Source: Minisyncoccota bacterium
GTDB lineage: Bacteria > Patescibacteriota > Minisyncoccia > Phycocordibacterales > JABMNX01
Length of the DNA: 64,000 bases
Direction of reading: 5' to 3'
NCBI GenBank assembly: GCA_026195275.1
Contig: JAPHQU010000003.1
Location: 7,852-71,851, forward strand
The notes under the pieces are model-generated. The model was not told the origin of the DNA. It did no database searches and saw nothing but the letters and a program-made list of their open reading frames with translations. This document shows, piece after piece, positions 1-64,000 of this stretch. Every line of letters begins with the position of its first letter. The stretch's first letter is position 1. The translations under genes and the position numbers were made by a program.

Positions 1-283
1 ACTACAAACGGTTGTGCGATAAAGACCCTGATCGGCACGACAATGAGTACAGCAAGAAAAACAATCTTGAGTATTTCAAAGAGGGTATCCTCTTTTTTTG
101 TTGTGTGCTCAGCTTGTGGAGGTTGCGGAGCGGCGGGAGTAGATGTTGGTGGTGCATCAAGATTATGGGATTGATCATTGTGTATGTGTTCACCAAACAT
201 GTTGCAAGTATTGTAGTATAAAGAAGTGTTTGACACAAAGAGCGATTCTGTGTTCTGTGTCTTTTCGTGTTAAAATTGAGCGA

Positions 284-874
284 ATGGAATACATAATAGT
301 CGGTCTCGGCAACACGGGAGAACAGTATGAAGACTCACGACACAACATGGGGCGCATTATAGTTGAAAGTCTTCGTGAGAAATTTAATCTTCCGGAATGG
401 GAGGAAGAAAAAAAGAAAGGCGCACTTGTTTCAAGTGGAAAGATGGGTAAACATACCGTCACACTGGTCTTGCCAGAACTCCTCATGAACCGATCGGGGA
501 GCGTCATCAAGAATTTCGCCACCAATAAGAAAAAGGCGGAACGACTAGTGGTTGTGTATGACGACATTGACCTTCCTTTCGGTGTAGAGCGGGTCTCATT
601 CTCGCGCGGCCCCGGTGGGCATCGCGGCGTTGCATCGGTTATCAAGAGCCTCGGTACAAAGGATTTCATTCGATTACGCATTGGCGTGTCTCCGACAACA
701 CCAAAGGGGACAGTTAAAAAACCAAAAGGAGAGGAGAAGGTGCTTGATTTTCTGATGGGGTCCTTTAATAAAAAAGAAAGAGATATGCTCCCGATTCTTG
801 CACGGAGAGCTTCAGACATTGTTGGAACCATCATCTCACACGGACACACGCAGGCGATGAACCGGTTTAATTAA
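284..874 (+). CDS. pth: peptidyl-tRNA hydrolase
   Basis: N-terminal IVGLGNTG...YxxSRHNMG motif typical of Pth. The ORF-track frame starts at 143, but I place the start at the internal ATG at 284, which gives 197 aa. Confidence 0.85.
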   Translation: MEYIIVGLGNTGEQYEDSRHNMGRIIVESLREKFNLPEWEEEKKKGALVSSGKMGKHTVTLVLPELLMNRSGSVIKNFATNKKKAERLVVVYDDIDLPFGVERVSFSRGPGGHRGVASVIKSLGTKDFIRLRIGVSPTTPKGTVKKPKGEEKVLDFLMGSFNKKERDMLPILARRASDIVGTIISHGHTQAMNRFN

Positions 875-919
875 TCACATAAGACTTAGTCAGATTAAGT
901 TAGTCTAAAAAACATATTA

Positions 920-952
920 AAAAACACCCAATTAGGTATTGGGTGTTTTTTA
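920..952. terminator. bidirectional rho-independent terminator between pth and rpsA
   Basis: Hairpin acacccaattaggtattgggtgt flanked by A and T tracts. Confidence 0.6.
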
Positions 953-974
953 AGAGCCAAGAGCTCGTCTGTTT

Positions 975-2099
975 CTACTCGTTTGCTTGTTTGTACGAGA
1001 GCGTCATGCGCTGCTCTTCTGGCTCGAAGAGTGTGATTGCGAGCTTATATGTCTTACCGAGCTCAAGAGTCTGATGGAGGTTTGTCTCAGTCTCAAATTC
1101 TGAGACATGAACCAACCCTGCGACTCCCTCCTCGATAGAAGCAAGTGCGCCATGTTTGTTGTATTTGATGATCACTCCATCTACAATGTCGCCCTTCTTA
1201 TATTTTGATCCGGCCTCCTTCCATGGGTTTTCCTTGAGTGCCTTGATCGAGAGCGAGACTTTCCCGTCTTGGATGTCAATCACTTTGACGTTGACTTTGT
1301 CCCCGACAGTGAAGAGTGTGTGTGGGTCCTCAACAAGTGCCCAGTCAATCTCAGAGATGTGAACAAGACCCTCGAGTCCTTCGCGAAGCTTCACAAAGAT
1401 ACCAAACTCAACAACACCAGTCACCTCACCTTCAACAACATCACCAAGTTCGTATTCTTTCGTTAGTGCCACCTTGCTTTCTTCAAGTTGGTCTTTCTCC
1501 GAGAAGATCAATTTATTCTCTTTCGGATCAGCGGTAATGATTGATACGGCAAGTTTTGTGCCGATGAGTCGGCGGAGTTCTTCGAGAATCCGCTCCTTAT
1601 CACCGTGCTCAACACGCGGATAGTGCTCTGCTTTCAGTTGTGATGCGGGGAGAAATCCGGGGATTCCCTGCCATTCAATAATGAGTCCGCCTTTGTTGGC
1701 GTCTTTCACCGGAAGCTCAAGTATTGTCTTATGTGTGATTGCTTCCTCAGCCTCTTCCCAGATGAGCGCTTGGCGCGCTTCCTTGAGTGAGAGCTCAATG
1801 TAACCGTGAAGCCCCTCAGTATCGACTACCTTTGCAGCGATACTGTCGCCAACATTCACTTTCCGCAAGATATCACGCGCATTCATGAACTCGCGACCAT
1901 AGATAATCCCCGTACCAAATGGTGCGAGGTTGATATAGATGTGCGATCGCTCGATAGCGATAACCGGTCCTTCAATCAGGTCGCCCGCCACTGGTGGGTT
2001 GGGCACTTTCGCGAGAAGGTCGGACATTACCGACTTTGCTCCTCCTTTTGGTGCGTCGTCCTGAGTCTTCTCAGGCGTCGCATCTTTTGTTTCTATCAT
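975..2099 (-). CDS. rpsA: 30S ribosomal protein S1 (short 4-S1-domain form)
   Basis: Repeated S1 (OB-fold) domains with the recurring pattern GxxVxGxV...FGxFV. 374 aa. Confidence 0.8.
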   Translation of the reverse strand: MIETKDATPEKTQDDAPKGGAKSVMSDLLAKVPNPPVAGDLIEGPVIAIERSHIYINLAPFGTGIIYGREFMNARDILRKVNVGDSIAAKVVDTEGLHGYIELSLKEARQALIWEEAEEAITHKTILELPVKDANKGGLIIEWQGIPGFLPASQLKAEHYPRVEHGDKERILEELRRLIGTKLAVSIITADPKENKLIFSEKDQLEESKVALTKEYELGDVVEGEVTGVVEFGIFVKLREGLEGLVHISEIDWALVEDPHTLFTVGDKVNVKVIDIQDGKVSLSIKALKENPWKEAGSKYKKGDIVDGVIIKYNKHGALASIEEGVAGLVHVSEFETETNLHQTLELGKTYKLAITLFEPEEQRMTLSYKQANE

Positions 2100-2477
2100 A
2101 TTTTAAATTGTGTGGTGCACAGTACTACCTGCCGTCTCAGGAGATTCTCTGTAGGTAGGATTAGCTCTGCACCACGGCTAACAAAAGACCCGTGATACAC
2201 GGGGTGGGTACACTATAGGCGGTGACTAACTAACAGTCAATAGGCGCCACTTTAAAAGAGAAACCCCGGTTTCCGAAGAAACCGGGGTGGGGTGACCACA
2301 TTTAGGGGGGGAGGGAGTGGTCACTGCTTGCCAGAGGGGGGATCACCGACAAGTACTTTGCCCAGTTGGAATACTAACACATGAAGATTAATTGTCAACA
2401 TCTCTGCTCGTTTTTGTGGTGTCGACAAACATTACGAGAATCGACTGTTTTTAGTGGGTCTGGTATACTACTTGGCA

Positions 2478-3110
2478 ATGGTAATCAGCTATCACGGTGG
2501 GGAATTCGTTAAAATCACGCAGGGTGACACAACGCTTGCGTTTAACCCGATCTCAAAAGACTCAAAGCTCTCGGGAGCAAAGTTTGGTGCGGACATTGTA
2601 CTTATTTCGACAGACGACAAAGATATGAACGGCGTCGAACAAGTGACCTACGGCGATCGAGCTCCATTTGTTATCCAGGGACCCGGTGAGTACGAGGTTG
2701 AGAAAGTCTTTATCAAAGGATTCCCTTCAACATCACACTATGGAGGTAAGGAGCGCCCCAATACGATCTACATCGTCACTATGGACGGGATGAATCTTTG
2801 CTTTCTTGGTGCACTTTCTGAAAAAGAAATTAATACGAAGGTCTTTGAGGACATCGACTCGATCGACATACTCTTTGTACCCATCGGTGGGGAAGGAGTC
2901 TTGAGCTCTTCTGACGCCCACCGCGTCGCGGTGAAGATCGAACCAAGGGTCATTGTTCCGATTCACTATGGCGCGGTTGGTGAGAAGGGCGCGCTTAAGA
3001 TATTCCTGAAAGAGGAGGGGGCCGAAGAAGTGAAGCCGATAGAGAAGTTAACGCTCAAGAAGAAAGATGTTGAAGGGAAGAACGGTGAGGTTGTTGTTCT
3101 TGCCGAGTAA
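2478..3110 (+). CDS. metal-dependent hydrolase, MBL-fold (UPF0173-like)
   Basis: N-terminal MVISYHGGEFVKI..., DxxD and HYG motifs resembling the UPF0173 beta-lactamase-fold family. The ORF-track frame begins at 2454; the ATG is at 2478. Confidence 0.55.
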   Translation: MVISYHGGEFVKITQGDTTLAFNPISKDSKLSGAKFGADIVLISTDDKDMNGVEQVTYGDRAPFVIQGPGEYEVEKVFIKGFPSTSHYGGKERPNTIYIVTMDGMNLCFLGALSEKEINTKVFEDIDSIDILFVPIGGEGVLSSSDAHRVAVKIEPRVIVPIHYGAVGEKGALKIFLKEEGAEEVKPIEKLTLKKKDVEGKNGEVVVLAE

Positions 3111-3133
3111 ACTCGAAAGCCACAATATATTAT

Positions 3134-3532
3134 ATGTTCCACTCACTCGAGCATATCCGCAATAAATCCCGTGCGGAGCGTCAGACCATCGCTTTTAGTA
3201 TTGCTGGTGGTATAACCGGGGTTGTCTTTCTCTTGTGGGCGGTGTCATTTCTTGCATCACTCGAACAAGAGTCAATCACCCCATCGACAGTAGACGAGCC
3301 CACTCATTTCTCCTCATTCGTGGGGTCTCTCCAAGATGCTTCAGTGATACTTCAAGAGCAGGCGCGCGCCCTCCGTGAAGGGATCCAGGCAGTCACTGAA
3401 GGAGAACAGTCGGCGGATCAGTTGCCGCAGCCAGATGTCACAGAAGCGCCTGTCGCCGCTTCTGAAGAGGATGCGCGACCGCAAGGCGAGATGACTGATT
3501 CGGGGCTTGAGATCATACAAGTTGAGCGTTAA
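3134..3532 (+). CDS. hypothetical membrane-anchored protein
   Basis: ORF with a single N-terminal TM helix and an acidic C-terminus. No family recognised. Confidence 0.35.
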   Translation: MFHSLEHIRNKSRAERQTIAFSIAGGITGVVFLLWAVSFLASLEQESITPSTVDEPTHFSSFVGSLQDASVILQEQARALREGIQAVTEGEQSADQLPQPDVTEAPVAASEEDARPQGEMTDSGLEIIQVER

Positions 3533-3612
3533 GCCAGCACGGTTCTCTGGCCTGGAATCGCTTTAATTAGGGGCTTATTTATAGTATACTAGGTACATCA
3601 TTGTAAGGTTTT

Positions 3613-6072
3613 ATGGCAGAAAAGAAGCCCAATAAAAACAAAGCGCCGGCGTACGATCAGATCATTCCGCAAGGGATTGGCGAGGAAATGCAGCAAGCAT
3701 ACCTTGACTATGCGATGACGGTCATTACTTCGCGCGCGCTCCCTGATGTACGCGACGGACTGAAGCCGGTCCACCGACGTATTCTCTTTACCATGCATCA
3801 AATGGGGCTCACTTCAAGTGCGCGTTTCCGTAAGTCGGCTGCGGTAGTTGGAGATGTGCTCGGTAAATTCCACCCACATGGTGATACTGCGGTCTACGAT
3901 GCGCTTGCAAAACTCGCGCAGGATTTCACTACCCGCTATCCGCTCATTATCGGTCAAGGCAACTTCGGTTCAGTCGATGGTGATGCTCCGGCGGCGATGC
4001 GTTACACCGAGGCGAAGATGGCAAAGCTCTCAGGTGAATACCTTCGGGACATTGAAAAAGAGACGGTAGAGTGGCGTGGCAACTATGACAACACGCGCAA
4101 GGAGCCAGTAGTCTTTCCTGCTGCCGCACCGGGGTTGCTCCTTAATGGCACACTTGGTATCGCGGTTGGTATGGCAACAAATATTCCGCCACACAATCTC
4201 ACTGAGGTTACTAACGCGACAGTGCATCTTATTGATAACCCAAAAGCGACCACCGAGGACCTCATGGAGTTTGTGAAGGGGCCAGACTTCCCAAGTGGTT
4301 GTGTCGCGTTTAATACGAAAGATATTCACCAGGCATACGCAAGCGGAAAGGGTGGTGTTGTGGTGCGTGGTGTTGCTGAAATCGTTGAAGACAAGAAGGG
4401 GAGTCCGCAAATCGTTATTTCATCAATACCGTATCGTGTGAACAAGGCGGATCTTATTACCAAGATCGCCGATTTGGTGCGCGATAAAAAAGTTGAGGGC
4501 ATCAAGGGGCTTCGCGATGAGTCAACTAAAGATACACGCGTGGTGATCGACCTCAAAGGAAGTTCACACCCACAAACCGTACTCAACACACTTTACAAAC
4601 ATACGCAGCTTGAAGAAACATTTCACTACAATATGGTTGCGCTCGTTGATGGGGTGCCGCAAACACTTTCGCTTAAGAGTATCCTCGAGTCGTTTATCAC
4701 ACACCGTAAGCAGGTAGTGACTCGCCGTACAGAGTTTGAACTCAAGAAAGCAGAGGCGCGCGAGCACATCTTGCTCGGCCTTAAGAAGGCACTTGATCAT
4801 ATTGATGCAATCATTAAGACGATTAAAAAGTCGAAAGACGCATCTGCGGCGCACACCGCACTCATGAAGGAGTTCAAACTTTCAGAACTTCAAGCAACCG
4901 CGATTCTCGAGATGCGCCTTCAAAAGTTGGCAGGACTCGAACGCAAAAAGATCGAAGACGAACTCAAAGAGGTCCAGCTACTTATCGAGGAGCTCAAAGA
5001 ATTACTCAAGAGTGAGAAAAAGATATTCGGTGTGGTTAAGGAGGAACTTAAGGAGCTTGCGAAGGTATACGGTGATGAGCGACGTACACAAATAATGACG
5101 CGTGGCGCAAAATCGCTGTCTGTTGAAGATCTTATCCCCGAGGAAGAGAGTGTCTTAGTTTTCACGAAAGGCGGCTATGTGAAGCGAACCAATCCGAATG
5201 AATATAAACGACAGAAACGCGGGGGTGTCGGTGTCGTCGACCTCAGTACCAAGGAAGAAGATGTGGTGACACGCTTCCTTACGACAAGCACACACAGTGA
5301 CCTGCTCTTCTTTACTGACAAAGGGAAGGTCTATCAGATCAAGATGTACGATATTCCTGAAGGACGACGTGCAACAAAAGGAAAGTCAATCATGAATTTC
5401 CTCTCAATCTCACAAGATGAGCATGTGACCTCTATCCTTGCTGTCCCCAAAGAGACCAAGAAAGACGACCTATCACTCCTGATGGTGACAAGGAACGGTG
5501 TAGCAAAGCGTGTTCCGGCTGAGAGTTTCTTTGATGTTCGTCGTAGTGGGCTTATCGCGATCACTCTTAAGAGCGATGACGTGTTGAAATCTGCCTCTTT
5601 TGTGAAAAACGGAGAGGGGGTGGTTGTTGTGACTCAAGAAGGACAATCAATCCGGTTTAAGAGCTCTGATATCCGCAAGATGGGTCGCACGGCAGCGGGA
5701 GTCATCGGGATAAAGCTCACTAAAGACGATAAGGTTGTTGGTGCTGAGGTGATCTGTGCGGAATACGAGAAGCCGGAATTGCTGGTCTTAACAGCGACTG
5801 GTTACGGGAAGAAGACTTCGCTCTCCGAGTACAAGGTACAAAAACGCGGCGGATCAGGTATCAAGACTGCTAAAGTAACCAATAAAACAGGAAATATTAT
5901 TGCGATGGCAGTAGTAGACGGTGCAGAAGGTGAGGTGGTCGCAGTATCTCAAAAAGGACAAGTAATCCGCACCGGTGTAGATGAGATTCCGTCACTTTCA
6001 CGTCAGACACAAGGTGTGCGCGTCATGAAACTTCGCGCAGGTGACCAAGTTGCTTCGATGGCGTTTGTATAA
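3613..6072 (+). CDS. gyrA: DNA gyrase subunit A
   Basis: AAMRYTEAKM active-site region and C-terminal beta-pinwheel repeats. 819 aa. Confidence 0.95.
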   Translation: MAEKKPNKNKAPAYDQIIPQGIGEEMQQAYLDYAMTVITSRALPDVRDGLKPVHRRILFTMHQMGLTSSARFRKSAAVVGDVLGKFHPHGDTAVYDALAKLAQDFTTRYPLIIGQGNFGSVDGDAPAAMRYTEAKMAKLSGEYLRDIEKETVEWRGNYDNTRKEPVVFPAAAPGLLLNGTLGIAVGMATNIPPHNLTEVTNATVHLIDNPKATTEDLMEFVKGPDFPSGCVAFNTKDIHQAYASGKGGVVVRGVAEIVEDKKGSPQIVISSIPYRVNKADLITKIADLVRDKKVEGIKGLRDESTKDTRVVIDLKGSSHPQTVLNTLYKHTQLEETFHYNMVALVDGVPQTLSLKSILESFITHRKQVVTRRTEFELKKAEAREHILLGLKKALDHIDAIIKTIKKSKDASAAHTALMKEFKLSELQATAILEMRLQKLAGLERKKIEDELKEVQLLIEELKELLKSEKKIFGVVKEELKELAKVYGDERRTQIMTRGAKSLSVEDLIPEEESVLVFTKGGYVKRTNPNEYKRQKRGGVGVVDLSTKEEDVVTRFLTTSTHSDLLFFTDKGKVYQIKMYDIPEGRRATKGKSIMNFLSISQDEHVTSILAVPKETKKDDLSLLMVTRNGVAKRVPAESFFDVRRSGLIAITLKSDDVLKSASFVKNGEGVVVVTQEGQSIRFKSSDIRKMGRTAAGVIGIKLTKDDKVVGAEVICAEYEKPELLVLTATGYGKKTSLSEYKVQKRGGSGIKTAKVTNKTGNIIAMAVVDGAEGEVVAVSQKGQVIRTGVDEIPSLSRQTQGVRVMKLRAGDQVASMAFV

Positions 6073-6210
6073 ACAAGCGGGGATATATGGAGTGCGTTAG
6101 AATTTCAACCCTTTATCTTGTTAAAGGGTGAGAAGCTATAGTCGCAAGGTATCGTTTCTGGGTGTTAGCCGCTGGACACTCTCGCGTGGTTTACTTTACA
6201 CTTACCATAT

Positions 6211-6744
6211 ATGCGTTTTGCTGATCCAACGGCCAACATTGAACAATTTCGACTTGACCCGGGAATGTCTGTCGCAGAACTCGGTGCGGGTATTGGTGCC
6301 TATTCTATCGCTGCCGCACGCGTCGTCGGTCGTCGGGGTGTAGTCTATGCAGTTGATATACAACAAGATCTTCTTGCGCGCATCGCACACACCGCTGATC
6401 GAGAGGGTCTTGAGAATGTCGAAGTGGTCTGGGGGGATATCGAAGCAGTTGGGGGTAGCAAACTCCTCGACGAGTCGATAGATGCTATTATAGTATCAAA
6501 CGTGCTTTTCCTTACAGAAGACAAAGACGGTGTCGCGAGAGAAGCGGTGCGCATCTTAAAGAAGAACGGGAAGGTGCTCGTTGTTGATTGGAAAGATTCG
6601 TTTGGTGGTCTCGGACCAAAGAGAGACTCTATCATCACTGCAAGTGAGACAAAAGAGCTCTTTGCCCGACATGGTCTTACGGTAGAGCGGGAGATTCAGG
6701 CGGGCGCACATCATTACGGCATTATTTTTAGACAAAAAAGATGA
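6211..6744 (+). CDS. class I SAM-dependent methyltransferase
   Basis: LGAGIGAYS glycine-rich SAM-binding motif. 177 aa. Confidence 0.65.
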   Translation: MRFADPTANIEQFRLDPGMSVAELGAGIGAYSIAAARVVGRRGVVYAVDIQQDLLARIAHTADREGLENVEVVWGDIEAVGGSKLLDESIDAIIVSNVLFLTEDKDGVAREAVRILKKNGKVLVVDWKDSFGGLGPKRDSIITASETKELFARHGLTVEREIQAGAHHYGIIFRQKR

Positions 6745-8045
6745 AAAAACTAAGCACGTTTCAGATAGTCGTTACCGCGGGATTTATTATATTTACTATT
6801 CTTGGCGTGCTGCTTTTCGCGGGAGTTGGTGGTTTTGGTGGAAGAGAGGACAAGGTTGGTCCGGTAGTTGTTTGGGGGACATACGATGAGAAGATTATGA
6901 AAGACGTTCTCCGCGAGCTTTCATATGACGACAATCGTTTTGATGAAGTGTCCTACGTCGAGAAAGATGCGCGTACATTTGATACCCAATTGGTTGAAGC
7001 GCTTGCAGCGGGGAGCGGTCCCGACCTCTTCTTCTTGCAGCAGGATACAATAGTACGCCACAAGGATAAGATATACCCAATTCCATACTCAGTGGTGTCT
7101 GAACGAGCGTTTAGGGATTCTTTTATAGAGGAAGGCGAATTGTTTCTTGGTCAACAAGGAATCTACGCAATGCCATTCATGGTTGATCCTATGGTGCTCT
7201 ACTGGAATCGCGACCACTACGCACGCGCAGGCATCGCCCGACCGCCGCGCTATTGGGATGAGCTTCTCGGGTACGCTGGTGACGGCGTGCTGACTCTGCG
7301 TGGGGAGAGTGGCGCGATCCTTCAGAGTGCTTTTGCTATTGGTGGGTACCGTAATATCACTCACGCGAAGGAATTGCTTTCTCTTCTTATGCTTCAGGCG
7401 GGGACACCAATAGTCGATGATCAAGCAGTTGAACCGACGGCGCAGTTGCGCTCGTATTCTGTTGAGGGAGTCACGCCCGCCGAGAACGCCCTGCGTTTCT
7501 ACACGGATTTCGCAAACCCATCAAAGTCTATCTACACTTGGAATAGTGCGCTTCCTGAAGCGCAAAAGGCATTTGTCTCCGGCATTCTCTCAAATTATGC
7601 TGGATTCGCGGGTGAACTCTCATCAATACGGAAACAAAACCCCAATCTCAACTTCGATGTTGCGCTCATACCACAGGTGCGTGAGAGTGGTCGGACCACT
7701 ACCTTTGGAAAGATGACTGCTCTTGCGGTTCCGAAGGGTGCGCAAAACCTAGGCGGTGGTATCGCTATTGCGCTCGCGCTCTCCGAAGACGTGTCGCTTC
7801 AGAAGGTTGTCGATATGACTGGGTTCGCACCGGTATCTCGAGCGCTCCTTGCAACACGCCCAACAGACCCCTTCAAAGCGGTATTGTGGGACGCAGCACT
7901 TCAGTCAGGTGCGTGGCTTGACCCAAGTGCCGAAGCAACCGAAGGGGTATTTCAGCGTATGATCGAGTCGGTCGTCTCCGGTCGTCTCCGGATCAGTGAA
8001 GCGGTGGATACTGCACATCGCGAGCTTGAGAATCTGTTACAATAA
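6741..8045 (+). CDS. extracellular solute-binding protein (ABC-type, family 1-like) with N-terminal TM anchor
   Basis: N-terminal TM helix followed by a periplasmic binding-protein-like fold. Its start overlaps the methyltransferase stop by 4 nt, implying an operon. Confidence 0.5.
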   Translation: MKKLSTFQIVVTAGFIIFTILGVLLFAGVGGFGGREDKVGPVVVWGTYDEKIMKDVLRELSYDDNRFDEVSYVEKDARTFDTQLVEALAAGSGPDLFFLQQDTIVRHKDKIYPIPYSVVSERAFRDSFIEEGELFLGQQGIYAMPFMVDPMVLYWNRDHYARAGIARPPRYWDELLGYAGDGVLTLRGESGAILQSAFAIGGYRNITHAKELLSLLMLQAGTPIVDDQAVEPTAQLRSYSVEGVTPAENALRFYTDFANPSKSIYTWNSALPEAQKAFVSGILSNYAGFAGELSSIRKQNPNLNFDVALIPQVRESGRTTTFGKMTALAVPKGAQNLGGGIAIALALSEDVSLQKVVDMTGFAPVSRALLATRPTDPFKAVLWDAALQSGAWLDPSAEATEGVFQRMIESVVSGRLRISEAVDTAHRELENLLQ

Positions 8046-8072
8046 AGAAGTCTCTTCAAAGACGCCGATTGT

Positions 8073-8408
8073 ATGAAAAAAATATTTCAAAGTATCATCG
8101 CCGCCGCTGTGTTTCTGCCGTACTCAGTAGCTGCGGCGACTGGTTTAAAGAATCCGCTTCGAAACATCAATAATTTTGAAGATTTTGTTGAACTTCTTCT
8201 CGAGGCGGTGATTCGGATCGGACTTCCGATCGCTGCACTCTTTATTGTCTACTCAGGACTTCTCTTTGTAACCGCACAGGGGAGTGAGGACAAGATAAAG
8301 AAGGCGAAAGACGTATTCTTCTACACCATTGTCGGGGTTGCGGTATTTCTTGGCTCGTGGACTCTGGCCAAGGTTATCCAAAGTACCATTAAACTATTAA
8401 CCGGTTAG
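8073..8408 (+). CDS. pilin-like small membrane protein (VirB2/TrbC-like architecture), paralog 1
   Basis: Signal peptide (AAA-TG) followed by two hydrophobic helices separated by a short charged loop. Paralogous to the next three ORFs. Confidence 0.5.
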   Translation: MKKIFQSIIAAAVFLPYSVAAATGLKNPLRNINNFEDFVELLLEAVIRIGLPIAALFIVYSGLLFVTAQGSEDKIKKAKDVFFYTIVGVAVFLGSWTLAKVIQSTIKLLTG

Positions 8409-8422
8409 TCCTTTATATATCT

Positions 8423-8695
8423 ATGAATTTCCCGATAACCTATAGTTTCTGCACTCCGGTCCAGACCTTTGGGGACTTGGTATGCCTCTTTATCTCGATC
8501 ATTAACCTCCTTATCCCGATTCTGATCTCTTTGGCGGTCCTCGGTTTCTTTTGGGGGGTATTCCAGTACGGGTTTACTGAAGGAAAGATAGAAGAAGGAA
8601 AGAAGATTATGACCTTTGGCGTGATTGCGATCTTCGTAATGGTCTCAATCTGGGGTATTCTGCGCGTCCTCGCAGAGACATTTCTTGGGGCATAG
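8423..8695 (+). CDS. pilin-like small membrane protein, paralog 2
   Basis: Shared motif LxxPIxIxLAVLxFFWG...G......G.xxMxWGIIAxFVMVSIWGxLRxL. Two TM helices. Confidence 0.5.
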   Translation: MNFPITYSFCTPVQTFGDLVCLFISIINLLIPILISLAVLGFFWGVFQYGFTEGKIEEGKKIMTFGVIAIFVMVSIWGILRVLAETFLGA

Positions 8696-8795
8696 CCGCT
8701 CTAAGTATCCACACGAATAGCGTTGCGTTTTTGCCGCAATGGCCCAATACTATACGTATACTGTTTATTACTAGGATTTAAGGATAATAAATTAC

Positions 8796-9122
8796 ATGAA
8801 AGCATTAGTAACAGCGTCAGCACTTCTCTTAACTCCGGTTCTTGTGCATGCGCAAGGGTTGCAAGGGGTTCTTGGGGTTTTCTCAGACCTCATCAATCTT
8901 GCCATTCCGCTCGTGATTGCACTTGCGGTACTTCTATTTTTCTGGGGTCTCGCTACGTACATCATGAAGGCTGGTGAGGAGAAGGAGCAGGGTCGCGATC
9001 TTATGATCTGGGGGATCATTGCCCTCTTCGTTATGGTATCAATTTGGGGTCTCGTTCGATTGCTCCAGGATACGTTTAACGTAGGTGATCAGACGCCAAT
9101 TATCCCTGGCCAGATTCGATAG
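8796..9122 (+). CDS. pilin-like small membrane protein, paralog 3
   Basis: Signal peptide (VHA-QG) plus the same two-helix motif. Confidence 0.5.
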   Translation: MKALVTASALLLTPVLVHAQGLQGVLGVFSDLINLAIPLVIALAVLLFFWGLATYIMKAGEEKEQGRDLMIWGIIALFVMVSIWGLVRLLQDTFNVGDQTPIIPGQIR

Positions 9123-9143
9123 TCAAAGACGTTCGATATTATT

Positions 9144-9386
9144 ATGTCGATTGAGCAATTTCTCCTACGCCTTGAGACGTTTATCCTCAATCCGATTCTT
9201 CTTCTCCTCTTCTCCGTTGCGCTCTTATATTTTCTGTGGGGCATCACCGTCTACATATGGAAGTCAGACAGCGAGGATGCACGAAGGAAAGGGGCGCAAC
9301 ACATGCTTTGGGGAATCATTGGTATGTTCATCATGGTTGCTGCCTACGCAATCATCAACCTTATCGGAAATACTTTTGGTATCTAA
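9144..9386 (+). CDS. pilin-like small membrane protein, paralog 4
   Basis: Same two-helix motif (LLYFLWG...WGIIGMFIMVAAYAI). Confidence 0.5.
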   Translation: MSIEQFLLRLETFILNPILLLLFSVALLYFLWGITVYIWKSDSEDARRKGAQHMLWGIIGMFIMVAAYAIINLIGNTFGI

Positions 9387-9607
9387 GGAAGATAAGACAA
9401 CCTATTAAAATAAACAACTCATACGTAATGTATGAGTTGTTTATTTTTTGCACCTCTACCGAACTTTTGTGTACAGGTTAGAGAGCAAGCCTACTCTGGC
9501 ACTTCCATTATTTCTAAAAGCTTCGCTCTAAGAAAAATTGGTCGGAAGTACTCTTATGGTAAACTTCCATGCCTTGCGGCGCCCCTATGTTCTGTAAAGC
9601 AAACACT

Positions 9608-9689
9608 GTGCGCGAGAGAGGACTCGAACCTCCACATCTTGCGATACCAGTTCCTAAGACTGGCGTGTCTACCAATTCCACCACTCGCG
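9608..9689 (-). tRNA. tRNA-Leu (anticodon TAG)
   Basis: Manually folded cloverleaf: anticodon loop CTTAGGA, long variable arm, T-loop GGTTCGAGTCC. Confidence 0.8.
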
Positions 9690-9825
9690 CACACTATTCA
9701 CTTTACAACGAACATTTCTTCGCCTCGCGAAGAATCGGATGAAAAGTAAAGCAGTTTACTTTTCATTCACACGGCAGGTTTAGTCTGACCTGTTTCACCA
9801 TCCCGGCACTTTAAACAAAATCACT

Positions 9826-9850
9826 GTCTGCCAATTCCACCACTCGCGTA
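9826..9850 (-). repeat. partial duplicate of the tRNA-Leu(TAG) 5' part (acceptor plus D-arm)
   Basis: gtctgccaattccaccactcgcg versus gtctaccaattccaccactcgcg in the intact gene. Confidence 0.55.
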
Positions 9851-9870
9851 TTCCCAGAACATCTGCAGGG

Positions 9871-9943
9871 TCCGCCCAGTAGGACTTGAACCTACGACCC
9901 ACCGCTTAAGAGGCGGTTGCTCTACCAACTGAGCTATAGGCGG
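9871..9943 (-). tRNA. tRNA-Lys (anticodon CTT)
   Basis: Manually folded: D-arm TAGCTCAGTTGGTAGAGCA, anticodon loop CTCTTAA, T-loop GGTTCAAGTCC. Confidence 0.8.
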
Positions 9944-10202
9944 ACTCTGCGGACGTTTCAGTGTACATGCATGTCAGTACAAAGAGAAATAATACACGGT
10001 TTGTGTGTTATTTTCAATGCTTTTATACCAAGAGCGGGGGAGGCGTCAGGTTTCTAAACTCGCTCCGCTCATTAAGAACCTCCTGCCCGGGCTCGGTTAT
10101 CGCCGCAGCACGGCTGCGTCGGCTTCGCAACCTCCGCCTTTCGATCCTCGCCTCAGCAAGAAACAAAATCGCGAGATACGCTGTATCCCGCTCTTTGTTT
10201 CT

Positions 10203-10286
10203 GGTGCCGAGGGCGGGGATCGAACCCACATCCCGTAAGGGACCCGATTTTAAGTCGAGCGTGTATACCAGTTCCACCACCTCGGC
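10203..10286 (-). tRNA. tRNA-Leu (anticodon TAA), CCA encoded
   Basis: Anticodon loop CTTAAAA, long variable arm, 3' CCA present in the DNA. Confidence 0.8.
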
Positions 10287-10317
10287 ATTTTATGTGCTGT
10301 CAGTATGCACCTCCGTG

Positions 10318-10389
10318 AGGCCCGGGCGGGAATCGAACCCGCGCATGGAGGATTTGCAGTCCCCAGCGTTACCACTTCGCCACCGAGCC
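10318..10389 (-). tRNA. tRNA-Cys (anticodon GCA)
   Basis: Anticodon loop CTGCAAA, T-loop GGTTCGATTCC, 7-bp acceptor stem with one G-U pair. Confidence 0.8.
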
Positions 10390-10550
10390 ATGATGATCAT
10401 CTTAACACGATTCCCGCCCGGATCGGGCGTGTAACGATCCTTGCAGGATCAGTACACCTTTCGGATGTTTTTGTTCGCTATACTCAAAAAATACCTCGAA
10501 AGGTTTTGCGATGCAGCTCCCGCTTCGCGGGTTCCCAGACGCTGCATCTC

Positions 10551-10603
10551 ACCCGCGCATGGAGGGTTTACGGTCTCTAGTGTTACCACTTCACCACCGT
10601 GCC
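10551..10603 (-). repeat. degenerate tRNA-Cys-like 5' half (pseudo-tRNA fragment)
   Basis: About 80% identical to tRNA-Cys positions 1-53, but the anticodon stem no longer pairs and the T-loop is replaced by a nested hairpin. Confidence 0.55.
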
Positions 10604-10608
10604 AATTA

Positions 10609-10932
10609 TTAGAAGTCCTGAGAGAGTTCTTCTATGTGTTGTCGATGTTTTTCTCCTTCATCAATCTTGAATTCAACAAAAGGAATCCTCTTAAGGGAGA
10701 GGTGCGACTTCAAGTATGATTTAAAGTCGCTCCGTCGTCTTCGAGCAAAATGGAGCGCTTGCTCTTCTTGGTCGCTTGGGTAGACGGTAAAGTACACCGT
10801 TGCATTACGAAAGTCCTTCGAAATGTCCGCTGACGTCACTGTGATAAGCGACAGTCGATTTGATTCAAGATTAAAGAAGTCAGCAGCAGCATCTTTGACT
10901 TGAAGCGCGACTTGCTCACTTCTTTGCGACAT
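10609..10932 (-). CDS. rbfA: ribosome-binding factor A
   Basis: Immediately downstream of infB, 107 aa, RbfA-like KH fold. Confidence 0.7.
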   Translation of the reverse strand: MSQRSEQVALQVKDAAADFFNLESNRLSLITVTSADISKDFRNATVYFTVYPSDQEEQALHFARRRRSDFKSYLKSHLSLKRIPFVEFKIDEGEKHRQHIEELSQDF

Positions 10933-10938
10933 AATAGC

Positions 10939-12450
10939 TTATTTCTTAACGATAACAAAGCTTTCAATCCTGTCGTGTGGTGCGAGTTCGACCCGTGATT
11001 CAATCTGTGCACCAAATTCGGTACCAGCGGCAACCTCCTTTGTTTCCGCTTTTTGTTGTTGAAGGTTGGTGATCTTGCCGGTACCGACTCGATTGTCGCG
11101 TCGGATTATCTGGACTGTGTTGCCAACCTTGAGAACACCCTCTTCAGCGCGCCCACCAACGACTTGTTTGTCTTTTGTTTTACTAAACACCTTAAGAAGT
11201 GTTGCGCGACCGGTAAGCTCTTCGACATCTATTTTGGGCGCGCGTTGCTTCACTTCTTCTTCAAGCCATTCGGCGAGTTTGTAGATAATATCAAAGGTAT
11301 ACACTTCAATTGCGCTACGTGTCGCAAGGTCGCGTGCCGCCGGGTCGGCACTTACGTTAAACCCGATTACGAGGGTATTTGGGTCGCCTTGTGCTGTCTT
11401 AATATCTCCCTCAGAAATTGATCCGACATTCTTTTGGATGACGCGGATATGCACTCGGTCATGCTGTATCTTCGCGATTTCGTGCTCAATCGCCTCAATA
11501 GAACCAAGAACGTCAGCGCGTAGAATCACGGGGATAGTCAACGTCTCGTCGCCCTCGGCAGTTATTGGCGCCATAACATCTGCTTGCGAGACCTCCTCTC
11601 GATGTGCGAGCGCGTCACGCTCGGCATCCTTCTTATTTGTATATGTTGCAAACAGTTCTCCTGCCGACGGCACCGAGTCGAAGCCGATGATACGTACCGG
11701 ACTTGAAAATTGTGCCGCAGTAATACTTTTGCCGGTGAAGTCTTCAAGGATGCGTACTGGCGCGACACTTCCACCAGCTCGCACGAACATACCTTTCTGG
11801 AGCGCGCCGTCTTTTATAAGGAGAGTGGCAAGGATGCCTTTTTGGGTATCGCGATACGCCTCAATCACCACTCCGGTTGCGAGTGTGTCGGGGTTACCTG
11901 AAAGATCAGCAAGGTCGGCAACCAGAAGCATCATATCGAGAAGATCGTCCACTCCCTCACCGCTTTTCGCTGAAATCGGAACAAAAGGGATATCGCCTCC
12001 CATGCCTTCAAGGTAGATGCCCGCTTCAAGCAGATTCGCTTTTGTGCGCTCAACGTTTGCTTCAGGCTTATCGATCTTGTTGATAGCGACAATGCAGGGG
12101 ACCCCGCTTTTCTTGATCGCCTCAAACGCCTCCATGGTCTGAGTCTTTGCACCTTCTTCAGCGGAGACGACTAGAATCGCGATATCAGCAACTTTACTCC
12201 CTCGCGAGCGCATCTTTGAGAAGGATTCATGCCCCGGGGTATCGAGGAAAGTGATCATGCGCAGCTCGCCCTCTTGATCGGTGTGTGCGACCTCATAAGC
12301 GGAGATATGTTGTGTAATACCACCTGCCTCTCCGGCGACTACGTTTGTTTTGCGGATGTAGTCAAGAAGCGCCGATTTACCATGATCGACATGACCCATA
12401 ACCACGATCACCGGGGCCCGTTTTCTTACGTTTTTTGCTTCTTTTTTCAT
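10939..12450 (-). CDS. infB: translation initiation factor IF-2 (short form lacking the N-terminal domains)
   Basis: GHVDHGKS G1 motif, DTPGH G3 motif, NKID G4 motif, C-terminal beta-barrels. 503 aa. Confidence 0.9.
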   Translation of the reverse strand: MKKEAKNVRKRAPVIVVMGHVDHGKSALLDYIRKTNVVAGEAGGITQHISAYEVAHTDQEGELRMITFLDTPGHESFSKMRSRGSKVADIAILVVSAEEGAKTQTMEAFEAIKKSGVPCIVAINKIDKPEANVERTKANLLEAGIYLEGMGGDIPFVPISAKSGEGVDDLLDMMLLVADLADLSGNPDTLATGVVIEAYRDTQKGILATLLIKDGALQKGMFVRAGGSVAPVRILEDFTGKSITAAQFSSPVRIIGFDSVPSAGELFATYTNKKDAERDALAHREEVSQADVMAPITAEGDETLTIPVILRADVLGSIEAIEHEIAKIQHDRVHIRVIQKNVGSISEGDIKTAQGDPNTLVIGFNVSADPAARDLATRSAIEVYTFDIIYKLAEWLEEEVKQRAPKIDVEELTGRATLLKVFSKTKDKQVVGGRAEEGVLKVGNTVQIIRRDNRVGTGKITNLQQQKAETKEVAAGTEFGAQIESRVELAPHDRIESFVIVKK

Positions 12451-12475
12451 AACCGATGTGTTGTGTATCCATACG

Positions 12476-12970
12476 CTACGCCTCTCTGTTCTTCATTGCA
12501 AGCTTTGCTCTCTGAATCGCTTCTTTCTCTTCATCGCTGAGTTCGTGAGGAGAGGCAAACTTCTCGATTGGTTTTGAGAAGAAACTCATACGATCTCGGG
12601 CGTAGAGTGTCGAGATAACCACACCATCGCCATCTTCATTGAGGAAGGCAGTTGAAAAACTCTGGTTGCCGCCCGTACCGACTCCCTTAAAGGGGTTGAA
12701 CCTGATGGTGCCTACCCCTTGTACACTTCTTCGGAGACGCACTTCTACGCTTTGTAGGTATTGCTCAACCTCATTTTGAAACAGAGAAAGTCTGCTGTGC
12801 CCGTCTCTAATGTTTTTTATTGTATCCTCAAGACTGCGTGCGTCTTTACCCATGAGTAAGCGACGCACCTTTATCTCCAACCGAATGTTCCAGACCAAAA
12901 GGAATACCAACAGAGTGCCAAGTGCATAGATAAGAACGTCTGCGTGTGTTTCAAAGAAGGGGAGAATCAT
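12476..12970 (-). CDS. DUF4446-like membrane-anchored protein
   Basis: N-terminal TM helix plus RFNPFxG...GGNQSFS motif. The family assignment is from memory. Confidence 0.4.
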   Translation of the reverse strand: MILPFFETHADVLIYALGTLLVFLLVWNIRLEIKVRRLLMGKDARSLEDTIKNIRDGHSRLSLFQNEVEQYLQSVEVRLRRSVQGVGTIRFNPFKGVGTGGNQSFSTAFLNEDGDGVVISTLYARDRMSFFSKPIEKFASPHELSDEEKEAIQRAKLAMKNREA

Positions 12971-13097
12971 AGGAGTCTACGTTATAGATAGGCATTATAC
13001 ACGGACACTTCAGTTTTGCAAAAGACAAAGAAAGGCTACAATAGCAGATAATGATTGCGCACATATGAAGAACTTCTTTCGGAAAAAACGTATCTAT

Positions 13098-14264
13098 ATG
13101 GATTATGCCGCGGCTACACCGCTTGATCGGCGGGTTGAGCGTGCAATGCGCCCTTACTGGAGCGAGCGCTTTGGAAACCCCGGTGGACTGCATCAGGAAG
13201 GACGGATTGCGAAAGAGGCGGTGGTTGAGGCACGCACCGCTATTGCACACACCCTCCATGTTCGGCCGGAAGAAGTGGTCTTTACCGGCAGTGGAACCGA
13301 AGGAAACAGCCTTGCGCTTATCGGGTATATGTATGCGCTCAAAGAGCGCAGTGAACTTAAGGGTGCACATATGATCGTGAGTGCGCTCGAGCACCCGTCG
13401 GTGCGAGACTGCTTCTCGTTCTTCGAGGAGATGGGGGTAGAGGTTGATTTTATTGATGGTGATGAGCAGGGCATCATCCGTCCCGAGCAAGTTCGCAAAT
13501 TTTTACGAAAAGAGACCCGCCTTGTCTCGGTCGGATACGTGAATAATGAGATCGGGACGGTACAGCCGATTAAAGAAATCGCACGTGAGATACGCGCATT
13601 CGAGAAGAAGGAAGATGTTTCTATTGTTTTCCATACTGATGCGAGTCAAGCGCCACTTTATTTTAATTGTACACCCGAGTACCTCGGTGTTGACCTCGAG
13701 ACATTTGATGGTCAGAAGATATATGGACCAAAGGGTGTCGGTTGTCTCTATAAGAGTAATAAGGTGACACTCTCGCCGATTATGCGCGGTGGCAGTCAAG
13801 AGTACGGTTTACGACCAGGAACAGAGAACGTCCCACTTATTGTTGGTATGAAGGAAGCGCTTATTCGGGCCGCAGCAGATTACATCCACGAAAGCAAAGA
13901 GATCGGGGAGCTTCAAGAATACTTTTTTGCGCTTCTCGAGAAAGAGATCCCGCGATCGATCGTCAACGGTACCCGTGCGCACCGCTCACCAAGCAACGTA
14001 AACATCTCCATACCGGGTATTGATAACGAGTACCTTGCGGTCGCACTCGATGAGCATGGAGTTGCGGTTGCAACAAAAAGCGCATGCATTGGACACGGGA
14101 CAGGGAAGCACTCGTATGTGGTTGCGTCGCTCTCAGGCGATGTCGAGCGGGCTGAAAGCGCGGTCAGATTCTCTCTTGGTCGAGGGGTTCGCAAGCGAGA
14201 TATTGATCGCGTTGTTGCTATTCTTAAAGCAGAGGTGGCAAAGATTGACAGGCTTAAGTTGTAG
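13098..14264 (+). CDS. cysteine desulfurase (aminotransferase class V, IscS/NifS-like)
   Basis: N-terminal MDYAAATP, PLP-lysine region, C-terminal CIGHG-like motif. Confidence 0.8.
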   Translation: MDYAAATPLDRRVERAMRPYWSERFGNPGGLHQEGRIAKEAVVEARTAIAHTLHVRPEEVVFTGSGTEGNSLALIGYMYALKERSELKGAHMIVSALEHPSVRDCFSFFEEMGVEVDFIDGDEQGIIRPEQVRKFLRKETRLVSVGYVNNEIGTVQPIKEIAREIRAFEKKEDVSIVFHTDASQAPLYFNCTPEYLGVDLETFDGQKIYGPKGVGCLYKSNKVTLSPIMRGGSQEYGLRPGTENVPLIVGMKEALIRAAADYIHESKEIGELQEYFFALLEKEIPRSIVNGTRAHRSPSNVNISIPGIDNEYLAVALDEHGVAVATKSACIGHGTGKHSYVVASLSGDVERAESAVRFSLGRGVRKRDIDRVVAILKAEVAKIDRLKL

Positions 14265-14357
14265 TGTTACTTTGCAATCGGTAGATTCTCTCTCGGAGTA
14301 TCTTCGATGGTGGCATCTCCTTGCGATGGTGATTGTGGTTCGGTATTATAGGAGCAT

Positions 14358-15266
14358 ATGGATATTGAGAGACTCACCAAAGCACAGATCGTCTTGCTAA
14401 CGCTCCTCGTCAGCTTTGTGACATCTATTGCAACCGGTATTGTTACGGTGACACTCCTTGACCAAGCTCCTCCGGTGGTCACACAGACCATTAACCGCGT
14501 CGTTGAACATACAGTAGAGCGCGTTGTTCCCGGTGAGCAGACCGCGACCGTGATAACGAAAGAGAAGACAGTTGTGGTCAACGAAGACGACCTGATCACG
14601 CAGTCTATCGAGGAGAACACCGACAAGATCGTTAAGGTGTACCGAGAGACAGAGCTTGGCTCGGTGTACCTCGGTGCTGGTGCAATCGTGTCAAAGGACG
14701 GTGTGGTCGCAGCTGCAATCGATCGATCAATGCTTGGTGGAGGAACATTCTTTACAGTTGTCTTCGGAAACGGTAAGACCGCCAAAGGTGAATTGGTGCC
14801 GCCCGCTCAGGAGAAGCCAACAGCGCTCATTCGGCTCACATTTACTGAAGAGAACGGCGTGATTCCCGGAAGTATCAAGTATGGTGACATCAACTCACTC
14901 AAGCTTGGACAACGTGTGCTTACCCTCTATGGTAAAGGACGACTCAGTGTTGAGACCGGTATCATCGCGGGTCTCGATGAAGAGGAAACCGAGATAGCAA
15001 AGACAGAAGAAGAAGAGGGCGCGCAGGACGCGGAGCCCACAATAGTGTCGGTTCTTACCGCTATCGAAACAAGCATGAGCGGTGCACACATAGAGAGAGG
15101 CGGTGTTCTCCTCAATCTCTATGGTGAAGTGGTTGGTATCAGCACAGCCAGGAGTCGCCTGGGCGGCGGCGCACGCTTCACCCCGATTCAGGTGGTGCAA
15201 TCACAAATAATCGAACTTGCCGCGGCAGAGGCGGCGGCCGCTGAAGGTGCGGAAGGATCACAATAG
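14358..15266 (+). CDS. membrane-anchored trypsin-like (HtrA/S1C-like) domain protein, probably catalytically degenerate
   Basis: N-terminal TM helix. The segments align to an HtrA protease domain, but the catalytic-His position reads VAAAID and the Ser motif is atypical (SMSGAH). Confidence 0.4.
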   Translation: MDIERLTKAQIVLLTLLVSFVTSIATGIVTVTLLDQAPPVVTQTINRVVEHTVERVVPGEQTATVITKEKTVVVNEDDLITQSIEENTDKIVKVYRETELGSVYLGAGAIVSKDGVVAAAIDRSMLGGGTFFTVVFGNGKTAKGELVPPAQEKPTALIRLTFTEENGVIPGSIKYGDINSLKLGQRVLTLYGKGRLSVETGIIAGLDEEETEIAKTEEEEGAQDAEPTIVSVLTAIETSMSGAHIERGGVLLNLYGEVVGISTARSRLGGGARFTPIQVVQSQIIELAAAEAAAAEGAEGSQ

Positions 15267-15315
15267 TAGGGTAAGTTGTATACCTCTAATCATCTAAAAC
15301 CTAATTCTCTGGGAC

Positions 15316-18006
15316 ATGACACCATTCAACAATTTCACGAATAAAGCAAAAGAAGCGGTGCGCAAGGCGCACGAGCTGGGGATTGAGCGTGGTCAAAATC
15401 ACATCAACCCTCTTCATCTTCTCACCGCACTTGTGCTGCAAGAAGAGAGTATGGTGCTTTCAATACTTGAGCGTATGGATATAGACACTATTGGACTCAC
15501 TGATGTCCTTATTGAGGCAATGGAGGGGTTTGAGGGAGGCTCGGTTCTCTCAACATCTCACCAACTCTATCTCACCCCTGAGCTCGCGCAGGTGCTTGAG
15601 GAAGCAGGTAAGGTAGCGGAGAGTTTCAGTGACTCGTTTGTCTCAACAGAGCATCTGCTCATCGCGATTATCGATAATCCGGGACCGGCACGCGAGGTAT
15701 TGATGCAGTTTCAGATTGATCGGAACGCAGTCCTCAATGTGTTTAACGAGCTTCGTGAGAGCGGTGAGGGAGCAGAGTCTTCTGGAAGTCGGCAGAACCG
15801 GGCACTCGGTCGCTACACACGCTCGCTTACGACGCTCGCTACCGAGAATAAACTCGACCCAGTCATTGGTCGTGATAAGGAGATTACACGAGTGATCCAG
15901 ATTCTCTCGCGCCGCACCAAGAACAACCCGATCCTTATTGGAGAGCCTGGAGTGGGAAAGACCGCAATTGCTGAGGGTCTTGCACAACGTATGGCCTCGG
16001 GCGACGTCCCTGAATCACTCAAGAATAAAGAACTCGTGATACTCGACCTTGGTCTTCTTATTGCGGGGACCAAGTACCGTGGAGAATTTGAAGAGCGTCT
16101 CAAGAGTATTATGAAAGAAGTTGAGCGTGCAGAAGGGAGAATCATTCTCTTTATTGACGAGATTCACACACTCGTGGGGGCCGGTGCCGCTGAAGGATCA
16201 ATGGACGCATCAAACATGCTCAAGCCCGCTCTTGCGCGAGGTGAGCTTCGGGTAATCGGTGCTACCACACTCAAGGAGTACCAAAAGCATATCGAACGAG
16301 ATGCCGCACTCACCCGTCGTTTTCAGCCGGTTTATGTAAGTGAGCCGGGTATCGAGGATGCGGTTGCTATTTTGCGCGGCCTTAAGGAAAAGTACGAACT
16401 CTTCCACGGCGTGCATATTACTGACGATGCAATCGTCTCAGCAGTGACGCTCTCATCACGTTATATTTCCGACCGATTTTTGCCCGATAAGGCGGTTGAT
16501 CTTATTGATGAAGCATCTTCATCACTTCGTATCTCTCTTGAGAATAAGCCGCCAATCCTTGAAGAGACACATCGTAAGGTTGTGCGTCTTGAGATCGAGA
16601 AGGAGGCACTGAAGAAAGATGCGGAGAGTGGCGACAAAAAGGCAAAGGAACGGACCAAGAAGATCGAAAAAGAGATCTCTGACCTTAAAGAAAAAACCTC
16701 AGAGCTTGAGCTCAAATGGACAAACGAGAAAGAGGTTCTTGGAGAGATTAAATCGCTTAAGAAGGAGCTTGAAGAGTTGCGTCTTGAGGCCGAGGCGGCA
16801 GAGGCAACTACCGACCTTGCGCGTGCCGCTGAGATCCGCTACGGTACGATCCCGCAGCTTGAGAAAGATCTCACAAGCAAGACAAAGAGACTTAAGAAGT
16901 TGCAGAGTTCGCGCCGTATTCTTAAAGAAGAGATCACCGAATCAGATATTGCTGACGTGGTGTCCCGCTGGACGGGAATCCCGGTTGCACGGATGCTCGA
17001 AGAAGAAGCAGAAAAACTCTCTCGCATGGAGGAAGAGTTGAAGACACACATTATCGGTCAAGATAATGCGGTGAAGTTGGTGTCTGATGCGGTGAAGCGG
17101 TCGCGTGCCGGGATTTCAGACCCTAATCGGCCGATTGGTTCGTTCCTCTTCCTTGGTCCGACCGGCGTGGGTAAGACTGAGCTTACCAAAGCACTCACTG
17201 AGTTTCTCTTTGATAACGATCAAGCGCTTGTGCGTGTTGATATGTCCGAGTACATGGAGAAACATTCGGTCTCAAAGATCATTGGCTCACCTCCCGGGTA
17301 TGTCGGACACGAAGAGGGAGGAAGTCTGACCGAGACGGTCCGTCACCGCCCGTACTCAGTGCTCCTCTTTGACGAGATCGAGAAGGCACATCCTGAAGTA
17401 TTCAATATCTTACTTCAAGTACTCGACAACGGTCACCTCACTGATGCGAAAGGGCGCAAGGTGAATTTTAAAAACACGGTCATCATTTTGACCTCGAATA
17501 TCGGTGCGACGTACATTGATAGTATGACAAAGTTTGGATTTGTGAATAGTGCCGATTCTGATGTCACGCAGTATGATGACGCGAAAGACAAGGTCATGCG
17601 CGCACTTAAAGACCATTTCCGTCCGGAGTTTATCAATCGTCTTGATGAGATTATTATTTTTGACATCCTTTCTCAAAAGGCGATAGAAGAGATTGTGAAG
17701 ATCCAAGTAGGGATTGTTATTGATCGCCTCAGCGAAAAGGAGATTAGACTCAAGGTATCGCCCGAAGTGCTCGCATACTTAGCGAAGAAGGGGTACAACC
17801 CACAGTATGGTGCGCGTCCGCTCAAACGCCTAATCCAGTCAAAGATTCTCACACCAATTGCGAGTCTTATGGTCTCGCGTGGTGTTATGGAAGGTGGAGC
17901 AATATCGGTTGACATAAAAGAGGACGAATTCACTTTTGATGTGAAGAAGCGCCCAGTACGGACACGGAAGATAGCGCCAAAAAAGAAAGCAAAAGTGGGC
18001 GTGTAG
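15316..18006 (+). CDS. clpB: ATP-dependent chaperone ClpB
   Basis: Clp N-domain repeats, two AAA+ modules (GEPGVGKTA; GPTGVGKTE), and the coiled-coil middle domain. 896 aa. Confidence 0.95.
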
Positions 18007-18027
18007 ACTGACACTTGTTTAAAAGAA

Positions 18028-18055
18028 AAACACCAACCCCGGGTTGGTGTTTTTG
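18028..18055. terminator. rho-independent terminator after clpB
   Basis: Hairpin caccaaccccgggttggtg followed by a T tract. Confidence 0.6.
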
Positions 18056-18059
18056 ATTG

Positions 18060-18143
18060 TGCGCCGGGTTGGATTTGAACCAACGTAGGGCGATGCCCGT
18101 CAGATTTACAGTCTGATGCAATTGACCACTCTGCCACCGACGC
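18060..18143 (-). tRNA. tRNA-Tyr (anticodon GTA)
   Basis: Anticodon loop CTGTAAA, long variable arm, T-loop GGTTCAAATCC. Confidence 0.8.
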
Positions 18144-18245
18144 AATACAGGCCATTTTATACTGTTTACACCTTTTTCTCAAGCATTTCATTTACACAAA
18201 GATACCTTGTCCTGAGCCGGATTCCCATATATTATTGAATACATA

Positions 18246-19082
18246 ATGAACCTCTCAAGACATTTCACCCCAATCCTCGTCTTTTTAATGGTCCTTGTTG
18301 CAGTGTTTTCTGTGTTCCTCCTCGTGCCACTAGAGGTGCAAGCAGCAGGGCTTGTGCCGTGTGGTGGCCCAGGCGAGCCGGAGTGTAACCTCTGCTATGC
18401 GATGCAGCTAATTCAGAATGTTATCGAGTTTGCGGTGCGCATCACTTTCATCCTCGCCGCACTCCTCTTTGCGTACGCAGGCTTTCTCTTCTTTACCGGC
18501 GGCTCAGACCCAGGGCAGATCAGCAAAGCAAAAAAGGTGTTCACCAATACTTTCATTGGTATTGTGATTGTGCTTACCTCATGGTTGGTTGTCGACATAC
18601 TCCTCAAGACGCTTGCTGGTCAAGGACTCACACCGTTCACGGATATTCTCTGTGGGCAGACGGAGGCTCCAAGGACACAGGCGACCCAACCCTCACAACA
18701 AGGAGGCGGTATACAAGCGAGCGGGAGCCAGCTTACCGGTCCGGGGAGTGGTGCAAAGGAGTACCAATGGACAACAGTTCCTTTTAACCAATACTGTAGT
18801 GATGTAAAAGGCGAAGGATGGGTGAATGTTGATTCGCGTTTTTGTGGCGGGTCCAATCCCGGATCAGAGACGAGTTGTTGTGGCCTCTTTCCTTCGTCAG
18901 CTGACATGGAGACAATAGGTTCGAGCGTCTTTGATGCGGCAAACACTCAAGGTGTTGAGAACTTTGCCAGCCAATGTGCTGATCAGGGTGGATATGTACG
19001 ATATTCATGCCTTTCTTGGGGGTATGACGCGGAGACCGACGTTGAGGTGTGCGAGCGTGCGGAATACAGCTGTATTAAGTAG
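18246..19082 (+). CDS. pilin-like two-TM module fused to a Cys-rich secreted C-terminal domain
   Basis: The N-terminal half is homologous to the 8073-9386 paralogs (AALLFAYAGFLFFTGG...IGIVIVLTSW). The C-terminal ~150 aa contains about 10 Cys. Confidence 0.5.
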   Translation: MNLSRHFTPILVFLMVLVAVFSVFLLVPLEVQAAGLVPCGGPGEPECNLCYAMQLIQNVIEFAVRITFILAALLFAYAGFLFFTGGSDPGQISKAKKVFTNTFIGIVIVLTSWLVVDILLKTLAGQGLTPFTDILCGQTEAPRTQATQPSQQGGGIQASGSQLTGPGSGAKEYQWTTVPFNQYCSDVKGEGWVNVDSRFCGGSNPGSETSCCGLFPSSADMETIGSSVFDAANTQGVENFASQCADQGGYVRYSCLSWGYDAETDVEVCERAEYSCIK

Positions 19083-19140
19083 GGGCGTTTGACCTTTCTC
19101 ACCCTTTTGTTATAGTGTGTGAACTTTTAAAATATACAAT

Positions 19141-19299
19141 ATGTCACAAGATAGATTGATAAAACTCGCGTGCCAGGACTGTAAGCGCATCAACTACTGG
19201 TCAAGCAAAAACAAGAAGCTTGTTGAGCGGAAGATTGAGCTCAAGAAGTGGTGTAAATGGTGCAAAAAGCAGACTCCTCACAAGGAGATGAAGAAATAA
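19141..19299 (+). CDS. rpmG: 50S ribosomal protein L33
   Basis: 52-aa ORF absent from the supplied track. KLACQDCKRINYWSSKNKK...KWCKWCKKQTPHKE zinc-ribbon, L33-like. Confidence 0.8.
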   Translation: MSQDRLIKLACQDCKRINYWSSKNKKLVERKIELKKWCKWCKKQTPHKEMKK

Positions 19300-19345
19300 T
19301 TTATCCAGGTTTTAGGGATTAGGTGTTAGGTAATAGGGGGAAACA

Positions 19346-19371
19346 GAAAAGTGCTCAAATGAGCACTTTTC
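19346..19371 (+). terminator. rho-independent terminator after rpmG
   Basis: Hairpin gaaaagtgctcaaatgagcacttttc. Confidence 0.5.
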
Positions 19372-19394
19372 TGTTATACTACACGGGTATATTT

Positions 19395-19465
19395 GGGCGA
19401 TTAGTTAAGTGGCATAACAAAGGTCTCCAAAACCTTAGTCGGGGGTTCGATTCCCTCATCGCCCG
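19395..19465 (+). tRNA. tRNA-Trp (anticodon CCA)
   Basis: Anticodon stem-loop AAGGT-CTCCAAA-ACCTT, T-loop GGTTCGATTCC. Confidence 0.8.
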
Positions 19466-19475
19466 CAACAAACAA

Positions 19476-19504
19476 GAACAACCCGATGAGGGTTGTTTTT
19501 GTTT
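19476..19504 (+). terminator. terminator after tRNA-Trp
   Basis: Hairpin aacaacccgatgagggttgtt followed by a T tract. Confidence 0.55.
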
Positions 19505-19618
19505 GTCAGAATTGGATGTGATGAGGGAATCGGTGTCAGCTCACTAACCCATTTTCATACGATATATCGTATGAAAATGGGGGGGTGGCTCCTACCCGGA
19601 CTCGCTTCACTCCGTCCT

Positions 19619-19641
19619 TCGATCCTCTCATTGCCCGCAAC
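19619..19641 (+). repeat. direct repeat of the tRNA-Trp 3' end (att-like)
   Basis: tcgatcctctcattgcccgcaac versus tcgattccctcatcgcccgcaac at 19447-19469. The match runs 4 nt past the tRNA 3' end. Confidence 0.55.
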
Positions 19642-19685
19642 ATTTCCATTTCAATGCTCCATCTCGGGCACATTGAAATTGTAGC

Positions 19686-20603
19686 TTACTCTTCCATGAA
19701 TTCGTCGACTGTCCTGAGCACTTCTTTTATATCTTGTGGCGAGAACCATTTGATATCTTTGTCTCGCTTGAACCACGTCCGTTGACGTTTTGCGTACTGC
19801 CAGATCTTTTGCTCAAGCTCTGCGAGCATCTCTTCTCTTGATATCAATCCTTGAAGGTGACGAGCCATGTAGCGGTACTCAAGTCCGAGCTGCTCCATGC
19901 GCTCCCACGAGACACCTTCTTCGTGAAGTCGTTCCGCTTCTTCAAGCATCCCCTCTTCCATGCGAGAGAGAAGCCGACGGTGAATCTTGTCTTTAAGCAC
20001 ATCATCGGGTAGATCGATACCAATCTTGAGGGCGCCATATGGGCAGTCCTGCTTTGGTCGGGGCACACTCCCAAGTGCTTCTGCTATCTCAATAGCGCGT
20101 ACGAGGCGCGACTTGTTACTCTGGTCGATCGTCTCTGCTCGCGCCTGGTCAAGCTCTAAGAGTCGCTCGAGAAGTTCCTCTTTGGAGAGCTTCTCAAGTA
20201 CTTCACGAAGCTTCATGTTCGGTTCAACTTCAGGGAGTGATGTCTCACCAAGGAACGCGGAGAGATAAAAGCCGGTACCACCCGCGATGATGGGAAGCTT
20301 GCTTCGCTCGAGTATGTCCACTACTGCGCTTTGCGCCATTTGAGTAAAATCTGCCGCAGTGAAGACACCTTTCGGGTCGGCGACATCGAGGAGGTGGTGC
20401 GGGACACCACGCATTTCATCTTCGGTGATCTTGCCTGAGCCAATATCGAGCCCTCGGTAGACTTGCCGTGAATCAACCGAGACGACTTCGCCATCAAATT
20501 GGAGCGCAATCTCGACCGCAAGGTCGCTCTTACCGGAAGCTGTTGGACCAACGACTGCAATGATCTTTGGACGCATTTCTTTTGTTGTCGTCTTTTTTGA
20601 CAT
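19686..20603 (-). CDS. miaA: tRNA dimethylallyltransferase
   Basis: P-loop GPTASGKS, then DSRQVYRGLDIGSGK and AKRQRTWF motifs. Confidence 0.9.
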   Translation of the reverse strand: MSKKTTTKEMRPKIIAVVGPTASGKSDLAVEIALQFDGEVVSVDSRQVYRGLDIGSGKITEDEMRGVPHHLLDVADPKGVFTAADFTQMAQSAVVDILERSKLPIIAGGTGFYLSAFLGETSLPEVEPNMKLREVLEKLSKEELLERLLELDQARAETIDQSNKSRLVRAIEIAEALGSVPRPKQDCPYGALKIGIDLPDDVLKDKIHRRLLSRMEEGMLEEAERLHEEGVSWERMEQLGLEYRYMARHLQGLISREEMLAELEQKIWQYAKRQRTWFKRDKDIKWFSPQDIKEVLRTVDEFMEE

Positions 20604-20658
20604 GTATTCTGGTATTGATATACTTTTCAGTGTTACACACTTAAAACAAACATAGCAT

Positions 20659-21195
20659 ATGTCAGAAAATCACACAGCAGAAGGGAAGCCTATCCCGAGC
20701 GTAGTCTTTAAGATGCGCGTAAAGAACGAATCTGGAGACTTCGACTGGAAGGACGTCTCAAGTGACGAGATCTTCAGTGGAAAGAAGGTAGTGCTCTTCG
20801 CACTTCCGGGAGCGTTCACCCCAACTTGTTCATCAACCCACTTGCCGGGGTATGAGGCGTCATATGACGAACTCAAAGGACTCGGTGTTGATGAGGTGTA
20901 CTGCCTTTCGGTGAACGATGCATTCGTGATGAACGCATGGGCAAAGGACCAGGGGGTCAGTAAAGTAAAGCTTATTCCTGACGGAAGCGGGGAGTTCACA
21001 CGCGCTATTGGTATGATGGTCAAGAAGGAAAACCTCGGATTTGGCGATCGTTCATGGCGCTACAGCCTCCACGCAGAAGACGGAATCATTAAGAAGATGT
21101 TCATCGAGCCGGGGTTTGAGGACAACTGTTCTTCTGATCCATTTGAGGTGTCAGATGCACAGACCATGATTCGACACCTTAAGGGGGAAGAGTAA
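20659..21195 (+). CDS. peroxiredoxin, Prx5-like (AhpC/TSA family)
   Basis: LPGAFTPTCS peroxidatic-Cys motif. Confidence 0.8.
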   Translation: MSENHTAEGKPIPSVVFKMRVKNESGDFDWKDVSSDEIFSGKKVVLFALPGAFTPTCSSTHLPGYEASYDELKGLGVDEVYCLSVNDAFVMNAWAKDQGVSKVKLIPDGSGEFTRAIGMMVKKENLGFGDRSWRYSLHAEDGIIKKMFIEPGFEDNCSSDPFEVSDAQTMIRHLKGEE

Positions 21196-21362
21196 CCAAA
21201 CAGCATATACACCAAACACAAACACCCCACACGAGTGGGGTGTTTGTATTACTCGCCAACGTAGCCTGAGTATGTTGAGAAAATAAATGACCCACATGTG
21301 CGCCATTTATTTTTTGTGCCGACAGGCAGGTTTTGAGACTTTCTGTTTTTCTTCAGAACAAA

Positions 21363-21447
21363 TGGTGGGCGTGGAGGGGGTCGAACCCTCAAGCCTTGCG
21401 GCACACGATTTTGAGTCGTGCGCGTATACCAATTCCGCCACACGCCC
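21363..21447 (-). tRNA. tRNA-Leu (anticodon CAA), CCA encoded
   Basis: Anticodon loop CTCAAAA, long variable arm, T-loop GGTTCGACCCC. Confidence 0.8.
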
Positions 21448-21493
21448 CCCATTTGTTCTGAAGAATGATGAATAGCTTTCAGTCATCGCTATT

Positions 21494-21520
21494 CATTACC
21501 AATTCCGCCATCTCGGCATG
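21494..21520 (-). repeat. partial duplicate of the tRNA-Leu(CAA) 5' part
   Basis: taccaattccgcca shared with the D-arm region of the adjacent tRNA. Confidence 0.45.
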
Positions 21521-21589
21521 TACGTTGTGTACGCAAAGTGTATCTAAATTTAGAACGCTTCGCAATTAGTGGTATAATATTGTGCAACC

Positions 21590-22651
21590 ATGACAGACAG
21601 TTTCTATAACAATTCGATCTTCTGGGTTGAGGTTGAGAAGGTGCATCCGAACCCATATCAGCCACGAAAAGAGTTTGATGAAGCTCGCCTCAGCGACCTT
21701 GCAGATTCGATTCGTCAGTATGGGGTTCTTCAGCCGCTTGTTGTCACACGTTATGAAATCGAGAAAGAAGACGGTGGACTCGCGACCGAGTACGAGCTTA
21801 TCGCAGGTGAGCGACGTCTTCGCGCATCACGCTTAGCCGGACTCGCGCAAGTGCCGGTGTTGATCCGCGCGCAAGAAGATTCAAGCAAGGCAAAACTCGA
21901 GCTTGCAATCATTGAAAACTTGCAGCGAGAGGATCTTAATCCGGTTGATCGCGCACGCGCGTTCAGACGACTTGCAGACGAATTCAAACTTAAACACACT
22001 GAAATCGGTAAGAAGGTCGGTAAGAGTCGCGAATATGTCTCTAACACACTGCGCCTCCTTACCATGCCGGAGGAAATGCAGGTTGCCCTTGCTGAAGGCA
22101 AGATCACCGAGGGGCACACACGACCGATTCTTATGCTCTCCGACAAGGAAGACGAACAACACACTCTCTTCAAAGAGATTCTCTACAAGAAGCTCACTGT
22201 GCGTGAGGCAGAATCTATCGCGCGGCGCGCAGCGCAAAATCGTGTACGGAAGCGAGAGTACACCATGACTCCTGAACTTCTCGAGTTAGAGAACCAGCTG
22301 ACTGAGCGTCTCGGTACGCGCGTACAGATCGAGAAGCGTGAAGCGGGAGGGCGCGTACACATCGACTATTTCACACTTGAAGATCTTCGCGCCATCCTCG
22401 AGAAGATAGAGGGCGAGCGGACTGCTAATGGTGAAGAAAAAGGATTTCTCAGTCGACTTGCGGCTTTCGCTGCACAGGAGCCACAAAAAGGAGAGACCAC
22501 TGAATCTCGAGAAGAGGTAGCAATAGAGGAGCAACTCACACACACAGAAGCTAGCGAAGCGGAAGAGCTACCTATTGATGACCGCACAGCAGAAGAGCAA
22601 AGAAGAGATGAAGACGAGGATCTGTATTCAGTGAAGAATTTTTCAATCTAG
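21590..22651 (+). CDS. parB: ParB/Spo0J-like partition protein with acidic C-terminal tail
   Basis: ParB N-terminal nuclease-like domain (GERRLRA), HTH, and a Glu/Asp-rich C-terminus. Confidence 0.8.
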   Translation: MTDSFYNNSIFWVEVEKVHPNPYQPRKEFDEARLSDLADSIRQYGVLQPLVVTRYEIEKEDGGLATEYELIAGERRLRASRLAGLAQVPVLIRAQEDSSKAKLELAIIENLQREDLNPVDRARAFRRLADEFKLKHTEIGKKVGKSREYVSNTLRLLTMPEEMQVALAEGKITEGHTRPILMLSDKEDEQHTLFKEILYKKLTVREAESIARRAAQNRVRKREYTMTPELLELENQLTERLGTRVQIEKREAGGRVHIDYFTLEDLRAILEKIEGERTANGEEKGFLSRLAAFAAQEPQKGETTESREEVAIEEQLTHTEASEAEELPIDDRTAEEQRRDEDEDLYSVKNFSI

Positions 22652-22691
22652 ACTCTAGAGTAATCCTAAAGACGCAGCCCTTGTTGTGTGT

Positions 22692-24212
22692 CTACTTTGT
22701 AGGCTCAAGCGCGCTCCTGATATGACGCTTAGCGAGCGTTGTCTTTGCAAACTGGAGCCATTTGCGGCTTGGTTTGCTTTTTTCTTTAGTGAGGACTTCT
22801 ACAATATCGCCGTTCTTGAGTTTGGTGTCGAGTGACGCCATTTTTCCATTCACTTTCACACCCGATATATGATCACCAATGTCTGAGTGGATTGCGTAGG
22901 CAAAGTCGATTGGGCTGGAGTCAATCGGGAGATCGATCACATCTCCGTCAGGAGTGAAGGCAAAGACACGATGGCTAAAGAAATCAGCTTTGATATCGCT
23001 CAGATATTCTTCTCGTCCTCGCTTTGTTGTGGTGTGTGCCTCAGCGACCTGTTTAATCCACCCCGGAATATTTTCCTGCACGGTCGTGTTTTCCTTTTTG
23101 TTTTGTTTTGCGGTTCTCTCAACACCGAGAAGCGGTAGGAACTGCCGTACCCAATCAAGTCCAAGATGTTTTTCGCCGCGTTGATCTGCCTTGTATGAGA
23201 TATGTGACGCAATACCGAATTCTGCCTCGTGATGCATCTGCTCGGTCCGTATCTGCACCTCAACAGCTCCGGTTATTCCGGTAAATACTGTGGTATGTAT
23301 ACTCTGATAACCGTTTGGCTTGGGGAAAGCAATATAGTCTTTAATTTTTCCCGGAAGCGGACGCCACATACCATGCACGACACCAAGTACGCGATAACAA
23401 TCACCGACGGTCGGTACGATGATTCGGATTGCGGTTATGTCGTGTATCTTTGATATATCAAAATCCTTTCTCTCAAGTTTCTTGAAGAGGCTATACACAC
23501 TCTTTACCCGCTCCTCTGATCTAAAGTCGGTAATGCCTTCTTCGACCAACCCCTTCTTTATGGAACGAAGTACTTTCTGGAGATTCTTCTCGCTTTCAGC
23601 GCGACGCGCCTTGAGGAGCTTCTTCACTTCTTCACTCTCCTTGGGGTAGATGTACGGGAAAGCAAGATCCTCAAGTTCGCGCCTGATCTTACCCATACCG
23701 AGTCGATCGGCGATCGGCGCGTAGATCTCGAGGGTCTCAAGTGCGATACGGCGCTGTTTCTCTGTTGGTACATGTTCGAGTGTCATCATGTTGTGCCGAC
23801 GATCCATGAGTTTAATGATGACTACTCGCACATCTTGCGAGGTAGCGACAAAAAGCTTGCGCAGGCTTTCTGTGTGACGCTCTACGCCGCGGTAACGAAC
23901 CTTTCCAAGTTTGGTCACCCCGTCGACAAGGAAGAGGACCTCTTTGCCAAACTCCTTCTCTATTGTCTCAGGGGAGACTTCTGCATCCTCGATGGTGTCG
24001 TGGAGGAGTCCCGCAGCTATCGACTGGGCACCGACACCAATATCAGCAAGGCCTTTTGCGGTCTCAGAGAGATGGTTGAAGTATGGCTCACCTGAGTAGC
24101 GGGTGTGTTCTTTATGTGCTTCTTTCGAGAATTCATACGCCTTGGTTATGAGCGCGACGTCTTTCTCGCTAGGCGAGTTGAGTAGTTTGATGATTTCCTT
24201 GACATCAGTCAT
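22692..24212 (-). CDS. rel: (p)ppGpp synthetase/hydrolase Rel (HD + synthetase + TGS; no ACT domain)
   Basis: HD motif (HDTIED), RelA/SpoT synthetase core, TGS domain (GDVIDLP...AYAIHSDIG). 506 aa. Confidence 0.85.
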   Translation of the reverse strand: MTDVKEIIKLLNSPSEKDVALITKAYEFSKEAHKEHTRYSGEPYFNHLSETAKGLADIGVGAQSIAAGLLHDTIEDAEVSPETIEKEFGKEVLFLVDGVTKLGKVRYRGVERHTESLRKLFVATSQDVRVVIIKLMDRRHNMMTLEHVPTEKQRRIALETLEIYAPIADRLGMGKIRRELEDLAFPYIYPKESEEVKKLLKARRAESEKNLQKVLRSIKKGLVEEGITDFRSEERVKSVYSLFKKLERKDFDISKIHDITAIRIIVPTVGDCYRVLGVVHGMWRPLPGKIKDYIAFPKPNGYQSIHTTVFTGITGAVEVQIRTEQMHHEAEFGIASHISYKADQRGEKHLGLDWVRQFLPLLGVERTAKQNKKENTTVQENIPGWIKQVAEAHTTTKRGREEYLSDIKADFFSHRVFAFTPDGDVIDLPIDSSPIDFAYAIHSDIGDHISGVKVNGKMASLDTKLKNGDIVEVLTKEKSKPSRKWLQFAKTTLAKRHIRSALEPTK

Positions 24213-24275
24213 AATCTACATGATACTGTTATATTAGATTTTGGCAAATAAGGGAATAAGGAAAGGTATCCTAGT

Positions 24276-24506
24276 ATGGCGGGAAACAACACAAAAGTCT
24301 TTCAGACCCCCCTTGCGCCAGGCGAGACTGCGACCATGAACCTTGGTCTTGGGAGGACGCTCAGGGTCGTATGTCACGACGACGGCACAATCGAGGCGAC
24401 GGAAGAATTCAACTCCAACCTTCGTTGCGCGATTCTCGAGGGTGAACAGCAAGAAGAATCCCCAGATGAAGCCGCTCACTTCTTGGTCTCAAATCCATTG
24501 TTTTGA
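24276..24506 (+). CDS. hypothetical small acidic protein
   Basis: 76-aa ORF lying between convergent terminators. No family recognised. Confidence 0.25.
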   Translation: MAGNNTKVFQTPLAPGETATMNLGLGRTLRVVCHDDGTIEATEEFNSNLRCAILEGEQQEESPDEAAHFLVSNPLF

Positions 24507-24527
24507 GGACGCCACACAAAACAACAC

Positions 24528-24551
24528 AGGCCGCTACGAAAGTAGCGGCCT
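24528..24551. terminator. bidirectional terminator
   Basis: Hairpin aggccgctacgaaagtagcggcct. Confidence 0.6.
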
Positions 24552-24574
24552 GATATTTATTTTATATAGTTAAG

Positions 24575-26968
24575 CTAATTTTGTTTATACAACTCAAGCG
24601 CGTCTTCAACAGTGAGTGCATCAACATCAGTATTCTCAGGGAGCATAATGCGCTTAAATCCCTTCTTTAGGTATCTGCCCGATTTCGACTCAAAGACCTT
24701 AATCATGTTCTTGGTCTTGGGGTTAAGTCCAACCTCCTTAATAAGTTTCTCTCCGGCACGGGTCTTCTTTGGTTCCTTGAGTATCTCAAGTGCACGCTCG
24801 AAAGTGATAGTATATGGGTCGTCCTCGCCTTTCAGTGAGCGGAAGTCGCCGACGTGAACAATGTATGGCCCAAAGCGCCCAACATTTGCGACAACCGGCT
24901 CGTCGGTCTCCGGGTGTGTTCCAAGTTCACGAGGAAGTGAAAGATACTTCAGCGCATCCTCGAGGGTTACCTCATCGGGTTTCTTGTCTTTAGGTATACC
25001 CGCGCGGCGTGGTTTCGGGTCGCGTTTCGCGACCGGGATCGTCTTACCGTCGTCGTTTTTTGTTGCGGGCATCTCGCCAAGCTGGACGTATGGTCCGAAG
25101 CGGCCGGTGAGTACGTAGATATTCTCACCAGTCTCCGGATGTACACCAATTGGTTCGTCTCCTTTAATCTCGGAACCGTCAATCATGCGCGCACCGGTGC
25201 ACTCAGGGAACTTGCTACACGAGAGGAATTTGCCACCGCGGCCGAGTTTGATGACCATTGAAGCATTACACTCGGGGCAGGGGAATTCTTTCGGCCCTTC
25301 ACCAAGGTTGGTGAGCTTCTCGATATCTTCCTTTGATGCGACCGCTTTTGAGAATGGTGTGTAAAAGTCTTTAAGTGTTTTTGTGTACTCGCGTGACCCT
25401 TCAGCAATCTCATCGAGCTCGTGCTCCATTTCGCTGGTAAAGGTGTCTGAAATGTAATTTGCAAAATGTTCCTCAAGAAAGGTTGAGACTACGTCTCCGG
25501 TGTCAGTTGGAATAAGTGTACGTCCTTCTTTCTCGACGTACCCACGGTCATTGAGTGTCTTCATGGTCGAGGCATATGTCGATGGGCGACCGATGCCGCG
25601 TTTTTCAAGCTCTTTGATGAGCCCCGCCTCAATGTAACGGTTCGGTGGTTCGGTTTGCTTCGCTTCGACCTCAACCTCACTAACAGAAAGGGAGTCGCCT
25701 TTCGCGAGTTTCGGTACTTCAATATCTTCGCCACGTGCGCGAGTGTCTACCTTGAGCCATCCGTCAAAGACGACTCGAGAACCATTCACGGCAAAGTCGG
25801 GGATAGACTCGCTTGTGCCCGAGACATTAGCGAGCACTTTGGTTCGTTTGATTTTCGCGTCAGTCATCTGTGATGAGACAGCACGTTCCCAGATGAGCTC
25901 ATAGAGTCGTTTTTGGTCCTCGGTTGTGCCGACTGAGCGTTTTGCGAAATTTGACGGACGGATGGCCTCGTGGGCTTCTTGCGCTGACGCGCTCTTGGTC
26001 TTGTAGGTACGTGGTGCTACGTACTCCGCTCCGTATTCTTCATGAAGGAGGGCGAGGATTTGCTTTTGCGCAACCGCACTCATATTGGTCGAGTCAGTAC
26101 GCATGTAGGTGATGTGCCCAGCTTCGTAGAGCTTTTGCGCGGCACCCATGGTGCGACTCGGCGCAAAGCCGAGTCGGGTTGAGGCCGACTGCTGGAGCGT
26201 CGAGGTGGTGAATGGCGCGCGCGCCGATCGTTTTGCCTCAGTCTCTTTTATGTCGGTGACCGCCCAGTTGTGTGCTTCGCCAATTTTCTTGATACGGTCT
26301 ACTTCCTTCTTTGCATTGGGCTTTTCGGTGCAAAGGAAGGGTATTGCTGTCTTGTTTTGTGCTTCGGCGTGTGCAGTGAGTACGAAGAATTCCTCAGGCT
26401 CAAATGCACGGATCTCGCGTTCGCGCTCCATGATGATGCGAAGTGCGGGGGACTGCACACGTCCGGCAGAGAGTCCGTAGCGTACTTTCTTCCAGATGAG
26501 TCCTGAGAGGTCGTAGCCGACAAGACGGTCAAGCACTCTACGCGCTTCTTGCGCCTGCTTCAGGTGCTCGTCAATGGTGCGCGGATGCTTCATCGCTTCC
26601 TGTACCGCGTCTTTAGTGATCTCGTAGAATACCACACGCTTTGGTTTTTTAAGATCAAGCGCTTCCTTGAGGTGCCACGCAATCGCTTCGCCTTCGCGAT
26701 CGGGGTCGGTCGCGAGAATCACCTCTTCGGCTTCCTTAGCAAGCTCGGTGAGCTCTTTGATAACTTTTTCTTTACCAATGCTTATCTCGTACTGCGGCAC
26801 AAAACCCGCATCGATATCAATCGCGTTCTTATTGCTCTTAGGAAGATCACGAACATGTCCGACTGAGGCTCGGACGGTGTATTCGCCCGCCTGTCCGGCA
26901 GGCAAGCTATCAAGATATTTTGATATGGTCTTCGCTTTTGCGGGGGACTCTACTATTAATAGTTTCAT
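24575..26968 (-). CDS. topA: DNA topoisomerase I
   Basis: TOPRIM and Topo IA core (ITYMRTDST active-site Tyr region), C-terminal zinc ribbons. 797 aa. Confidence 0.95.
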   Translation of the reverse strand: MKLLIVESPAKAKTISKYLDSLPAGQAGEYTVRASVGHVRDLPKSNKNAIDIDAGFVPQYEISIGKEKVIKELTELAKEAEEVILATDPDREGEAIAWHLKEALDLKKPKRVVFYEITKDAVQEAMKHPRTIDEHLKQAQEARRVLDRLVGYDLSGLIWKKVRYGLSAGRVQSPALRIIMEREREIRAFEPEEFFVLTAHAEAQNKTAIPFLCTEKPNAKKEVDRIKKIGEAHNWAVTDIKETEAKRSARAPFTTSTLQQSASTRLGFAPSRTMGAAQKLYEAGHITYMRTDSTNMSAVAQKQILALLHEEYGAEYVAPRTYKTKSASAQEAHEAIRPSNFAKRSVGTTEDQKRLYELIWERAVSSQMTDAKIKRTKVLANVSGTSESIPDFAVNGSRVVFDGWLKVDTRARGEDIEVPKLAKGDSLSVSEVEVEAKQTEPPNRYIEAGLIKELEKRGIGRPSTYASTMKTLNDRGYVEKEGRTLIPTDTGDVVSTFLEEHFANYISDTFTSEMEHELDEIAEGSREYTKTLKDFYTPFSKAVASKEDIEKLTNLGEGPKEFPCPECNASMVIKLGRGGKFLSCSKFPECTGARMIDGSEIKGDEPIGVHPETGENIYVLTGRFGPYVQLGEMPATKNDDGKTIPVAKRDPKPRRAGIPKDKKPDEVTLEDALKYLSLPRELGTHPETDEPVVANVGRFGPYIVHVGDFRSLKGEDDPYTITFERALEILKEPKKTRAGEKLIKEVGLNPKTKNMIKVFESKSGRYLKKGFKRIMLPENTDVDALTVEDALELYKQN

Positions 26969-27015
26969 AAGGATACAGATGTACGCGAAATTAACGTTGT
27001 TGTCAAATACGGTGA

Positions 27016-27876
27016 TTATTCAGCGTGTCGTAATTCTCCGAGTCGCTCAACAATAAACCCTTTCAGTTCCATTGAAGAGAGCAGTACATTTGCTTCAGTA
27101 ATCGGAAGCCCGAGTTGCTCAAGTAGCTCATCACGTGGCATTGGGTGTTCCAGCAACTTTAACACTTTTTGTTCATTTGCTGAAAGGTTTTCATGCTGTT
27201 TCTTTTTATCAGAAGTTGTCTCCAGCCCGAGTGCCTCAAGAATGTCATCGCTCGTGGTGACCGGAGTCGCCCCATTACGAATAAGCATGTGAGGGCCATA
27301 TGATAGCTTCGAGAACACTGAGCCGGGAACAGTGAGTACGTCTCGGTTATACTCCATAGCGAGTCGTGCGGTAATAAGTGTCCCTGAACGATCGCCCGCT
27401 TCTATGACCAGTGTCGCGTGTGACATCCCCGCCATAATACGGTTGCGTTGTGGGAAGCTGTACGGTGTCGCGTGGAAGGTCGGCTCAAACTCCGAGAGGA
27501 GGGCGCCGCTCGCCTTGAGTATCTCTCGAGCAAGTATATGGTTGGTGCGCGGATAGAGTACATTGTCATTGAGTCCCGAGCCAGGCACTGCTATTGTCTT
27601 AAGTCCTGCGCTAAGCGCCGCTTTGTGTGCAATTGCGTCCATGCCAAGCGCGAGCCCTGAGACGATTGCGATGTCGTGACCAAATAGCCCCCTAATGAGT
27701 GTCTCGCAGGCATCTTTTCCATACGGCGAGTGTCGGCGCGAGCCGACCACAGCGAGCAGTTTAGTCTCAGGTGAAGGAAGTACCCCACGCACAAAGAGTC
27801 GCTTCGGCGGGTCAGGTATCTCCGAGAGAAGTGGCGGAAACTCGATGCGTTTCAGTTGTCTCACCTCGTGCTCCAT
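27016..27876 (-). CDS. dprA: DNA processing protein DprA (Smf)
   Basis: Rossmann-like DprA domain (GxALGxDAxAH) and C-terminal winged helix. Confidence 0.85.
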   Translation of the reverse strand: MEHEVRQLKRIEFPPLLSEIPDPPKRLFVRGVLPSPETKLLAVVGSRRHSPYGKDACETLIRGLFGHDIAIVSGLALGMDAIAHKAALSAGLKTIAVPGSGLNDNVLYPRTNHILAREILKASGALLSEFEPTFHATPYSFPQRNRIMAGMSHATLVIEAGDRSGTLITARLAMEYNRDVLTVPGSVFSKLSYGPHMLIRNGATPVTTSDDILEALGLETTSDKKKQHENLSANEQKVLKLLEHPMPRDELLEQLGLPITEANVLLSSMELKGFIVERLGELRHAE

Positions 27877-27914
27877 AGTACTATGTATTCTAACACCCAG
27901 GCGGTGGACACTCT

Positions 27915-29177
27915 ATGTTGGATATTAATTTTATACGCGAAAATAAAGAACTTCTAAAAGAAGGAGCGCAGAAAAAGCACATGGAAGTCGACATCGACCG
28001 ACTTCTTGAGCTTGACGAGAAGCGTCGAGAACTCCTCGGGGTAGTTGAAGAGAAGCGCGCGAAGCAAAACGCGGCAAATGAAGGGATTGCGCAGGCCGAC
28101 GACGAGTCCCGCTCAAAGCTCATAGCTGAGATGAAAGATATCAAAGAGGGTCTGCAGAAAGAAGAAGAAGAGCTTAAGAAGATAATGGAAGAGTGGCAGA
28201 CGCTTATGCTTCGCGTGCCGAACATTCCGGACGTGTCGGTCCCTGAAGGCGCAAGCGATGAAGATAATCAAGAGGTGAAAGTGTGGGGGGAGAAGCCACA
28301 GTTTGACTTCACCCCAAAGAGTCACATTGATATTATGACCACGCTTGATATGGTCGACTTTGAGCGAGGTGCGAAGGTGCACGGTTTTCGCGGATACTTT
28401 CTCAAGAATGACGGAGCACTTCTTTCATACGCAATCTGGGACTACGCACGTGACTTCTTCCTGAAGAAGGGGTTTGACCCGATGATCGTCCCTGCGATTG
28501 TCCGAAAGAGCAATCTCTACGGCACCGGGCACCTCCCAAATGAGGCGGAAGATCTCTACGAGACACAGGATGGCGACTACCTTTCGGGCACCGCGGAGGT
28601 AGCGACAATGGGTTACTACTCAGACGAGACACTTAAAGCAGAAGACCTTCCAATCAAGAATCTTTCCTTCTCTCCATGTTTCCGTAGAGAGGCGGGAAGC
28701 CACGGTAAAGATACCAAGGGGCTCATTCGAGTTCACGAGTTCTACAAATTTGAGCAGGTCATTCTTTGTGAAGCGAGTCATGAAGAGTCTGTTAAGTGGC
28801 ATGAGTGGCTCAATCGCAACACGGAAGAATTCATTGAGTCGCTCGGTATTCCGTATCACACTGTCGTGAATTGTGGTGGCGACCTTGGGCAAGGTCAGGT
28901 GAAGAAGTACGACGTCGAGCTTTGGGTGCCGCTTGAGGAGAAGTATCGTGAAATCGGCTCGACCTCATACTTCCACGATTTTCAGACCCGACGTTTCAAT
29001 ATCAGATACCGCGACAAAGAGGGGAAGAGCCGCTACGCACATTCACTGAACGCCACCGCGATCCCCACGCCACGTATCCTCGTGTCGTTAGTTGAGAACT
29101 TCCAGCAAAGTGATGGCTCAGTGATGGTTCCAGAAGTGCTTCGTCCGTATCTGGGCAAAGACCTCATAACGAAATAA
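27915..29177 (+). CDS. serS: seryl-tRNA synthetase
   Basis: N-terminal coiled-coil arm and class II aaRS motifs. 420 aa. Confidence 0.95.
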   Translation: MLDINFIRENKELLKEGAQKKHMEVDIDRLLELDEKRRELLGVVEEKRAKQNAANEGIAQADDESRSKLIAEMKDIKEGLQKEEEELKKIMEEWQTLMLRVPNIPDVSVPEGASDEDNQEVKVWGEKPQFDFTPKSHIDIMTTLDMVDFERGAKVHGFRGYFLKNDGALLSYAIWDYARDFFLKKGFDPMIVPAIVRKSNLYGTGHLPNEAEDLYETQDGDYLSGTAEVATMGYYSDETLKAEDLPIKNLSFSPCFRREAGSHGKDTKGLIRVHEFYKFEQVILCEASHEESVKWHEWLNRNTEEFIESLGIPYHTVVNCGGDLGQGQVKKYDVELWVPLEEKYREIGSTSYFHDFQTRRFNIRYRDKEGKSRYAHSLNATAIPTPRILVSLVENFQQSDGSVMVPEVLRPYLGKDLITK

Positions 29178-29181
29178 TGAT

Positions 29182-30003
29182 ATGCTTTTTCGCCGACGAA
29201 GAGTTCGATCGGAGAAGTTGGTGCGACGCAGACGCCAAGTAATCCTCGCACGACTCGGGGTCACCATTCTCATGGTGCTAATCCTTGTTGGTGGTGCTTC
29301 GTGGCTTCTACATAACCCGGCGATCACGCTGACTGATGTGGTTATCCAGGGCAACCACGTGGTAAGCGACGAGGAAATACTCCGCGTGGTCGATAAGACG
29401 CTCGCAGGGTCATACCTTCTAATCTTCCCGCGTCGTAGCAGTTTGGTCTATCCCGAGCGTGAACTCAGTCAGCGTTTGTTGGAGGATCTTCCGCGCATCA
29501 AGTCGGTAGAGCTCGTGCGTGTAGACCCACACACTCTCTCAATTGAGGTGCGAGAACAACAGCCATCAGTTCTTTGGTGTCGCGAGAGTGCCGAGGGGGC
29601 GCTTGATGAGTGTTACTTCGTGAATGAAGACGGGTTTGTGTACGCGCCGGCGCCGAACTTTACCGGCAATGTATTTTTTCGATTTTATGGGGATATCGTC
29701 GCTGATAATCCGGTCGGAGAGCACGTGTGGGGATCAGATTTTGATCGGGTGATGCTCTTGATTGGTTCTCTTGGCGACCTTAATATGGTACCGGTTGCAC
29801 TCCGGCCACTTGATAGGAGTGACGTACGACTTGAGATGGAAGATGGCAGCGCGATCCTCTTTGGCAGAAAACAGCGTCCATCTGAGGTAATCGACAACCT
29901 CAACGCGGTGCTCGGTTCAGAAACGTTCGAAGGAGTTTTGGGCGAGGATATCGACTACATCGATCTGCGTTTTGGTAACAAGGTGTACTTTAAGTTACGT
30001 TAA
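29182..30003 (+). CDS. ftsQ: cell division protein FtsQ/DivIB-like (POTRA domain)
   Basis: Basic N-terminus, single TM helix, POTRA plus beta domain. Confidence 0.6.
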   Translation: MLFRRRRVRSEKLVRRRRQVILARLGVTILMVLILVGGASWLLHNPAITLTDVVIQGNHVVSDEEILRVVDKTLAGSYLLIFPRRSSLVYPERELSQRLLEDLPRIKSVELVRVDPHTLSIEVREQQPSVLWCRESAEGALDECYFVNEDGFVYAPAPNFTGNVFFRFYGDIVADNPVGEHVWGSDFDRVMLLIGSLGDLNMVPVALRPLDRSDVRLEMEDGSAILFGRKQRPSEVIDNLNAVLGSETFEGVLGEDIDYIDLRFGNKVYFKLR

Positions 30004-30219
30004 TACCAATAATAGATATTGACCAAGACACAACGGAGATAAGATAAAAGACCGCCGCAACTTTTGGTTGCGGCGAGGAAAGCGAGTTATTCCGATGAAT
30101 AGTGTTCCTCGAAATACTGCGGCGAGGTGAGACACTTAATGAGCTCACCCAAAAGATCAGAGACCTTCTTGATCAAAGTCATTGTTCAACTCCCTTCATC
30201 TGATACACTGCTATTCAAT

Positions 30220-31191
30220 ATGATACAAGGATTCTGGGCAGAAATCAAAAAACCTTTTTTTGTACTTGCACCGATGGCGGATGTCACCGATGTGGCATTT
30301 CGGCGTGTTATTGCAAAATATGGAAAACCGGATGTCACCTGGACAGAATTTGTCTCAGCTGACGGGCTCTTCCTCGCAACTGACGAAGGCAGAGAAAAGA
30401 TTGAACATGATTTACTCTACACCGAGAATGAGCGCCCGATCGTCGTCCAGTTCTTCACCGCGCATCCCGAGATGATGGAGCGTGCTGCGAGACATGCGGC
30501 AGAACTCGGTTTTGACGGGTTTGATATCAACATGGGGTGTCCCGATCGAAGTGTCGAGAAACAGGGCTCAGGCGCGGCGCTCATGAAAGACCCTAAGCGA
30601 TCGCAGGAACTCATTCGTGCGGCAAAACGCGGCATTGAAAGATCTGGTCGCGATATCCCGGTTTCAGTTAAGACCCGTATCGGTTACAACAAGAATGAAC
30701 TTGAGACATGGCTCCCAATGCTTCTTGAGGTTGAGCCGGCGGCAATCACGGTCCATGCGCGTACACGCAAAGAGATGTCGAAGGTGCCGGCAGACTGGTC
30801 GCAGGTTGAGCGTGCAGTTGAGATCCGTGATGCGCTCGGGAAGAAAACGCTCATCATCGGCAATGGTGATGCGCTTGATATAGAGGATGCACGCAAGAAA
30901 GCACTTGAAAGTGGTTGCGACGGGGTGATGCTTGGTCGCGCTATCTTTGGTAACCCATGGCTATTCTCGGAGAAGAAGGACATCTCGATTGAAGAGAGAC
31001 TCCGTGTCCTTGTTGAACACACCAAACTTTTTGAAGAGCTGCTTGGTGGTGTGAAAAGCTTTGCCGTCATGAAGAAACACTATAAAGCATATGTGCACGG
31101 ATGGGATGGCGCAAAAGAACTACGGATGAAGCTCATGGATGCGGCTGATGCTGCTGAGGTGGAGCAGATTATTTCTAGATACATAGGTTGA
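30220..31191 (+). CDS. tRNA-dihydrouridine synthase
   Basis: LAPMADVTD N-terminal motif and TIM-barrel Dus family. The ORF-track frame begins at 30127; the ATG is at 30220. Confidence 0.85.
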   Translation: MIQGFWAEIKKPFFVLAPMADVTDVAFRRVIAKYGKPDVTWTEFVSADGLFLATDEGREKIEHDLLYTENERPIVVQFFTAHPEMMERAARHAAELGFDGFDINMGCPDRSVEKQGSGAALMKDPKRSQELIRAAKRGIERSGRDIPVSVKTRIGYNKNELETWLPMLLEVEPAAITVHARTRKEMSKVPADWSQVERAVEIRDALGKKTLIIGNGDALDIEDARKKALESGCDGVMLGRAIFGNPWLFSEKKDISIEERLRVLVEHTKLFEELLGGVKSFAVMKKHYKAYVHGWDGAKELRMKLMDAADAAEVEQIISRYIG

Positions 31192-31251
31192 CTGATCCTG
31201 TAAGCGTGTTACTATTATTTTTAGTAAGTTCAATATTTTCAGGGGGCTATA

Positions 31252-31473
31252 GTGAATAGACTTCATGACTTCAGGGTTGGTGAGACGGTTGTGGTGAAGG
31301 AAGAGCTCGCCGCAATTTTCTTAAACGAAAGAGATAAGAGAAGCTGGGCGACCATTCTCAAGGTTGAGCGACGCAGAGGTATGCACCCACTGCTTCACCT
31401 GAGGTTTCCGACCGGGACTAAGGCAACAATTTACACCGATGGTGTGGTTCGTCTCCAAAAGGACAGCGTATAG
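31252..31473 (+). CDS. hypothetical small protein
   Basis: 73-aa ORF, no family recognised. Confidence 0.25.
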   Translation: MNRLHDFRVGETVVVKEELAAIFLNERDKRSWATILKVERRRGMHPLLHLRFPTGTKATIYTDGVVRLQKDSV

Positions 31474-31574
31474 ATCTTTCGTCATCTCGTTCTAACCCCA
31501 CTAAAAAAGCCGTCATCTCGATAGTATGGCGGTTTTTCACTTTCTCCCTAAAAAGTATCTGCTATACTAAGCCC

Positions 31575-32627
31575 ATGTCAGCAGGTTCTCATACAAGCAG
31601 CGCGCTCTACCGCAAATACCGTCCGCAGTCATTCAAGGATGTACTTGGTCAGGAACACATTGTCTCCGTACTTGAGGGTGCTATTGCACAAGGTAATATC
31701 GCCCACGCGTATCTCTTCTCAGGCACGCGTGGCACGGGTAAGACATCGGTCGCGCGCATCCTTGCGCGCGAGATCGGGTGCTCCGACAAGGATCTCTACG
31801 AGATAGATGCTGCGAGCAACCGCGGCATTGACGACATACGCGAACTCCGCGACTCGGTGCACACACTTCCATTTGAATCTCCGTATAAGGTGTATATCAT
31901 CGATGAGGTACACATGCTCACCAAGGAAGCGTTCAATGCACTCTTGAAAACACTCGAAGAACCACCACAGTATGTGGTCTTCGTGCTTGCCACGACCGAG
32001 CTTGAAAAACTCCCCGAGACAATCGTCTCGCGTTGCCAGAGCTTCGCTTTTAAAAAACCGACACAGCAGATGCTCAAGGATATGATTATCCGTGTCGCAA
32101 AAAAGGAAGGCTTCTCCGTCGAGACGGCCGCCGCTGATCTTCTTGCGACTCTTGCTGAAGGATCCTTTCGTGATGCGCACGGGGCACTCCAGAAGATCGT
32201 CTCATCAAGCATTGACAAGAAAGTAAGCGTCGATGAGGTTGAGCAGGTCACCGGCGCTCCGAAGGGCGAGCTGGTAAATGGACTACTTGAAGCACTTCAG
32301 GCGAGAGATCTTAATCAGGCACTTTCCGTGGTCGCGAAGGTTGTCGAGCAGAATGTCGACATGCGCGTCTTTATGAAGATTCTTCTTCAGAAGATGCGCG
32401 CAGTGCTCCTGCTTCGCTATGCGAAAGACATGGAGGACAGTTTTAAAGAGCAGTTTACCAAAGAAGACCTCGACCTCCTCAAGAAGCTCAGCGGGGAAGT
32501 GGAAGTGCATATTAACTCCAAAGTAATCGATGCTCTTCTTGGTGCTTACACTCACACACAACATACATACATCCCACAACTCCCGCTTGAGCTCGCTCTT
32601 GTGAAGCTTCTTGGGAAAGACGAATGA
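31575..32627 (+). CDS. dnaX: DNA polymerase III subunit gamma/tau (short form, domains I-III)
   Basis: Walker A GTRGTGKTS, Walker B IIDEVH, sensor motifs. 350 aa. Confidence 0.9.
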   Translation: MSAGSHTSSALYRKYRPQSFKDVLGQEHIVSVLEGAIAQGNIAHAYLFSGTRGTGKTSVARILAREIGCSDKDLYEIDAASNRGIDDIRELRDSVHTLPFESPYKVYIIDEVHMLTKEAFNALLKTLEEPPQYVVFVLATTELEKLPETIVSRCQSFAFKKPTQQMLKDMIIRVAKKEGFSVETAAADLLATLAEGSFRDAHGALQKIVSSSIDKKVSVDEVEQVTGAPKGELVNGLLEALQARDLNQALSVVAKVVEQNVDMRVFMKILLQKMRAVLLLRYAKDMEDSFKEQFTKEDLDLLKKLSGEVEVHINSKVIDALLGAYTHTQHTYIPQLPLELALVKLLGKDE

Positions 32628-32716
32628 TACTTTAAGAGGACTTGCTCCTTTTTGTAGCAGGCGTATAGTGGTTTCAGAAGTATCTGTTAGAGATTGGAAA
32701 GAAGGAGGTTGGCAAA

Positions 32717-33151
32717 ATGATTAGCAATCTTCATGAATGGAAGGAGGAAGTTTTGCTCGACCGGAGGGGCCGCTGGAAAAGATGTGCGTGGGGTGAGATA
32801 ACCAAGGAATTTAACGATTCCTTGGCCAAGCTGAAGGAACCAGTAGCACTTACTGTCCCCGGATATCCCGAGATCGAGAGGATCCTCAATTTAACGATGC
32901 TCACCGTTGAGTTTTGCGAGAGCGTTAAGGACCCTTCAGCGGACTTCATGGCGAAGAAAAGAGGTATTTACCAAGCCATCTTGAACAACCTCACAAGGAG
33001 TCTGCATGTTGTGGACAGGGTCTCTACATTCTCGGATCTTCCTTCGCAAGAAATCCAGACCAGGATCACCGGACTTTGTGTCACTATCAGTAACATTATG
33101 CGCACAGAGAGATATCTTCTTGAGTGCGAGATATCGGTCTCGGTACACTGA
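32717..33151 (+). CDS. hypothetical protein
   Basis: 144-aa ORF, no family recognised. Confidence 0.3.
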   Translation: MISNLHEWKEEVLLDRRGRWKRCAWGEITKEFNDSLAKLKEPVALTVPGYPEIERILNLTMLTVEFCESVKDPSADFMAKKRGIYQAILNNLTRSLHVVDRVSTFSDLPSQEIQTRITGLCVTISNIMRTERYLLECEISVSVH

Positions 33152-33228
33152 CACGTCAACGCCCGAAGCAAAAGCTTCGGGCGTTACTCACTTGATATTA
33201 CTCAATGCTTCAGGCAAGATATACACAT

Positions 33229-33299
33229 TGCCGGATCGTCTAATGGTAGGACTGCGGTTTTTGGTACCGTCTATCGGGGTTCGAATCCCTGTCCGGCAG
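33229..33299 (+). tRNA. tRNA-Gln (anticodon TTG)
   Basis: Acceptor TGCCGGA/TCCGGCA (U1-A72 as in E. coli tRNA-Gln), anticodon stem-loop GCGGT-TTTTGGT-ACCGT, T-loop GGTTCGAATCC. Confidence 0.75.
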
Positions 33300-33390
33300 C
33301 TAACTAGAGCGCGGGTTCGCGTTCGTCGTTTCGCAAGCGAGCCTTTAGCGCTCAAGTCACTGTGCTCTTGCACTGTGACACGTAGTCCTT

Positions 33391-33429
33391 AGCCCTGTGC
33401 ACCTCCGGGTAGCGCAGGGCTATCTTTTT
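33391..33429 (+). terminator. rho-independent terminator
   Basis: Hairpin agccctgtgcacctccgggtagcgcagggct followed by a T tract. Confidence 0.55.
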
Positions 33430-33597
33430 GTAAAATTATACATGGTACTAGGTGAATATGTGGATGGCTATTAGATTTCTCTTGGGCTTTCTGCTACATA
33501 AGTCCAATCTCGAAGCAAATAAGCACTCCGCTTGCTTTTCTTTGCTGAGAGGCGTAGGTTGGGGGTAGGCATAAATTAAGTTGCATAGGAGAGTGAC

Positions 33598-33939
33598 ATG
33601 GGCGAGCAAGTCCTTATTGACGGCATGTCGTTCGAGGAGTGGGTGGAACTTTTCAAGGATAATTCTGATGAGTTTGAGCGAAAGAGGCTTGCTCTACTTA
33701 ATGCGGAGATTGAAAAGCATCCAGACGAGAACGTACGCGAGCGATTACGTGCAGTCTTGTGGGAATTTGAAACGAGGATGGGTAAGGTGGATAATCCGAT
33801 TGCTCGATTCAATGCAGTTGTAGCGGATCTTCTTGGAAATCGTCTACAAGCGCTTAATGACGCACTTAACAACCCACCTGCTGTTCTACGCGGAGACGGC
33901 GCGGATATTGTCCAACTTTTTCCTGGAGATAAGGAATGA
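33598..33939 (+). CDS. hypothetical acidic protein
   Basis: 113-aa ORF, no family recognised. Confidence 0.35.
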   Translation: MGEQVLIDGMSFEEWVELFKDNSDEFERKRLALLNAEIEKHPDENVRERLRAVLWEFETRMGKVDNPIARFNAVVADLLGNRLQALNDALNNPPAVLRGDGADIVQLFPGDKE

Positions 33940-34006
33940 GAAGGTTTACTTGAAAGAGCTGCGAATATATCGCAGCTCTTTTTCTTTTACCTGGTATACT
34001 TTCTGT

Positions 34007-34525
34007 ATGAAGTCGTACAAGAAGATTGTCGTGAATAACAAGATGCAGCGTGGATATCGCTACGAGCTCACGGCGCGTGAGGGGAAGGATTTTGATAAAG
34101 ACTTCAAGCCGGAGCTCACCCCGAAGCAGATGCTCGCACTCGGTGTCTTTGGTGGAGTGTATATGCGTGACTGCATCAAGGAGTTTCCAAAGGACTGGTT
34201 TACGAAAGCTAAGTTCCAAAAGGAGGGAAGTTACGTGCATGATCCGGAGATAAACTTCTTTGGTGTGAATGCGAGTCAGCCGCTCTCTGTCTGGAGAAAG
34301 AAAGGGTGGATACACAAGGATGACCCTCGTGGATGGCTAGAGTGGTACTGCCGCTACTACAGGGGGCGAAGGCACGAAGACGATGCGCGGCAAATCAAGA
34401 GGTGGAAGGCATTTCGAAGGCATGCGGCGCAAGTGGCGAAGAACTGCCGCAAGGGAGACTTCTCGTGTCGCCCCAAGCAGCGCCAGGCGCTGCTTCACTG
34501 GGCGTATGACAGTCGAAAGATATAA
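34007..34525 (+). CDS. hypothetical basic Trp/Arg-rich protein
   Basis: 173 aa starting MKSYKK. Locally higher GC (about 58% in its 3' half). No family recognised. Confidence 0.4.
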   Translation: MKSYKKIVVNNKMQRGYRYELTAREGKDFDKDFKPELTPKQMLALGVFGGVYMRDCIKEFPKDWFTKAKFQKEGSYVHDPEINFFGVNASQPLSVWRKKGWIHKDDPRGWLEWYCRYYRGRRHEDDARQIKRWKAFRRHAAQVAKNCRKGDFSCRPKQRQALLHWAYDSRKI

Positions 34526-34545
34526 AAGAATTAGATCATAAAAAA

Positions 34546-34582
34546 CAGCCGAGTGTTGCTAGATAAGCAATACTCGGCTGTC
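34546..34582. terminator. bidirectional terminator
   Basis: Long hairpin acagccgagtgttgctagataagcaatactcggctgt. Confidence 0.6.
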
Positions 34583-34596
34583 TGTCATCCTTCGAA

Positions 34597-35325
34597 TCAC
34601 TGTGGTATTCTCGATATCCAGCGTTGGATACCCTCCACAACTTCTCCTCGCTTCTCTGAAGCGAGGACATAGTGTCCTGATTCAGAGACCTCGTATGAGG
34701 TAACGGTAGCCGAAGATCTCTTCCTCAGCTTTGCTCCGAATCGGTGTTGCGCATGCGGTGCGATCCATCGATCTTTAGAACCCCACATGTGAAGTGTTGG
34801 ATACGAATACCCGACAAATCGAGGGGGGCAGAATGCCAATCGGCGTGCTTCCACGCCGGAGACTTCTCTGCCGGACTTCACGATCTCATTCATCTTATCT
34901 TGATGAATTGGAGAAGCAAGTGTTTGATACTCGCGCTCAGAGAGCAGAAAAGTTCTTCCGAGGATGATGTCGGCCACCCGGTCCTTCATAACCTTCACGA
35001 GTTCTTTGGTCGCGAAAGGGATAAAAGCTGGCATAGCCGGTGCTAAGAGGACAACTCCGGCAACATCTTCGCCGGCACGCTCTAGTCGCTCCGCGGCGAT
35101 TCGGACCGCACTCCCTCCGGCAGAGAAGCCGACAAGGAAGATGGTTTGAGGTTTGTTCGCGTGATATGCATCGAGAACGAGTTGCACTCGATCTTCGTGC
35201 GTGCGAACAGTTGCCGTATCAACAAGGACAACATGGTGCCCGTCTGACTCAAGGGTGTCTTTTAATCCCTTGAACGTTGTTTCCGGATGGCCGGCGAGGC
35301 CATCCATACAGATGACTGTTGCCAT
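34597..35325 (-). CDS. alpha/beta hydrolase fold protein
   Basis: GFSAGG nucleophile-elbow motif. Confidence 0.65.
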   Translation of the reverse strand: MATVICMDGLAGHPETTFKGLKDTLESDGHHVVLVDTATVRTHEDRVQLVLDAYHANKPQTIFLVGFSAGGSAVRIAAERLERAGEDVAGVVLLAPAMPAFIPFATKELVKVMKDRVADIILGRTFLLSEREYQTLASPIHQDKMNEIVKSGREVSGVEARRLAFCPPRFVGYSYPTLHMWGSKDRWIAPHAQHRFGAKLRKRSSATVTSYEVSESGHYVLASEKRGEVVEGIQRWISRIPQ

Positions 35326-35510
35326 CGGAACCTCCTCTTGAGGATGAAAGGGAACAAGAAATTACTATTATAATTATATCTAATATCGCCAAAATGTCAA
35401 GTGTATACAGGTTCACACTGCAAGAAAATATGGACGACGTCAGGTGTCGTCCACTCACTCCAGAAGTTACTGTTGGGTACCCAATGCCCAACATATCTTA
35501 AGAGCCAGGT

Positions 35511-36773
35511 CTATACACGATTGCCGGCGACATATCCGGTAGTCCAGCAGAGCTGGAGCGAATAGCCACCCGACGGGCGGTTGATGTGGAGCATGTCGCC
35601 GGTTATGTAGAGGTTGGGGTAGAGTTTTGATTGCATTGTCTTGGTGTCAATCTCGGTGAGTGGTACACCGCCGTCTGAAACAACCGCACGTTCAAACCCC
35701 ATAAGCCCCAAGATAGTAAGTGGTAACCCTTTGAGTGCATGCACAAGTGCTCTGCGTTCCTCTTTGGTGACGCTGTGCACTTTTTTCTCAATAATATCTT
35801 TAAAGGGTGCGATATCTGCAAGCGACTTTGCAGTACCATGCGGGACAATCTCATCGAGGATATTCTTAAAGTCTTTGTTCTTGTGCTGATCGAAGAGCGC
35901 AATAATGCGTCGCTCAAGTTGTGCGAAGTCGGTGTCTGGGTAGCAATCAATAGTTGCGGTAACCACGCCTGCGCGTAAGAGCTCTTTTACCTTTCGTGCG
36001 GCGTTCAAGATGAGTGGTCCAGAGATGCCGAAGTGTGTAAAGAGGATCTTCCCTTCCAAAGAGAATTTTTGGACATTGTCGAGGTAGAAGGTTATCTTCA
36101 TAAACGAAAGCGACGTCCCCGAGAGGTTAGTGACCCAAGTCTCTTCAACACGAAGGGGGACAATGTCGGGACTCGGTTCTCTCACTGTATGACCAAGCTG
36201 TTTCAAGAATCGGAATCCGTCACCTGTCGTACCTGTCTCGGGGTGGGAGACACCGCCGAGCGCGATGATGATATTTTTGCCGATAAAGGATCTATCTCTC
36301 GTGTCTACACGAACAGTGTGAGCGTTTTCAATTGTAATCTTTGTCACGGTGGATTCGGTTTGCACATCGACGTTGCTTTCTCTGACATAGCGCTCCATGA
36401 CCGCAGTGACATCTTTTGCGTTTTGTGTCTTTGGGAACGCGCGCTTGCGTGCTTCGACAACGAGCGGTAACCCGCGCGACTCGAAGAAAGCAAACGTGTC
36501 CTCTACGCCGTATTGTGAGAAGGGGGAGTAGAGTGGCTGCTCCGCATCGCCGTAGTGCGAAAGAAGTGTGCGCGTATCAAACTCGGCGTTGGTGATGTTG
36601 CAGCGCCCGCCTCCGGTGATGTTGAGCTTTTCTCCGAGTCTTCTGTTCTTCTCGATAAGGAGTACGCGTTTACCGCGCTCCGCGGCGCGTCCGGCGGACA
36701 TCATTCCCGAAGGTCCACCACCAATGACCATGACGTCGTATGCTTCTGTCTTGCCGCTGCCTCCTTTCATCAT
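35511..36773 (-). CDS. NAD(P)/FAD-dependent oxidoreductase, HI0933/BaiN-like flavoprotein
   Basis: VIGGGPSG dinucleotide motif plus HI0933-like insert and C-terminal domains. The start is uncertain (36773 or 36812). Confidence 0.7.
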   Translation of the reverse strand: MMKGGSGKTEAYDVMVIGGGPSGMMSAGRAAERGKRVLLIEKNRRLGEKLNITGGGRCNITNAEFDTRTLLSHYGDAEQPLYSPFSQYGVEDTFAFFESRGLPLVVEARKRAFPKTQNAKDVTAVMERYVRESNVDVQTESTVTKITIENAHTVRVDTRDRSFIGKNIIIALGGVSHPETGTTGDGFRFLKQLGHTVREPSPDIVPLRVEETWVTNLSGTSLSFMKITFYLDNVQKFSLEGKILFTHFGISGPLILNAARKVKELLRAGVVTATIDCYPDTDFAQLERRIIALFDQHKNKDFKNILDEIVPHGTAKSLADIAPFKDIIEKKVHSVTKEERRALVHALKGLPLTILGLMGFERAVVSDGGVPLTEIDTKTMQSKLYPNLYITGDMLHINRPSGGYSLQLCWTTGYVAGNRV

Positions 36774-36857
36774 ATGGCGAAAGTATAGCATGTGGTGTGC
36801 GGAGTGGAGCAATATCGTATACTGTAGAAAAAGGTATTAGCGTAATACAAAAAAGAC

Positions 36858-37247
36858 ATGAAAGGATATATCACCAATATTGAAAAGGATACACTTGAGA
36901 ACACCGACTATCGTCGAGTGCTTTACACGGGCAAGAACAGTCAGCTTGTGTTGATGAATCTTCAGCCGGGAGAAGAGATCGGCAACGAGCTTCATGAACT
37001 CGATCAGTTTATCCGCTTTGAGCAGGGGAGTGCAAAAGTGATACTCAACAACGAGGACGAACACGAGGTGAGTGCCGATTTTGCGGTTGTGATCCCTGCG
37101 GGCACCTGGCACAACGTCATCAACACGGGCGATACGGAGCTTAAACTCTACACAGTCTACTCACCGCCCGAGCACAAGGATGGTGTCGTGCAGAGAACAA
37201 AGGAAGACGAGAAAGAAGAGCACTTTGACGGAGTAACCACTGAGTAA
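36858..37247 (+). CDS. cupin domain protein
   Basis: Cupin_2-like G(x)5HxH...G...W region (ELHELDQF ... AGTWHNV). Confidence 0.6.
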   Translation: MKGYITNIEKDTLENTDYRRVLYTGKNSQLVLMNLQPGEEIGNELHELDQFIRFEQGSAKVILNNEDEHEVSADFAVVIPAGTWHNVINTGDTELKLYTVYSPPEHKDGVVQRTKEDEKEEHFDGVTTE

Positions 37248-37467
37248 AGCAAGAGCGCATACGCCCCTGGTATCATCCTGATGAAATTCACTAAGCAGTC
37301 GTTGTTAAGAACGGATTACATCTTCTTGTTTCTGGTGGTAGCGTCCCTGCCGACAGACTTCTTTTTGGTATATTCGTGTGTACTCACTTTGGTGCGTAGA
37401 CACCTTTGCGCAACATCAGGATAACTCCGTGTTATGGATACCACGCCTCTGATATACTTTATGGTAA

Positions 37468-38931
37468 ATGAGCAATACTTCATTTGATTTTAATCTAAAG
37501 ATATTGCCAGCTGCAATCATGTGTGCCGGTCTGGTTGTTCTTCTATTCCTGCACCCTAATGTGTACGATGCGCAAGCGACAACAACTGCCTACCAATTTC
37601 CAAACGTCTTAGCTGACGGATCGCTTGATACTGCGTGCGCGGATGGTGCTGCTCAAGTAACATTTACCGGCTATGTCGTGACTCAGTTGATACCGAGTGC
37701 GAGTGCAAGTTGTTCTGGCGACAAACCGAAAAGAGACAGGGTAAACTACACAATATCTAGTACCGCAGAGCAAGACCTGATCATGTCGTATCTTGATAAT
37801 GGTGGATATGCTGCTGATACAGTGGTCACTGGACAGGCCTCAGGAAATGATATCTATCTGAAAATCAAAGATACTAATGGGACGGGATACATTAAGCTCG
37901 TTGAAGTTAATCCTGCTAATGGTGCGGTTATCTCGACGGTTGACACGTACTCATTTCCAATGACAATGAATATAAAATATTTGGTTACTGACCTATCGGG
38001 CTTGTTTGGTACCATCCCTGCAGGAAGTACATTCGGTATAAAATTATCTATTACCCCCGATGATCTTACGAGTACGCAAGTTGAAACCAAGTTCGGTCTA
38101 TATGGGACCACCGAGAAGCAAGACTTAGTCAATATCGATGAGACCGAGGTGGTTGTTCCTTCTGGCACGGGTGACCCATCGGACGTTGGTGGTGGTCCTG
38201 CTACGCAGGTCTATTTCTCCGGTCAGGCCTACCCATCAAGCACCGTTGAGGTTCTCAGGAGGAGTTTCATTGAAGATGTTTACCGGAATACTCCAGAAAC
38301 GACTATCGTCATGAATCCCGATGGATCGTTTTCAAATACATACGTCGGACTTTTGAGCAGTGACTATGTCTTTACGCTGCGTGCATATGACGTTGACGGA
38401 CGAACCTCAGGAGCACTCTCCTTTGTTGCCGACCTTCTCTTCACTGACACGCTAAGAGTTGAAGACATCTTCTTCCCGCCGACAGTCGGCTTCAGGAAGT
38501 CGGCGGCCCTCAAAGGCGAAGATGTGTATATCGTCGGTTATGCCGCAGGTGGGAATACGGTACTATTAGATGTAGCTGGGGTTGGTGTGCTTGAGACAAC
38601 TGCAGCAACGTCAACCGGATTCTATGAAGTGTCGCTATCGACAGACAATCTTGCAGCGGGGAGTTACTCTGTTGTCGCGAGGCAGATATCAGACACCCAG
38701 GAGAGTAATTACTCCACACCCAGATCATTCCGCGTGAGCACGTGTTGTATTCGGACTGATTTTAACGCTGATAATGAGGTAAATATAACTGATTGGAGTA
38801 TCTTCCTATACCGCTTCCAGTCCCAAGATAAGTCACTCCACGCTTCAGTAGACCTTAATGGCGATGGAAAGACTGATATCACTGACTTTAGTCTCTTCCT
38901 GCAATCCATCACAATACCCGACATCCTCTAA
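37468..38931 (+). CDS. secreted surface protein with C-terminal type-I dockerin module
   Basis: N-terminal signal/TM. The C-terminus has two Ca-binding segments, DFNADNEVNITD and DLNGDGKTDITD, each followed by SxF(L) helices. This is the canonical dockerin duplicated F-hand. Confidence 0.7.
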   Translation: MSNTSFDFNLKILPAAIMCAGLVVLLFLHPNVYDAQATTTAYQFPNVLADGSLDTACADGAAQVTFTGYVVTQLIPSASASCSGDKPKRDRVNYTISSTAEQDLIMSYLDNGGYAADTVVTGQASGNDIYLKIKDTNGTGYIKLVEVNPANGAVISTVDTYSFPMTMNIKYLVTDLSGLFGTIPAGSTFGIKLSITPDDLTSTQVETKFGLYGTTEKQDLVNIDETEVVVPSGTGDPSDVGGGPATQVYFSGQAYPSSTVEVLRRSFIEDVYRNTPETTIVMNPDGSFSNTYVGLLSSDYVFTLRAYDVDGRTSGALSFVADLLFTDTLRVEDIFFPPTVGFRKSAALKGEDVYIVGYAAGGNTVLLDVAGVGVLETTAATSTGFYEVSLSTDNLAAGSYSVVARQISDTQESNYSTPRSFRVSTCCIRTDFNADNEVNITDWSIFLYRFQSQDKSLHASVDLNGDGKTDITDFSLFLQSITIPDIL

Positions 38932-40589
38932 TGTTCATTTATATAGTTATGACCACACAGTATCGATACAAACAGATAATCTATGGAGGACTCCTGAGTG
39001 TTTTCTTATTCTTTACCATTACGTCAATGGCGCATGCCGCAACGTTACGCTTGTTGCAGAATGGCGAGTTTGATACCGGTCCCGGAGGGAAGATATCGGT
39101 GAATCTTGTGGTTGATACCGGGAGTATCTATATTAATGCCGCTGAGGCAAAAGTTTCCTTCTCAAATGATATTCTTGAACTGGTGAGTGTGGAGCGCACT
39201 GGTTCAATCTTCAACTTCTGGCTCAAAGAGCCGGAGTACTCAAATAAGGAAGGCGTTATGACGTTTGCCGGGGGTACGCCGCGTGGTGTCTCCGGTAATT
39301 CGCTACAGATACTCAGACTTCATTTCCTCGTGAAGGGCGTTGGGGATGCCGATGTGCAAATAGAGGACGGGGTAGTAAGCGCGAACGACGGAAAAGGGAC
39401 TAACGTGCTCTTTAATATCGAGAATCTCTGTATCGAGAGTTGTGGGATTGGTGCCCAGACCGTGACGACCGCGCGGCAGCCCGTAGCAGGACAAGAGCAA
39501 CCAGTTGAGGTTGTTCATACGCCAGTGCCTGGAGAAGCAACGCCCGAAGCACCGGAGCTTCGGGTGAACCTCTATTCTGATCAGACTCTGTGGCATAACT
39601 ACACCGGAGACACAATTGTGTTGTGGAAACTACCAAATGACGTAACAAAGATCGCAACCGCCTTAAACCATAATCCGAATGGAGTGCCGCAGACCTCTAC
39701 CAGCCAGCTCTCAACCGGAAAGGATTTCGGCGCACTTGATGAAGGTGTCTGGTACGTCCATGTTCAATTTAAGAACAATGTGGGCTGGGGTGCGGTCGCA
39801 CACCATCGCATCGCGATAGACACGACGCCACCGACTGTACTCGAAGTGGAAATTGAGAGAGACTCTGAGGAGGATCCGACTGCAGAGATAACACTTCACG
39901 GACACGACGCGCTCTCGGGAATCTCCCATGCAGATATTTATATTGATGGAGAGAAGATAGAAACTGTCTCATCAAGAGAAGGACATCTCGAAACATCTCG
40001 CCTTGTTCTCCCATCGGTTAATCCGGGCCGTCATGTGATTGGTGTTGAGATGTTTGATGTTGCCGGAAATAGTATTGAAGAGCGAATGGAGATTGATGTC
40101 TTACCAATCCAAACTCCGAGGATTGTTTTTAAGCCTGAGGTTGCGCACCTTGCTGGTGGTGAATTTGTATGGGGGTACGGAATGGCGCACACGCTCGTCA
40201 CGCTTCGGCTGGTCTCCGAAGAAGGGTTTGAAGTCTTCTCAAAGACCGTAGAGAGTACCGGCGAGGGACATTGGATGGTGAATCTCGACACAGCACTTCC
40301 TAATGGTGTGTACACACTCGAGGTGAGCGCTGAAGATGAGCGCGGTGCACGAAGCTACCCAACTACAACAGCATTGGTGGTTAAAGAAGAGATATGGATA
40401 TTCACAATTGGCGCTCACGACTTTAGTCTGCTCGAGATTGTACTTGCCGGCGCCCTACTGCTCATCTTTGTGTCTGGGTTTGTACCTGAATCACGAAAAG
40501 AGGCAATCTTACGAAGATTCTTTGCCCAGAAGGAAAAGAGCAAGGAAAAGAAGCCGACAAAGGAGAAGCGTGCTTCAACGGGACGGTGA
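38931..40589 (+). CDS. membrane-anchored protein with N-terminal cohesin-like domain
   Basis: After the signal/TM comes GKISVNLVVDTGSIYINAAEAKVSFSNDILELVSVERTGSIFNF..., matching the cohesin beta-sandwich pattern. Ig-like middle region, C-terminal TM helix and basic tail. Confidence 0.5.
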   Translation: MFIYIVMTTQYRYKQIIYGGLLSVFLFFTITSMAHAATLRLLQNGEFDTGPGGKISVNLVVDTGSIYINAAEAKVSFSNDILELVSVERTGSIFNFWLKEPEYSNKEGVMTFAGGTPRGVSGNSLQILRLHFLVKGVGDADVQIEDGVVSANDGKGTNVLFNIENLCIESCGIGAQTVTTARQPVAGQEQPVEVVHTPVPGEATPEAPELRVNLYSDQTLWHNYTGDTIVLWKLPNDVTKIATALNHNPNGVPQTSTSQLSTGKDFGALDEGVWYVHVQFKNNVGWGAVAHHRIAIDTTPPTVLEVEIERDSEEDPTAEITLHGHDALSGISHADIYIDGEKIETVSSREGHLETSRLVLPSVNPGRHVIGVEMFDVAGNSIEERMEIDVLPIQTPRIVFKPEVAHLAGGEFVWGYGMAHTLVTLRLVSEEGFEVFSKTVESTGEGHWMVNLDTALPNGVYTLEVSAEDERGARSYPTTTALVVKEEIWIFTIGAHDFSLLEIVLAGALLLIFVSGFVPESRKEAILRRFFAQKEKSKEKKPTKEKRASTGR

Positions 40590-40655
40590 TGGTGGATGGC
40601 TTACAACGTAGCACGTCAACTTCATATCTAACAGATTTGTGGTAATATAATCCAT

Positions 40656-41111
40656 ATGAACAAACGTATTTCTGGGTTTACTATTCTCGAACTCTTAGTC
40701 GTTGTTGCAATCATTGGTATCATGACCTCGATTGCACTTTTCATGCTCACTGATGCGCGGGAGAAGGGGCGTGATAGTCGTCGTTTCGATGATCTCGCAC
40801 AGATCAAGAATGCGCTCGAGCTCTACAGTTCTGACAACAACGCACTCTACCCGGCTGGTAGTAGTCTCGACTCCGTAGTGAACGGCGGTTATCTAAAGAA
40901 GCTCCCAGTAGACCCGCTTAATACCGGAGTGTACACATATATGTATCAAGCGACTGACTTCTCTGGTACTGCTTGCAATAGCAATGCCTGCACCAGCTAC
41001 GTGCTCAAGGGTGTCCTTGAGCAGACAGAACAAGAAGCGCTTGTCTCAGACGTTGATGGTGTTATTGGAGGGTTGGATTGCGCTGACCCGGCACTTTGTA
41101 TCACCCCATAG
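40656..41111 (+). CDS. type IV pilin / pseudopilin (prepilin-type N-terminal cleavage/methylation domain)
   Basis: MNKRISGFTILELLVVVAIIGI class III signal with the G-FTxxE motif. Confidence 0.8.
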   Translation: MNKRISGFTILELLVVVAIIGIMTSIALFMLTDAREKGRDSRRFDDLAQIKNALELYSSDNNALYPAGSSLDSVVNGGYLKKLPVDPLNTGVYTYMYQATDFSGTACNSNACTSYVLKGVLEQTEQEALVSDVDGVIGGLDCADPALCITP

Positions 41112-41138
41112 AGAGGTAAGAGATAACCAGTTCAGCTT

Positions 41139-41513
41139 ATGAATAATAGAATGATTATAGGGGTACTTGTAGTAATTGCGTTGCTCTTTGGGTGGTATTA
41201 CTACAATGAGGGCACTGCTGCTGGTCAGTATGACGAGTTTGCTCAATGTATTACTGATAGCGGTACAAAATTCTACGGAACATTCTGGTGTCCGCATTGT
41301 CAAAACCAAAAGAAGGTTTTTGGTTCATCAGAAAAATTCTTACCGTACATCGAGTGCTCAACCCCGAATGGACAAGCACAGCTTCAGATCTGTAAAGATG
41401 CGGGAGTCATGGGATATCCCACGTGGGAGTTCCCTGATGGAAGTCGTCTGACCGGGGAAGTGGAATTCTCAACACTTGCTGAGGAGACTGGCTGCACGTT
41501 GCCACAGCAGTAA
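41139..41513 (+). CDS. thioredoxin-fold protein (DsbA/VKOR-partner-like), CPHC active site
   Basis: N-terminal TM helix; FWCPHCQ redox motif. Confidence 0.65.
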   Translation: MNNRMIIGVLVVIALLFGWYYYNEGTAAGQYDEFAQCITDSGTKFYGTFWCPHCQNQKKVFGSSEKFLPYIECSTPNGQAQLQICKDAGVMGYPTWEFPDGSRLTGEVEFSTLAEETGCTLPQQ

Positions 41514-41526
41514 TGAAATCATTGAT

Positions 41527-42063
41527 ATGACATCATTTGTTGAACAACTTAATCTCATCCTCTCTTTAGGTATTATCGCGCTTCAAATGTCTGCATGTTT
41601 CGTCTTCCTCCTTTTTCTCTTTAAGAAGAAACACCCTGTTCTGAGGCTTATACGCAAGTACGGACTTTTAATCGTGTTTGCCCTCTCTCTGTTGGGGGCA
41701 GTCATGACACTTGTGTACTCTGAGGTTTTTGGTTTTGTCCCGTGTAGTTTGTGTTGGCTTCAACGAGTCTTCTTGTATTCACAGGTAGTTGTTGTAGGGA
41801 TTGCTTTGGTAAAACGAGAACAAGTCGCTATGGTGGCGGATTATCTCATAGGACTCTCGGTTTTCGGTGCGGTTGTTGCGCTTTATCAGCACCTCTTGCA
41901 GGTAGGTGAGCGCGATCTTGTTGGTTGCCCAGTATCAGGCGGGGACTGCTCACAGCGCATCCTCTTTGAGTTTGGTTACATTACCTTCCCGCTTATGGCG
42001 TTCACGCTTTTTGCTGCAATCACTGTATTTATGCTTGCGGCACGTCGTGTTCGGACGTCATAA
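41527..42063 (+). CDS. disulfide bond formation protein B (DsbB/BdbC family)
   Basis: Four TM helices with Cys pairs in both periplasmic loops (CSLCWLQR; CPVSGGDC). Confidence 0.65.
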   Translation: MTSFVEQLNLILSLGIIALQMSACFVFLLFLFKKKHPVLRLIRKYGLLIVFALSLLGAVMTLVYSEVFGFVPCSLCWLQRVFLYSQVVVVGIALVKREQVAMVADYLIGLSVFGAVVALYQHLLQVGERDLVGCPVSGGDCSQRILFEFGYITFPLMAFTLFAAITVFMLAARRVRTS

Positions 42064-42160
42064 GGCAAGCCACATCCATGTGGTATTGGCTAAACGGAGT
42101 CTTCTGTAAGCCACAATAAACGCCAACCTTGGGTTGGCGTTTCTGCTATACTAAGTACCA

Positions 42161-43420
42161 ATGAGACGAGAATTTCCAAAAGGTTTTTTCTGGGGTGCGT
42201 CAACCTCTGCACACCAGGTTGAAGGAGGTACTCACAACGACTGGAGTGAGTGGGAGAAGGAAAACGCAAAACGGCTAGCCGAGAGTGCTGGCGTGGGCAC
42301 CGATGTGTGGAAGAGTTGGGAATCGCGTGATCGAGGACGCTTCCCAGAAATGCTTGAAGAAGCAAACTATATTTCGGGTAGAGCAGCTGACCATTACAAC
42401 CGCTTTGAGAAAGATTTTGATATCGCGAAATCGCTCGGGCACAATGCGCACCGCTTCTCGATCGAGTGGTCGCGTATAGAGCCGGAAGAAGGGAAGTTTG
42501 ACGAAAAAGAAATAGAACATTACCGCACTGTCATCGCAGCACTTCGTGCGCGGGGTATGGAGCCGTTTGTAACTCTTTGGCACTGGCCGATCCCGCTGTG
42601 GCTTGAGAAGAAAGGAGGTCTTGAGTCACGGGAGTTTGTGTCACATTTCACTCGTTATACAGAAAAGGTTGTTGCGGCACTTGGTGCAGATGTTGTGTTC
42701 TGGATCACACTCAATGAACCCGAGGTGGTTGCTGGTCATGCATACCTTAAGGGATGCTGGCCTCCACAGAAGAAAAGCTATAGTGCATACCGCCGGGTCA
42801 TTAGAAACCTGATCCGAGCGCACAAGGCAGCGTACACAGTTATCAAGGAATCCCACCCTGAAGCAAAGGTGTGCGTCGCGAAGCACAACATCTACTTCGA
42901 GAGTGCTGGAGGGTTCATCAACAAGGCACTCAAGTGGGTCGCAGATCGGTGGTGGAATGATTGGTTCCTCAATGAGACCAAAGGGTATCAAGATGTCATC
43001 ACGCTCAATCATTACCACCGTAACCGCATCAATTACGGGTTTAATGAAGATCACAATGAGCGTATCTCCGATATGGGCTGGGAGCTCCACCCGGAGTCGC
43101 TTGCGCAGATGGCACGTGAGATGCACGAGAAATATAAACTCCCGATCTACGTGACCGAGCATGGGCTTGCGGATGCGGATGACTCTCACCGCGAGTGGTT
43201 CATTACCGAATCACTCAAACATCTACACCATGCGATTGAAGAAGGGGTTGATGTGCGCGGGTACCTGCACTGGTCGCTCCTTGATAATTTCGAGTGGGAC
43301 AAGGGCTTCTGGCCGCGCTTTGGACTTGTGGCGGTTGATTTTAAAACTCAGGAGCGAAAAGTCCGCCCTTCTGCACAGGTGTATAAGAAGGTCTGCGAGT
43401 CGAACGTGTTAGAATTATAA
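42161..43420 (+). CDS. beta-glucosidase, glycoside hydrolase family 1
   Basis: FPKGFFWGASTSAHQVEGG N-terminal signature, NEP acid/base motif and ITEHG/YVTEHG nucleophile motif. Confidence 0.9.
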   Translation: MRREFPKGFFWGASTSAHQVEGGTHNDWSEWEKENAKRLAESAGVGTDVWKSWESRDRGRFPEMLEEANYISGRAADHYNRFEKDFDIAKSLGHNAHRFSIEWSRIEPEEGKFDEKEIEHYRTVIAALRARGMEPFVTLWHWPIPLWLEKKGGLESREFVSHFTRYTEKVVAALGADVVFWITLNEPEVVAGHAYLKGCWPPQKKSYSAYRRVIRNLIRAHKAAYTVIKESHPEAKVCVAKHNIYFESAGGFINKALKWVADRWWNDWFLNETKGYQDVITLNHYHRNRINYGFNEDHNERISDMGWELHPESLAQMAREMHEKYKLPIYVTEHGLADADDSHREWFITESLKHLHHAIEEGVDVRGYLHWSLLDNFEWDKGFWPRFGLVAVDFKTQERKVRPSAQVYKKVCESNVLEL

Positions 43421-43434
43421 AAACCTATTACACC

Positions 43435-44379
43435 ATGTCTGTCTGGATCCTTCTCGTCGTCGTTGCTCAATTTCTGAACGCAATTGTTGCGGTTATTGAT
43501 AAATATATTGTGACCGCGCGTGTGGTACACAAACCGATTACATATGCGTTTTACGTGAGCATTCTCTCGGTGTTCGCGATATTTGTCTTTTTCTTTAGTT
43601 GGGTTGAGATACCGCTTGATGGCGTTTCCATTCCTTCGATTGAGAACGTTGGTTTTCCCAACATTGAAATACTGCTTCTCTCGGTCATTGCCGGGTTTGC
43701 ATTCTTTGGTTCTCTGGTTGCGCTCTTTACCGCGCTCCGTGATGCAGACACTTCAGACGTTATCCCGGTTGTTGGTGCGTTCTCCGCGATTGGGTCATTT
43801 GTCTTGAGTTTTTATTTTTTAGAGTTCTCTCTCACTCATAATTTTCTTTGGGGGTTCGCGCTTCTGGTCATCGGTACGCTACTCATCTCACTCTTTCGTT
43901 TTTTAAAAGCGCAGACTCTTCTCGTCGCGATTGTCTCTGGATTGCTTTTTGCGACACATTTCGTGTGTCTCAAGGTGCTCTTTGGTTATACACACTTTGA
44001 TAATGCGTTCTTTTGGTCGCGTGTTGGTATTGTCATCCCGGCGCTCCTGGTGTTTGTCCTTCCGTGGATACAGATCCACCCAAAGAAGAAAGCAATGTCC
44101 GCTGAGGTGCCGCGCAAGAATGCTATTGCGATTATATTGGGAAATAAACTCCTTGCTGGGATTGCGAGTATTATGATACTTAAGAGTATTGAACTTGGAG
44201 AGGTGAGTATTGTGCAGGCGCTTGGTGGGCTGCAGTTTGTCTTTCTTCTTATGTTTGCGGTTATCAGCGGTAAGAGTTTGCCGCAGGCGTGTGGAGAGAG
44301 ATGCTCGAGGTATGACGTCTGGCAGAAGATCATATCGGTCAGTATTATTACCGCCGGATTCTTTGTTCTCTTCCTCTAG
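43435..44379 (+). CDS. DMT-superfamily (EamA-like) membrane transporter
   Basis: About 10 TM helices arranged as two repeats. Confidence 0.5.
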   Translation: MSVWILLVVVAQFLNAIVAVIDKYIVTARVVHKPITYAFYVSILSVFAIFVFFFSWVEIPLDGVSIPSIENVGFPNIEILLLSVIAGFAFFGSLVALFTALRDADTSDVIPVVGAFSAIGSFVLSFYFLEFSLTHNFLWGFALLVIGTLLISLFRFLKAQTLLVAIVSGLLFATHFVCLKVLFGYTHFDNAFFWSRVGIVIPALLVFVLPWIQIHPKKKAMSAEVPRKNAIAIILGNKLLAGIASIMILKSIELGEVSIVQALGGLQFVFLLMFAVISGKSLPQACGERCSRYDVWQKIISVSIITAGFFVLFL

Positions 44380-44391
44380 GCACCGGTTATT

Positions 44392-45396
44392 ATGAAGAAA
44401 TGGCACAAAATAATTATCATTCTCGGAGTAATCGCTCTAACTGTCGTGCTGCTGCTCTCCTTGTTGTCGTATCGCCCTGTGCCAGAGCGGATCACATATG
44501 GGATGTCGTTCAATACACTCTATGCGGAGGAGTTGGGGCTTGACTGGAGAGAAACATACGACGCCATCATCGAAGATCTTGGTGTTCGACACCTTCGACT
44601 TGCTGCTCACTGGGATTTGATCGAGCCGGGAAAAGATTTCTACGACTTTAGTGAGATTGACTACCAGGTCAATGAGGCGTCAGCGCGCGGGGTTGATATG
44701 GTGGTTGGTGTCGGGCGGCGACTTCCGCGTTGGCCAGAGTGCCATACTCCGCGTTGGGCATCCGACCTCTCTTGGGAAGAGCAGAAAGTGGAGATACGAG
44801 AGATGATTAAGACGGTGGTGAACCGCTACAAGGACAACGAGAATATTCTCTACTGGCAAGTCGAGAATGAGCCGTATCTCACCGTCTTTGGAAAAGAATA
44901 TTGTGGAGAGTTTGATGAAGTATTTCTTAAAGAAGAGATTGCATTAGTCAAAGAGCTTGATCCGGGGCGTCCGATTCTCTTAACTGACAGTGGCAACCTT
45001 GGCACATGGGCGGGGGCGTACAAGAACAGCGACGTATTCGGGACCAGTGTGTATGTCTATTTCTGGAATGAAAATGTTGGACCATTTAAGTCTGTTTTAC
45101 CGCCCGCGTACTACCGTCTTAAGTACAACCTTGCACGTCTTTGGTATGGTCCTAAGACAGCGCTACTCATCGAACTTTCGGCTGAGCCGTGGCTCCTGCA
45201 GCCAATCGTTGAGACACCAATTGAGACCCAGCGTGAGCGTATGAATCTGGAGAAATTTGAGAATATCATCGCGTTTGCGCGAAAGACCGGTTTTGATACG
45301 CAGTACCTCTGGGGTGCTGAGTGGTGGTACTGGCTTAAGGAGCAAGGGGATGATGACTTTTGGCGTCGTGCGCAAGAACTGTACAAAGAGGAATAA
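44392..45396 (+). CDS. membrane-anchored glycoside hydrolase, clan GH-A (GH5-like)
   Basis: N-terminal TM helix and a (beta/alpha)8-like fold with the WQVENEP acid/base motif. Confidence 0.5.
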   Translation: MKKWHKIIIILGVIALTVVLLLSLLSYRPVPERITYGMSFNTLYAEELGLDWRETYDAIIEDLGVRHLRLAAHWDLIEPGKDFYDFSEIDYQVNEASARGVDMVVGVGRRLPRWPECHTPRWASDLSWEEQKVEIREMIKTVVNRYKDNENILYWQVENEPYLTVFGKEYCGEFDEVFLKEEIALVKELDPGRPILLTDSGNLGTWAGAYKNSDVFGTSVYVYFWNENVGPFKSVLPPAYYRLKYNLARLWYGPKTALLIELSAEPWLLQPIVETPIETQRERMNLEKFENIIAFARKTGFDTQYLWGAEWWYWLKEQGDDDFWRRAQELYKEE

Positions 45397-45504
45397 ACCT
45401 CTGCGTATCTTTGGGGTATAATCAAGATAATGAAACATGTGCCCCAGGAAATCGTACTTCTCGTTGTGTTTGGTGTCATGGTAATATTTTTCATTCTCTA
45501 AATT

Positions 45505-46434
45505 ATGTACCGCGAAATTCTCAATTCTTTTGATATATACTCTCTCCCTAATCTTGATACTGCGGTGTTAGGCGCGCTTGAGCTTTTTAAAGAGACGCCA
45601 CCGCAAGAATTTAACACCGCTTCTGTTGGCGCACGACCGCTGGTTATTGGAAGTGCGAACGCATGTGCGGTCGGCAAGATTATCTTTCGAGACACTGCCG
45701 CAATTTTTGCTGAAGAGAGTGATTATCGAAAGAAGCTCAAGATTTACCCTGATCGCGATAGCGTGGTCATTATCTCTTCCTCCGGTGGAAAACATGCAGT
45801 TTCGATAGCGGAAGAGTTTGCTGGCTCGGATATCCCGGTCTGGATCCTCACAAACAACCAACAGGCGCCTGCGGCGCGACATATTGACCCGGCACGCGTG
45901 ATACTCTTTCCAAAAAATCGTGAACCGTACACCTACAACACTTCAACATACCTCGGGATGATACTCGCTGGCTCAAGTGAGATGTGCCCCTGTGATCTTG
46001 AATACTTCTCAGAAGTGGCGCGTGTTCTACCAAGCGATATCGGAGAGTATGAAGCGTTCCTTATGACTATCCCAGGTGAATATGCAGAGTTGCGGTATAT
46101 GTTTCAGACCAAGTTCGATGAGCTTTTTGGTGGGCGTGTTACGGGGCGCGTATTCACCACTGAGGAGGTGAAGCACGCAAAGACTGTCGTGCCGTACGAG
46201 AAAGAACTCTTTATTCATCTTGGTGAAGGGAGCGAGTTGTTTCCCGAGAAGAAAGAGAGGGTTGTTGTGCCGCTTTCCGACACACTTGGATATGCAGGCA
46301 TGCTCGCACTTGGGTACTTTATCATTGGAAAAATTCAGGAAGCACACCCCCCATACTTCATCGAGAGTCTAGTTGCGTATACAAAACACGCATCAGAATT
46401 ATTTGGTCAGGATATTAGTCCTATCGTCGAGTAA
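45505..46434 (+). CDS. SIS-domain-like protein (sugar-phosphate binding), uncertain
   Basis: DSVVIISSSGGKHAVSIAEEFAGSDIPVWILTNN resembles SIS-domain motifs. Confidence 0.35.
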   Translation: MYREILNSFDIYSLPNLDTAVLGALELFKETPPQEFNTASVGARPLVIGSANACAVGKIIFRDTAAIFAEESDYRKKLKIYPDRDSVVIISSSGGKHAVSIAEEFAGSDIPVWILTNNQQAPAARHIDPARVILFPKNREPYTYNTSTYLGMILAGSSEMCPCDLEYFSEVARVLPSDIGEYEAFLMTIPGEYAELRYMFQTKFDELFGGRVTGRVFTTEEVKHAKTVVPYEKELFIHLGEGSELFPEKKERVVVPLSDTLGYAGMLALGYFIIGKIQEAHPPYFIESLVAYTKHASELFGQDISPIVE

Positions 46435-46436
46435 AT

Positions 46437-47279
46437 ATGTACATCCTTTTCGACATTGGTGGCACTAAAATGCGCATTGCCGGCTCGCGCGATCTTAGTG
46501 CGTTTGTGGGAGACCCGCTTATCATAGAAACTCCAGAGGATTTTGAAGAGGGGATACGGGTTCTTATTGATAAGATTTCAATTCTTGCAACTGGAGAGAG
46601 TATTGAAGGGATTGCCGGGGGAATCGCCGGACCGGTTGATCAGGGGCGCGGGATGCTTCTCGGTGGTCCAAATCTCAAAGGATGGGTGGGTAAACCGCTC
46701 GCTACGCGACTCGCGGAGCATTTCGGTGTATCGGTAAAAATAGCGAATGACACTGCGCTCGTTGGGCTTGGGGAGATACACTTCGGTGCGGGGGGTATGG
46801 AAGGGATAAGTGCATACCTAACAGTAAGCACCGGTGTCGGAGGTTGTCGTTTTGTTGACGGAGAGATAGACATGGCCTCAGTTGGTTTTGAGCCCGGACA
46901 CCAGATTATTGATGCGGGGAAGGGACTCTGTTCGCAGTGTGAAAGCGGTACGCTCGAGAGTTATATCGGCGGAGCGGCGACACAACGGCGAATGAAAAAG
47001 AGACCGTATGACATAGACGATCTTGGATTTTGGGATGAATATGCAAAGTGGCTTGCGTATGGACTTAATAATGTTGCGGTATTCTGGTCTCCAAAGACAA
47101 TTGTGCTCGGCGGCTCCATGATTGTAGGTGACCCAGCAATACCGCTTGATCACACTAAGGAGTGTCTCAAGGGGATTCTCAAGATATTCCCAGAGATACC
47201 GGAGATAAAAAAGGCTGAACTCAGTGACCTTGGTGGACTTTATGGCGGGATGATACTCATTAAACAGTCGGGTTCTTAG
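46437..47279 (+). CDS. ROK-family sugar kinase (glucokinase-like)
   Basis: DIGGTK ATP-binding motif and the ROK Cys motif CSQCESGTLE. Confidence 0.75.
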   Translation: MYILFDIGGTKMRIAGSRDLSAFVGDPLIIETPEDFEEGIRVLIDKISILATGESIEGIAGGIAGPVDQGRGMLLGGPNLKGWVGKPLATRLAEHFGVSVKIANDTALVGLGEIHFGAGGMEGISAYLTVSTGVGGCRFVDGEIDMASVGFEPGHQIIDAGKGLCSQCESGTLESYIGGAATQRRMKKRPYDIDDLGFWDEYAKWLAYGLNNVAVFWSPKTIVLGGSMIVGDPAIPLDHTKECLKGILKIFPEIPEIKKAELSDLGGLYGGMILIKQSGS

Positions 47280-47315
47280 AGAGAGTTTAAAAGTTGAAGA
47301 AAGGAAAAAGAAAAA

Positions 47316-47339
47316 CCCCGAGCGCGTGTGCGCTCGGGG
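47316..47339. terminator. bidirectional terminator
   Basis: Hairpin ccccgagcgcgtgtgcgctcgggg. Confidence 0.6.
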
Positions 47340-47348
47340 GATGTTGTG

Positions 47349-47954
47349 TCAGTTCAGCCCGCCAGGAATTCCCGTCGGTGCGGGCGTGGGAATGACGCTG
47401 GATACCGGGGGTTGAGACCCGGAGCCATTGGAGCTGCGTCCAGTCATCCATTTGGGAAGCCACTTGGGCTTCACAACACGGACACCGACAACAATCGCGA
47501 CTGCCGCAATCCGCGTCTTGTTGGCGTAAATTGGGTCGTCGTCTCCAAGGTCAATGCCAATACACCCGTTATCGTTGCAGTGAATCGCAACGATGCGGGA
47601 GAGATGGTCGATAACTGAATCAACCTCTTCTCCGGCGACTTCGTAGAACTGCACCATACTCCCATCGGGGAGGACGTGCACTTCACGACCACCGACGATA
47701 TACGAACGTTCGTAGAAGTCTTCGGGCAGTGTGAACGTTTGCGCGTCCGGTGCGCACCCAGGGGTGCATTCGAACACAACGCTGTCGATGCGGTCCCAGA
47801 AAGGACCCCACGCGCTCCGGGTCACTTCGACTCGAAGTACCCCACCATCTTGCTTTTCGACTGCCATGTCAACACCGGCAGACGCCGGTGTTGCGTCAAT
47901 AACGAAAAGTCCAGTGAGAAAGAGAACGGCAAAAGCCGCGGTCAATTTTTTCAT
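47349..47954 (-). CDS. hypothetical secreted protein
   Basis: Signal peptide ending ASA-GV. Several Cys. Locally elevated GC. Confidence 0.4.
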   Translation of the reverse strand: MKKLTAAFAVLFLTGLFVIDATPASAGVDMAVEKQDGGVLRVEVTRSAWGPFWDRIDSVVFECTPGCAPDAQTFTLPEDFYERSYIVGGREVHVLPDGSMVQFYEVAGEEVDSVIDHLSRIVAIHCNDNGCIGIDLGDDDPIYANKTRIAAVAIVVGVRVVKPKWLPKWMTGRSSNGSGSQPPVSSVIPTPAPTGIPGGLN

Positions 47955-48138
47955 AGTCAGGGCCCTCCTTGGCCGAATTTTGTGGTTACCATCGCTCGGA
48001 TGGGAATGTTTTTCTATGTCTACAGTATCACATAAATATGCCTATTGTCAAGCGTGGTGTACACATGGCTGAGCGTACGTGCATGCGGTATAGTAAGTAA
48101 TTATTAATAGTAACAATTTACCAGTAAGTCTTTGATCT

Positions 48139-48741
48139 ATGGATACCAAACTTATTACCATCAGTGTTCTTGTGGCAGTTGTCGTCAGTGCGGTTACGGC
48201 GACCATTGTCTCTCGCAACGGTTTTATTAGTAGTGATGACGCGCATATCAAGGCTTTTTATGCAGCCGAAGTTGCAGTGCATGTGAGCCCACATGGTCTC
48301 CGTAAACACATGGATAAAGGAGACGATACTTTTATTCTTGTTGATTTGCGCTCTCAAGAGGAATATGAGCGCGAGCACATCATCGGTGCGATTAACATAC
48401 CTGCGTACAAAGATCCGTATACTTCAGCATATGGTGATGTAGAGCGTATTGTAAATTCTTTCAGCGAACTCGATCAAGAAAAGGACATCATCGTCTATTG
48501 CTACAGTATTCCGTGTATGACCGGACGAAAGATCGGCAATATGCTTGCGGAGCACGGTATATATGTACAGCTTCTCAGTGTCGGGTGGAACGAATGGAGA
48601 TATCACTGGACACTCTGGAATCATGAGCACGAGTGGGATGAAACAGATGTCTCTGACTATGTCATCTCAGGGTCTGAGCCGGGAGTGCCGCAGATGCGCG
48701 ACGGATCATCCTGCACAATAGAGAACGAACTTGGTTGTTAG
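48139..48741 (+). CDS. rhodanese-domain protein with N-terminal TM anchor
   Basis: Rhodanese fold with active-site-loop Cys (YCYSIPCMTGRK). Confidence 0.7.
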   Translation: MDTKLITISVLVAVVVSAVTATIVSRNGFISSDDAHIKAFYAAEVAVHVSPHGLRKHMDKGDDTFILVDLRSQEEYEREHIIGAINIPAYKDPYTSAYGDVERIVNSFSELDQEKDIIVYCYSIPCMTGRKIGNMLAEHGIYVQLLSVGWNEWRYHWTLWNHEHEWDETDVSDYVISGSEPGVPQMRDGSSCTIENELGC

Positions 48742-48819
48742 TTCAGTGTGTAGGTATGGTGTTGGTGGAGTATTGTCGTATAATAGAAAGTACTTATTAA
48801 CCGCACCATATATGTACCC

Positions 48820-49299
48820 ATGCAAGAAATGAATCGAAACGAGAAGGTTGCGGTAGCTGTCGGTCTGGTAGCTGTCGCAATCATACTCTTTATTGGTATT
48901 GTTAACGCACTTATTTCTCGGTCTGCGCCGCAGGGTGTCGGGTCGACCATGCCTATGGAAGAAAATCTCCCTGGAGGATTGATCATTGAAGATGTTGTTG
49001 TTGGTGAAGGGGCTGAGGCGACACCCGGCTCTATTGTGGTTGCCCACTACACCGGAACGCTTGAAGACGGGACTGTGTTTGACAGCTCGGTGAGTCGGGG
49101 TGTGCCATTTAGTTTTATGCTCGGAGCAGGGCAGGTTATCCGTGGGTGGGATCTTGGAATTGCCGGTATGAAAGTCGGCGGCAAACGAAAGCTTATCATC
49201 CCCGCAGAGCTCGCATACGGTGAGCGTGCGATTGGTTCAATCCCAGCAAACTCCACACTCCTCTTTGAGGTTGAGCTCATTGATGTAAAAAGTCAGTAG
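48820..49299 (+). CDS. FKBP-type peptidyl-prolyl cis-trans isomerase, membrane-anchored
   Basis: N-terminal TM helix and an FKBP domain ([15 protein letters not shown]...[26 protein letters not shown]). Confidence 0.85.
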
Positions 49300-49301
49300 A
49301 T

Positions 49302-49517
49302 ATGAGTATTGAACAGACGCTCCTTGCTCTTGCCGCAGTGTTGGCGCTTGGTGGGACATATGCATGGGTGCAATTCGTCTTCTCGCTCTTAAGACATTCT
49401 TCCGAGCTTGAGGGTAAGCCACTTCGTTCAAAGTGCTTTATTGGGGCGGTTATCTTTACTCTCGGTTTTTTACTCGCGATTCACGCGCTTAGATCTTCTT
49501 GCGGCGTTGCATTGTAG
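49302..49517 (+). CDS. hypothetical small membrane protein
   Basis: 71 aa with two hydrophobic segments. Confidence 0.3.
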   Translation: MSIEQTLLALAAVLALGGTYAWVQFVFSLLRHSSELEGKPLRSKCFIGAVIFTLGFLLAIHALRSSCGVAL

Positions 49518-49544
49518 CTTCCCCACGAAAAACAACATTCATCA

Positions 49545-50744
49545 ATGTCAGCAATCTCTTTTCGTATCGACAAGAGGCTCCCGGGGCGCCTTGGGCGAGC
49601 GGGAGTCATTAAGACGCCACATGGCCACATTGAGACCCCTGCGTTCGTTGTTGTGGGCACGAAAGCAACAGTGAAAGCGCTTACTCCGGAGCAGCTGCTT
49701 GCAGATGTGGGCGCACAGGCGGTGCTTGCTAACACGTACCACCTCTACCTTGAGCCTGGTGAGGAGATCCTTAAGGAGGCCGGCGGATTACATGGATTCA
49801 TGAATTGGCAGGGTCCGTCATTCACTGACTCGGGTGGATTTCAGGTGTTTTCACTCGGTGCGGGACTTGGTCGAGGGTTGAGTAAGTTTGGTCCAACTAA
49901 TGCAGCTGCCATTGAGGATGTGCGGACCGAAACACGCGAGACCATGGTGAAGATTGATGAAGACGGTGTGTCGTTTCAGTCATATATTGACGGAAGCAGC
50001 CACCGCTTCACTCCCGAGCGTTCGATGGAGATACAGCACGCGATCGGCGCAGATATTATGTTTGCGTTTGACGAGTGTCCATCGCCGACAACAACAAAAG
50101 AATATCAGCGTGAAGCAATGGAGCGCACACACCGGTGGGCGGAGCGCAGTCTTCTGCACCATAAGGCACAGGGAGGAGATGCAGCGCAGGGGCTTTTTGG
50201 GATTGTCCAAGGTGGTGCATTTGAAGATCTGCGCAAAGAGAGCGCACAGACGCTTGCCAAGATGGACTTTGCTGGGTTTGGCATTGGTGGCTCATACACT
50301 AAAGAAGATTTTAAGGAGATCTTACCGGCAGTGAACAGCATTCTACCGGAGGAGAAACCGCGACACCTCCTGGGTATTGGTGAGCCGGCAGATCTCTTTG
50401 TAGGTATTGAGCACGGTATCGATACATTTGACTGTGTAGCACCAACACGTATCGCACGCAATGGCATGCTCTACACTAAAGACGGGCTTATTAATATACT
50501 CAACAGCAAATACCGAACCGACTTCTCTCTCATTGATCCTGATACACCAAGTTATACATCAAACCACTATACGCGTGCGTACCTGGCGCACCTCTTCCGC
50601 TCTAAAGAGATGCTCGGTGCGACGCTTGCGTCCATCCACAACCTTTATTTCATTGTTACGCTGGTGAAAGATATTCGTCAGTCAATCCTAGATGATAGAT
50701 TTGACAGATTCAGAGAAGAATTTTTGGGGAGATATCTTGGGTGA
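49545..50744 (+). CDS. tgt: queuine tRNA-ribosyltransferase
   Basis: TIM-barrel Tgt motifs (TDSGGFQ, active-site Asp region, Zn-binding CxCxxC...H). Confidence 0.9.
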   Translation: MSAISFRIDKRLPGRLGRAGVIKTPHGHIETPAFVVVGTKATVKALTPEQLLADVGAQAVLANTYHLYLEPGEEILKEAGGLHGFMNWQGPSFTDSGGFQVFSLGAGLGRGLSKFGPTNAAAIEDVRTETRETMVKIDEDGVSFQSYIDGSSHRFTPERSMEIQHAIGADIMFAFDECPSPTTTKEYQREAMERTHRWAERSLLHHKAQGGDAAQGLFGIVQGGAFEDLRKESAQTLAKMDFAGFGIGGSYTKEDFKEILPAVNSILPEEKPRHLLGIGEPADLFVGIEHGIDTFDCVAPTRIARNGMLYTKDGLINILNSKYRTDFSLIDPDTPSYTSNHYTRAYLAHLFRSKEMLGATLASIHNLYFIVTLVKDIRQSILDDRFDRFREEFLGRYLG

Positions 50745-50812
50745 TGCAGTGGTGAGTAACGAGAGCGCGGGTGGCAAGCATAGCCCCTCTCTGATATGCT
50801 CTTCGATAACAT

Positions 50813-52825
50813 ATGAAGAAGTTTAAACTCCACTCCCCATATAAACCCGCCGGAGATCAGCCGGGTGCGATCAAGACACTTACAGAGGGTGTAAAGAGAG
50901 GCGAACGACACCAGACGCTTTTAGGAGTGACCGGCTCGGGGAAGACCTTCGTGGTTGCGAGTGTTATTGAAGAGGTGCAAAAGCCGACCTTGGTCATCGC
51001 GCACAACAAGACCCTCGCCGCGCAGCTTGCGCAAGAGTATCGAGAGTTCTTCCCCGAGAATGCGGTACATTACTTCGTGTCGTATTACGACTACTACCAG
51101 CCGGAGGCATACGTGCCGACTTCTGATACTTATATTGAGAAAGAAGCACAGATCAACGAAGAAATTGATCGTCTACGTCACGCATCAACTCAAGCGCTCC
51201 TCACTCGCAATGATGTCATCATTGTTGCATCGGTTTCGTGTATTTATGGACTTGGTTCCCCCGAGGAGTATAAAAAAGTGCATCTTAATGTGGCTGTTGG
51301 CGAGAAGCTCTCGCGGGCTGACTTCATACGTAAACTCGTTGATATTTATTTCGAGCGCACCAACGCCGACCTTACCCCCGGCACCTTTCGTGCACTTGGG
51401 AACTATATCGAGATCATGCCAACGGGTGAGCGTGTTATTTATCGTATCACCATGACCCCGGAAGGAGTGACCGGCATCACGGTCATTGACGCGCTATCGC
51501 GGCAAATACTTGAGGAGAGAGAGAATCTTTTCATATTTCCGGCGAAGCACTACGTCACGCCCGAGCACGAACGCGCGCAGGCAATCGCAGACATTAAAAA
51601 GGAGCTTGCTTCGCAACTCAAGAAGTTTGAGCGAGAAGGGAAGGCGCTTGAAGCAGAACGCCTCAAACGACGTACTCAACAAGACCTTGCACTTATTCGT
51701 GAGATTGGATACTGCAACGGTATCGAGAATTATTCGCGGCACTTTGATCGCCGTAAGGAAGGTGAGCCGCCGTACACGTTGCTTGACTATTTCCCTCATA
51801 AAAAGGATGGTACGCCGGATTTCCTCACAGTGATCGATGAATCACACGTGACCATCCCGCAGATTGGTGGAATGTACGCAGGCGACCAGGCACGCAAACA
51901 GAACCTTGTTGCATATGGTTTTCGCTTACCATCAGCAAAGGACAACCGCCCGCTCAACTTCGAGGAATTTGAGAGGCGGGTCGGTGAAAGTCTTTACACT
52001 TCTGCAACCCCAGGTGTATATGAGATTGAGTGTTCAGGCAAACCAGTCGAGTTGGTCATCCGCCCGACCGGACTTGTTGATCCGGAGATTGAGGTAAAAC
52101 CAATTGTGGAGAAGGGTGCATACAAAGGACAAATCCAAGACTTTATCGCGGAGACAGAAAAGACGGTAAAGAGAGGCGGGCGTGTTTTAGTAACAACGCT
52201 GACTAAGAAGATGGCGGAAGACCTCAGTGAATTCTTGAAAGACAAGGATATTAAAGCAACATACATTCACAGCGATGTAAAAACCATCGAGCGTATCGAG
52301 ATACTTACTCAATTCCGTAAAGGGGAGTTCGATGTGCTTGTTGGGGTGAACCTGCTTCGCGAAGGACTTGATCTTCCCGAAGTGGAACTGGTCGGTATTC
52401 TCGATGCTGATAAAGAAGGATTTCTTCGCTCAGAGACCTCGCTCATCCAGACCATTGGTCGCGCAGCGCGCAATGTTCTCGGGCAAGTGATTCTCTACGC
52501 AGACGAGATGACCGGCTCTATGGAGCGAGCGATTGGAGAGACCAACCGCCGCCGCGAGAGGCAGCTCGCGTACAATAAAGAGCACGGTATCACACCACAG
52601 ACCATTAAGAAGCAAATCAAGGACATCACTGAGCAGTTGCGTACGGAGCACCAGAAGTCAGTCAGTACGCTACTTACGATTGATAAAGAGCTCTACAAGA
52701 AGAATCCAGAGAAGTTCATTAAGGAGAAACGCAGGCAAATGGAAAAAGCGGTCAAAGAACTCGATTTTGAGACAGCTGCAATCATCCGCGATGAGATCTA
52801 CATACTCGAAAGCAGAAGCAAATAA
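50813..52825 (+). CDS. uvrB: excinuclease ABC subunit B
   Basis: Helicase motifs (GVTGSGKT, DESH), beta-hairpin region, C-terminal UVR domain. 670 aa. Confidence 0.95.
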   Translation: MKKFKLHSPYKPAGDQPGAIKTLTEGVKRGERHQTLLGVTGSGKTFVVASVIEEVQKPTLVIAHNKTLAAQLAQEYREFFPENAVHYFVSYYDYYQPEAYVPTSDTYIEKEAQINEEIDRLRHASTQALLTRNDVIIVASVSCIYGLGSPEEYKKVHLNVAVGEKLSRADFIRKLVDIYFERTNADLTPGTFRALGNYIEIMPTGERVIYRITMTPEGVTGITVIDALSRQILEERENLFIFPAKHYVTPEHERAQAIADIKKELASQLKKFEREGKALEAERLKRRTQQDLALIREIGYCNGIENYSRHFDRRKEGEPPYTLLDYFPHKKDGTPDFLTVIDESHVTIPQIGGMYAGDQARKQNLVAYGFRLPSAKDNRPLNFEEFERRVGESLYTSATPGVYEIECSGKPVELVIRPTGLVDPEIEVKPIVEKGAYKGQIQDFIAETEKTVKRGGRVLVTTLTKKMAEDLSEFLKDKDIKATYIHSDVKTIERIEILTQFRKGEFDVLVGVNLLREGLDLPEVELVGILDADKEGFLRSETSLIQTIGRAARNVLGQVILYADEMTGSMERAIGETNRRRERQLAYNKEHGITPQTIKKQIKDITEQLRTEHQKSVSTLLTIDKELYKKNPEKFIKEKRRQMEKAVKELDFETAAIIRDEIYILESRSK

Positions 52826-52930
52826 CCATCACCTCTAACACTCAACATTCAATATCTAATACATAATACGCAACACATAACATCTAACACATACAACGCA
52901 TAACACCCAACACACATCACCCAACACACA

Positions 52931-52966
52931 TCACCGAACACTACCATATATGGTAGTGTTCGGTGA
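52931..52966. promoter_or_regulatory. 36-bp perfect palindrome tcaccgaacactaccatatatggtagtgttcggtga (candidate operator 1)
   Basis: Exact inverted repeat, verified base by base. Contains the shared 16-bp core CTACCATATATGGTAG. Confidence 0.6.
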
Positions 52967-53025
52967 TGAACAATAAAGCAATCAGGTAGAGGATAAAGCT
53001 TAAGTAAAACAAGTGCACAAAAAAA

Positions 53026-53059
53026 CAACCAATACTACCATATATGGTAGTATTGGTTG
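53026..53059. promoter_or_regulatory. 34-bp perfect palindrome caaccaatactaccatatatggtagtattggttg (candidate operator 2, abuts the regulator start codon)
   Basis: Exact inverted repeat with the same 16-bp core. Ends 3 nt before the ATG at 53063. Confidence 0.6.
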
Positions 53060-53062
53060 TAT

Positions 53063-53527
53063 ATGAAGAAACGCTCTAACGACCTCTCTGATTTTGAACG
53101 CATGCAGACGCTCGACATGCTCTATACAGCAACGTCGGGAGTGCGTGGACGAGATTCAATGAGACGTTTTTTGCGCGACCTATTGACTGAGAGTGAACGC
53201 ATTATGCTCGGACGGCGTATTTGGATCGCAAGATTATTATTACAAGATTGGACATATGATGAGATAGCGATTGAGCTAAAGGTTGGCTATGGAACAATAA
53301 GTCGTGTTGATAGGTGGCTTCGTGATCAGATGCCGGGCTATGAAGAGGCAATACAGGCACTTTACGAAGAAGATGCAAAGCGCGAAAAGGGACGTGCGGT
53401 TGCTATGAATCCTTTTGGACTCACTGCTCTTAAGAAGAAGTACCCGCTACACTTTCTCCTTTTTCCAGATCCGGTAAAAGTTAAAAAGGTAAAGAATTCA
53501 AGGAGAAGGGGAAAAAGAAAAGATTAG
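53063..53527 (+). CDS. TrpR/YerC-like helix-turn-helix DNA-binding protein
   Basis: LLTESERIMLGRRIWIARLLLQDWTYDEIAIELKVGYGTISRV matches the Trp-repressor-like (YerC/YecD) fold pattern. The ORF track extends to a TTG at 53057. Confidence 0.55.
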   Translation: MKKRSNDLSDFERMQTLDMLYTATSGVRGRDSMRRFLRDLLTESERIMLGRRIWIARLLLQDWTYDEIAIELKVGYGTISRVDRWLRDQMPGYEEAIQALYEEDAKREKGRAVAMNPFGLTALKKKYPLHFLLFPDPVKVKKVKNSRRRGKRKD

Positions 53528-53535
53528 ACAAAAAT

Positions 53536-53577
53536 AAAAAACCACCTTACTACCATATATGGTAGTAAGGTGGTTTT
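53536..53577. promoter_or_regulatory. 42-bp perfect palindrome aaaaaccaccttactaccatatatggtagtaaggtggttttt (candidate operator 3 / terminator)
   Basis: Exact inverted repeat with the same 16-bp core. It sits between the regulator stop and uvrA. Confidence 0.6.
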
Positions 53578-53661
53578 TATTTTGCTTTCATAATTCTATC
53601 TTCCTGATATACTCACTCTATATACCCCTATGCGCGCAAGCGTTGGGGCTTTCCGTGTGGT

Positions 53662-56286
53662 ATGACAGAAAACAACTCAAAAAAGAAGAATAAAGACGTT
53701 ATAGGCACCCACAAAATCTGTGTTCGAGGTGCCAAGACACACAACCTAAAGAACGTGGATATTGAGATGCCGCGCGATAAAATGGTGGTCTTTACCGGAG
53801 TCTCCGGCTCGGGTAAATCATCGCTCGCATTCGATACGATCTTTGCTGAAGGGCAGCGCAAATACGTTGAGTCACTCTCTTCGTATGCGCGACAGTTCCT
53901 TCGTCAGATGCAGAAGCCGGATGTTGAGGAGATTACCGGGCTTTCTCCCGCTATCTCAATTGATCAGAAGAGTCGCTCGAACAATCCGCGCTCAACTGTC
54001 GCGACCATTACCGAGATCTACGACTATCTGCGTATCCTCTACGCACGAATCGGCAAGCCATACTGTCTGCACCACGATGTCGAAATCAAGAGACTTTCAC
54101 ACGAAGAAGTGGTACAGGTGATTCTCTCAACAATCAAAAAGACTGACATTAAAAAAGGAAGCAAGAAAGTGCTCGGGGCGGAATATTCTGATCTGAAACT
54201 TCGTATTTACTCACCACTTGTGGTGGGGCGGAAGGGGGAATACTACCAACTCCTCTATGATCTTCTTGGTAAGGGCTACGAGCGCGTGCTCATCGACGGA
54301 TCGCTCAAGAGACTGCGCGAGCGCATAGAACTCAAGAAGACCAAGAAGCACGATATTGATGTGCTTGTTGATGAGATCTATGTGAGCGAGTTTACTGATG
54401 ACAAGAAGAGCGCACTCGAGCGGCTTTCTGAGGCTGTTGAGCGCGCCCTTGAGGAGAGCGATGGCTTGATCAAGATTGAAAGCCCCGATGGAGAGATGCG
54501 CACACTCTCAGCAAAGTTCATCTGTCCGGAGGATGGGAGCTCATTTCCTGAGGTTGAACCGCGACTTTTCTCATTCAACTCACCATATGGCGCGTGCTCA
54601 GAGTGTAATGGGCTCGGCACCAAGTATTTCTTTGGAAGTGAGGTGTGTGATTTGTGTCAGGGCGCACGCCTGCGCCCAGAAGCACTCCGTGTCTATCTTG
54701 GTGGCGACCCAAAGAGCGGCAAGAACATCGTTGACTTTACTGCACTCTCGATAGCGGATGCATATGAGTTTTTGGGGACCCTCAAGCTGACCAAGAAAGA
54801 TCAGGAGATCTCAAATGTGATTATCAAAGAGATTTTGAGTCGGTTGCAGTTTATGATTGACGTGGGCATTGAGTATCTCTCGCTTGATCGTCGGGCAAAT
54901 ACACTCTCTGGTGGAGAAGCGCAGCGCATCCGCCTCGCGAGCCAACTCGGCTCCGGTCTCGTCGGTGCGCTCTATGTGCTTGATGAGCCGACGATTGGGC
55001 TTCACCAGCGTGATAACGACCGCCTTATCAAGACATTGCTTAACTTGCGCGACTTGGGCAACACGATTGTTGTTGTTGAGCATGATGAAGATACAATCTA
55101 TGCGGCGGATTATATTGTTGATATCGGTCCGGGGGCAGGGGTTCATGGTGGAGAGATCGTTGTATCCGGGTGGCTTGATGAGCTTCTCACAGCAAAAACC
55201 AACAAGTCGGAGTCAGTCACGCTTGAGTATCTGCGTGGAGAGAGGGTGATTGAAGTGCCTTCCAGTCGCCGTGATGGAGAGAAAGGAAAGCTCATCGTGC
55301 GCGGTGGCAACATCTTTAATATTAAAAACATGAACGTGGATGTACCACTTGGGCGACTCTCGGTCGTGACGGGTGTTTCCGGTTCAGGTAAGTCGAGTTT
55401 TCTCTATGAGATTCTCTACAAAAACCTCCGTGCACGGTTTGATCGAAAGTATCGCTCAGCTCAGGTATATAACTGTTCGAAGTTTGACGGTACCGAGTAT
55501 CTCGGACGTTCAATCCTTATCGACCAGTCGCCGATCGGGCGTACACCGCGCTCAAACCCAGCGACATACACTGGTGCGTTTACCCATATCCGCGACCTCT
55601 TCGCCGCAACAAATGAAGCGCGTGCACGTGGTTGGAAAGCAGGGCGATTCTCATTCAACGTAAAAGGTGGGCGTTGCGAAGCATGTCAGGGGAACGGCAC
55701 GATTGCAGTGGAGATGCACTTCCTCCCGACAGTGCATGTATCGTGCGATGTTTGTGGTGGCAAGCGCTTCACCAAAGAGACGCTCGAGGTGAAATATAAA
55801 CACAAGAACATCTACGAGGTGCTCCAGATGACAATTGAAGAGGCGCTTGAATTCTTTAACGATATCCCGGCTATCTACGATCGACTCAAAACACTGAATG
55901 ACGTCGGGCTTGGCTACCTTGAGCTTGGACAGTCAGCAACCACTCTCTCAGGGGGTGAAGCGCAGCGTGTAAAAATCTCAAGTGAGCTCTACCGCCCGCA
56001 TACACAAAAAACAATTTACCTGCTCGACGAGCCAACAATCGGACTTCACTATGAGGATGTGAAGAAGCTTATTGAGATTCTCCAGGAACTCGTAAATAAA
56101 GGGAATACGGTTATCTTAATTGAGCACAGCATGGATATCATCAAGAGTGCCGATTATGTTATCGATATTGGGCCCGAAGGCGGTGTTGGTGGTGGTAAGG
56201 TGGTTGCAAAAGGAACTCCCGAGGAAGTGGCACAATCAAAAGAATCGTATACGGGAAAGTATTTAAAGCACGTACTTAAGAAATAA
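53662..56286 (+). CDS. uvrA: excinuclease ABC subunit A
   Basis: Tandem ABC ATPase modules (GVSGSGKSS; LSGGEAQR signature twice) and zinc-finger Cys clusters. 874 aa. Confidence 0.95.
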   Translation: MTENNSKKKNKDVIGTHKICVRGAKTHNLKNVDIEMPRDKMVVFTGVSGSGKSSLAFDTIFAEGQRKYVESLSSYARQFLRQMQKPDVEEITGLSPAISIDQKSRSNNPRSTVATITEIYDYLRILYARIGKPYCLHHDVEIKRLSHEEVVQVILSTIKKTDIKKGSKKVLGAEYSDLKLRIYSPLVVGRKGEYYQLLYDLLGKGYERVLIDGSLKRLRERIELKKTKKHDIDVLVDEIYVSEFTDDKKSALERLSEAVERALEESDGLIKIESPDGEMRTLSAKFICPEDGSSFPEVEPRLFSFNSPYGACSECNGLGTKYFFGSEVCDLCQGARLRPEALRVYLGGDPKSGKNIVDFTALSIADAYEFLGTLKLTKKDQEISNVIIKEILSRLQFMIDVGIEYLSLDRRANTLSGGEAQRIRLASQLGSGLVGALYVLDEPTIGLHQRDNDRLIKTLLNLRDLGNTIVVVEHDEDTIYAADYIVDIGPGAGVHGGEIVVSGWLDELLTAKTNKSESVTLEYLRGERVIEVPSSRRDGEKGKLIVRGGNIFNIKNMNVDVPLGRLSVVTGVSGSGKSSFLYEILYKNLRARFDRKYRSAQVYNCSKFDGTEYLGRSILIDQSPIGRTPRSNPATYTGAFTHIRDLFAATNEARARGWKAGRFSFNVKGGRCEACQGNGTIAVEMHFLPTVHVSCDVCGGKRFTKETLEVKYKHKNIYEVLQMTIEEALEFFNDIPAIYDRLKTLNDVGLGYLELGQSATTLSGGEAQRVKISSELYRPHTQKTIYLLDEPTIGLHYEDVKKLIEILQELVNKGNTVILIEHSMDIIKSADYVIDIGPEGGVGGGKVVAKGTPEEVAQSKESYTGKYLKHVLKK

Positions 56287-56376
56287 AGAGTGGTTGGACT
56301 TTTTTGTGAGTAGTGGTAATCTAAGACTTTAGAATGCTCTCATCTTTCTGGAATCAGGATTTAGGGGGGGTCTGTC

Positions 56377-56643
56377 ATGTTTGACCAGAAACAAACGTTT
56401 AACAACATTACCTTTTCGCAAGAAGAGGTGCTTAAAATGCTCAAGAAGCATTTTGGTGTAATAACCATAAAGGGGGTCTTTCTAGCGTCGTACCACTCAC
56501 AGTATGGGCCGGAGTCTAAGTCCCGTCCGCACAAAGAAGTAAGTTGTTGTATTAATCGGGAGTTGGCGTGTGCACGTAGGCTCGCACAGTTGCCGTATTT
56601 TGTTATGCGGACATACCAGCTCATTGCTGAAGAGGGGGAATAG
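56377..56643 (+). CDS. hypothetical small protein
   Basis: 88-aa ORF between uvrA and uvrC. No family recognised; it may not be real. Confidence 0.15.
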   Translation: MFDQKQTFNNITFSQEEVLKMLKKHFGVITIKGVFLASYHSQYGPESKSRPHKEVSCCINRELACARRLAQLPYFVMRTYQLIAEEGE

Positions 56644-56667
56644 AGACCCTTCGTCCGCCGCGGTCTC

Positions 56668-57927
56668 ATGACCGCGGCGACTTATTTATACATGCAGGTA
56701 AAAGATTTAAAAAAGAATGACTTACCAGATACACCTGGTGTGTACATCTTTCGTGGCACCAAAAAAGAGATACTTTACATCGGTAAGGCAACTAGTCTGC
56801 GCGACCGTGTGCGCAGTTATTTTGCCTCCGATATCGCAACCGTACGCAGTCCACTTATTGCACGTATGGTCGATGAAGCAAAGGATATTACCTGGGAGGA
56901 AACTGATTCGGTACTCGACGCGCTCATACTTGAGGCGAATTTGATTAAGAAACATCAGCCAATTTACAACTCGAGGGAGAAGGACGATAAGAGTTTTAAC
57001 TATGTGGTCATCACAAACGAAATGTTTCCGCGCGTGCTTTCAGTGCGCGGGAAGGATCTGCCAACTTTCAAAGTTGGACAGGTCGGAGTAAAAGCAATCT
57101 ATGGTCCCTACCCAAAAGGGGGTCAGTTCAAGGAAGCTATTAAAATCATCCGCAAGATCTTTCCATTCTTTGATACAAAGTTTCCAATTACCGACACGCT
57201 CACTAGAGCCCAAGAAAAGTCGGTGCGTTTCAATCAGTCAATCGGTGTCTACCCGGGGCGAGCGGGCGAGAAGCTTGATAAGAAAGGGTACGCGCGCACC
57301 GTGCGACATCTTAAGCTTTTCTTCGAGGGTAAGAAGAAGCAGCTCATCAAACAGCTTGAACGCGAGATGAAACAGTTTGCCAAGGAAGAGCGTTTTGAAG
57401 AGGCGACAGAGGTCAGGCGACAGCTTTTTGCACTCACACATATTCAGGATGTATCGCTCGTTAAGGAGGAGTATCAGCCGGTGCGTGCCGAGGCATTCCG
57501 CATTGAGGCATATGACGTGGCGCACACGTCAGGCAAGCAGGTAACGGGTGTTATGACTGTGATTGTAGACGGGGAAGCGCAGAAAGGTGAGTTTCGAAAG
57601 TTCAAAGTGTCGAGAGACGCCAACAATGACGTTGCTGCACTTCGCGAAGTTCTCTCGCGCCGACTCGGGCACAGTGAGTGGCGCTACCCGAAACTGATTG
57701 TTGTGGATGGCGGTGCTGCGCAAGTGAACATTGCAAAGAAAGTTCTTGCTGAATACGGATATGCAATACCGGTTGTTGGGGTGGTAAAGGACGAACATCA
57801 CCGTCCAAAGGGGTTTGTTGGCGATAAGGACTACATGAAGGAGTATGAGCGGGATATCGTCCTTGCTAACGCCGAAGCACATCGATTTTCAGTTTTGTAT
57901 CATAGGAAACTTCGTAGCGGACTCTAG
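56668..57927 (+). CDS. uvrC: excinuclease ABC subunit C, short form (GIY-YIG + UVR + RNase H-like endonuclease; no HhH)
   Basis: GIY-YIG motif (PGVYIFRG...ILYIGKA), UVR-like helix, C-terminal YDVAHTSG endonuclease domain. 419 aa. The start may be at 56692. Confidence 0.8.
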   Translation: MTAATYLYMQVKDLKKNDLPDTPGVYIFRGTKKEILYIGKATSLRDRVRSYFASDIATVRSPLIARMVDEAKDITWEETDSVLDALILEANLIKKHQPIYNSREKDDKSFNYVVITNEMFPRVLSVRGKDLPTFKVGQVGVKAIYGPYPKGGQFKEAIKIIRKIFPFFDTKFPITDTLTRAQEKSVRFNQSIGVYPGRAGEKLDKKGYARTVRHLKLFFEGKKKQLIKQLEREMKQFAKEERFEEATEVRRQLFALTHIQDVSLVKEEYQPVRAEAFRIEAYDVAHTSGKQVTGVMTVIVDGEAQKGEFRKFKVSRDANNDVAALREVLSRRLGHSEWRYPKLIVVDGGAAQVNIAKKVLAEYGYAIPVVGVVKDEHHRPKGFVGDKDYMKEYERDIVLANAEAHRFSVLYHRKLRSGL

Positions 57928-57967
57928 AGGTATTAATGCTCTGGTGGGAGCGTGATATACTTTTAGT

Positions 57968-58936
57968 ATGTCAAAATTACGGGTAGGGGTTCTTCGCGGT
58001 GGGCAATCGAGCGACTATGATATGTCGCTGAAGACGGGCGGGCGTGTGTTACAACATCTCTCAAAGGAGAAATACACCACGCACGATATCTACATTTCCC
58101 GTAACGGTGTGTGGCATATGCGTGGGTTTGAGGTGTCGCCGGAACGCGCACTAAAACAGGTTGACGTGGTCTTTAATGCGCTCCATGGTGAGTACGGTGA
58201 AGACGGGGTGGTACAAAAACTTCTCGACACCTTCGGTGTGCCGTACACCGGCTCTGGAGCTCTCCCTTCAGCGCTTGCGATGAGTAAATTGCGCGCCAAG
58301 GAAATCGTCTCTCGACTCGGTGTACGCACACCCATGACTCGTTTAGTCGAACACAATTCTGATCTTCGTTCGTGCGCACTCGAGATATTCCGCACCTTCC
58401 CATTTCCGCTTCTTATTAAACCTGTTCGTGGTGGATCATCACGAGGCATCGTCTTTGTCGGTTCTTTTTATGAACTCGAACAGGCTCTCGAATACACATT
58501 TGAATCTCTGGGAGAGATAATGATCGAAGAATATGTTCGTGGGAAAGAGGTTACTAGTGGTGTAATTAAAAATTTTCGAGGTGAAGATCACTACACGCTT
58601 TTGCCGATTGAAATTGAGTTAGAAGGAGAGAGGCCATATCTTGATACCGAGGCAAAACACAGCGGTCTCTATCGCGCACATTGCCCGGGAGGCCTCTCGG
58701 CGGAGGAGAAACTGCGTGTTCGTGAGGCAACACGATTAGTGCACGATGCATTAGGGCTTGGTCAGTATTCTCGTTCAGACTTCATATGTACTCCGCGTGG
58801 TATCTATTTTCTTGAGGCGAATACTCAGCCCGACCTACGGGAAGAATCCCTCGTCAACCGCGCACTTTCTGAAGTGGGGTGTTCTTTTTCTGAGTTTGTT
58901 GAACACACGATCAATCTTGCGGTAGAAGGAAAGTAG
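57968..58936 (+). CDS. ddl: D-alanine--D-alanine ligase
   Basis: ATP-grasp fold. N-terminal VGVLRGGQSSDYDMSL and ALHGEYGEDG motifs. Confidence 0.9.
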   Translation: MSKLRVGVLRGGQSSDYDMSLKTGGRVLQHLSKEKYTTHDIYISRNGVWHMRGFEVSPERALKQVDVVFNALHGEYGEDGVVQKLLDTFGVPYTGSGALPSALAMSKLRAKEIVSRLGVRTPMTRLVEHNSDLRSCALEIFRTFPFPLLIKPVRGGSSRGIVFVGSFYELEQALEYTFESLGEIMIEEYVRGKEVTSGVIKNFRGEDHYTLLPIEIELEGERPYLDTEAKHSGLYRAHCPGGLSAEEKLRVREATRLVHDALGLGQYSRSDFICTPRGIYFLEANTQPDLREESLVNRALSEVGCSFSEFVEHTINLAVEGK

Positions 58937-58960
58937 GGTATAATACTTCGGTACTTAGAT

Positions 58961-59033
58961 GGGCCTGTAGCTCAGTTGGCTAGAGCACTTGTTTTGCACT
59001 CAAGAGGTCGCAGGTTCGATTCCTGTCAGGTCC
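58961..59033 (+). tRNA. tRNA-Ala (anticodon TGC)
   Basis: G3:U70 identity pair, anticodon loop TTTGCAC, T-loop GGTTCGATTCC. Confidence 0.8.
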
Positions 59034-59042
59034 ACAAAATAC

Positions 59043-59072
59043 AAAACACCTCACAATCTCGTGAGGTGTTTT
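59043..59072 (+). terminator. terminator after tRNA-Ala
   Basis: Hairpin aaaacacctcacaatctcgtgaggtgtttt. Confidence 0.55.
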
Positions 59073-59213
59073 GTATTTTGTGGACTAATAGACAGGGATC
59101 AAACGACGGAACTCCGCATGAAGCGGGGTTTTTTGTTTTGGTTGTGTCCATATCTGAATCAAAATGCTATTGATTCCTCATTACCGCAACTTTTTTGTAT
59201 ACTACCTATACAT

Positions 59214-59627
59214 ATGAAGAAAAGAAACATACTCGTACTCGCCATACTGGTCTTGCTGATAATCGTAATCCACGATGATCAAAGTTTTGAACCTCAGGAT
59301 ATTGGAGAGTTGCGCAAAGAGGTCTACTCAAGTATTGAGGTGCCACCTCCATACGTGTTCACGACCGACGGGTGCAGCCTCTGGCCAAATAGCATCTGGG
59401 GTGAAGATCTGACAGATATCTGTATCGAGCATGATATTGAATACTGGAGAGGAGGAAGTGCCGAAGAAAGGAAACAAGCAGACGATTTATTGCGAGAGAG
59501 GGTAAACAAACGTGCACCTTTTGTGGGGGATATCATGTATCTTGGAGTCCGGGCGTTCGGTGGGTTGTTTATGCCCACATCATGGAGGTGGGGATACGGT
59601 TTTAACTACCCGGGATTCTCATACTGA
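59214..59627 (+). CDS. hypothetical secreted/anchored protein (C..HD..EYW region)
   Basis: 137 aa with an N-terminal hydrophobic segment. No family recognised. Confidence 0.35.
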   Translation: MKKRNILVLAILVLLIIVIHDDQSFEPQDIGELRKEVYSSIEVPPPYVFTTDGCSLWPNSIWGEDLTDICIEHDIEYWRGGSAEERKQADDLLRERVNKRAPFVGDIMYLGVRAFGGLFMPTSWRWGYGFNYPGFSY

Positions 59628-59676
59628 TCCTTTGAAGATAACCACAGGCAATGTTTAGTAGAAATATGTAGAAAAT

Positions 59677-59705
59677 AAACACCAACCCGGGTTGGTGTTT
59701 ATTTT
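59677..59705 (+). terminator. terminator hairpin (same stem motif as at 18031)
   Basis: aaacaccaacccgggttggtgttt followed by a T tract. Confidence 0.5.
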
Positions 59706-59897
59706 GGCTTATAATAAACCTATTTCCGGGCAATTAGCCGGCATTTTAAGGATAATATTACACCATATATATGGATACATGTAAATATTTACAAAAACAT
59801 CTTTTTAGAGTTAAATACTACGAGCCGCACCACTTTGGTGTGGTTTTGTCTCAAGTGAGGCAGAACGTTCTTTTCACAAACGAAAGAGGAATTTCAC

Positions 59898-60314
59898 ATG
59901 CAGATCAAGAAAACCTTCTTGGCCGCCGTTGCGGTCTTTGCTCTGGTCGCCCTCAGCATCTCGGCTCCGTCCTTCGCGGGCGGCGGCAATCACAACGATT
60001 ACAGCGGCGGGTTCGCCAATGGCGCCTCCGCTATCAGCGGTGTCGCGGGTGGTTCCTTCGCTGTTGCCGGCCCTGGCAATGCCAGTGGATACGCCGGTAC
60101 GGCGGCGAGCGTTTCGACCCGTGCCAGCGTGGACGGTTGCGGCTGTGACATGTCTGCCTCGGGTGCTTCGTCTGGCATGAGCGACTCGTATGCGCGTACC
60201 TCCGGCAACGCCGAAGCCGGCGCCGGTTCCGATTTCTGGGGCGAATCGTTCGCTTCCGATTTCGACTACGGCGACTGGTCCGGTCACAGCCACGGTCACG
60301 GTCACGGTCACTAG
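59898..60314 (+). CDS. secreted Gly/Ala/Ser-rich protein with C-terminal HGHGHGH tail (high-GC island gene 1)
   Basis: Signal peptide (SFA-GGG), low-complexity G/A/S-rich body with a CGCD motif, terminal SHGHGHGH. About 63% GC versus about 47% in the flanks. Confidence 0.55.
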   Translation: MQIKKTFLAAVAVFALVALSISAPSFAGGGNHNDYSGGFANGASAISGVAGGSFAVAGPGNASGYAGTAASVSTRASVDGCGCDMSASGASSGMSDSYARTSGNAEAGAGSDFWGESFASDFDYGDWSGHSHGHGHGH

Positions 60315-60387
60315 ACCTGGTCGATGACCAAAGGGGTGAGAGATTCCTCTCACCCCTCCTCTACACCCTCGAAAGGAGAAGTGAGCC

Positions 60388-60948
60388 ATGAAAAAATATC
60401 TTCTCATGCTCGCGTCACTCGCTATGGCGGCGTTCGTCTCGGTGGGACCGGCTTTTGCTGGCGACACTTCGGCTGAAGCCGCGGCGCAAGCCGTTAGCGG
60501 CTCGGGCGCTGTCAGTCAGCAGGGGCAATCGATCTACCAGAACTTCGAGGGTTCAACCTCGAACACCAAGGTGGTCAATGCTCCTGACGCGGTTGCGCCG
60601 GGTCTTACGACCTCGTACGCAAACACCTGTCACGGCTCGACCAGTGGCGGCGCATCCTTCGGGAATGGTGCCGTTGCAATCGGTGCGTCCTTCGGGACGA
60701 CCTGGAAAGACGAGGGGTGCGAAGCGCGCCTCGACTCTCGAGAACTCCGTTCTCTCGGACAGAAGGAAGCCGCTCTCGAGCGACTCTGCCAGATTCCCGA
60801 GAATGCGGCCGCTCTCAGAGCCGCCGGACGTCCGTGTCTCGCTGATCAGCAGAAGACACAGGCCGAAGCTGCCGAAGCCCAGGCGTATCTTGAGCAAGGC
60901 AACGTTCCTCAAGTGGTTGCGAAACTCGAGCCCAACAGTAATACGTGA
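60388..60948 (+). CDS. secreted hypothetical protein (high-GC island gene 2)
   Basis: Signal peptide (AFA-GD), four Cys, high GC. RBS aaggagaag upstream. Confidence 0.5.
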   Translation: MKKYLLMLASLAMAAFVSVGPAFAGDTSAEAAAQAVSGSGAVSQQGQSIYQNFEGSTSNTKVVNAPDAVAPGLTTSYANTCHGSTSGGASFGNGAVAIGASFGTTWKDEGCEARLDSRELRSLGQKEAALERLCQIPENAAALRAAGRPCLADQQKTQAEAAEAQAYLEQGNVPQVVAKLEPNSNT

Positions 60949-61026
60949 ATCCGGGCAAGGAATCCAACCCAAAGCAACGCCACTCCAGGAGTTCTCTCCT
61001 CGAGTGGCGTTTTTCTTTAGAGGCTA

Positions 61027-61055
61027 TTGACAGTAAATGAATAATACTGTAGAAT
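61027..61055 (+). promoter_or_regulatory. near-consensus sigma70 promoter TTGACA-N17-TAGAAT
   Basis: ttgaca gtaaatgaataatactg tagaat, followed by RBS aaaggagaa and the ATG at 61094. Confidence 0.55.
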
Positions 61056-61093
61056 CTGCTTAGATTAGAGTATTCAGGAAAGGAGAACACTCG

Positions 61094-61606
61094 ATGAATA
61101 TCAAGATGCTCGTTGGGGCGTTCGGCCTCATTGTCTCGCTCTCGGCGTGTGCCGCGACCGGCAGCCAAACTGGCTTTGCCGAGCCACCGCCCGAGGCGAT
61201 GCAGCCAAAGATCGACCTGAAACCACTTTCGAAGAAGGTCGGCGAAAAGCTTGTTGGTACCACATGGACCGGCAATCTCTCTCTCATGAACTGTGAGGAT
61301 GCGGAAGTGAGATACGAGGTGGTGAAGTACCTCGAGAACGCGAACCGCCTCCTCGTCAAAGTGGAGAGCAAAGAATGCTCGGCGATGGATGGCAACTACG
61401 TCGGTCTGATTCTTCCGAATGGCCGTGTGGTTGTCGCGGATCGCTACGAAGTCCGACAGATTGATGCCGACCTCGGCGCCAACCAGGAGACCGGCGAAAT
61501 CAAAGACGAGGGTCTTTTCACCTTCGTCATCAACGACCGCCGCGACAACACTTTTCGTGAAATCATCCGGAGGGTGACCAAGCTTTTGCGGACCGACACT
61601 CGGTAA
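61094..61606 (+). CDS. putative lipoprotein (high-GC island gene 3)
   Basis: Lipobox-like LSLSAC at the end of the signal peptide. High GC. Confidence 0.5.
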   Translation: MNIKMLVGAFGLIVSLSACAATGSQTGFAEPPPEAMQPKIDLKPLSKKVGEKLVGTTWTGNLSLMNCEDAEVRYEVVKYLENANRLLVKVESKECSAMDGNYVGLILPNGRVVVADRYEVRQIDADLGANQETGEIKDEGLFTFVINDRRDNTFREIIRRVTKLLRTDTR

Positions 61607-61637
61607 GAGAAAATTCCTGTTCTTTCGAGTAAATAAC

Positions 61638-61705
61638 AACCCCAGTGCTTATGCACTGGGGTTTTCTTTTTAACGCCTCACTTCGAATGAGGCGTTAATT
61701 TTTAT
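61638..61705 (+). terminator. tandem rho-independent terminators closing the island
   Basis: Hairpins aaccccagtgcttatgcactggggtt and taacgcctcacttcgaatgaggcgtta, each followed by T tracts. Confidence 0.6.
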
Positions 61706-61728
61706 TTAAAACATGGTATTCTTGCGGC

Positions 61729-62013
61729 ATGTTTAAACGAGTTGAAGAAGATTTCATATGCGAGCGTTGCGGGTACGAGGTGCCCGGAAGTGGCTATACC
61801 AACCACTGTCCGGAGTGTCTCTGGAGCAAACATGTCGACAATGAGCCGGGAGACCGCGCAAATGAGTGTGGCGGCATGATGCGCCCTGTCGCACTTGAGC
61901 CGCATCACAGCGAGTACCGCATACTCCACCGATGTACGCTCTGTGGGCATGAAAAGTACAATAAATTGCAAGAAGGGGATATATTTGACCCCGAACTTGT
62001 TTTAAACAGTTAG
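61729..62013 (+). CDS. RNHCP-domain zinc-ribbon protein
   Basis: CERCGYEV...YTNHCPECLWSKH...CTLCGHE contains the eponymous N-H-C-P motif and paired CxxC. Confidence 0.5.
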   Translation: MFKRVEEDFICERCGYEVPGSGYTNHCPECLWSKHVDNEPGDRANECGGMMRPVALEPHHSEYRILHRCTLCGHEKYNKLQEGDIFDPELVLNS

Positions 62014-62052
62014 TGCTAGTTATATTATGCACATATGGGATACTAAAGGTAT

Positions 62053-62472
62053 ATGCAAGACCCAATAGAATATTCAATACAGTCAGGAGAAGAACAGGTC
62101 CCACACTATCATGGTGATGTGGTACGGATTCTCTTCCTTGTTGGTGGCGTCATCATTCTTGCAACGTTGCCGTTTTATAAGAATCTCCTTCCGGTTGGAA
62201 CCAGCTTCCTGACGGTGTTTGTGGTCCTCCTCGCGCTTGGCGGGGCCATCGTTAATCCCTTTCAACGATGGACCGTCTTTGTTGATCTTGTTATCTCGGC
62301 GGTAGCGGTAGTGCTCTTTGAGTACGCCGCGGTTATCAGGTATGGATACGACGAAGGGCTCCTCTCGCTCATTCGACAACTCTTAGCTATCGTCTTCCTC
62401 TTTGCGCTCTATTATAGTGGCCGAACACTCCGCGCTATGGTCATGCACCAGATCAAACAGAGTGGCGATTAG
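62053..62472 (+). CDS. hypothetical membrane protein (4 TM)
   Basis: Hydrophobic helices. No family recognised. Confidence 0.35.
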   Translation: MQDPIEYSIQSGEEQVPHYHGDVVRILFLVGGVIILATLPFYKNLLPVGTSFLTVFVVLLALGGAIVNPFQRWTVFVDLVISAVAVVLFEYAAVIRYGYDEGLLSLIRQLLAIVFLFALYYSGRTLRAMVMHQIKQSGD

Positions 62473-62523
62473 TTACACTCACCACCTGCGGCGTTTCGGA
62501 TAATTTGATATACTACCTCTCAT

Positions 62524-62751
62524 ATGTTTAAGAATATGATCATGAAGCGACTATTGAAGTCGAAGATGAAAGATGTCCCTGAAGAACAGCAGGAACAGAT
62601 ATTTGCAGCTATTGAAAAGAACCCCGAGTTCTTCCAGAAAGTCGGAGTTGAGGTCCAAGCAAAGATGAAAGAAGGGAAGGATCAGATGACCGCCACTATG
62701 GAGGTTATGCAAGCGCATCAGAGTGAACTTCAAGAGATAATGAAGAAATAA
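62524..62751 (+). CDS. hypothetical small helical protein
   Basis: 75-aa Lys/Glu-rich ORF. Confidence 0.25.
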   Translation: MFKNMIMKRLLKSKMKDVPEEQQEQIFAAIEKNPEFFQKVGVEVQAKMKEGKDQMTATMEVMQAHQSELQEIMKK

Positions 62752-62759
62752 GTTAAAGC

Positions 62760-63257
62760 ATGGATATCTATAACATCTTAGTCTTTCTTCATATCGCAGG
62801 GGTCATCCTTGGTGTTGGCGGAGCGACCCTTGCCGAGGTTTTCTACCTTATGGCCCTCAAAGACGGCGATGTTGATGCAAGCGAACGGCGCATGATGCAC
62901 GCCAACTATCGCACATTGCGAGTTGGTTTGGTGTTGATCATATTCTCGGGGATCGCCATGGTATGGTGGCTGGTCTCTGTGGAAGGTCACACGTGGCCAC
63001 TTCACAGTGCAAAATTATGGGCAAAGGAGGTGATGACCGCAGTAATCATTATAAACGCGGTTCTTATTTCAAAACGATGGGTTCCAATGTGGTTAGGGGC
63101 GTCGCTCTCGTTCACGTCGTGGTGGGCAGCGACGCTTCTGGGGACTTGGCGGGACCTCTCATATTCCTTTGGGGAGGTCATGATAGGATACGGTATTGCC
63201 GTATTTGTTGTGGCGGCGATTCTCGAAAGTATTAAAAAGTGGTATCTAAAAAAATAG
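62760..63257 (+). CDS. hypothetical membrane protein
   Basis: 4-5 TM helices. No family recognised. Confidence 0.35.
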   Translation: MDIYNILVFLHIAGVILGVGGATLAEVFYLMALKDGDVDASERRMMHANYRTLRVGLVLIIFSGIAMVWWLVSVEGHTWPLHSAKLWAKEVMTAVIIINAVLISKRWVPMWLGASLSFTSWWAATLLGTWRDLSYSFGEVMIGYGIAVFVVAAILESIKKWYLKK

Positions 63258-63262
63258 TCGAT

Positions 63263-63859
63263 ATGGAAAAGAAAAAAATATTTATACTTGTTGGAAACTC
63301 GGACTTGGATTCTATTTCAGGTATGCTTGCAAGCGCCTACGAAGACGGTGCGCGCGAAGCGGGGCATGAGGTTCGACGTACAAACATCGGCGAGATGTCA
63401 TTCGACCCGATACTTCACAAAGGGTATAAAGAGATTCAGGAGCTTGAGCCAGATCTTATTAAAGTGCAGGAGGATTTTACGTGGGCGGATCATATTGTGA
63501 TCCTCTATCCGAACTGGTGGTGTACCATGCCCGCGATCCTCAAAGGTATGTTTGACCGGATGTGGCTTCCCGGGTTTGCTTTCAATTTTAAGAAAGACGC
63601 AGAAGGGAAGCGCACAAACACGGTGGTTCGGATGCTTAAAGGCAAGAGTGCTCGCGTGATCATCACGAGCGGTACGCGACCACTCTTCTTGCGAGTACAA
63701 TTCGGCGACTACACCAATGAGATTGCACGCGGCATTCTAGGATTTGCGGGAGTCGCACCAGTCCGTATCTCAACCATTGGTCCATGCGAACATGCATCTG
63801 ATGAGAGGATGGATGTATGGAAAGAAGAAGTCCGCCGACTTGGTGAGAGGGTACGCTAA
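63263..63859 (+). CDS. NAD(P)H-dependent oxidoreductase, flavodoxin-like fold (NQO/MdaB-like)
   Basis: KIFILVGNS...DHIVILYPNWW pattern of the Flavodoxin_2 family. Confidence 0.6.
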   Translation: MEKKKIFILVGNSDLDSISGMLASAYEDGAREAGHEVRRTNIGEMSFDPILHKGYKEIQELEPDLIKVQEDFTWADHIVILYPNWWCTMPAILKGMFDRMWLPGFAFNFKKDAEGKRTNTVVRMLKGKSARVIITSGTRPLFLRVQFGDYTNEIARGILGFAGVAPVRISTIGPCEHASDERMDVWKEEVRRLGERVR

Positions 63860-63943
63860 GCTACTCTCACCCCACCCCAGGCGGGGTTTCTCATAAGCGC
63901 GTTTGGGTGGTATAGTTGCTCCCATAATTTTCGATTCAAATAT

Positions 63944-64000
63944 ATGTCACTCTCTATTGGTATCGTTGGCTTGCCAAATGTGGGCAAGTCAACATTGTTT
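63944..64000 (+). CDS. ychF: ribosome-binding ATPase YchF (5' end only; continues past the window)
   Basis: MSLSIGIVGLPNVGKSTLF is the YchF/Obg-family G1 motif at the N-terminus. Confidence 0.6.
   Translation, partial: MSLSIGIVGLPNVGKSTLF

Follow-up and report, generated by a model that had tools for sequence, protein, structure and literature searches.

Three adjacent genes for exported proteins, here called g1, g2 and g3, lie within a 64,000-nt stretch of a Pacebacteria contig (the whole of this stretch is referred to as the window) and probably make up a genuine, horizontally acquired and conserved cassette. The g1-g2-g3 arrangement is a conserved unit in distantly related Patescibacteria, being found in both Pacebacteria and Saccharibacteria MAGs, and transfer is well supported by its patchy distribution and by its foreign codon usage in each genome. 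To our knowledge, almost nothing is known about the surface proteins of CPR/Patescibacteria. These bacteria have tiny genomes and a lifestyle that needs contact with other cells and the survival of phages. The present finding adds a concrete candidate for the remodelling of these surfaces, a small cassette of exported proteins that has its own regulatory signals, passes between distant CPR lineages and is related to envelope genes of phages and Proteobacteria, and it joins three orphan protein families into one unit. Were the cassette merely cargo of hypothetical proteins, it would still be a clean case of gene flow into CPR genomes.

Composition of the insert

All three genes are on the plus strand: g1 (OQJ98_01930, 59898-60314, 138 aa), g2 (OQJ98_01935, 60388-60948, 186 aa) and g3 (OQJ98_01940, 61094-61606, 170 aa). 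The initial annotation, made from the sequence without database searches, had placed three ORFs at 59898-61606, and the ORFs are exactly as it described them. It had also described a jump from 45-48% to over 60% GC. Measured GC is.640,.602 and.561 for g1, g2 and g3, so that the figure of over 60% holds for g1 and g2 but not for g3 (56%), and the background is about 49% rather than 45-48% (GC.493 +/-.030 and GC3.515 +/-.054 over 63 long ORFs of the window). Compared with all 1.7-kb sliding windows of the 64-kb window, the island ranks first both in GC (.584 vs.491 +/-.019, z ~5) and in tetranucleotide distance (.422 vs.240 +/-.031, z ~6), and the compositional deviation therefore stands when computed, as the top outlier on each measure. 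The spacers inside the insert are AT-rich, with GC of.44 and.35-.39.

The third codon positions, which had been noted as rich in G and C, have GC3 of.719 (g1),.626 (g2) and.713 (g3). As a control, synonymous codons were redrawn from host codon usage while the amino acids of each protein were kept fixed. Expected GC3 under this redraw is.49-.52, and the observed values exceed it with z = 5.4 for g1, 3.2 for g2 and 5.2 for g3. Amino acids alone lift the expected GC to.57 for g1 and.56 for g2; the Gly/Ala-rich composition of these two proteins makes up about half of their total GC excess and codon choice the remainder.

Occurrence in other genomes

All three genes are present, in the order of the window, on a Saccharibacteria MAG contig (L009/L017), between Mur ligase genes and a T4CP gene, and at locus L006, where the products are g1-like (43% identity), g2-like (55%) and g3-like (27%, E = 2e-15). 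The g1 match of L006 retains z = 15.9 when composition is controlled for. Locus L007 carries g1 and g2, and L013 carries g2 and g3; the occurrences besides the Saccharibacteria MAG are short metagenomic contigs. All relatives of g1 and g3 were missed by word-index search, and the g3 family was recovered by full HMMER. Pattern scans were made with an alignment of the cassette subfamily, since the sequences of the broad g2 alignment diverge too much, and the cassette-type g2 pattern gave only one match among 185,579 species-representative genomes. The g2 sequences of the cassettes group in a clade of their own.

In the Saccharibacteria genome (38% GC) the GC3 of the cassette genes is.65,.48 and.51, vs.22-.35 in 12 flanking genes, an offset larger than that in the window genome. 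The flanking genes differ between the Pacebacteria and Saccharibacteria hosts. Horizontal acquisition of a secreted-protein cassette, as proposed in the initial annotation, is thus upheld on two counts: the anomaly survives the amino-acid control, and the cassette is again GC3-foreign in Saccharibacteria among other flanks. The Saccharibacteria junctions are identical in the MAG, in a per-run Logan assembly and in GenBank metagenome records. A T4CP gene follows the L009 cassette; a link to the T4SS of Patescibacteria was considered and rejected, the window having no T4SS genes. T4CP genes are often orphan in Patescibacteria genomes (PMC12102498).

Boundaries and origin

The insert spans ~59.7 to 61.7 kb, about 2 kb in all, with sharp GC steps at its left and right edges. 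It is flanked by housekeeping genes (UvrABC, Ddl, tRNA-Ala and an RNHCP-domain protein), the g2 copy of the window sitting between Ddl/tRNA-Ala and the RNHCP-domain gene. The left edge is a perfect 34-nt inverted repeat at 59672-59705 (AAAATAAACACCAACCC/GGGTTGGTGTTTATTTT), which looks like a bidirectional terminator of the upstream host gene. A terminator had been described at this edge as a recurring one; the palindrome is there, but a scan of the window for its core motif, with up to three mismatches allowed, gave this one copy only. The right edge has the two tandem intrinsic terminators that had been noted, on the plus strand at 61638-61663 and 61670-61698. No integrase, transposase or other mobility genes were found in the surroundings of the insert, profile searches of the neighbours gave no phage genes or prophage around the cassette, and a search of the insert region for inverted and direct repeats gave no convincing flanking direct repeats. 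The tRNA-Ala gene was considered as an integration site and dropped; it lies 860 bp upstream of the insert with a gene of host-like GC in between, and has no att-like duplication.

Besides horizontal acquisition, the genes could be of native origin and inherited vertically, with a GC excess that arises from Gly/Ala-rich proteins together with selection for G/C-ending codons under very high expression. The share of the excess explained by amino acids in g1 and g2 agrees with this, as does the fact that, at most loci, g2 homologues have a slightly higher GC than the DNA around them, and the promoter, Shine-Dalgarno sites and terminators of the cassette would fit high expression. Nevertheless, g3 is not Gly/Ala-rich and yet reaches a GC3 of.71, the Saccharibacteria offset is bigger still, and the single match among the species-representative genomes and the differing flanks of the two hosts do not fit vertical descent, so that a native origin is unlikely; the window contains no ribosomal-protein genes by which an expression-linked bias could be calibrated. 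Very improbable is an assembly chimera, in which a fragment from an organism of higher GC would have been built into the Pacebacteria contig: mis-joins are common in MAGs of uncultured bacteria, this contig is known from one assembly only and GC changes abruptly at either edge, but two mis-joins 2 kb apart would be needed, exactly at intergenic terminators and framing a cassette complete with its own promoters and terminators, the AT-rich spacers inside the insert bear conserved cassette signals, and the Saccharibacteria counterpart has consistent junctions over several assembly records.

As regards the source of the horizontally acquired cassette, the suggestion that a host or partner organism was the donor is not established. 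The nearest relative of g2 (62% identity) is on a 1-kb contig with 60% GC, and the more distant relatives are those of phages and Proteobacteria. A phage could be considered as the vehicle for the whole cassette, but neither g1 nor g3 has homologues in the viral contigs or phage records searched, and the island has no DNA-level similarity to phage records.

Transcription signals within the cassette

The signals described here are all on the plus strand. Upstream of g1, the region 59780-59816 (TTTACA-17 nt-TTAAAT) is a putative promoter for g1. It holds a 14-nt palindrome, TGTAAATATTTACA, whose TTTACA is the -35 element, and its -10 (TTAAAT) failed the -10 rule of the promoter scan. The stretch before g1 aligns with its counterpart in Saccharibacteria L009, where TTTACA-17-TAACAT is at the matching spot. 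The g1 leader contains a hairpin of 11 pairs followed by UUUUGU (59822-59846; folding energy of the leader -27.6 kcal/mol, z = -3.7), which may be an attenuator and which the L009 leader does not share.

Between g1 and g2 there is a perfect 11-bp, GC-rich hairpin without a U-tract (60332-60357). A strong hairpin is found at this place in all four cassette loci (window, L006, L007 and L009), with unrelated sequences. An intrinsic terminator 3' of g2, comprised of a 16-nt stem and then TTTTTCTTT, is at 60976-61019, and its position is conserved in alignments of L006 and L009. The promoter TTGACA-N17-TAGAAT that had been proposed for g3 was found at 61027-61055 as a promoter-like site agreeing with the consensus at 11 of 12 positions; its equivalents are TTGACA-17-TATAGT in L006 and TTGACA-17-TACCAT in L009, and a terminator followed by a TTGACA-N17 promoter thus precedes g3 in three loci. 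Promoter, Shine-Dalgarno sites and terminators of the cassette are strong. Rfam searches of the island for riboswitches or sRNAs gave sub-threshold noise only.

The encoded proteins

Signal-peptide-like N-termini, which had been reported for all three products, were confirmed in the sequence. The g1 product has a Sec-type signal peptide with predicted cleavage after SFA and an acidic mature protein of 111 aa that is ~58% Gly+Ser+Ala. The CGCD motif seen initially is present in it, as is the HGHGHGH tail, its C-terminus being YGDW-SGHSHGHGHGH. No match was found in Pfam, NCBIfam, PHROG or PADLOC, and none to curli or other known secreted Gly-rich repeat families (Pfam/NCBIfam, E <= 1). The orthologue in L006 has the tail HYHGNHNHG and the motif DCRC; that of L009 lacks both Cys and the His tail and ends in FYFGW, and the L007 protein ends in HFGW. 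Of the four cassette g1 proteins, two thus have a His-rich tail. Gly-rich partners of the g2 domain in phages and Proteobacteria were tried as homologues of g1 and rejected (z ~0 against composition-matched shuffles); they are analogous only, the link of g1 to such partners outside the cassette clade being one of composition and position.

The g2 product has a signal peptide and a low-complexity linker in addition to its conserved domain. Four cysteines are invariant in this domain or nearly so (C81 and C111 in all sequences, C134 and C150 in 90% or more), and its motifs include TC(H/M)GSTS and SFGTTWxDxxC. Among the cassette genes g2 alone matches PHROGs, namely the profile PHROG 20531, a family annotated as of unknown function (E = 9e-13, residues 47-166); four homologues (P0004, P0005, P0011 and P0014) match the same profile with E = 4e-13 to 4e-21. 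No match was found in Pfam, NCBIfam or PADLOC. In the structure model high confidence is confined to the C-terminal helices, which form a helical bundle, and neither the PDB profile search (nothing useful) nor Foldseek (nothing significant) gave structural relatives. The domain is predicted to be disulfide-bonded, with C81-C111 and C134-C150 as the expected pairs, and located in the envelope.

Homologues of the g2 domain occur in phages of Pelagibacter, Ralstonia, Agrobacterium and Achromobacter (tblastn matches in 11 phage records and 23 viral contigs), where they lie in phage gene neighbourhoods, as well as in Burkholderia, Novosphingobium and Variovorax replicons; the window g2 itself is not in a phage genome. 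Members of PHROG 20531 such as HTVC023P gp45 of Pelagibacter, JP1_110 of Agrobacterium and RSP15 ORF122 of Ralstonia share with g2 the signal peptide, the linker and the four-cysteine core. Unlike g2, each phage member stands as a single gene in the genome of a phage with a diderm host, without recognisable g1 or g3 homologues. The domain is often beside an exported Gly-rich partner or fused to it, as neighbouring genes or N-terminal fusions, and in phage RSP15 and in L035 the domain is fused with g1-like regions. In Novosphingobium-like genomes the g2 domain is N-terminal to an OmpA domain (Pfam PF00691, E = 5e-21; the NCBIfam YiaD and Pal models also match the OmpA part), a fusion that would place the domain in the wall-proximal envelope. 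In this it resembles the OmpA-C-like peptidoglycan-anchored proteins of the Pal, YiaD and YfiB class; however, the window g2 has no OmpA domain, and those families give no match to the g2 domain itself.

The N-terminus of the g3 product, MNIKMLVGAFGLIVS-LSAC, contains the lipobox that had been noted, with a predicted lipid-attachment Cys19, and g3 is accordingly a predicted lipoprotein. The lipobox L(S/V)AC is present in five of five family members, and g3 has the motif LVGTTWTG and two conserved cysteines. The AlphaFold model consists of an N-terminal helix and an 8-stranded antiparallel beta-barrel with pLDDT >90 for residues 40-170. A lipid-anchored protein with a helix and an up-and-down barrel recalls the calycin-type barrels (bacterial lipocalins, avidins, the fHbp C-terminal barrel and DUF3598), and the best Foldseek PDB matches, DUF3598 (2o62), rhizavidin, the fHbp barrel and a tick lipocalin, point to a calycin-like fold, although all of them are weak (E of at least 0.025, TM.35-.48, identity of at most 15%) and are not accompanied by a sequence-family match. 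Foldseek gave nothing significant against BFVD and PDB, the PDB profile search gave nothing, and there was no match in Pfam, NCBIfam or PADLOC. Two further candidates were put aside: an assignment as 'Rz-like spanin' (PHROGs, E =.13-.22), in which the alignment was confined to the signal peptide, and matches to giant Ig-repeat proteins (DUF11, ASH), a weak similarity to beta-sandwich repeats.

Possible function

A surface-coat module anchored to the wall or membrane is our tentative reading of the cassette, with a specific mechanism that we infer as follows. The genes g1 and g2 would be co-transcribed and g3 transcribed from its own near-consensus promoter, and the hairpin 3' of g1 would raise the output of g1 relative to g2. 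The g1 product could then be an abundant, largely disordered Gly/Ser/Ala-rich component of the surface or matrix, and the g2 product its wall-proximal partner or anchor; the g1-like/g2 and g2/OmpA fusions suggest a structural role of the g2 domain in the envelope. The membrane-tethered, calycin-like barrel of g3 would serve in membrane attachment or ligand binding, as a counterpart of the OmpA tether of the diderm versions if the cassette hosts are taken as single-membraned. The net effect may be a remodelling of the cell surface, e.g. a block to phage adsorption or contact with partner cells. It is possible, though doubtful, that this represents a surface-coat or anchoring system, so far unrecognised, whose genes travel together between Patescibacteria and in which a phage/proteobacterial domain is used, g3 replaces the OmpA anchor, and the product is a phage shield or a host-cell interface. 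No PADLOC match to anti-phage defence was obtained for g1-g3 or their neighbours at E <= 0.1.

A comparison can be made with phage 'moron' or lysogenic-conversion envelope genes (cf. PMC3952083). Like these, the cassette is a small, autonomous unit with its own promoter and terminator, atypical composition and exported or lipid-anchored proteins, and one of its genes, g2, is common to phages. Examples of such genes are those for superinfection-exclusion lipoproteins, among them Ltp, from S. thermophilus phage TP-J34, as well as Llp and Cor, from T5-like and phi80-like phages. The window cassette differs from them in having no surrounding prophage, and in sequence and fold it is unrelated to Ltp, Llp and Cor, none of which is among its Pfam, PHROG and Foldseek results.

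Two other functions are each improbable. A role in metal handling, with g1 as a His-rich periplasmic or extracellular binder of Ni, Zn or Cu and with g2 and g3 as helpers, would account for the CGCD motif and HSHGHGHGH terminus of g1, for the corresponding tail and DCRC of L006, and for the Gly-rich partners in Burkholderia and Novosphingobium that end in HH or H. It is at odds with the Saccharibacteria and L007 termini, with the absence of metal transporter, regulator and chaperone genes among the neighbours, and with the lack of a match of g1-g3 to any metal-binding family. Metal binding by g1 had been suggested from its motif and tail; as the core function it is weakened by the presence of such a tail in only half of the cassette g1 proteins. 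The cassette could also encode a secreted toxin and its immunity protein, g1 and/or g2 being Gly-rich and bacteriocin-like and the g3 lipoprotein protecting the producer. The g1 product is indeed small, acidic, Gly-rich and exported with a Cys pair, a separately transcribed lipoprotein is a common layout of immunity genes, and the cassette is horizontally mobile. Its proteins, however, have Sec signal peptides and not bacteriocin leaders, there is no dedicated exporter, no toxin, immunity or defence model matches g1-g3, and the fusions of g1-like regions to the g2 domain and of the g2 domain to OmpA suggest instead a structural envelope role.

The g2 domain with its Gly-rich partner is present in cultivable systems, namely Burkholderia cenocepacia, Novosphingobium humi, Agrobacterium phage JP1 and Ralstonia phage RSP15, so that its function is open to experimental test.

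Composition and setting of the island

The three open reading frames of the island, all on the + strand, lie where the initial annotation placed them: g1 (59898-60314, 138 aa), g2 (60388-60948, 186 aa) and g3 (61094-61606, 170 aa). They correspond to NCBI proteins OQJ98_01930, _01935 and _01940, on a 155.6-kb contig from a MAG that bears the name 'Candidatus Pacebacteria bacterium'. Of all the 1.7-kb sliding windows, the one over the island ranks first in GC (.584 vs.491 ±.019) and in tetranucleotide distance from the window average (.422 vs.240 ±.031), bearing out the foreign composition initially proposed. The reported GC step is present, with a background of ~49% rather than 45-48%, and a GC above 60% holds for g1 (.640, GC3.719) and g2 (.602, GC3.626) but not for g3 (.561, GC3.713); the 63 long ORFs of the window average.493 ±.030 in GC and.515 ±.054 in GC3. 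To allow for the high Gly, Ala and Ser content of g1 and g2, synonymous codons were redrawn from the codon table of the host. The expected GC3 is then.49-.52 and the observed.63-.72 (z = 5.4, 3.2 and 5.2 for g1, g2 and g3). Amino-acid composition accounts for roughly half of the total GC excess in g1 and g2 and codon choice for the other half; in g3 essentially the whole excess is due to codon choice.

The insert extends from about 59,706 to about 61,700. On its left is a perfect 34-nt palindrome (59672-59705), described initially as a recurring terminator; a search allowing up to three mismatches found its core at just one place in the window. On its right are the two terminators expected, at 61638-61663 and 61670-61698. 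The surroundings are of housekeeping character (GyrA, ClpB, IF-2, RelA/SpoT, TopA, SerRS, Tgt, UvrB, UvrA, UvrC, Ddl), with tRNA-Ala and a small exported phospholipase-A2-like protein after Ddl, and an RNHCP-domain protein and membrane proteins beyond the island. Genes for an integrase, a transposase, phage structural proteins or a T4SS were not found near the island, nor were direct repeats flanking it.

The exported 137-aa protein between tRNA-Ala and the island (59214-59627, +) matches prokaryotic phospholipase A2 PF09056 weakly (E =.011, below the family cutoff) and the phage family phrog_6098 better (E = 2.8e-7); its gene is host-like in GC and so lies outside the GC-rich insert. A 25-nt perfect inverted repeat (59030-59054 / 59061-59085) overlaps the 3' end of tRNA-Ala(UGC) (58961-59035), and no copy of that 3' end was found downstream of the island. 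Elsewhere in the window, the next most GC-rich real ORF (47349-47954, -; GC.563, GC3.594, z = 2.2-2.4) encodes a 201-aa protein that has a signal peptide and matches nothing in Pfam; this gene may have been acquired too, at an earlier date. Among host genes GC3 peaks (.66, z = 3.8) in 33833-34525 (+), also lacking a Pfam match, whose long N-terminal extension suggests a true start further downstream. Two large adjoining proteins at 37468-40589 (+), with weak dockerin and bacterial Ig-like (Big_13) matches, lie in the region that, away from the island and its surroundings, deviates most in tetranucleotides (sliding window starting at 37401).

Conservation of the cassette

Apart from the protein of the window itself, a word-index search returned 13 relatives of g2; for g1 and g3 it returned nothing but the window's proteins. 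All three genes recur in the same order on L006, a 1,983-bp metagenomic contig, where the g1-like protein (43% identity, E = 2e-18) carries a DCRC motif and an HYHGNHNHG tail, the g2-like protein is 55% identical, and the g3-like protein is a lipoprotein (27% identity, E = 2e-15). On a second metagenomic contig, L007, a g1-like C-terminus precedes the closest relative of g2 (62% identity). A full HMMER search with g3 recovered a small family of lipoproteins (P0017, P0018, P0019, P0021). One of these, P0018, is preceded by g1-like and g2-like genes on L009, a 56.6-kb contig of 'uncultured Candidatus Saccharibacteria bacterium', with MurI, Mur ligases and DUF4015 on one side of the cassette and a T4CP-like gene on the other. 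A further contig, L013, holds g2 and g3. HMMs made from each of the three families detected g1 and g3 in cassette loci only; both are absent from all ~35 phage, viral or proteobacterial loci with a g2 homologue, and neither IMG/VR contigs nor GenBank phage records yielded g3. Neighbour-joining groups the cassette g2 sequences in a separate clade. The gene after the Saccharibacteria cassette (L009 8638-10410) encodes a VirD4/TrwB-like coupling protein and is accompanied by an LTD/PKD-domain protein; since the window has nothing comparable, the adjacency is probably coincidental.

Regulatory signals are likewise shared. A strong hairpin follows g1 in every cassette (4/4 loci), in the gap before g2 and with unrelated sequences; the window copy (60332-60357) has an 11-bp perfect stem without a U-tract. 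In the window, L006 and L009 a terminator lies directly 3' of g2, and a promoter-like site for g3 (TTGACA-N17-TA...T) within ~10-50 nt past it. The promoter proposed for g3, TTGACA-N17-TAGAAT, is indeed present at 61027-61055 and matches 11/12 consensus positions. Upstream of g1, the window and L009 have in common a TGTAAATATTTACA-like element, within which TTTACA can serve as a putative -35; the upstream scan in L009 gave TTTACA-17-TAACAT. Shine-Dalgarno motifs stand in front of all three genes in the window. From these sites the layout is therefore promoter-g1-hairpin-g2-terminator followed by promoter-g3-terminators. The g1 leader of the window also has an 11-pair hairpin followed by UUUUGU (59822-59846, +; leader z = -3.7 vs shuffles), which may be a transcription attenuator; it has no equivalent in the Saccharibacteria leader and matches no Rfam family.

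Origin of the cassette

The Saccharibacteria cassette is also foreign to its contig. Its genes have GC of.58,.53 and.51 and GC3 of.65,.48 and.51, against a background GC of ~.38 and a GC3 of.22-.35 in flanking genes (n=12). The two g2 proteins are only ~38% identical and the cassettes are thus old relatives, yet each deviates from its present host at synonymous sites, so that separate, relatively recent arrivals fit better than vertical descent. Overall, the island is likely a conserved cassette for exported proteins that was acquired horizontally. The alternative, native genes whose codon bias is driven by expression, is disfavoured by the GC excess of g3, the larger GC3 offset in the Saccharibacteria host and the patchy distribution of the cassette; the window contains no ribosomal-protein genes by which to calibrate such bias. 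The Saccharibacteria junctions recur in a MAG, a per-run Logan assembly and GenBank metagenome records, which argues that GC-rich inserts of this kind in CPR genomes are real. Misassembly of the island into the contig, raised initially, is unlikely given this GC-foreign counterpart with recurring junctions and regulatory signals that travel with the cassette.

Cassette proteins and the g2 domain in phages and Proteobacteria

Signal-peptide-like N-termini in all three translations, the CGCD motif and HGHGHGH tail of g1 and the LSAC lipobox of g3 were seen as first described. Mature g1 (111 aa) is acidic (pI 4.7), consists of 58% Gly+Ser+Ala and has no match in Pfam, NCBIfam or PHROG. Compared with composition-matched shuffles, the resemblance of g1 to its L006 counterpart stands out by a wide margin (z = 15.9), the one to the Saccharibacteria protein marginally (z = 2.6), and the one to the L007 fragment not at all. 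The four have no more in common than their position and size, the signal peptide and an aromatic-Gly-Trp motif at the C-terminus; a Cys pair is present at 2/4 loci, and so is a His tail.

Among the cassette genes only g2 is assignable to a family, its core matching PHROG 20531, of unknown function (E = 9e-13). The protein comprises a signal peptide, a low-complexity linker and the conserved core, in which C81 and C111 never vary and C134 and C150 are kept by 90% or more of the sequences. Its AlphaFold model is confident for the C-terminal helix bundle only (residues 109-169), and no PDB relative was found by sequence or fold. Phages of Pelagibacter, Ralstonia, Agrobacterium and Achromobacter carry the domain, as do 23 IMG/VR contigs, phage-like metagenomic contigs, and Burkholderia, Novosphingobium and Variovorax replicons. 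In the Novosphingobium-like genomes an OmpA peptidoglycan-binding domain (Pfam E = 5e-21) is joined to its C-terminal side in a single protein. An exported Gly/Ser/Thr-rich protein often adjoins the g2 domain (loci L001, L015, L020, L023, L024, L025, L052 and L053), several such partners terminating in H or HH, and in Ralstonia phage RSP15 ORF122 and L035 a Gly-rich region with a CxxxxC pair is fused to it. Homology of these partners to g1 was not demonstrable (z about 0), and the link is one of composition and position.

The g3 model has pLDDT >90 over residues 40-170, with one helix and eight antiparallel strands. Its best folds are calycin-type barrels (DUF3598, avidins, fHbp barrel, lipocalin), all weak (E >=.025, TM <=.48), and nothing significant was found among viral models. 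On a T4-like phage contig (L003 79-1903), two tandem g2-domain genes, the second a short lipoprotein version, are followed by a 181-aa lipoprotein that appears by eye related to the one 3' of the L001 g2 homologue; neither resembles g3 in sequence.

Possible function

All three products carry predicted export signals, and g3 is predicted to have its own transcription and a lipid anchor. As judged from sequence, the four cysteines of g2 are a signature typical of extracytoplasmic proteins, and its domain is wall-tethered in some diderms by the OmpA fusion; low-complexity partners of the g1 type are repeatedly its neighbours or fusion partners. A specific surface-coat model is offered tentatively and is itself rather doubtful: g1 would be overproduced and form a disordered part of the surface or matrix, g2 would be its disulfide-stabilised partner or anchor, and g3 would provide membrane attachment or ligand binding where an OmpA/outer-membrane context is absent, the net result being a remodelled cell surface. 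The g2 domain is found in phages, in some cases together with a Gly-rich partner and lipoproteins nearby, so that altering the envelope against further phage attack would be a plausible role. A toxin plus immunity cassette is compatible with the gene layout, while the g2-domain fusions and OmpA tether indicate a structural role. Metal binding, suggested initially from the g1 tail, became less likely as the core function of the cassette, the His tail not being conserved within the family and no metal genes lying near the island; an accessory role of the tail is possible, since a His-ending partner recurs in Proteobacteria.

In its autonomy, foreign composition and envelope products the cassette resembles a phage 'moron' or small genomic islet, but it has no prophage context or mobility signatures. 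The libraries searched contain no description of the three-gene unit, of its occurrence in two lineages of CPR or of an association between the g2 domain and Gly-rich partners, and a literature search made for context brought up nothing on the unit. Experimentally tractable relatives of the g1/g2 pair exist in cultured Proteobacteria: in Burkholderia cenocepacia (L052 3177-6242) and Novosphingobium humi (L053 3074-4753), exported Gly/Ser-rich proteins ending in ...GWTYHH, ...GSSH or ...SSGHH are encoded directly upstream of the g2-domain protein.
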